Shown: positions 1 through 64,000, numbered from the stretch's first letter. The stretch is DNA of 64,000 nucleotides from Amoeboaphelidium protococcarum X5 (GCA_023515725.1 JALDTO010000137.1:82241-146240), one strand, 5' to 3'. The notes: generated by a model not told the origin, from the letters alone. A program made the numbers and translations.

Positions 1-2474
1 TACTTTAATAATAAAACTTCCTCCGTAAGAGCTGGTCTTTCACCTCCAATAACAGCTTTAAGAATCTACTTGGCAGTCATCGAACGAGGCCAAGGTAGGC
101 GGCGCGTAACAAGCTCGTATGCGACCATGGCAAACGAATACACATCCGTTGCTTTAATCTACTCGGCATAACTAGACTCGGAATCTCGCACAGAAGACTC
201 TTATGGATTAGCAACGCGCCTAAGAACTTCAGGTGCAGCATATGCAACACTCACTCCATCAACCTTAGACATTTGGAACGCGTCAACGATAGGCACATTA
301 GTATTAACAATCCTGGAGATGCCGAAATCAGACAATACAGCATATAGAGACTTTTCATCTTCGTCAATCAGAATATTTGCACTTTTAATGTCACAGTGAG
401 CAAAGCCAGAATCATGCATTTCCTTTATCCCGGTGGCTATATCCTTCATCAGACTAAACTTCAGATCCGATGTCCAATTGACATACTTTGCAGATTCGGG
501 ATTGTATAGGATGGCAGACAGCGCTCCTCTGGTATATTTTTTCATTATGATCATTGGTGGATTATCTGTGAATCCAAGCAACTTTGCGAAATTCCGACTA
601 CTTCTAAAGAACCACATCATGGAAATCTCCTACGTGAACGACGCAATCTCATCCCTTTCACTAATATCACTATTAAGGATCTTTACAACACAACTTTCCA
701 TCCCTTCAGCTCTATTTTACAGATCTGATGACAGAATTTTCGCCGTACATATTCTAGCAGCGCCACCTTTTGCAATCTCACCCTCTATGGTGAAGTCATC
801 ATTCTCAGTATACTGGAGGAATCCAGGAATAGCAAGCTCGCGCTAGTTAACTATAACAGTATTATTCAATGTGAAAGAATTAGAAGTCTCAGAGGTGGTA
901 GTATTCTCAATACTGACAGGAAGTTGAGTGAAATTAACAGAAACATTAGTGAGACCAGTCGGACGCAATCTACTCTCGAAACTCCTGTACAAAGCTTCAG
1001 GCGTAATTAACGCTCCAGCACCATTTCTATTCATAGCTAAAGAGGTAACAACCCTTGAGTGTGCGGCAGCATTCATTTGAGCCTAATATTACTATGATTG
1101 CTACAACTATTAAGGAGCATTGATTACTACAGCAGGATAAGGTTGTTGGGCCTATAACATATCGCCCGGGTTGCCGCCAATAGTTTACTTTTGCACAAAT
1201 TTTCTAATGACAGATTGCGGTGCATCGCCTTGGCCAGCATTGTCCGCTCTCGATGGATCCTCTACAAGAACATGCAAGACTGGTTATTACACTCGCATAG
1301 CAGTCTTGATACTTTGCAATTATTGCGGAGGAATGTTGGGAGTTTGCACTGCATAATTTTGATACTGGGGTATCTACTGCTATTATTGCTACTGCGGCTG
1401 GATCATATTAGCAGGAGCAATCGCAGGACGATCACTGTTCACTCTACCCCTCATGCTACCAAAATGCTAAGGCATAGGAGGCGCATTCAGAGGTATGAAA
1501 TTTCCATCTTCGGCTTATATCAGATTAGGCTGTGACTTGTTACGAGGTCTCATGAGTTCTCCGGGAGCATTCTAAATATCAATCAAAGTGGGAACGTCAT
1601 CAGAGGCCAGAAGGGGGAGTTGTTTCTGAGACTAAACTTGGCGCGAACTTCGCTTCACGGTACCTTCTCTCACCAACTGATTGTGCTGTATCTTCAACTT
1701 GGCAAGATAGTCCTCGTACTGACTTCTTGCGCCAGATTATTCACCTGTATCGCGCTAATTCTACGAGCTTCCTTTAGAAATGGAATTGAACTTTGATTGA
1801 TCTTGGATATCAGGCCGCGGTAAATTGCTCACAGATCTCAATCTTTCCACTGTTTGAGGAGTGGCATGAGTAGGTGGCACAGTTTCCAGAGACATGCCGC
1901 CTTGAACATTTAAAGGACTACTTCCTTTCTCGCCATACTACTACGGGCTATTCTGTAATCGCATGGCAGTATCCGAAGGCAGATCTCGTCTGCTCTTACT
2001 CATCTACATAGTCAAGGGCTGCTGCTGCTACGACTGCAGAATCTTTCCATCATACTTATCACGAGTGGCTGCAATCGGGGCACTGAAAGATCCAAAATTC
2101 TAAGCAGACTGTGGAGGATTGTAAGCCAACTAAGCGGTGACCTGTGGCGCAAGATTATTTTGACTATTAGCTCCTCCTGCCTGTAATGGCTGACCATTTC
2201 TTGCACTTTTCTAAGCGATCATTGCCGATCTCTGAGCAGATCGTCTGCGTACGGCCAAGCACACTGTGGCGATTACTACTACTCCAATTAGGGCACATAC
2301 TACAGAAATTGCTACTACAGCTGCAGACGGTCCTGCTGTTGAGTTATTACCACTATCTTATCTCTTTTCTAATCTAATAATCTATGCTTGCATCTCCTAT
2401 CGCTGAAACCCAAGGGCTGTTTCAACCAAGATCATTGTTAGAATATACATCCACTTGATCATCTAGTGAGCCAT
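1..2474 (-). CDS. Single-pass receptor-like protein kinase (TKL-type), 3' end runs off window
   Basis: With TAR=Gln one frame is open from ATG 2474 through ORFs 843-1076 and 201-620. Order: signal peptide (MAHQMIKWMYILTMILVETALG), short ectodomain, TM helix (AVVAISVVCALIGVVVIATVCLAV-RRR), Q/P-rich linker, kinase motifs HCDIKSANIL, DFG, YAAPE, DVYSFAMV. Confidence 0.85.
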
Positions 2475-2600
2475 TACAATCTCGGGTAAATGTCCTTTAC
2501 AATAAAAAACAAAATGTTATATCTTCTAAAATATATTTACTTTTTCCAACAATGAAGAAGCTAAGAGGGGAAACCTGGAGGAGGGACTTATTTTTAGACA

Positions 2601-3053
2601 ATGGAATCTGCTATATTCTGTTGCCATGTTGCATTCATTACTGATCACTATTAGTGCGTCATGTAAATCGTACTAATGACATCGGTATCACAATGGTCCA
2701 TTAGAAGGAAATTTGATCCCCTAGTACTGGTAATGCTAGTAAACTTCGACCATAATGGCATTAATTCGGACACCTTAGAAATCAAGAATCCCTCTGTTTA
2801 ATTTTAAAACGACGACGACGCGCCTCAAACAGCATTAGATTATTGGTATCATCGACATAGGCGGCACAATGTTGAAGCGTTCGTGCCCTGTCTCAACTAA
2901 GCTTTATACGTAATGCCCAAAGACTCTCTGTTCTGTTATAGCAATGTTGGAGCAGAGCTAACATTATTCGCACCAGATTAACTTGAGTATGTTTAGATCG
3001 TGGATAGACTCGCGGAGGAGTGCCTATCCAAACTCCTATTAATATTAAAATGA
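2601..3053 (+). CDS. Hypothetical protein (150 aa), divergent from the kinase
   Basis: ATG 2601 to TGA 3051-3053 is open under TAR=Gln. No recognisable motif, and long chance ORFs are common with a single stop codon. Confidence 0.3.
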
Positions 3054-3530
3054 TGACGATTATTTCTGTTATGACTGCTAAGACTTTGTAAACGAATTGT
3101 TACGGTAAATTCTAGGAGGTAGTTCTCATTGAAAAAACGTGACATTTTTAATCACAACGTCGAGTAGTAAAGTGCAAGGTAACTTTAAATCAAACAGCTA
3201 TAAACAGAAAGCAAACGTCAACAGAATGTTAAACAATAATATCAACGATAATTTGACACATTTCAAGCCAGCGATAAAGCCAGATAGAGAAACTAGCTAT
3301 TCAACGACAGTTTGTTAACTTCAAAGTTGAGTGAGACTTTGTTTGAGAGAAGAACAAAACTCAGATAGTTTCGTCGCGCCGTATAGACTGACTGATCGAC
3401 TGCCGAGAAAATTTGAAATTTGACTCGCACAAGGGGCCAACTGGTTTCACACGTCTTCAGTGTGATACGACGCGTGTTTCTCTTTGCAAATCCAATTGTT
3501 TACTATACAAAGAATTTGAACGCTAACGAT

Positions 3531-4442
3531 ATGACAAGACGTAGCAAGAGGATAAAAGTGTCCAAACTTGACGTTGCTGTTAAGAAGTAGAGATCGGGCT
3601 ACAACACCTCAATGAAATTGTTTGTTTGCCAAGTCTTGCCGCTGGTCATTTAGCATCAATCTGATTGTGTGAACAACAATGGTCTGAAGCGCGGCGACAA
3701 TTTGCTGATACTTTTACTGAAGTGGAAGAATGATAACTGTTGGCTGTCATCAAGAATCTTCCATAATCTGTTGTCATTGTATTCCTCTCTGGATTTCATC
3801 AATGATTTTGCTATTGTGAATAATGCCGCAAAGTTTGACAGCGTGTTCCAGCAGCAGATCAACAAGAGCGCGTTTGACATGATGACGGGGCAAATTAATG
3901 GGAAGAGTTTGCACGTACTGATGCATTCATTTGATGTTAAAAGTGCTCTTCTCTGGATATAAAAGCTCGGTTATGATCCTATGGTCCCTATTGACTATGA
4001 CGATGTCTAGAATTTATAGTCAAAGTTCTCCAAGATTCGCCAAAAGACTTTATCTCAAGCTTAAAATTCTACTCCCATTGAGGCCATGAAAGATTTTGTC
4101 GATTTGTATGATTATTTTGTGTAGAGTGTGGTTGAAAGCAATGTTCATGTGTAAGTTTAAAGTTACTTGATCGACATTGTTTACTATGATATTGTTCATA
4201 GACGATCCGCTTAGTTCTAAACTGAGACGATTAAGATGTGGCTATTGCCAATTATTCGCTATGAATGCAAAGTACGCGGAGATTAAGTGCACTTCTTGGT
4301 TAATTCTGTATGGGAAATAGTGAAGGATGACATGGCAGCTATAAAGGATTTCAGAAATGACGGTGATTTGCATGTAAGAGATATTGTCAGACGTGCTGTC
4401 AAATGTTGCAAGGCTTGGATAAATGAACCTGAAGGTCGTTGA
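3531..4442 (+). CDS. Orphan family protein, copy 1 (303 aa, basic N-terminus MTRRSKRIK)
   Basis: Open ATG-TGA under TAR=Gln. Collinear paralogue of 4808-5731 (shared LFVCQVLPLVI, LLKWKNDNCWLS, WLLPIIRYECKVRGD). Confidence 0.85.
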
Positions 4443-4807
4443 ATTGTTGCATGAACTCTATGAAGTTGAAATATTGAGATTTATTTGCATTTATAATTAG
4501 ATTTGTGCGTCTTTGCTGCATGACTAGTTGTACGTGTTGAGTTACAGTAACCGGTTTAGAATAATTCAATAGAAGGAATAAGCTTGGTTGGTGGGCAAAA
4601 CTTGTCAACCTTAGACATTTTTCTCTTTTCAAAAAGTCAGCAAAGAGTATTTTTCATCTTTCTGAAACTGGAACGAAATATGTTCTCTAAATGGGAGTTA
4701 GAGTTCGTTAATAAACGCGCAAAGGGAGTTGATTGTGTGAAACCACGCGTTTCTTCTTCTCAAATGCAGCTGTTTCGACTGCAAAATATAATAGCATTTT
4801 CAGTAGA

Positions 4808-5731
4808 ATGACGAGAAGTAGTAAACGATTGAAAAATAAGTCTCTACTTGTTTCTGGTGTGAAGAAGTAAAAACTTGGTTATGAGACATCTTGGAAATTA
4901 TTTGTGTGCCAAGTCTTGCCTCTCGTCATTCGTCACCAATCCGATATCGTAAACAATAATGGTATAAAGCGCGGTGACAATGTACTAATACTATTACTGA
5001 AGTGGAAGAATGATAATTGCTGGTTGTCTTAAAAAATTGCCAGCAATCTAATCTCAATGTATTCTTCCCTGAATTTCATTAATGACTTTGCCACTTTGAA
5101 TAATGCCATACGATTTTGTCAAGTTTACCGAAAACAAGTCAGTAAAAGTGCATTTGACGTGATGACAGGCTAGTTAAATGGAAAGAGCTTGTGTGATTTG
5201 CTAATGCTGATAGATGTCAAGTCTGTTCGTGTTTGTATTCAAAAACTTGGATATGATCCTTCTGTATCAATTGATGATGAACAAGTCAAAAAATTAATTG
5301 TAAAATTTGCTGCGATCCGTCAAACTCCCCAATATTAAGGAATTGACGCCACGACTTTAACGGAGATGGAAGCTTTTGTTTATGTTTACGATCATTTCGT
5401 GTAGAGCGCGGTTGAGAGCAACGTAAATTTGTCGGTTCAATCTATTCTACTGGACATTGTTTATAATGGCAGTTGTGCCGGGCGTTCTGAAGATTTGCAG
5501 CTTGCATTAATCAAGCTGTGGCTGTTGCCAATTATTCGTTATGAATGCAAAGTACGCGGAGATTGTGTACGCGCTCTTGTGGACTCTGTTTGGGAAATTG
5601 TGAGGGATGAATTAATGGCTGTCAAAGATTAGTTAACTCTGAAGAATAGCGTAAACAAGGTCGTCTATGATTGTATTAGACACGCTGTCACATGCAGCAA
5701 GGCTTGGACTAATTAAGTTGACGGTCATTGA
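4808..5731 (+). CDS. Orphan family protein, copy 2 (307 aa)
   Basis: Open ATG-TGA under TAR=Gln. Tandem paralogue of 3531-4442. Confidence 0.85.
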
Positions 5732-6137
5732 CTGGTTGTTTGAGAATTATGACTATTTGATTAATAAAGAATACTAGTTTATATGATCAATATCACTCTT
5801 TAGTTTATTTCGTTCATTTAGCAGAAGTTGTGGCGCTATTAATGTTGAAACATTTGGACGCATTTAGTTGTTTACGCAACACATCTTTTACGCGTTTTGT
5901 TTCAAGTCCAGACTTTACGAATGGTAACGCATGAAACTCGTTGAAACTAGAGAAGATTGATGAAGATGAAACTAACTGCAAATCACGAGTCTTTTATAAG
6001 AACACTAATTTTAAACATTACAATCATATCATTATATAATCAAATTTTACAGCTTTTTAATTCGCTAAAATGTGTAATCTTAAGTCAGGCGTCATAGTCG
6101 AGAATCATATTTTAAAGCATAATCTAAGTAATCACCT

Positions 6138-7268
6138 TCATACCTTACGCGTGATCAACCCCTAAAGCTAATCTAATGTAGGCTTCTTGGTAATATTATG
6201 TTATAGAACGAGACTAATGGCATTTGATGCAGGAACAAGAACTTGGGCGCCATCTAATTCAACCTTCCTGAATACTCTATCAGGAGTAGGACGATCCAGT
6301 TCTTTTACTTTCAAAGTATTATTTATAATCAATTTCTTCTTCTTTTCAAATAGCATCAATATTTCTTTCATATCATTATCCTTGGTCTAAGAATCTTCAA
6401 TAATCTCGATTGCAGCTAAAATTTAAGCACACAAATGATCACCAATGACCTGACGAGCGTTAAGACCATTCTGCAAAGCAGTCTCAACAATATCCCAAAG
6501 CATCGCGTAGTTAGATGGAATTCCACCAAGCACAGCAAATACGGTATCTTCCATACCAGCTTCTGTGATATGTTTATATAATACTTCAAACTGCTTAAGT
6601 CACAATATCATGTCCCAGGACATTGGTTTTACAACACAAACTCGCTAACGTCCTGTTCGAAGAAACGAATCGCTTAACGAGTTTGGCAATCCGTCCACAA
6701 TGACTCGCAGCTTATACTCATCAGCCAAAGTGCGGACAGCACCAGTCAGGCCAGCATAACGGTCGCCAGGTTCACGTTCGGTAGCATTGATGACGACGAT
6801 TGGCGGGCTTCCGAACGTGAACAAGCGATGCCAAAATATAACGCGCTTGGCACTGCCCATAGGACAAAAAAAATCTAACTAGATACGCGTTAATTCTAAC
6901 AGCGTGTTATTAACGATATCGTCCTAGGTATGATTAGGCTAGGCTTGCAAAGTAATTACACCGGGTAACTTACTGGTGGCAGTTCTAAGTAGGCAAGATT
7001 TTCCAACTCCCTTCTCACCAGTAACCACTAAGTACCTTTCATCATAATCCTTCCTGACCAATCTGCTTCTGAGATATTCTATTTCTGCCTTCCTAATGGA
7101 CTCGGGTACAGGCTTGAATGCAAAACGCGAACGCAGCGCTATCCAAGCAGCTCTTCCTGGTCCGACACGCGGGATCAGTCCAGCAGCAGCAAACACAACC
7201 GTTCCACCGATAGTAACAAGAGGCAATAATTCTTTAATACAAGCAGACAGATCGTAGAAAATTGACAT
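6138..7268 (-). pseudogene. P-loop ATPase with N-terminal hydrophobic segment, interrupted by one in-frame TGA at 6600-6602
   Basis: Walker A VTGEKGVGKS. The frame is open from ATG 7268 to TGA 6138 except for TTG-TGA-CTT at codon 223, and the downstream part still reads as protein (VFAVLGGIPSNY). Confidence 0.65.
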
Positions 7269-7454
7269 TTTATGATTGTCAGCTTTTATAGCACTGTAGT
7301 AAACGAAGGAATAGTGAATAAAACCATTAGAAAAACACCCCAAGATCATTGTTGGAATAAAATCGATCAACGAAACGAGAACTTGGTACGTTCTTGCCTT
7401 ACAATACATCGCTCTACTCCCGCAGTCTTTTACCACTAAGACAGAACATTAACC

Positions 7455-8858
7455 ATGACAAGGAAGAAGAGTAAAAAGAAAGCTAAGAGCAAAAGTAATA
7501 AATAGTCATAGCCAGAGTAATCAATTGAGACTGAAATAAATGACGCGAACGTTGGTAATAATAGTAGCATAGATCAAAGTGAATATGATCTCGAATTACC
7601 AGAGTTGGTTGACGTTCCTGATGCTCCTCCAGCTTAACAATTATCAAGGCAGCGTACTATATTGGATGCTAAATAGAATTAATCTGTACGTGATATTAGC
7701 GAGTCTCCTCAAAATACTCAAGTCAAGTCTGATGCATCTCCGCGATCGGCGTCAACTAGCAGAAAATCCAGCTCTAAATATCGTTTCTACTATAAAGAGC
7801 CTTCATCGCCTGCCGAATCTGATGCACAAGAGACAGCTCAAGATTAAGAATTAATTCCTATAGCGACTGATGCCGGTCATGCAGTAAAGTTACGTGCGTC
7901 TTAAAATATTGATTAAGTCGTGGAAGCTAATTCAATCGCTCCTCATAAGAAGATTGTCAATGTTAGATTGTGGAGCGTGTTCTTAAAGCATATTCTGCCT
8001 TTAATTGTTAAATGGGAATGCTAAAGAATTAAAGACAATGGATATCAAGCCGGCCTAGTTATACTGTAGTTGATGCTCAACATCAAGAGGGAGTCGTTTT
8101 ATCACGAACGCGTATTGATGCAACTGTCCAAGAGTGATTTGCGAGACGTTGACTTGTCCAATGCGTTTGGTACTGAGGCTTTTAAAGTTCGGTTCATCAA
8201 AGAGTTCTTTCTGCATTATAAGCATTTGGCAACGAAGCGCTTCACGTTCTCATGCAATTATCATGAGATTGATGAGTGTACCGAGTTTTTGCCTTTTATA
8301 TATACTGTCCAGCTGATTTTGAAAAGCAATCCGTCAATTGGTCGGGCTGAACATTAAACTGAATATCCTGAAGATTTATTTGACAAGATTATTAGCAAGT
8401 ACGAGTCTGACAGTAAGCAAGTTGCTACCAGCAAGAAGCCGTACTATTTCTACATGCTGTTCTGTGCTGCACATAATCTATATGGCAATGAGTATCCACC
8501 AGTGTGGAATAATCCGTACATAATCATTTAAAAGTTGCAGAATGGCAAAGTTGCAGATTTAAATGTTTTGAAGGCTATATGTTGGTCAATGCTGAGACCA
8601 TTTGGTCATTACGAGTGTCGATAGGCAGGTGTTGATGATTCTGAATTAGTTGGCGTATATTTGTAAAATTTTATAGATATATTTCGGGACGGTGTGAGCA
8701 TTAATTTGCAAAAGGTATCTAACAAGTACACGATTGCAAAGGCTGTTTAGGACTCCATTTAATCTCTCATTCCAGCTTACAAGGATTGGATCCTTTAAAG
8801 GAGCATGTGTGACTAGGATTCTGGTTCTGATCTTAAAATGGAAACATAGACCGAATGA
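7455..8858 (+). CDS. Orphan family protein, divergent copy 3 (467 aa) with longer low-complexity N-terminus
   Basis: Open ATG-TGA under TAR=Gln. Starts MTRKKSKKK. VFLKHILPLIVKWEC..DNG and WSMLRPFGHYECR align with motifs in copies 1 and 2. Confidence 0.75.
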
Positions 8859-9251
8859 ATAAGGCGTATAAAACATAGAATTTGTATAACATTGTTGATG
8901 TACTTGCGCGTAAATAAGGTAGTTGATTAACTACACTGGGCATCAATTGCTTTCTTTTAACTTAACTGACGTCTCAAATTTTGTTTCAATTTATCGCGTT
9001 TAAGTGAACACTCTCTCGCGACATTAAGGTGGACGCTTTGGAAAGTTAAAAAATTGACAATGCGCGCTCTGCATGCAAATTTACTTTCACTTACTGTCTA
9101 AACAGCTGTAGCATTTATTTTTGTAAACTTTAATCTCACTCTTCCTCGAAGATATAACGTGCTCCATCATTAATTGAGTGATTGAGGCGCAAAACACAGA
9201 TAGTCAAATGAGAAAATGTATTTTACTCATTTAATACAATCTTAATCTGTG

Positions 9252-10697
9252 TCAGTAATTGTCTCGCATTAAAGACGGAGTCCAGTTGAGTATTGGATGA
9301 GTCTAAGGCGTGGCGTTAGGATCTTCTTTCCAAATCTTGATCAATTTATCAGCTTCCCCTGTAATCAGTCTTGAGCCGGTAATATCAAAAGATGAGCAGA
9401 AAATCCCAGCGTCACTCTCAACATTGTCGATTCCCAATTTGGTTCCTGTCTACTAGAATGAGTACCCAGATTTATAATCCCAGAATTGCATCGAGCCATC
9501 GTCACCTACACAAAAACTAAAAATTGGCATTGTATTCAATACCTAGTTAGAATTTGCGCAAACTTACCTCCGCTGAAGAGCACATTATCTTCATTTATGG
9601 ATACTGTGTTTAACAATGCATTGTGTCCTTGCAAATTCTGCAGTAACTTTCCATCATATCCTCTCCATTACTTGATGCCATCTTATGACGCGGAGCAGAA
9701 CGAAAACTCCACAGGATTGCTAGCCAGAGCTCTTACACCTTTCTTGTGATGAGTCAAAGTGGTCATAGTCTTTCCTGCTGCCAGATCATACATTCGAATT
9801 GTGGAATCCATAGAGCCGGATATGACTTGTGGGTCCACTTCTTAACAAAGGAGAGAGGTGATGGTATGAGAGTGACCGCGCAGAATATGAACACAATCAC
9901 GCGTTCTTATATCCCAACATCTAACCACCGAATCTCTGCCACCTGTAAAGCACAAGTCCAATGTCGGATGTAACGATAAAGAATAAACTCCACTGCTATG
10001 TCCGTGATAATGTCGTATAACTTTGTTCACTTCCAGATCCCAACATTTCACTTGATTATCTTCCCCGGCACTGAACAAATATGGCGAGCGTTTAGATATG
10101 GCCATTGCACGGACAGTAGAGATGTGTCCGGTAAGAGATAACTTCAAAGTACCGGATGCCAGATCCCAAATCTTGATCATTCTATCCGCAGAGCCTGTGG
10201 CAAACCACTCATTAGTGTGATCAACCGCAACGCAGCGAACCCAACCGACATGGCCTCCAATGACACGCGCCAACTTCCATGGAGCATGCCACTCTGGTCT
10301 AGGTACGTCTCTACGTTGAAACTTGATTAGAGACTCTTTGGTAGGTATTTCAAAATCTTGAGTGAGAACCCCGCCACCTTCTTATAATTGCGTTATAGAG
10401 CGCTAACCAGCGTTATCCCCATTCTCATCATATTCAATGTCAAAAGTCTAGTTCTAAATAGCATCAGCGGACTACAAGGCTCGAAGTATGATGGCATCGA
10501 CATCTCTACACTAAACCAAAAATGGTCGATTAGTGTGAGTTTTTATCGTGTCTAGCGTAAAATACTTACACGTTATAATCTAAAAAGCTTTATTCACCGT
10601 ACAATACGTCAGTCAATTTGGAATTCTCCTTCAGTAAATCTGTAAGAGTAGCTTTATTGAGCTATTTTATTGTTTGATTTGACTCTGTACTATCCAT
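9252..10697 (-). CDS. PRP46: Pre-mRNA splicing factor PRP46/PLRG1 (WD40); introns 10506-10569 and 9506-9567
   Basis: [66 protein letters not shown]. Both introns are GTAAGT...TAG. Confidence 0.95.
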
Positions 10698-11084
10698 TGT
10701 GTAAGTGTAATTGATCAGTTTTAGAAATGGACGAAAACAGAAAATAAGACGGGCAAAGTCAAGACGCGTTTTTCAAATATAGAGATCTGCATTGTAATGC
10801 AAGTTTAATACACCCAATAACTATGTATAATTTTGCAACATAAATCTTTTTAAGAAATGACTTTGTTTATGTAACTATTTTCTAAGTTTTATTATATCAC
10901 TCACTATACTATCGTTTACTCATTTGGGCGCTAAGACACCAAGTGTGCTATTTATAGAACGTGTAATTACCACAATATCTCAGGCCTTTGATGAAAAAGA
11001 TATTATACTTTCAGACACGGCATTCTTCTCCAAATTTAGACTTACTCTCATTGATAAGATAATCCGTCCAATTCAAATATTAAA

Positions 11085-13629
11085 ATGGAGTTTTAATAAT
11101 CAGTCTAAATGTAAGTGTTGACCATTGTTTCATATTCAATATCGACACTAACAAGTTGCAATGTGTAGTGATGCCAGCTTGAACTAAAATGCTCTTACAG
11201 TGTAAAAGTTATCAATGTTGGTCAAAGTTATTCTTCCACAGGGACATACAACTCTAGTTTAAGTTACCGAGGACAATACCGTCGAAGATTTACTTTTAAT
11301 GGTGTGTTAGCGCAAAGTGTTGGTTGCAACAGATTTTGATGTGCTGATTAAATCGCCGTTATCAGATATTGAAACAATTGCCCCATTAGATTCATAGTTT
11401 ATCTCCTATGGCGTAAAAGAAATTAGACTTCAAGATAAGCGAAATCAATCAACTGCTAATGGAAACTCAGATTCATAAGCAAGTACGCCTATCAGTAAAG
11501 GTAGAAGATAGTCCCAGATTCGGTTGGTGAAGCATGAAGGGGCCCCGATGGCAGCTATTGAAGTGCCTCAATCAGTGATGACGAAAGTTGATGATCAAAG
11601 CACTGATAAGGGCGATAAGAGCAAGCGTAAATCTAATCCGCTGTAAAGCTTGGCCTAAATATTCAAGGATAAGAAATTTGGGATCAGCGTTAGTAATAGT
11701 AGTGCCAGTATACTGCCGATAGTTGAGCGACCAGATGTTGTTGTTGTTGCTGATGTACCGGACAAGTAGCCCGTCTCCCATTAAAGCTCGCGAGTTTCTG
11801 ATGACCTACTAGATCACGATGTAGCAGAGTCCTTCACAACATCTAAACCCGGTTCCACTATTTCCGATAGTCGAAGCCACGTGCCTGCTGATAGTGTAGA
11901 TGATTTCGTGGACATGTACGACGATGTCAGCTAAATGACTCCAACATCGCCCGGACCTGTTAGTCCAGTTGTTTTCGATAGAAAGCGCGCGTAGTCGACA
12001 GGCAGGGCGTCGTAGAGTACTTTGCGCAGGAGTCAGTTGCGAACTCCTTCGATTTAAAGCCAAAGTTCCGATTCTGATCCTGCTGGTCAACCGTAATCCC
12101 CTAATGCTTCAAGAGAGTTTATACTTCTCCGTGTGCGTCTGGATGCCGAGTTTACAACAATCAAGTTGCCATCATCTGCCACGTTAGAAGATGTTCTGCT
12201 CAAAGCTATTGAACGATTTACGGCTATGAAAAATGAAGACGACAAGCTGTAGGTGGAAGAATACACATTGGCGAATGTCGATGGATCAAAGCTGGAGATG
12301 GATCGTTCTATCGGTTACGTGAAGTAGCAGTATAATGTTCAAGAGATTTAATTGATCAAGGCTGAGAAGTGTTACAGCACCATGTGCATGTACGAGGATG
12401 GGAAGGAGGTGATGATATTACAAAACAATAATGGTACGATGCAAGTCATGGCGGCAACATAGGAGAAGTTGATTGAGTATGCGACTGATGATACAATGTC
12501 CACCTGTGAGTCTGAATTCAGTGATATCTTACTGATGGCTTTCAGATCATTTATGAAGCCAGCAGACTTTTTTGACTGCTTGATTGCGCGATTCAACGCA
12601 GAACTTCCACCTGATCCCACTTAAGAAGAAGTTGAATATTACAACAAGACTAAAGTTGTGTTATAATAGAGAGTGGTTGCCATAATGTAGTGGTGGGTGA
12701 AATATCATTGGCACGACTTTGCGACTAATCCAGATCTAAAGTTGGATCTAGAAGAGTTTATCGATGCTCTGCAAACTAATGAATCGTACGCTAATGCTGT
12801 GCATGAGTTTAGACAAATAATTGAGGATCAGACTGACAGAGAGGAGCAGATTCAGGATTAGCGTTTGAAGATTATGAAGAGTAACCGTAAAACGATGGAG
12901 AGTATGTTTGAAGAGATTGATCCCACAGTGCTGGCTGAACAAATGTGCATTTATAATTTCTAATGGTTCTGCCACATTCATCCTATTGAATTCCTGAATT
13001 AAATATGGAGGAAGAAAGAGGATGAACCAGAAATTTGGGCAACACCTAATCTGGATTTCTTCAGTGGATGTTTTAATCGCGAGAGCTATTGGGTTGCGAC
13101 AGAACTTGTAAATTAGAAGGATCTGAAGAAGCGTGTCAACATCTTGAAAAAGTTTATCGCCCTCTCCAAGGCATCTATGGAGAAGTAGAATTACTTTAGC
13201 ATGTTCAGCATCTATGTCGGTCTCAATCTGGGACCAGTGTAGAGATTGAAAAAGACTTGGGATTAGTTGCCGGCCAAAGTGCGATAGACTTACGATGAAG
13301 TTGAGAAGGCATGTGATCCATCGCGTAATATGAAAGCTTACCGCGAGATGCTCTCTGCCGCCGCTCCTCCCATCATCCCGTTCATACCAATCTATCTGAA
13401 GGATTTGACTTTTATGCAGGATGGCAATGAGAAATACTTTAAAGGTCTGTTGAACTTTGAAAAGTTGCGCATGATGGCTAATCGCGTCAAAGAAATTTAG
13501 AAACTGACCAATACTCCGTTCACGTATGAACCGGTGCCGGCCATTTAGAATTACCTCACCAAGCCACCAATCGAAATGAACTTGGCCAAACTGAAGGAAG
13601 AAAGTCTCAAATGCGAATCAAATGACTGA
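11085..13629 (+). CDS. CDC25-family Ras/Rap guanine nucleotide exchange factor with two ubiquitin-like (RBD/RA) domains and REM domain; probable intron 11111-11168
   Basis: WVATELV, VQRLKKTW, DPSRNMKAYR, PPIIPFIPIYLKDLTFMQDGN, LNFEKLRM. N-terminal LVKVILPQGHTTLVQV..TVEDLL. The first exon is less certain. Confidence 0.85.
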
Positions 13630-13790
13630 CTGAATTTATGAATGAGTACTATATACAGTAAGAAAAGATTACTGTTCTAGAATGAGGATACTTTACAGTT
13701 GTTTCTCGCGTCAGTTTTTGAATTTCCTTTTCTTCGTCTAAACGCGCTATATTCATATTCTGATAGTCGGTCAGTCAGTCAGTCAATACA

Positions 13791-14679
13791 ATGTCGAGCA
13801 GTTATACAGACAAGGCGGGACTTATCTCGAATGCCGGTCCTATGCCGCAGTCTCAGACAGTGGTTGATATTGGTGGAAGTGGTGGTGGAAGTCCAGTTCA
13901 AGGTAAAATGACTTCTAGCGGTCAGTCACAATCAATGTCAGGTGGTGGAATTGAGTAATAGCAATAACAAGATGAGAACGCATTAAGACAGATTTTCAAA
14001 GCTAGCAGGTAATTTAAATGTTATTCTGCGACTTACTTATACCCTTGATATTTTTACTATAGTTCTATATCTATGTAGTCATCCGAGGATGTTATTTTTC
14101 CATCTGTTGTTTAGAAGTGTCGCCATACTGGTCTATGTGTTGGCATCGTTCATCTTTACAGATTCGTTCATCCTGGCCTTTATCACAATAACTATCCTCT
14201 TGTCTTTTGACTTTTGGACTGTCAAGAATTTGAGTGGAAGATTCTTGGTGGGCCTTCGATGGTGGAATGATAGCGAGGTGTCTTCTGCAGTTGAATCTTC
14301 TGGTTCATAATAAGCACCTGGCGTGTAATAGAATGATAAGGGACGCTGGGTATTTGAGTCCAGACCACCTAGCCATCCATAGAACAAGACTGATGCGCGG
14401 GTATTCTGGTGGTCTTTGTACATTACCCAGGTGGCATGGATAGTATTTTTGATCGTTTCGATTATAAAGTTGAATTTCACCTGGCTATTGCTGGTTATGT
14501 TGGCTCTCTCACTCAATACTGCCAACCTGGTCGGCTATAGTAGATGTGAGAAGGATAGGAAGCAGAGATATAAGAACAATAACTTTTTCTCTGTCAACAC
14601 TGGACTACTGGGTGATATGATGATGGGTGGTGGAAGTGGTGGTCAGTTTGGCATGATGGCCAAGATGTTTGGGCGTTGA
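13791..14679 (+). CDS. TVP23: Golgi apparatus membrane protein TVP23 (FAM18); intron 14009-14078
   Basis: HPRMLFFHLLFR, DFWTVKNLSGRFLVGLRWWN, RWVFES, ANLVGYSRC. Confidence 0.93.
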
Positions 14680-14851
14680 ATTGTTCGTTATTCATTAGCG
14701 GATTTTATGAATTACATTTCTACTACCTACCACTTTAATGAAATGTTGTTTAAATATACCGGTTCAATTGATCGTTCGTATTGACACTGTTGCAATTTTG
14801 ACTGAATGTTATTATAAAGTTCAAGGCTTTATTTAGTTTATCTACTTATGA

Positions 14852-16003
14852 TCATTAGTCAAGATCTTGTTTGAAAGCAGATATAAGCTGAGGGAGCGAT
14901 ACGATATTAGGATTCCAGTCCCAAATTTGGCGTGCTCTACTATCATCCAGCGATCGTGGCCACTTGGCGGCAATTCCATCTCGGATCCTGTCACAACCAT
15001 ATTAGACAGATGGACAATCATTGGATAATTTTAGATCCTTTTAAATAGCCTTCATTAACTGCTGCGGCGTAAATGACAGCCCAGTAATGTTATACACTGG
15101 ATCGTGATTCTACAGTTGAGAGTAATCAGTTTCCATAATTTTTTAAATCCCATCCAGACAATCATCAATGTACATCATTGGCAATTCAGCATCTTTACTA
15201 AGCGGACAATCGTAGTTAACATCACGTAGCGATTTAACTGAACCATCTCCGCCATAGCACAAGTTGAGCATGTCGATTGCATAATCAGTGGTTCCATTTC
15301 CAGCTAGACCAACTGAAGAACCTCGTTCCATAGGAGCACTGATGATCCCAGGTAGTCGCACACTCCTAAAATCCATACCAAACTTGTCTCTGTAATAGCG
15401 ACCCAACTGTTCCATGTAGACTTTGCTTATACCGTAAATAGTGTCAGGCTGCTATAGTGCCGCATCAGCCACCCGATGAGCGAGACCTTGTACAACATCT
15501 TAAGCAGAGAACGCGTATACTCCAATGGTGGATGGGCAAAACACTCGCTAGACGCCGTGCCTGACGGAGACATCAAAAACATTCTTCACGCCATCCAGAT
15601 TGAGTTTCAATGCAGAATGGATGTCAAGTTCAGCTTTGTACGACAGGTAGGCAGATAGATGTATAATCCAGTCTATCCTCTAGTCTACCACGACGCGATC
15701 CAAGTCTTGCGCGTCAAGAACGTTCAAGTATGAGAAATTTTAGAATATTCCAGATGCAGATAATGTCGGCGGTTTCCGGATATCAGTTGGCAACACGAAC
15801 TAGTATTTACTTTTCAATCGTCTCGTAAAGCCAACACCCAGCTGACCGAGAGCACCAGTAATGAGAATGCGTGGAGATTAAACCATTGGATGAGATGAAT
15901 GCAATAATCTTAGTACGGTGTCAGGAAGTTATACTTGAGGACAAAATGCGCAGTAGTTTTAAGGATAGATTGCGGAGTATAAAAAAGCGTGAGAATTTAC
16001 CAT
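14852..16003 (-). CDS. TDH: L-threonine 3-dehydrogenase, SDR-type (start 16003 or 15886)
   Basis: RILITGALGQLG, FCPSTIG, DTIYGISKVYMEQLGRYY, DFRSVRLPGII, GTTDYAI, LPMMYIDDC, WPRSLDDS. Confidence 0.88.
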
Positions 16004-16281
16004 AGAATTTCGCGCGATTACTGATCATCTCCTGTCTCACATCTTGTCTCGATTGAAATAAGTTACGCGATTGCCATAGTACGTTAAAATAAAATTATTA
16101 TTAAAACTAAGAGATTTACAGGGACTATAAACTAATCTTGGGGTGAATGATGGCGCCGGGACTAGTTTTAACGCGTGCGCTCTGTAAAAACAATATAAGC
16201 ACTGTATCATTTCATTTATAAGAGATTTTATATTTCAGTTACAAATATTTCATTAATTCACAGCTAATATCCCATTTAAAA

Positions 16282-17301
16282 TCAAAATGTCATTTGTTGA
16301 GCGTCATACTGCTTGTCTTTACCGACGCGACTTTCCACATACTCAATGGCGCCGACAGTCATTTCCCACGGGCGGAGAAACGATCTTAGGACAGAGTAGG
16401 CTTCATTTGCAGAATTTCTACTAATAAATCTCGGTTCAGGCTACGACATTAGCGGTTCAGGATTGATCATTGCACGCCAAATACGACGATTGTGTTCATC
16501 AACGCGATTAAACAATGCATCCAAGTGACCTTGAACCAGCTGAATCTTCTCCCTCACTAGATCTTCATTCAAACTCTCAGGCAAATGACGACGCAGATCT
16601 GGAGACACTACAGCGATATCAGAGCCACTTTACAACGATTTTTTCAATGTGCTCAGAGTGCGAAATTTGATCAATGCTAATGCGAGAACCATCTCAATCT
16701 GAGCGTATTTATGAACAAATTCACTGGGCAATTCGTCCACAAAGTTGTGATCCTTATAATGCAGATAAGGAAGCTCCATATTGCCCCAGTCGTAGTGATC
16801 ATCTGGGTAGCACGTATACCACTTGATAAAGTCATAGCACTTCTACTCCGTGCCAAGCATGAGAAAGATGGCAGGCAGTATTTGACGTACACCAATGTTA
16901 TCACCACGGCACAGTCTCAGCATCTCCATGAAATACTCCTCAGCCTTCTTCAATGTATCAGCAGTGCCAATACCTTCCAGGAAATGCATAGCGACTTGAT
17001 GTTTAGCGCGCATGAACGGGCGAGTCTCCATAAAGCCCCAGAATTTTCCAATAAACTACTCATCCCAATAATTGCATGGCGTTCCAAGAAAGTCATCGCT
17101 ATGACGCAGCTTACCGGACTCAACAGCTTCCTTCTTTAGCAGGCGCGTCAGCTAGTTACAGTTTGCGCGATGCTCCGATTCCCAGTCTTGCTTCTGATGC
17201 TCAATACCACAGTAGAATACTAGCTTACACCTGCCACATGCACGCAGCGTTGGCTCTGAGCTCTTACAAATATTACATTAACGTGTCAAATGAGTGTTCA
17301 T
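16282..17301 (-). CDS. MYND zinc-finger protein, copy A (339 aa)
   Basis: CNIC..CGRCKLVFYCGIEHQKQDW..HRANC, then MLRLCRGDNIGVR, CYDFIKW, YDWGNMELPYL, a pattern known from fungal MYND-domain proteins. Confidence 0.88.
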
Positions 17302-17510
17302 CTTTGCGAAGATTTCAGGGTTAGAGGATGCCTATACTATACTCTGTGCAAAGTGGAATAACGTTAAAAAGAAAATGAAACAGGCCGCGACGATTTCAAC
17401 CAAACGCCACGTCAAGGCATCATAGAGCCGTTCAGAAATACGGTACCTAGGTGGTATAAACGTCACGTAATTAGCATCATCATTTTACACACTAAAAATC
17501 CAAATTATAT

Positions 17511-18530
17511 TCAAAACTACTAAATCTCTGCGTCATACCGCGTGTCTTCTCTTAGACGAGTTTCAAGATACTCAATGGCGCCTTCTGTCCACTCCCATGG
17601 ACGAAGAAACGATTTCACTATGGCGTAGGCTTCATTCGCAGTATTCTAAACTATCAACTCTGGCTCTTGTTAATTTATAAGCGGTCCTGGTTCTAGAATC
17701 GCGCGCCAAATGCGACGATTATGCTTGTCTATACGCTCAAACAGTATGTCAAAGTGCTTTTGTACAAGCAGAACCTTCTCTGTCAACACCTTCTCATTCA
17801 AATCTGCTGGCAAATGACGTAATAATACTTGAGGTAAACGAGATAAATCGCATTCCGAATTTAAAGCATCCTTCAATGAGCGTAAAGCACGAAATTTAAT
17901 TAACGCCAACGCCAAAACCATCTCAACATTGATGTACTCAGATATAAACTCTTCAGGTAATTCGTCCAAGAAATTGTGCTGCTCATAATTTAAAAATGGA
18001 AGATCCATATTGCCCCAGTCGTATCCATTAACTGGATAACACTGAAACCACTTTATAAAATCGTAACACTCCTGCTCTTTGCCAAGCATAAGATATACAG
18101 CAGGCAAAATCAAACGTACTCCAACATTGTCACTTCTGCAAAGACGTAACATCTCCAGGAAATACTCTTCCATCTTCTGGTAGGCATCAACACTACGCAT
18201 CTTCTCCATGAAATGAATGGCCACATTGTACTTGGCGCACATGAAATTACGGGTTTCAGTCAACTCCCAAAAACTTCCAGCATATTTCTCATCCCAGAAA
18301 TTCACAATTTTACCTGGCCACACTTCCATATGTCTCAATTTATCAGCTTCCACAGCTTCCTTCTTCAGCAAACGCTTCATTTTATTGCAATCAGCACCAT
18401 GACCCCACTCAATGGCGTTTTATTCACACTCAGCGTTGCAGTAAAATACCAACTTACATTTTTTACAAGCATACAAAGGTACCCCGAAATCATTGCACAT
18501 ATGACAATGTCGATTAAAAGGGATGTTCAT
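17511..18530 (-). CDS. MYND zinc-finger protein, copy B (339 aa)
   Basis: CHMC..CKKCKLVFYCNAEC..HGADC, MLRLCRSDNVGVR, YDWGNMDLPFLN. Same length as copy A, tandem paralogue. Confidence 0.88.
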
Positions 18531-18933
18531 ATCTGATCTAAAAAGGGAGTTATGAGTGACAATTGGCTTGTGATACTGTACTGTTGAAACAATAGCAACA
18601 ATGGAAATGCATACAGTAAGCTAAAACGAGTGAAACCGAATGAGAGCGAGGAACATCGCGTCGGACACAGATCTGAACAGTTTCATTACGAATGCATTTA
18701 AAGCACGCCAAGAAACTTCATTAATTGCTAATGAGGAGATTCAAGATTATATCATTGCAGATAAGTCTTAAATAAATATATGGGAAATAGAAATAAGTCT
18801 TGAGTGAACAAATTGTGAGATATAATTCTTCACGTAGCTAATTTCGATCAGATGTATCATACATCGGAAGCACAATCACACATGGGCACGACGTATCAAC
18901 TAATGGAGTCCACAGAGCTCAAAGCTTAGATAG

Positions 18934-20324
18934 TCATGCGGAAGCCAGAGACTTCTCACTGGTGATCTTCTTGGCCAGCTTGTTGTGAATCAAATCGATA
19001 AACTCAAAAGTCTCCACATAATCAGATTCCTTCATCTTGGCACCATGAATAGCCAAAGCCAAATCTTTAGTCATCTTACGGTCCTTGCCGATTAATTCCA
19101 CACAAGACTCTTCCAACAAATCACACCACTTCTTCAGTCTAGCTGACTCGGCACCATCAGTCTCAGCATCCAACTTGGCACGATGCATCAGGCCACGAGT
19201 CCATGCAAATATTGACGCGACAGAATTCGTGCTCGTCTTGCCTCCCTTCTACCACACTCTGTAGTGACGCGTCACTGTGCCGTGAGCAGCCTCACTTTCA
19301 ACAGTCTTTCCATCTGGTGACATTAGAACGGAAGTCATCAATCCCAGAGAACCATAGCCTTATGCAACGGTATCAGACTGAACATCTCCGTCATAATTCT
19401 TACATGCCCAAACGTAGCCACCATCAGACTTGATACAATACGCAACCATGTCGTCAATGAGACGATGTTCATACCACAATTTACGGGATTCAAACTCCTT
19501 CTTGTACTGAGTGTCATACAAACGCTAGAAAGTGTCCTTAAAAAGACCATCATAAGTTTTCAAAATGGTATTCTTTGTGCTCAAGTACAGGGGCATATTC
19601 TTCTACAAGGCCATCTTGAAAGAAGCATGGGCGAATCCCTCAATAGATGGCAGACTGTTGTACATGGACATGGCAACACCAGGCTCGGTAAACTTGTACA
19701 CAGTCTCCTCCTTAACCGAGCCATCCTTATCAGAAGTGAATACCAATTTGAGGGTTCCAGGCTCATTCACACGCATCTCAGTGGCACGATACTAGTCACC
19801 AAATGCGTGTCTTCCAATAACAATAGGCTTATTCCATTGAGGAACCAGACGCGGAATACCGTCAATCAGAATAGGCTCTCTGAACACAGTACCATTCAAA
19901 ATATTACGAATAGTACCATTAGGACTCTTCCACATCTTCTTCAATTTGAATTCCTCAACTCTGGCTTCGTCAGGCGTGATAGTTGCACATTTGATTCCCA
20001 CATTACACTTTCTGATAGCCTCTGCAGCATCTACAGTAACCTTGTCATCAGTGGAATCTCTATGCTCCATGCCCAAATCAAAGTACAATAATCCATCGTT
20101 CTTCTCATTGCCAAACTACAGAAATGGAAGCACAAGCTTGTCCTTGATAGCCTTCCAGATGACCCTTGTCATCTCATCGCCATCCATCTCCACCACCGGA
20201 TTACGAACCTGTATTTTTTTAACTACAGACAGAAAATATAGAAATTACGACATTCATATTAAAATATAGTTAGAGCAATATCTTAAAAGTTGATCTTACA
20301 ATTTTTTAGCATCTCTTCAGTCAT
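18934..20324 (-). CDS. IDH1: NADP-dependent isocitrate dehydrogenase; intron 20223-20299
   Basis: [40 protein letters not shown](TAG)-[17 protein letters not shown]. Confidence 0.97.
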
Positions 20325-20970
20325 TTCTTATGTGATGGTGATAAAACTATCAAAATTTAAAATCGCTTCAAAATTATGAAATTGTTACAAAACGTTGATT
20401 AAATTGAATAAAGAAATAATAGTTACACTCCTTAGAATGAAATGAATGAACGAGTTAAAGACTGGAATACTCAATAAGAGCCTGGCATTAAACGCGGTAG
20501 AGGAACGCGCGTGTATTGGTTGACTCACGTCTGGTCTGTTTCACCCCGCTAAGAGTATTAACGCTCCTTTTACTGTACTGTTTTCATAATGGAAGGTGAT
20601 GCTTAAAATGTTTTATTCTTTTCTTTTCATTTGGAGAGCCTTTACTTTAAAACAAGAGATGTAAAACTATAGTACAGAATTGTGCGTTAAGGAGAGATTT
20701 AAACAATAGATTAAAAGATAAAGTTAAGGAGAGTATGTGCGCTGTACAGAATAGTTCAGAAATAATGACGTGATCAAATGGTATGAAACGCCTCGTCTGA
20801 AAATAGAATGGGGGCGTACGCGGTGAAAGCGTGAAAAGTGTGGCTGACCGACTAACACTAGCAGTAAAAGCTTATCGCGATTGAGAGATTGCCGAAAGTC
20901 AACCGACGCGCGCTCAAATTTGAAAAAATCAACAAAAGCCTCCTCCCCGATGCAATGACGCGCCATACTA

Positions 20971-20976
20971 AGAGAT

Positions 20977-21008
<32 letters not shown>
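20971..21008 (+). repeat. (GA)n microsatellite in the divergent IDH/SAM-synthetase intergenic region
   Basis: agagatagagagagagagagaaagagagagagagagag, about 90 nt upstream of the MAT ATG. Confidence 0.9.
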
Positions 21009-21097
21009 CAATAAAATTTTGAAAGAAAGCCTCCCGCCACGCGCTCTCATTTTCTTCTTCTCTTTAAGAGCTCAACACGACTCACATTTAAAAACTT

Positions 21098-22403
21098 ATG
21101 CCTGCTGCCGTATAGCAATAATAGTAGAATCTGCCAATGACCCAAGAGAATAACGACACGTTCCTGTTCACTTCTGAATCTGTCGGTGAGGGCCATCCAG
21201 GTAATATTTACATATTGTTTTTAGCTTTTTCGTTGCTCACCATCTCATAATTATTACTCGTTTATTTGAACTTATGTAGATAAGATTTGTGACCAAGTGT
21301 CTGACGCCATCTTGGATGCATGCCTGAAGCAGGATCCTCTCTCTAAGGTTGCTTGTGAAACCTGTACCAAGACTGGTATGGTCATGGTCCTCGGTGAAAT
21401 TACCACCAAGGCATCTTTGGACTACCAGAAGATTATCCGTGGTGTGATCAGAGACATTGGTTATGACAACTCTGACAAGGGATTCGATTACAAGACCTGT
21501 AATGTGCTGGTTGCCATTGAGCAGCAGTCTCCTGACATTGCTCAAGGTCTGGTGCAAACCTCTACTGCAGTTGAGGACATTGGTGCCGGTGATCAGGGTA
21601 TCATGTTTGGTTATGCTACTGACGAGACTCCTGAGCTTATGCCAGCCACCGTCACCATGGCTCACCGTCTGAACCAGAAGATGACCGAGCTGCGTAAGAA
21701 TGGCACTCTTGGCTGGCTGCGTCCTGATAGTAAGACCCAGGTCACCATTGAGTACCGTAATGAGAATGGTGCCATGGTCCCTCTGCGTGTCCACACCGTT
21801 GTCATCTCTACTCAGCACGCGCCAGAGATTGACAATGACTCCATGAAGAAGGCTCTGAAGGAGTAGGTGATCAAGGCTGTTGTGCCTGCCAACATGCTGG
21901 ATGAGCGCACCATCTACCACTTGCAGCCTTCCGGAAGATTTGTTATTGGTGGTCCTCAGGGTGATGCTGGTCTGACTGGTCGTAAGATCATTGTTGACAC
22001 GTACGGTGGTTGGGGCTGTCATGGTGGTGGAGCTTTCAGTGGAAAGGATTTCAGTAAGGTGGATCGTTCTGCTGCATACGCTGCCCGCTGGGTTGCCAAG
22101 TCACTGGTGAGCGCCAAGTTGGCTCGCCGTTGTCTGGTTCAGCTAAGTTATGCTATTGGTGTCTCTCACCCACTGAGTATTTTTGTCGATACCTATGGCA
22201 CTTCTGCCACCAACCCAAAGACTGGAAAGACTTACACCAATGGTGAGCTGTTGCAGATTATTTAGAACAATTTTGATTTGCGTCCTGGTTTCATCGTTCG
22301 TGATCTGGACTTGACCAAGCCTGTCTATTAGAAGACTGCCAGCTATGGTCATTTTGGTAGAACTGATTTTACTTGGGAACAGCCAAAGCCATTGAAGCTG
22401 TGA
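21098..22403 (+). CDS. MAT: S-adenosylmethionine synthetase; intron 21201-21279
   Basis: [13 protein letters not shown]|[45 protein letters not shown]. The N-terminal poly-Q is encoded TAG CAA TAA TAG TAG. Confidence 0.98.
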
Positions 22404-22573
22404 GTCTCTGGACTTGATGTCGCCTTAATATTTATTGATCAACTGATATTTGAACGTATAATACAGTACGTCTCTCATTTATTATTGTCTCCTTTGTTAC
22501 ACTCTTAAATGTCTTACTATAAAATTATAATCAAGAGAGTTAAAATCATTAAAAACAGATACGAATTAAAAGT

Positions 22574-25507
22574 TCAATTTAAAGTCTATTAGGATCCCCC
22601 TTGATCATTCATTATTCGTAATAACAGACGAGGATAATACGTGTTAACCCAGTCAATCAACTTGAAATCAGCTATACTTTGGAGTAGAGGATACACCTTA
22701 TCAAAATCCACTTTGGGTGACGATAAAAATTTCTTGAACTATTGCATTTGCTTAATGACATCATCATCCTAATACAGTGTTGCATCAAATATCCATCGAG
22801 CGTACGGGAACTAGCTCTTATAATCCTTACTACCATATGAAGCGGGAAGCAGTTCACTGAGCATATATGAGTCGCCAGCATGGCCAAAATCAACTTTACG
22901 AGCATCAAAAATTCTTTAGTTAAATACCAACGAAGCCATCAGTTTAAGGTCAGGTAACATAATCTTGCGCGGATGTTTACTAGCCAGAGGAAACTCTATA
23001 AATCGTTTACTGTCATTAATCAACTCTCCAACACCAGCGTATGGACGCCTATTAACATTGCTGTTAGATTGAGCCTACGACTGGATGGGCAAAGACTTCT
23101 TGATGAATCCAACAGAATTAGCCAACACAGTGGCCAAATAAATCTCATCAACAATGAAGCCAAACTCCATGAATGCCGCAACATATGACGCGGTAGGACT
23201 ATATTGTAAATGACGCACCACATCACGTCCAAGAACCACCCATTAGTGATGTTTGTACAGAGACCAATGAGAATACGGGAATGCTATCCGCTAAGAACCA
23301 GGAGATACTGGAATCTACAAAACTTGAGCCATAGTGTCAACAACATTCTGTGGTAGACCCTTCGACTGTACATTGTTGGTAATGATCCTTTCATTCTCTG
23401 TCACATCTTCAACATCCGAAATCGCCGTTTTCATATTATAGTGGACGACGGTAGATTAAGGTGCTAGCATAGGAGCATCATATACGCGAGCAATTGCATC
23501 AATTGAGCTCCAATAACCCATAAAACTGCACTGACGAATAGATTAGTTTCGAGCCAGACAGTCAGACATCAAGTCATCATAAATCACATCATTTGATCTT
23601 AACATCAAATCATTGGCACTCAGGTTAACAACATAATCCCATTCATAATCCATTTCAAGCAATTCAAAAAAGCCAGCTAGCTATGCAAACACCAGCGATG
23701 ATTATCCCCACATACCATAAAATGATCGCTTCATAACTTTAGTCTTTGCATAGAGTGATGGATTCTATGACATCTGTTGCTCAACATACTTTACAATCTA
23801 TCCTTTGAGAACGGGATTCTTGGCATCGACGTGTATGAGGATTACCGCGTGCTTATCGATTATAGATTCCAAAAGCTTGACAAAATTAGTAAAGCCTTTA
23901 TGCACCAACACGAAATAGGCCAATTTATGTGGTCGGTCAAAAGCTTTGATATCACGCTGACGAATCTTGTCCGCCACTTTCGACAATTGTTGCAAGGAGA
24001 ACTACTCCAACTTGAAAACCTTCTACTCATTTGTGGCTGCGGTCGCTGAGGAATGAGAGGATAACGAAGCCATAGGATCAAACTGTGACAGATCATCTCG
24101 TCTATATCGTTTACCAATTTGACCATTTCTAGCGGGCTACTACTATTACTAATCTTTATTTGTTGAAGTGCCAGAGGAAGTCGATGATGAAAGTGCAGCA
24201 TCAAACTTGGAATCTTGACGCTCATGAGAGATGAACAAATCTTCATCGGAGTAAACATCATTAACATACTTTTATCTCCAATCGAAAGCAAGAGCATCAG
24301 CTTCATATTAAACTAAATCCAAATTCAGAGGAGCATAATTAATTGAGCCATCAAAATACACCCGCGGATCGATGTACCGCATAAATTTCCTGTCACCGAC
24401 AATTAATGGGAAAGCCGATTTGATCTTCAAAGGATTGCTATCAGCATCGTTATACCGAAATTACTCAGACGCCACGTACTTCAAGTGAGGATTGTTACCA
24501 TCCGCTGCTTAAAAGCAGGCAAATCTCAAACTGGAATAAAAAGCATCATGCGAACTCTTCATAAAGGGACTTGAACGATCTGAAGCAGACTAATTCTGAT
24601 TGAGTTACTACTATGAGGAAATTCTTGTGAATGATGCTCGAATCTCCTATTCAGATAATCCATACTGACGCTGTAGAAGAGTTTAATACAGAGCAATTGC
24701 AGCGGTGTCTATAACTTAAACCGCTTTTTCAACGCCAAACTCTTTCAATGATGTAATTCCATTCATGTCAAATCCAATCCTGTCTGTAGTTTAATAACTT
24801 TCATCTTGAATAACTACAAGAGGACTCTATAAATCCACCAATGGACTGAACATCTTTTCAATCTTCTTATTCAACTTTAAACGGAATAGCAACGGTGTAG
24901 ATCTAAGTTGATCCAAGATCTAATCAAAGTCTTTCTCTAATGGCGCCACTTAGTAAATAGCTTCCATAATAGACTTATATAGCGGAGCTTCAGCATCGAA
25001 TACAGCTCCATTCAAATGCTGACAGAATCTGAATCCATTCAATGGCACTAAAGTACTCTGATTCATCTCATTCTTCTAAGGCTCTTGATAAATAAAAGAT
25101 TCTTGTTTATTAGATGAAAACCACCATTACTTTGCGATAGAGAGGAGCGAAATCTAGCTAACAAAACTAAATACTCGACCTGGATACTCGCCAGATTGAG
25201 ACAGATTGGCACTTTTGAATTGTGAAATGTTGACATAATCCGCACTAGTCCAAGGTTCAGATTTACTATTGCTACTACTGTCGTCAACATCAGACGGACT
25301 CTCATAATAAACTCCACTATGATTCTCATCATTTAAGACAGCCGCAAGTTGAGGCATTTACGACGCGGCCACTTCAGAGTGCTAATCAGTAATAGACTTT
25401 GCACCTTCAACTCCAGCAGAAAGAGATCTAGAGGATACATCTATTGAAAGAAGGCACAACACTAAGAGCAATTCCAGCGAAAGCCATTACCTTTATAACA
25501 TTCCCAT
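22574..25507 (-). CDS. Secretory-pathway glycosyltransferase family 14 (core-2/I-branching / xylosyltransferase-like), 977 aa
   Basis: N-terminal signal or anchor (WLSLELLLVLCLLSI). GT14 motifs KLAYFVLVHK, ILIHVDAK, WGQSSLV..QL.GFFELL..WDYVVNLSANDL. Confidence 0.8.
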
Positions 25508-26338
25508 TTCTGCTCACTCAAATCTAAAATACAATAAAAAGATCTTCGGTATATTTAGTCAGATCAATCTATTTATCTATCGGCACCTTGTTGATGAATG
25601 AATACTATCGGCAGATCAGATCAGCAGCAGTCACAGTGTATAAATAAACCCAATTGGTTCACTTAGTGGAATTAAGCGCAGATGGAATAGCGGTCAATAG
25701 CTGCTTATTAATTAAAGCAACAACTTGAATGCAGAGAAGAAATAACTAAAAAGAGGCACCTTCAGGGGCTTGGTGAATGAATATAATATTTCCTTGTGGG
25801 GCGAATAGCTATTTTGTTTCAGCGAGAAAATTTCACAAGGCGATCGATCTCACCTCCCATTGGCCGAGCCTGAAATTACTAATTAAGTTGGTTGCCAAGC
25901 AATTCATTCATCAATTCCCCTAGAGATTTAGTTTGGTGACTGATATGATGATGATCTATTGAATATAACACCTTGCTTTCTTGAATTTTATAAGCCAATT
26001 TTTGAGTGTTTAACAGGTTTTGAATGTTGGTGATCTCGCATTTGCCTTCATAAAAACTTTGTTGTGTCACACACACCATGTTCATGCGCGTTTATAGCTT
26101 TTGTTGACTGCGCTTTATCTCATAGTATTAAGATTAGCTATCATAATGCTTTCATACAATTATTAATCATCTTGGCGGACATACATACGGCAAAGAGTGT
26201 AATCATTTTTCACATGTTTTTTCCCAAGAGTCAACGTTATCGAACTCAACTTGTGCTTCAACCACCCAATAAGAACTGTTTCAGCGTTTTCGTCTCAAAG
26301 CTTTCGATTTCAACTTAAAAACATCCATAAGAGATAAT

Positions 26339-52110: not shown

Positions 52111-52381
52111 AGTATTGTGTCTTTATTTCAGCATTAAATCATACAGTGATCATTATAAAGAGAAATTAAGTTGTATTTTCAAAGTGCAATGTTATAAATA
52201 GCATTTTACTTAGCCGCATCATCCTATCAATCATGCTGATGGTGATCAGTCGGGATCACAATGAAACAAACGAGACGAGGCGTGGCATTTAAGTTTAACT
52301 ACAGCGATAAATGTATAGTACAACGAAAGTCAACCATTATAAGTTGTCGTAGGATAGTGTATTTTCAATAAGCATAAGATG

Positions 52382-53983
52382 TCACTTTTTCTGGCACGAA
52401 ATGAATTCCTTCTTAAAAGGAGTGCTCGATAATCCTAAAGATTCTACCACGGTGTAGAATTCGTCAGTTCTCTTGTTAAGAAAGAAGCATACTCTTGACT
52501 TTAATTCTCTCAGGACCGTCTCCACCTTCTTTACAGATTCTTCATACTCCAGGTCACTGCCCATGTCTTATTGCGCATATTAGTCGTAATCTGCACGCAG
52601 CTATTCTACAATGTACTTTCGAATGTGACGCGGACGGAACTTTTCAATTAGATCCTATTAGGCAGAGACGCCGTCACTCATATGAATACCGACAAATTTC
52701 AGTACTTTACTCACACCATTCCAGGCATTGCTTCCATCGATGGAGGAAGCTGGTAAGATTAGCCAGTTTTTAGGATTTGGGAAAAACTTTAACCATAATT
52801 TTATCTAATCAGCATATATGGATCGCCCCAGATAAGCACCTTCTAACGCCATATGCAAATGGATAACATCATGCTCCATCAGCTTAGAGTCGGCATTTAT
52901 CTTTAGAGATTGGGGCAGCATACATCGAACTGTAGTGTCTTTCATCATGTCCTTGACCGAGTCTGGTGTGGGAACACCACTAAGAACAGGTCTGGCAATC
53001 TGATAACATTTCTCCAACTCTAAAGTCTCTTTTATGAACACATCCCTCATCTTTTTAGCAAAATCCATAGCCAACTCTGCCACTTTACGCCGTCTGAGTT
53101 ATACGGACTCTCCAGCAGCTTCAACCAACTGAATGAAACAATCTTACGTGCTCCATGCAGATTAAATGTCACATGTGGTCGCCTACCACTTCATGTTGAA
53201 TGCGGAGACTGCTCTTTCGTATGGATCTCTTACCAACACTACAATTTTGGCTTATGGTACGAAGAGAGATGCAAAGAACGGTGCTAATGGATTAGCCAAG
53301 TAATTTGGTACAGCTTCACCGCGAATTTGTTCATCACCATTTAAGCAGCTCACGAATTAGGAATCATACCATTCAAACATGCCATTTAAATCTTCCACAC
53401 CACTGGGCACCCAATAGCCGTCGTGATACTTGCTGTAGTTTTTTGCAGTAAGCATAAGCGGTAGAATAGCACTGAACACGTCCAACTCTTTACGGAATTG
53501 CGGCATTGATACAACACTGCCACCGACGCTACTGCTCCTCTCAGACTAGTACTTTTGGACATCTCGCAGGTAGGCACTGATAGACGACGTTCCGCTCTTC
53601 TGTGCGCCAATGATCAGGAAACGTGTGGGACATTGCATACGATAAGACAGACTGCTGAGGTTCAACATTTATGCAAAATTCTGAATTAAAGGAGGCAGAT
53701 CTTGACCTGTGCTTTGTAAGCTAGTCTTAAACTACAGCACCTTCTAGCGGTAATCATCATCTCCATCGTCGCTAATACGAAAGTTTCTCCTTTTGAAAGC
53801 TATTCTACTATTCTAGACAACACGGTCGCCACCCTCAGAAGGTCCATGTTGATCCACTGCGCGACCATGAAACAAGGCCTTACCGTACTGACTGAGAGAG
53901 CTTCTACCGACAAGTAGTACCAGGAGAAAGCTAACAAATAAAATTATTTTAATAACAGTCAAAGCTCGTCTTTTCAAAGCCAT
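52382..53983 (-). CDS. Type II membrane PAPS-dependent sulfotransferase (HS3ST/NDST-like domain), 533 aa
   Basis: N-terminal KRR plus TM. 5'-PSB motif FLIIGAQKSGTSS, GEAVPNYL, 3'-PB motif KIVVLVRDPYERAVS, then YADQIKLWLKFFP. Confidence 0.88.
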
Positions 53984-54212
53984 TACGGTAATTAAGTTGG
54001 TGAAAGTATAGTCTCTATGTATTTATGCAAACGTAGCGATCGTGACTAAACGATTGTACACAACGCTCGCGTGATTTGAAGTTTCAACTCTACTCAGCCA
54101 CACGTCAATTCGACTTGCAATTGGAAGACATAGTAATGTAAATATAAAAATTAAGTTTATAAAAAGACACGACTTATATCTGTGTAAGTCAAAAAGCACG
54201 ATCAGTATTAAG

Positions 54213-55343
54213 TCATGAAGTGTATTCAGATGGCATAATGTCACCTTCAATGCCAGCGATAAGGTTTCTCACAGCCAGATCTGACATCATCTCGCGCGTC
54301 TCAATCGTTGCACTACTGATATGCGGTAATATCAAGACTTTCCCACTTTCAATCATGCCGATTAGAGGATGATCACGGGGTAGAGGTTCAGGGTCAGTCA
54401 CATCCAGAGCAGCTCCAGCGATAGTTCCCTATTGCAGAGCTTGTACCAGACTGTCAGTGTCCACGATTCCACCCCTTGCGCAGTTGATCAGAACAGCACT
54501 TGATTTCATGAGGGAGAAAGCCTCACTATTAAACACCTGGCGAGTTTTATCATTGAGGGCACTAGTAATGATCACCACATCTGATTTCTACAATAACTCA
54601 ACAAAATCCACTTTTCTCACTTCATTTAACTGAAAATACTAGCCAATAGTCTTGAGTCGCTCTTCGACATTCTACTTGCTCCATTACGTACATTCATCAA
54701 CTTTAGGTGTAGATTGTTAGTTGGTATCAAAACCGGAGTTAGAGCCAGCATTAAAGTCGCGGTTTGTAGACAACGATGATGAAGAGTCGGTGTATAAGAT
54801 ACTACCCACACCGAAAGCCAGCAATCTTTCAGCCGCAGCTTACCCAATTCTGCCCATACCAAAGAATCCTACAGTGATACCAGTCAACTGATGACCACAC
54901 ATCCAAGTAGGATCGAACGAGCTAAATGACGCGGTGGTAACACTCTTGACAGCCTCCACGAATCTACGATAATGAGCAAGTAAAAGAGCGACACACAGGT
55001 CAGCACAAGCATCTGTTAGAACATCAGGTGTATATCCAACTCGAACATTTGAATTTGGTCCACTTTCGCCACGCTAAAACTGAATATGATCAACACCAAC
55101 ACTCAGGGAAGAGACAACCTTCAATTGAGGACCACACTCGCGTATCAGCTCATCATCAATCTTATCGTTAATTACACACAAAAGACCGACAGCTCCCTTC
55201 ACCTGTCTGAGTAGTTCACTTCTGCTCATTGCACAATTCGCCGTGTGTTGAACCAAATCATAGCGATCCCTCAGCGATTCCAACTTGTTCTAAGCCTATG
55301 GTGTAAGCTTACGCGTAGCTACAATTTTCTACTTGGATGACAT
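54213..55343 (-). CDS. GRHPR: Glyoxylate/hydroxypyruvate reductase (D-2-hydroxyacid dehydrogenase), 376 aa
   Basis: [63 protein letters not shown]. Confidence 0.92.
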
Positions 55344-55563
55344 TACTCTCTTGTAGTTAATAAAACGATTCTCTTCACCAATAAATCTCACCAAGCCGAT
55401 CTCGCTCGCTCTCTTTCCCCTTTGAAAGATTCTTCAGCGAGATCAGTCAGAGATTAGTGATTACTAAGAGGGGCACCTGGCGATTATTCTAATCTATCTT
55501 ATCTTAATTTTAGTACTCTACTCTACTCTCTGCGTAAATAAAGTATAAGAAAGCTGTGAATAT

Positions 55564-57360
55564 ATGTCAGGACATCAATTGCAGTAGTGGAGGTAGAGCT
55601 GTCTCGCTTGCTAGAATATACCTGGTGTTGGAATAGCCACCCTCTGGCCGTGTCTATTTGGAATAGATCTGAAGCAGAAGCGTGAATAGTACCGTTAGAC
55701 TAAGAACGAACTTAATGACAAATTATCTAATGATAGCGATGCTAATGCTATTGATGATCCGCTATCAGATGACATTTCATCTAAATGGAATATGCAGCAT
55801 CAGCATGATCAACTCCGTGAGACTATTCTACTGGACGTGACCAGGACATTTCCCGATTTCAACTTCTTTAGGCTGGATTCAACTCATCAATTGATGGTCG
55901 AGATTCTGTTTACATGGTGTATATTGCGATATAGTAATAATGATAAGGATATCTCTGGTAACAGCAATGTTAATCGTGTTATTGATAAAGATTTTGGGTA
56001 TAGACAAGGTATGCATGAGATTCTGGCACCTATATTATTCCATCTAGATTTGGAGCAGCGTGTCGCGGGTGAGGATGATGAGGCTTTAGATTTAGAAGCT
56101 GATGGTTATGTTCTATTTGATTAGCTGATGCAAAGTCTATGTCAGCTCTACAATTATCATAATAACTGTAAGACATCTCAAGTGAATTCTTAGTTTTCTA
56201 CTAGAAATAATAATAATGCTTTGAAGGGAGACATTGAAGTTGAACATTTACCGTTCTAGAATTCAAAAAATGGTGGTGGTATCAGTAAATAGAGAACTTT
56301 ATTACTCGAGACGTGTGATCGAATTTAGAATCAATATCTGCGCTTACTTGATCCTGAACTTTATCAAGTGATTGTTCAGAATTAGATTGAACCCTCGATT
56401 TACATGATTCGATGGTTGAAGTTGCTATTTGGACGTGAAGTCTCATTTGAACTGATTCCCATTCTATGGAGTGCTCTGATAGCTGATAATTGCTCTAATC
56501 TGTTGAGTCTTAGTGAATGGATCTGTATCTCTTTAATACTGCTAAATCGAGATGCATTGATTTAGTTTAGAGATGATCAGATTATGGTTATGCAGATTCT
56601 GATGAAGAGTAAAGAAGTGTTGGATGTCGAGTTATTGGTTTAGAATGCTCTAATGTACAGAGATTAATACTAGTCACTTGACAAGACCAAGGTCAAGTCT
56701 ATAGATTATCAACCGGCCGCTGAGAGACGAAAGCCTGTGTAATAGTAATAAGAGTAGTCGCAAGGTAGAACTGATGTTTGGCAAAGTACATAAGACTTGC
56801 TGTAAAAGGCTGTAAGAAAGACATTGGTAGAGCCGCTGTTATTGGGAGGCTCACGAAATACTGTGCCTGGTAAAGCTACGCTGTCTGATGGACACGCATC
56901 TGCTGCCATTGAACGTCTATAATTGTAACCATCTCCTCCGATAGATGCACGAACTACTACACATAATCTGAGAGTCATAGATCCAGTTATTTTGTAAGAT
57001 AGCTGTGAGCAATTGCGATCGTCGATTGTAGCAGTGGAGTAGATTGTTCAGGATATTCGAATTGATAAGGATAAAGAGTAGATCATTGCAGATTTAGAAA
57101 GTCATTGTGCATTATTGAAATCACTTTTGCGTACCTTATCTACTGAGGGAGACAATGATAGTTTTAATGAGGGTGTATCTCATTAGAATGGCAATGTTGG
57201 ATCTTCAATGCCATTCAAAACTACCGTGTCTTCTCCAAATAATGGCTTAAAGAAGTAAAATGGCGGTATCTATCCAAGTTCTATTGAAGATATTACAAGA
57301 GAAGTGAACAACAGGAATAGCAATTCTCCTGCTAAATCAAGGCTGTTCAACTTACTTTGA
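55564..57360 (+). CDS. TBC-domain Rab GTPase-activating protein (TBC1D5-like), 598 aa
   Basis: ILLDVTRTFP (Arg finger), GYRQGMHEILAPI (Gln finger), IEPSIYMIRWLKLLFGRE. Confidence 0.88.
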
Positions 57361-57428
57361 TAATGGCCGTATTACATACATTTTTGTAGAATAGAGATAA
57401 AAACTTTAATATGTCATTCCCATTATTT

Positions 57429-60400
57429 TCATTTTTAACATGACCGTTTGTGCTTTAGAATATCTACAGGTTTCAAATAGAGAAGTTATTGACAACTAGA
57501 GCATTGATACTCTCGACATCCTTTCGGTACGGTGGTTGTAGCCGGCTATTATTATGAGCTTGCTTCGAATACACCTTACTAATTACCGACTTCCATCTCA
57601 GGTTGTTACTACTGCTTCTGCTAAAGTTATTAATTTGATTGACACTACACCAAGTGCTTCTAAACAAACTTTTCTTAAACCATATAATCTTTACAGCATA
57701 TGGGACAAGTCCAGGCAGATCGAGAATTTGCCATTTGACCAATTTGGCTCGTTGTGTCTACATTTGCTTTAGCGCGTTTACTCTTCTTGGTAGTTTATGA
57801 CTGGGATTAAGACCCATTAATATCCATATCATCGCTACCACTAACAATGAGAGGAAACTGAAGTGTGCCATAATTAAGGTATTCTGTCACACGATATCCA
57901 TATTTCAGTGCTTCTGGATTGCAAATCTGTTATAAAACTTACATCACTTCTTTTGACGGGCAATCAGACGGATAAAGGAGATCAGTATCTTAAGGCCGTA
58001 ATATATCCACTGAGTACTTGACTTTCATTCTCTCTATCATCACATCCATAGCCATAAATCTATCCAGTACTGACAATAAATCTTGTAATTTTACTTTACT
58101 CCGTTTATCCCAAGATTTCAGGTGTAAATCTAACAGCTATTGTGGTAGATATGGATACATCTCCTGAGGAATGGGATCAATTTAAGAACGCTTTTACCTC
58201 GAGGATGCACCACTGTAAACCTAGTTAATCTTGATTTGAGACAACTTCTCATCTGTCAAGCTCTATAAACAGGTTCGAGCCTCAGCAGTCAATTGTAATA
58301 ATTTCAAGACGCATTCACGAATGTTCAATCGATCCTACTCCAATTAATCCACATCCACTATAGATTAGCTAGTCATGCGACGATCATTCATAAAAGAGAC
58401 GATAATCCATTCATCAAATACGACATGAGATAGGGCAGTATTAGTATCGATGCTCTGACAGAATAGGAGCAGAGTTTACAACGCAGCAGCTTTGTATACA
58501 TTTACCAGATACGGCCGCCTAGTCTCCAGGACATTAAGATAACACAGAATTTCATGTTGCGCTTGCTTGTTAGGAAACTGTTGCTGATATGGTGATGCTT
58601 CATCTTTAGAGAAATTGTAAGAACTATCCGTCTACTGAGAGCGATCGACATCCATTGCAGCCAAATCAACATTACCCTCTTCAACATTCATTGAAGATAG
58701 ATTGCTATTGCTATTGACACTTTATTATTATTAATCGGACTTGACAGTACTAGTAGAAGCACTCAACCGCATGAAAGCAGAATTATCTTGAGCAAATGTT
58801 CCGCCAGGATGCATGACTAGCCGCTTTCGATGCTGTGAGTGATAAACGCGATTCTGTAAACTTCTCGCCGCATTTCCGCTATCTGGAATGGCAATATTAG
58901 GATACAATCCACTTGATAACACAAACTTCAATATATCCACGCTCTCCTCAGTAATAGTATTCTTATCATAACGATTTAAATCTTGAGCATACTTGTCCAC
59001 ATTTAACTTGTACGCGAATTCCAGCGAATGATAATCTTCAGCCTCAAGTTCAGCGTCTGCATCAGAGGAGTTCTCATTGTACTGTCTACTAATCTAATTA
59101 TCTCCAACTTCTCCTTCATCCTCTTTTGCCGCAGACTGTTATACCAGTGAGGAGGATGACTATCTGGAAGCATATTTCTACCTTTACATCAAACTCTACA
59201 GGACACGCTTCTCCGTATTTTGTCGCTGATACTTGTCGCGAACATTTAAATAAGTCCTCAGAATCTGTCTATACTAATGGACCAATTTGGATATCTCATA
59301 CAATCGATACTCATTAACACCATTACGCTTACACCATTTCTGACTGGTGGTGGATGAATTCTGATGTTTTGTACTCAACCACTGAATATAAACATTAAGC
59401 AGTGTAAATGGGTCTCCGTGCAGAGAGTAGAGAGATGATCTACTAGCAACCTATTCCGGAGTCAAATCAGCCGCGTTAAGTAGTGGAGATTGTTAAAGAG
59501 ACAGAGCGGCGGCCATGATCAGAACAGGCTCCACCACGTCAAATACTGAGCTCATTAAGAGCATTTTACCAATGATGACATCCACGGGTAGCATGGCGAG
59601 CATATACCCAATCGGTGTCAATTGACCAACTGAATCCAGAGCATCAACTCCATGCAGCAGCTTTAATGAATAATCTATATGATCAATTGGCGGTGGCTCT
59701 ACAAACTAGAAATTATACGGATCAATCCCAAGATCCATCTTTTTCATGCTCAAAATCACCTGGTCGAGGGATACTCTCATAATCTCTGGCACTGTATACT
59801 CATTCAGCCCGTCATACTCTTCCTCAGAGTACAAGCGAAAACAATATCCACTCTGAGTTCTCCCAGCTCTACCAGCTCTCTACTTTGCCGAGGCTTGAGA
59901 TATCCAAAACTCTGATAATTTGGACAGACGGCTCTGCAAGTCATAATCCATCTCTCGAGCAGTACCAGAATCAATGACGAATCGCACACCATCTATAGTG
60001 ATACTGGTCTCTGCAATATTAGTGGAAATGATGCATTTGCGGGCACCAGGTGGACACTGGACAAACACCTTGTCTTGATCCGAGATTGACAGGGCACTGT
60101 GCAGCTTCAGCGGTATCCACACGCCATTCTCATCAGCGTACTACTTGACTTTATTGTACAGTTTATTAATCTCCGCCACACCAGGCAAGAATATCAACAG
60201 ATCACCACTTTCATCAATGGGAACCTCTGATTCAATCCATTTAAGAATCTCCAAGTAATGGTTAGGATCAAAAATTTTATTCTGGGCTGGTATAGACTCT
60301 GGAATCCGCTATGATCGTCTTTACTATACCACTTTCCTATCTGTCAACTGCGCATCGTCAGTTTAGTCACCTGGTGCCAAGTACAGAATATCTACCGGGT

Positions 60401-61355
60401 GCAATCGACCAGGAACTTCAATCAAAGGCGCATTATCGAAATACTACTGGAATAGCTCTGCATTGATAGTGGCAGACATCAAAATCACCTTTAGATCCTT
60501 CCGCTTCTGACATATCAACTTTATAACACCAAGAAGGAAATCACAATTCAGGTGACGCTCATGCACCTCGTCTATAATCACAACATTGTACTGAGATAGT
60601 AAAGGATCACCATAAATCTGCTTAATCAAGATACCCTCAGTCACGAACAGAATCTGAGTAGCCTCCGATCTATCACTCTCAAATCTGATCTGGAATCCAA
60701 CCTCAGACTACAAAGTGCTCATACATTCATACTAGACGCGTTTACACAGAGACATGGCGGCAATTCTACGTGGTTGAGTCACTACAATTTTCTCAAATCC
60801 AGCCTCGCGAATATACTGCGGTACCTGAGTACTCTTACCAGCGGCAGTCTGAGCACTGATTACACAGACTTAATTCTCTTTAATCATATCGATAATCTAT
60901 TACTTGTACTGATAAATAGGTAAATTACGTCTACACTCTGCAATCGAGTCTCTACTCTCCTGAAGCTGCTCCATCTTGAACTCTTTATATAGATCCAAGC
61001 ATTACCGGACGCGTCCCATCTCAGTCGGAGGCACTTTGACTTTGACATCTGCCGGTCCTTGGTGGTCATCAGATAAATTGTACAGATAGCGTTCGTAAAA
61101 CTCTTGAAACTCGTAATACTCGGCAGAATTATATTTAATCTCAGACTGTTGGGATTAAAACAGTTCTCTATCTATCTGTTAAGACCAAGGCATCTAATCT
61201 CCCTTCATCCACTGCCGCTTCCTGCGTTCCCTTTAACGTCCAGTGATGATATCAGGTGTTGCTGTTCTACTCCCAGTTTATCCATCCTATTTCACCTTGA
61301 TGTACACTTTAGATCCATCTGGCAGATACCTAAATTCTTACTATTAATCTGCCAT
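57429..61355 (-). CDS. DHX34: DEAH-box RNA helicase DHX34-like, 1308 aa
   Basis: [62 protein letters not shown](TAG)-[16 protein letters not shown]-terminal PVDILKHK. Confidence 0.88.
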
Positions 61356-61557
61356 TCTATTCTTCGAAATATGAAAACTTTCTAATTACTAGAATTTATG
61401 GTTTTAAAAGTGACAAGAAGGAGGCACATGGGGAAAGAAGATGGTCAGATCTCTCTCTGATCTTTCAGAGTAAAGAAAATGACTCCAAATATATATATAG
61501 ATTAACAAATATCTATTTATTAAAATAACAAAATATATACAGTACGTACACACAAAG

Positions 61558-62607
61558 TCAAAAGTCTATAAAAGCGGCCCCATAGGCATCAGGAGAATTG
61601 TCGCCAATCTCCTGCGTGATGTCCACTTCTTCATACTTGTCAAAGTTGCGAGTATCACCGGCATGCTGGACATTGGGCCGAAACGGTGCTGCAATCTGCC
61701 GAGCTTCAAGACGCGAGAAATCGATCGACTTGAACCATTTGTGTTTCTTCACCTCCTCTGATCCACCGCGAAGATTTCCCAATCGCTTACTCTTGTCCGT
61801 GAGCAGTCGTTTCACCAAATCTTTCGCGTCCTTCTCAATCCAGTCGGTCCACGCGATGCGGCCGTCGAGAATCTTCTAATAAATGCCCATCGGAGAATCG
61901 TCAAGGAATGGCGGGAATCCGTTGATCATTTCGTAGATTAGCACGCCGAACGACCACCAGTCCACAGCTTTCCCATGACCAGAACTTTAAATAATTTCAG
62001 GCGGAAGGTATTCTACAAAATTACTGATAATTTCATTTAATAAATGATGATGAGCATATAGGTGAATAATCATCAAACAGCAAAACTTACCTGGAGTTCC
62101 ACATACTGTCCATGTTCGATCAAGCACAACTTTGGCGAAACCAAAATCTGCAATTTTAATGTGTCCCTCAGAATCTAGCAGCAAGTTCTCTGGCTTCAAA
62201 TCTCTATAGACAATAGACTTTGAGTGAATATATGCAATGGCACTAGCTATTTCTGCTGCATAAAATCGAGCCACTTCATTACTGAAACGGCCAGCCCGTC
62301 GAAGATGAGAGAACAATTCTCCTCCTGGTACATACTCTAGCAGAATGTAGACATTACGAGAGTCTTGAAAGTTGGCCATCATGTTCACTATGAATGGATG
62401 TCGCAGCATTGTCAGCACACTCTTTTCCGACTTTATATGTTCCACTTGTTTCAATCTGATAATTTCCGATTTCTTCAATATTTTAAGAGCGTAATACTAT
62501 GTGGAGTGAATTACAAGCATGACTCGACCAAAAGTTCCTGTTCCCAATGTGGACACATACTAAAAGTTATAAGGATTAAGCGGAACAGCCGCAGCAAGAA
62601 TATCCAT
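61558..62607 (-). CDS. cAMP-dependent protein kinase catalytic subunit (PKA-C/PRKX-like); intron 62013-62090
   Basis: [48 protein letters not shown]|[12 protein letters not shown]-terminal FIDF. Confidence 0.95.
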
Positions 62608-62788
62608 AAGCAATTAAAGATATTTGAATCAAATGCGGTTAGAAGAGGTAATAACAATCAGTTTGATACTGAAACAGAAAACAAAGAGAAACCAATCCAC
62701 CTTGGAAGTAAGTAAAGGCCCTGTAAAATATAATAACCAAGTAGAATAAATTTTCTATATATCAAATCAGCAAACCAAAAAATACATT

Positions 62789-63901
62789 TCACTGCTACTC
62801 TTCTTATTCGGCGTCTTATGCTGCTGCGTCTTCTTCCATATTCTTCAGTTTCTTCTGGATACGTTCCCACAGGAGGAGGAGCTCATTCTTCTGCTTTGGT
62901 TCAACAACCTCAAGCACGAACGTCTCCGTGACCATAGTTTGTGATACATTGAGATTAGTCATACTAGGCGAGTTGGCATTAGATGATGACGCTAGAGAGG
63001 AAGATGGTGCTTGGGTGGATGTAGAGGTGAACGAGTCAGCGATGCTAGGGCGCTAAGATAACACTCTATGACCCATTGACATTGATCGAGATAGAGTACC
63101 ATTCTTACCAGCTGACGGTCTCTTTTTCAGTTTGGTTGGCAGATTACCGATTCTCTCATTATCTGCGCCACCATCCACTTCTTCAGATAACGCCTCAGCA
63201 TTGTCAACCACGGAATCTTCGCCATTCTCGGCAGCATCTTCAACAATCGTTTGTTGCAGACTACTTGTACCAGAATCTACACTGGCTCTACCCGAGACTC
63301 TCCTTGGAGGCAGTGGAGGCAAAGGTAAAGGCGGTCGTCTAGGAAGCTGACTAGTTGCATCACTATCCTGATTGCGTTGTTAGTCTTAACCAGAGACCTC
63401 TTGCGCTGACTTTGCATCATCACTCAATTACACACCAAGTCCGGTGGACGCCACACTGTGAACAACAGCCGGACTCTAGGTGATTAGACCAGCTTCCATT
63501 GAGGTCTCAAATTTAATCTGCTCCATCATAGTGGGTATATCCGTTTTAGCGGGAACGAGCGAGCTTTATCTAGGCAAAGGGCGGTTGAAGTGTCCATGAC
63601 CAGTTATAGTGGTTGAACGTTTTAGTGATCCCTTTTCAATTGTCGGTAGAGTGACATTAGACAGGGATTACATACTTCCAGAGACTTCAGCATCCGCACG
63701 GTCAGATTCATTCTTCTGGGAAGATCCTTTCGATTTCAGCCTCTCCAGCGCCAACTTCTCGATATTAGCCAAATCAAGTGAGAATGAATCTGCAGCATTA
63801 GCCGACTTTGTCTATTTATCCTCCGCAGTTACATTAACATCGACAGTTTGTTTAACAGGGCTAGTTGGAGCGGATTATGCATTCTCCGCAACAGACGGCA
63901 G
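62789..63901 (-). CDS. 5'-truncated gene: ~370-codon disordered S/P-rich C-terminal region whose frame runs into the telomere
   Basis: Under TAR=Gln the frame is open from TGA 62789 to the repeats (..LPSVAENAQSAPTSPVKQ..RPPLPLPPLPPRR..LLLLWERIQKKLK..). The first in-frame ATG is at 63673. Confidence 0.7.
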
Positions 63902-64000
63902 GGTAGCAGGGTAGCAGGGTAGCAGGGTAGGGCAGGGTTAGGCAGGGTTGGGCAGGGTTGGGCAGGGTAGGGCAGGGTTAGGGCAGGGTTAGGGTTAGGG
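63901..64000 (+). repeat. Telomeric repeat array: variant units grading into TTAGGG
   Basis: (GGGTAGCA)x3, GGGTAGGGCA, GGGTTAGGCA, (GGGTTGGGCA)x2, GGGTAGGGCA, GGGTTAGGGCA, (GGGTTA)x2, GGG. The G-rich strand runs 5'-3' to the window end. Confidence 0.9.

What the first reader, a model, noticed from the sequence alone, without database searches (positions are those of the whole stretch)
62789..64000. Telomere joined directly inside a protein-coding frame: candidate chromosome break healed by de novo telomere addition
Seen: the last gene points away from the telomere and its frame is open up to and into the repeats. There is no AT-rich intergenic or promoter stretch like those before other genes. 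The 76 codons upstream of the first ATG (63673) read like the rest of the protein (SAPTSPVK, LEKLALERLK-like helix). The junction ACGGCA|GGG shares GGCAGGG with the repeat units, a plausible priming microhomology. Inference: the 5' part of the gene and everything distal were lost and the end was capped by telomerase, either by accident (for example loss from a redundant homeologue) or by programmed fragmentation.
Basis: partly seen in the sequence, partly recalled or inferred. Interest (0 to 1): 0.8.

Follow-up and report, generated by a model that had tools for sequence, protein, structure and literature searches.

The report
Gene cut short by new telomere
This chromosome end was made by a break inside a RhoGEF signalling gene that was capped directly with telomere repeats, and most other assembled chromosome ends of this two-subgenome microbe look like healed breaks too.

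Summary
The genome reads TAA/TAG as sense codons; only TGA stops. The minus-strand frame from TGA (62789) runs open into the telomere at 63901.

An open frame alone is weak evidence, about 30% by chance. The second copy of the region is decisive. C181 is 92% identical up to base 63900 exactly, then continues for 76 kb. Its frame stays open for 806 more codons that encode a DH (RhoGEF) and a PH-like domain. The window keeps only the last 369 codons.

Contigs from another strain and from an environmental sample (about 97% identical) also read through 63900 into the missing part. The source sample shows no such continuation. The junction shares GGCA with the telomere units.

At least 6.5 kb just beyond the break has no second copy in the assembly. 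Further out, the counterpart lies on contig C155, so not everything distal was lost.

The pattern is genome-wide. Nine of 13 tested telomeres sit at sites internal in the other copy. One is a clean two-sided break inside a Mak21/NOC1-like gene, with both halves capped and kept. First-stage notes on other pieces of this genome had flagged similar ends.

This is a known process, chromosome healing, seen here at unusual density.

The parts
62789..63900 (-). Remnant of a RhoGEF (DH-PH) gene: the last 369 sense codons plus the TGA stop (62789-62791). It has no start codon of its own, no promoter region, and no DH or PH domain.
   Evidence: Frame open under TAA/TAG = sense. It is 92% identical, without indels, to C181:239653-240764, the 3' third of a 1176-codon ORF. 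dN/dS against that copy is 0.08. Pieces of the missing part hit PF00621 collinearly.
63671..63673 (-). First in-frame ATG of the remnant. It is an internal Met (..EVSGSM..) in the full-length copy, not the gene's start.
   Evidence: The 75 codons upstream of it evolve as coding sequence (dN/dS 0.13).
63897..63900 (+). GGCA, the last four bases of the pre-break sequence. They are also the 3' end of telomere units (GGGCA / AGGCA / TAGCA) and form the microhomology at the addition point.
   Evidence: GGCA is followed by TACC.. in C181, TACCC.. in run X6 and TTCCC.. in run X5, but by GGGTAGCA.. in the window.
63901..64000 (+). Telomere tract at the contig end, G-rich strand running 5'->3' outward. 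Units are irregular: GGGTAGCA near the junction, GGGTTAGGG(CA) distally.
   Evidence: The same repeat types are found at 16 contig ends, and none of the listed matches is internal to a contig.
42745..63900 (.). Block collinear with the second copy C181:220765-240764 (87-92% identity). It ends exactly at the junction.
   Evidence: blastn.

Best explanation
Proposed mechanism. In the lineage of this strain, one of two diverged copies of a chromosome suffered a double-strand break. I call the broken copy 'A' (contig C137) and its partner 'B' (contig C181). The break fell inside the coding sequence of a roughly 1175-codon DH-PH RhoGEF gene, between the codons for ..VIKGM and PSVAENAQ... The exposed 3' end ...GACGGCA paired through GGCA with the telomerase template and was extended with the organism's irregular telomere repeats. 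This made a stable new chromosome end (a neotelomere).

Consequences. The remnant of 369 codons has lost its start, its promoter and both catalytic domains, so it is most likely a silent gene fragment. The intact B copy supplies the function, which is why the loss was tolerated.

What is shown: the truncation relative to B and to A-like relatives; the exact junction; the microhomology; a genuine telomere-type tract; and the absence from the assembly of a second copy of the next 6.5 kb or more.

What is inferred: telomerase as the adding enzyme; silence of the remnant; timing after the two subgenomes came together; and the fate of the other side of the break.
For: 1. Similarity to C181 (92%, no indels over 1112 nt) stops at exactly window 63900 = C181:240764. 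C181 then continues for 76 kb.
2. In C181 the same frame is open for 1176 codons. The stop-free pieces upstream of the junction hit PF00621 RhoGEF at profile positions 1-20, 31-62, 72-123 and 151-180, in order, for a summed score of about 71 bits. There is also a weak ECT2_PH hit.
3. dN/dS of the remnant is 0.08, and 0.13 for the 75 codons between the junction and the first ATG. The telomere therefore abuts true coding sequence.
4. Run X6 is another sample and study of the same labelled organism; its contigs lie at 95-99+% to the stretch (97.5% in the piece at 63645-63802). Run X5 is a 2013 biofilm metagenome with a 2235-nt contig at 97.2% identity. Contigs from both pass 63900 and continue with TACCCTTAATAAC.. 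/ TTCCCTTAATAAC... That is the RhoGEF continuation, 2 of 30 bases different from C181.
5. Source-sample runs X1 and X3 cover 63835-63935 and show no loose end and no 'unlike' continuation.
6. C181:240765-242264 and 242265-247264 have no second copy in the assembly.
7. The repeats are the genome's own telomere type and occur at contig ends.
8. Other ends behave the same way. C57, C98, C233 (both ends), C146 (start) and C36 end at sites internal in the other copy. C142-start and C154-start map to C162:201830 and 201835, which are the two sides of one break.
Against: - No raw reads could be laid, only Logan contigs, which drop rare variants and cannot be counted. A minority intact A chromosome in the culture is not excluded. 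The contig bridging 63900 in X1/X3 is inferred from the depth in the last bin and the lack of loose ends; it is not listed as a record.
- Absence of the A copy of the next 6.5-7 kb rests on the assembly alone.
- The more distal A-type sequence is not lost. It lies on C155, whose contig ends in a multi-copy element 3.5 kb past the homology boundary. The event may therefore be part of a larger rearrangement rather than a simple terminal deletion.
- No RNA data exist to show that the remnant is silent.
- The date is open. The break postdates a split of roughly 2.5-3% from the X5/X6 lineages, which need not be recent.
Confidence: 0.85

Rival explanations
1. Assembly artefact: a chimeric read or a mis-join attached telomere repeats to an internal site, and the real A chromosome continues through the RhoGEF gene.
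For: Only contig-level read evidence was available. The telomere tract in the assembly is short, about 100 nt.
Against: - Short-read contigs of two runs of the source sample cover the junction bin with no unlike continuation, while X5 and X6 do show one.
- No A-type copy of the next 6.5 kb exists anywhere in the assembly, although both copies are assembled elsewhere.
- Eight other telomeres show the same interstitial placement, including a reciprocal pair that fits to the base. An artefact would not produce that.
Confidence: 0.04
2. Programmed, developmentally regulated chromosome fragmentation with telomere addition, as in ciliates or some nematodes. The window would show a processed 'somatic' end, with an intact germline-like copy existing elsewhere.
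For: - There are many neotelomeres in one genome.
- One break is perfectly clean, with both products capped and kept.
- All junctions end in (G)CA.
Against: - Another strain with the same organism label has the site unbroken (X6).
- No intact A-type copy accompanies the broken one in the assembly.
- There is no shared motif and no enrichment of telomere-like seeds in the 100 nt next to the junctions.
- Junction positions look like random genome positions with respect to open frames.
- The terminal (G)CA cannot be separated from the first telomere unit except at three junctions.
Confidence: 0.07
3. The A arrangement is ancestral and this is a natural chromosome end. The B copy (C181) would have gained its continuation by fusion, and the gene would start at Met 63673.
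For: Karyotypes of diverged genomes can differ by fusion as well as by fission.
Against: - A single conserved ORF with a DH domain spans the site in C181.
- The 75 codons upstream of the Met are under purifying selection.
- A-like lineages X5 and X6 also continue through the site.
- There is no AT-rich promoter stretch.
Confidence: 0.02
4. The break is real, but it is one breakpoint of a larger rearrangement of the A chromosome, such as a translocation or a transposon-mediated exchange on the other side, rather than a simple terminal deletion.
For: - The A-type counterpart of C181 from about 247.9 kb outward is present on C155, in reverse orientation.
- C155 ends 3.5 kb later inside an element with 100%-identical copies on C158 and C303 and a 96% copy on C179.
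- Only about 7 kb is missing.
Against: This does not conflict with telomere healing of the C137 side. It only changes what happened to the other side, which the assembly cannot resolve.
Confidence: 0.45

Closest known systems
[quoted passage not shown]
   Same: In both, telomere repeats are added at breaks in unique sequence, at transposons or elsewhere. In both, the loss is tolerated because the homeologous chromosome of the other parent is present. That paper counts 15 events among hybrid progeny against 1 in haploid intraspecific progeny.
   Different: Here the events are fixed in an assembled natural or cultured genome of a distant lineage with a one-stop-codon code. At least nine ends are affected. 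One break kept both fragments. The cause is unknown, whereas many of the Cryptococcus events arose in msh2 mutant crosses.
Telomere healing at double-strand breaks in budding and fission yeast (SiRTA hotspots, GCR assays; PMC10055226, PMC7026635)
   Same: Telomerase acts on a resected break using short complementarity to its template. The chromosome is truncated on the centromere-proximal side.
   Different: Yeast hotspots carry TG-rich telomere-like tracts that recruit Cdc13. No enrichment of telomere-like sequence was found within 100 nt of the 14 junctions here; only 2-4 nt of terminal match was seen.
Human terminal deletions and cancer neotelomeres (22q13 deletions, PMC3136441; long-read neotelomeres, PMC11293586)
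   Same: Telomere repeats are joined directly to unique, often genic, sequence with a few bases of microhomology. The gene at the break is truncated.
   Different: Those are somatic or de novo pathological events in diploids. Here the event is a stable feature of a microbial genome with two diverged subgenomes.
Programmed or age-related chromosome fragmentation with telomere addition in ciliates (for example Paramecium, PMC13076228) and in nematodes with DNA elimination (the nematode case is from my own knowledge)
   Same: There are many new telomeres added at internal sites, and both sides of a break can receive telomeres.
   Different: No germline/soma pair of forms, no conserved breakage motif and no reproducibility across strains was found here. 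The organism is fungus-like (TTAGGG-derived repeats, opisthokont genes), not a ciliate, despite sharing the TAA/TAG = Gln code.

Membership tests
Neotelomere / chromosome healing by de novo telomere addition | Species-type telomere repeats at the terminus, G-rich strand running 5'->3' outward | tested here: met
   63901-64000 carries the same irregular units as 15 other contig ends. No listed match is internal.
Neotelomere / chromosome healing by de novo telomere addition | The repeats abut unique sequence that is interstitial in an intact reference copy | tested here: met
   C181 continues 76 kb past the equivalent base. X5 and X6 contigs read through it.
Neotelomere / chromosome healing by de novo telomere addition | Sequence distal to the breakpoint is missing from the broken chromosome | tested here: met
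   No second copy of C181:240765-247264 exists in the assembly. More distal A-type DNA does exist on C155.
Neotelomere / chromosome healing by de novo telomere addition | Short microhomology between the broken end and the telomere repeat | tested here: met
   GGCA is shared by the pre-break sequence (C181, X5, X6) and the repeat units. At the C142/C154 break both 3' ends read ..CA.
Neotelomere / chromosome healing by de novo telomere addition | The junction is present in primary reads and is the major form in the strain | tested here: inconclusive
   Only Logan contigs were available. X1 and X3 cover the junction bin without loose ends, but no bridging record is listed and read counts are impossible.
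Neotelomere / chromosome healing by de novo telomere addition | Addition depends on telomerase | not testable with these tools
   Inferred from the repeat type and the microhomology only.
Programmed chromosome fragmentation (ciliate / nematode type) | A conserved cis motif at break sites | tested here: not met
   The 14 junction flanks share only a terminal (G)CA. There is no enrichment of telomere-like words, GGG, GC content or GC skew in the proximal 100 nt.
Programmed chromosome fragmentation (ciliate / nematode type) | Intact and fragmented forms coexist in one organism, and the same sites are used in every strain | tested here: not met
   No intact A-type copy exists in the assembly. Strain X6 has the site unbroken. 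Rare forms cannot be excluded.
Dbl-homology RhoGEF (PF00621), for the gene itself | A DH domain followed by a PH domain | tested here: not met
   The full-length copy on C181 has one: four collinear piece hits to PF00621 plus a weak ECT2_PH hit. The window copy lacks that whole region, and its two largest pieces hit no Pfam family. The window holds a fragment of a RhoGEF gene, not a RhoGEF.
Ordinary telomere-adjacent gene starting at Met 63673 | Homologues begin at that Met, with non-coding DNA upstream of it | tested here: not met
   The Met is internal in a 1176-codon ORF. The upstream 75 codons have dN/dS 0.13. GC content there is 44% against 34% in intergenic DNA.

The most novel reading that the evidence does not exclude
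The break in this window may be one of many. After its two subgenomes came together, this genome would have been broken at numerous essentially random places and healed by telomerase. At least one fission, inside Mak21/NOC1, kept both capped fragments without losing a base. That would mean its chromosomes segregate without a single fixed centromere (holocentric-like or easily re-formed centromeres), or that an unrecognised breakage-and-healing programme exists in a fungus-related protist.
Probability: 0.15. Interest if true: 0.85.

Novelty: new member of a known kind. Interest (0 to 1): 0.6.

Why it matters
It is a clean natural example of chromosome healing, with the intact state preserved three times over for comparison: the second subgenome, another strain and an environmental relative.

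It also shows how a genome with two diverged copies tolerates loss of gene halves, even of a normally essential ribosome-biogenesis gene.

The density of such ends matters more. Nine of 13 tested telomeres are affected, and one break is reciprocal. This makes the karyotype history and the centromere type of this fungus-related lineage directly testable.

It is also a practical warning. 'Genes' at these contig ends are fragments and should not be annotated as full proteins.

Tried and rejected
- Canonical (TTAGGG)4 has no match in the genome. The telomere is irregular, so broader patterns were needed.
- Two exact-pattern scans of metagenome contigs for an intact orthologue found nothing.
- A tRNA scan of the repeat-rich stretch distal to the lost interval found nothing.
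- A search for a SiRTA-like telomere seed near the junctions was negative.
- The open-frame argument was tested against a null model and has no weight by itself.
- The apparent 'heterozygous' letters in source-sample contigs at 62855 and 63506-63515 are the letters of the C181 copy. They come from cross-laid B-type contigs and are no sign of a second A allele.
- The original genome paper for the most likely organism (an Amoeboaphelidium-type aphelid, judged from GC content, genome size and code) is not in the library. The organism's name and whether these ends were described before remain unverified. No paper in the library joins 'aphelid' and 'telomere' on this topic.
The other copies at the further break sites could be placed by coordinates only, not read.
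- No protein read through TAA/TAG was sent to any search tool. Only stop-free pieces were searched by reference, and code-6 translation was done in scripts alone.

Full report
WHAT IS IN THE SEQUENCE

The window is G000:C137:82241-146240 and reaches the end of a 146,240-bp contig in a 23.6-Mb, 346-contig assembly. Bases 63901-64000 are G-rich irregular repeats: three GGGTAGCA units, then GGGTAGGGCA, GGGTTAGGCA and GGGTTGGGCA units, ending in GGGTTAGGGTTAGGG.

On the minus strand, one frame runs from a TGA at 62789-62791 up into the repeats. It holds 12 TAA/TAG codons and no TGA. All three final stops of the neighbouring reading (TAA, TAA, TAG) are passed before the TGA. The genome therefore uses TAA/TAG as sense codons, read here as Gln. 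In the full-length copy of this gene, 56 of 91 Gln positions are TAA/TAG.

The first in-frame ATG is at 63671-63673. GC content in the last 300 nt is 44%, against 34% in the intergenic stretch at 62550-62849.

HOW MUCH THE OPEN FRAME IS WORTH

The open frame is worth little. With one stop codon, about 30% of 76-codon stretches are open by chance (my arithmetic). A random position in this gene-dense window has a median of 223 TGA-free codons abutting it in the best of six frames. The argument needed an outside comparison.

THE DECISIVE COMPARISON

The assembly holds exactly one other copy of 62789-63900, at C181:239653-240764. It is 92% identical with no indels. Window 42745-63900 is collinear with C181:220765-240764, and the alignment ends at exactly 63900 = 240764. 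Beyond that base the window reads GGGTAGCAGGG..., while C181 reads TACCTTTAATTAC... and continues for another 76 kb.

In C181 the same frame is open for 1176 codons, from 243184 to 239653. Stop-free pieces upstream of the junction hit Pfam RhoGEF (PF00621) in order, at profile positions 1-20, 31-62, 72-123 and 151-180. The scores are 18.9, 12.4, 24.0 and 15.8 bits. The next piece gives a weak ECT2_PH hit. The gene is a DH-PH RhoGEF with a long low-complexity tail.

The window keeps only the last 369 codons of that tail. The break lies between ..VIKGM and PSVAENAQ... Against C181 the remnant has dS 0.29 and dN 0.023, so dN/dS is 0.08. The 75 codons between the junction and the first ATG have dN/dS 0.13. 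The telomere therefore touches true coding sequence, and Met 63673 is an internal residue.

READ-LEVEL EVIDENCE

Only Logan contigs were available, laid on 60500-63935.

- Runs X1 and X3 come from one sample and hold the largest shares of the stretch's sampled words (0.83 and 0.78). They are probably the source strain. They cover the last bin, 63835-63935. They show no loose end at 63900 and no share that runs on unlike.
- Run X6 carries the same organism label but comes from another sample and study. It has a contig that reaches 63900 and continues for 193 nt with TACCCTTAATAACTTGCTTCAC...
- Run X5 is a 2013 biofilm metagenome. It has a 2235-nt contig that matches 62096-63900 with 51 differences (97.2% identity) and continues for 430 nt with TTCCCTTAATAAC...
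- Both continuations differ from C181 at 2 of 30 bases, so they are the RhoGEF sequence.
- X6 differs from the window at 4 of 158 bases where C181 differs at 10. X5 and X6 are thus closer to the window's copy than C181 is.

By parsimony the intact state is ancestral for the window's lineage and the truncation is derived. The partial-depth variants in X1 at 62855 and 63506-63515 are C181's letters from cross-laid contigs. They are not a second A allele.

WHAT WAS LOST

C181:240765-242264 and C181:242265-247264 have no second copy anywhere in the assembly. In C181 that interval holds three things:
- the RhoGEF N-terminal 806 codons;
- a small RING-H2-like ORF;
- a 710-codon ORF with NTP_transferase, HAD-like and kinase-like pieces.

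From about C181:247,905 outward the counterpart reappears on C155, at 1,149,428 running downward. It is 87-91% identical there, and 88% at the far end of C181. C155 is 1,152,983 bp long. It stops 3.5 kb past the homology boundary, inside an element with 100%-identical copies on C158 and C303 and a 96% copy on C179.

So 'everything distal was lost' is not correct. About 7 kb is missing, and the fate of the far side of the break is hidden behind a repeat.

MECHANISM

The pre-break sequence ended ...GACGGCA|TACC... GGCA is also the 3' end of the telomere units (GGGCA, AGGCA, TAGCA). The most economical reading has four steps:
1. a double-strand break occurred;
2. the 3' end paired with the telomerase template through 4 nt;
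3. irregular repeats were synthesised;
4. the complementary strand was filled in.

The remnant points away from the new end and has lost its promoter and start, so it is probably silent. The intact C181 copy covers the function. The break and junction are shown. The enzyme, the silence and the timing are inferred.

GENOME-WIDE CONTEXT

Telomere-type repeats occur at 16 contig ends, and none of the listed matches is internal to a contig. They lie at the ends of C57, C98, C132, C137, C146, C200, C214 and C233, and at the starts of C36, C142, C146, C154, C156, C233, C244 and C275. None of the 14 ends examined has a shared subtelomeric repeat. Each joins unique sequence through ..(G)CA|GGG.

I searched the 1.3-1.5 kb next to 12 further ends against the genome.

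| End | Match in the other copy | Status |
|---|---|---|
| C57 end | C249:338,023 (-) | internal |
| C233 end | C200:466,384 of 733,122 | internal |
| C98 end | C146:342,482 (-) | internal |
| C233 start | C205:638,818 (+) | internal |
| C146 start | C264:1,809,798 (-); contig at least 2.49 Mb | internal |
| C36 start | C146:902,013 (-) of 1,100,603 | internal |
| C142 start | C162:201,830 (-) | one side of a single break |
| C154 start | C162:201,835 (+) | the other side of that break |
| C200 end | C88 | partner contig length unknown |
| C132 end | C176 | partner contig length unknown |
| C214 end | C213, partial, in a paralogous family | unresolved |
| C146 end | no second copy | not testable |

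The four bases between C162:201,830 and 201,835 are the CA and TG that I had trimmed from the queries. The break is therefore clean, and the two flanks join in frame (..ILS-M-NDG..). The C154 side carries a CBF/Mak21 domain (PF03914, E = 1e-12). The C142 side carries the gene's start. One gene is split between two capped chromosome ends, and both are retained.

With the window's own end, nine of 13 tested telomeres lie at sites interstitial in the other copy.

Not all of these ends cut genes. The C233 start lies about 90 nt upstream of an intact thioredoxin-reductase-type gene. Junction positions resemble random genome positions with respect to open frames, and no telomere-like seed is enriched nearby.

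One bias should be kept in mind. New telomeres next to unique DNA assemble more readily than old ends with repeats, so the fraction is inflated. The absolute count stands.

First-stage notes on other pieces of this genome had flagged telomeres inside a BRCA1-like gene, inside MAK21/NOC1 and inside other coding sequences. I confirmed the MAK21 case and placed the BRCA1-like end (C233 end).

COMPARISON WITH WHAT IS KNOWN

Chromosome healing by de novo telomere addition is well known.

- The nearest parallel is Cryptococcus hybrid progeny. Fifteen such events were seen there and judged viable because the homeologous chromosome is present (PMC7846113).
- Yeast SiRTA hotspots differ because they rely on telomere-like tracts (PMC10055226, PMC7026635).
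- Human terminal deletions and cancer neotelomeres show the same junction anatomy (PMC3136441, PMC11293586).
- Programmed fragmentation as in ciliates (PMC13076228) is not supported. There is no shared motif, no intact companion form in the assembly, and the site is unbroken in another strain.

The organism looks like an Amoeboaphelidium-type aphelid. It has about 40% GC, about 24 Mb, a TAA/TAG sense code and paired genes about 92% identical; compare the table in PMC10608142. I could not verify the name, and the original genome paper is not in the library.

VERDICT

The event is a new member of a known kind. Its interest comes mainly from the number of such ends in this genome and from the reciprocal Mak21 break.

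Noticed in passing
L025 (G000:C142:1-1533) and L039 (G000:C154:1-1569): These are the two sides of one clean break inside a Mak21/NOC1-like gene, each capped with telomere repeats. They map to C162:201830 and 201835. The flanks join in frame without loss of a base, at CA|TG. The C154 side has PF03914 at E = 1e-12. Both fragments (contigs of 732 kb and 820 kb) are kept, which raises the question of how each segregates.
   Followed up: yes
Window 63901-64000 and 13 other contig ends (L004, L005, L007-L009, L017, L018, L025, L033, L039, L043, L044, L071): The telomere repeat is irregular. GGGCA and GGGTAGCA units lie next to the junction, and GGGTTAGGGCA / GGGTTAGGG units lie distally. (TTAGGG)4 occurs nowhere in the assembly. 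Assembled tracts are only 44-207 nt long.
   Followed up: partly
L009 (C233 end), L033 (C146 start), L018 (C98 end), L017 (C36 start), L008 (C200 end): Further telomeres abut long TGA-free frames.
- C233 end: a RING-finger, BRCT-like ORF of 426 codons runs into the repeats without a stop.
- C146 start: a 496-codon ORF runs into the repeats.
- C98 end: a coiled-coil ORF of 154 codons starts at the repeats.
- C36 start: the last 46 codons of a gene start at the repeats.
- C200 end: an ATG-started frame reaches the repeats after 18 codons.
Pfam gave nothing for the pieces tested.
   Followed up: partly
L088:2100-3576 (G000:C155:1149452-1150928) and onward to the contig end at 1152983: This is a multi-copy element with 100%-identical copies at the start of C158 and on C303, and a 96% copy on C179. 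It is probably a recently active transposon. It sits exactly where the homology between C155 and C181 ends, and it breaks the assembly there.
   Followed up: partly
L077:3578-4156 (+) and L077:4372-6504 (-), i.e. C181:244342-244920 and 245136-247268: Two genes are left with a single copy in the assembly by the loss next to the break. One is a small RING-H2-like ORF (C-x2-C ... C-x-H ... C-x2-C motif, seen by eye). The other is a 710-codon ORF whose pieces hit NTP_transferase, HAD-like hydrolase and EcKL kinase-like families.
   Followed up: partly
G000:C146 (1,100,603 bp) and G000:C233 (777,856 bp): Both contigs carry telomere repeats at both ends, so they are probably complete chromosomes. 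Both ends of C233 lie at sites internal in other contigs (C205 and C200), so C233 looks like a fragment chromosome. C146 is the intact partner for breaks at its positions 342,482 and 902,013.
   Followed up: partly
L044:116-1250 (G000:C233 start): An intact thioredoxin-reductase-type gene (Pyr_redox_2, E = 5e-31) begins only about 90 nt from the telomere repeats. A neotelomere can leave almost no promoter room for the first gene.
   Followed up: partly
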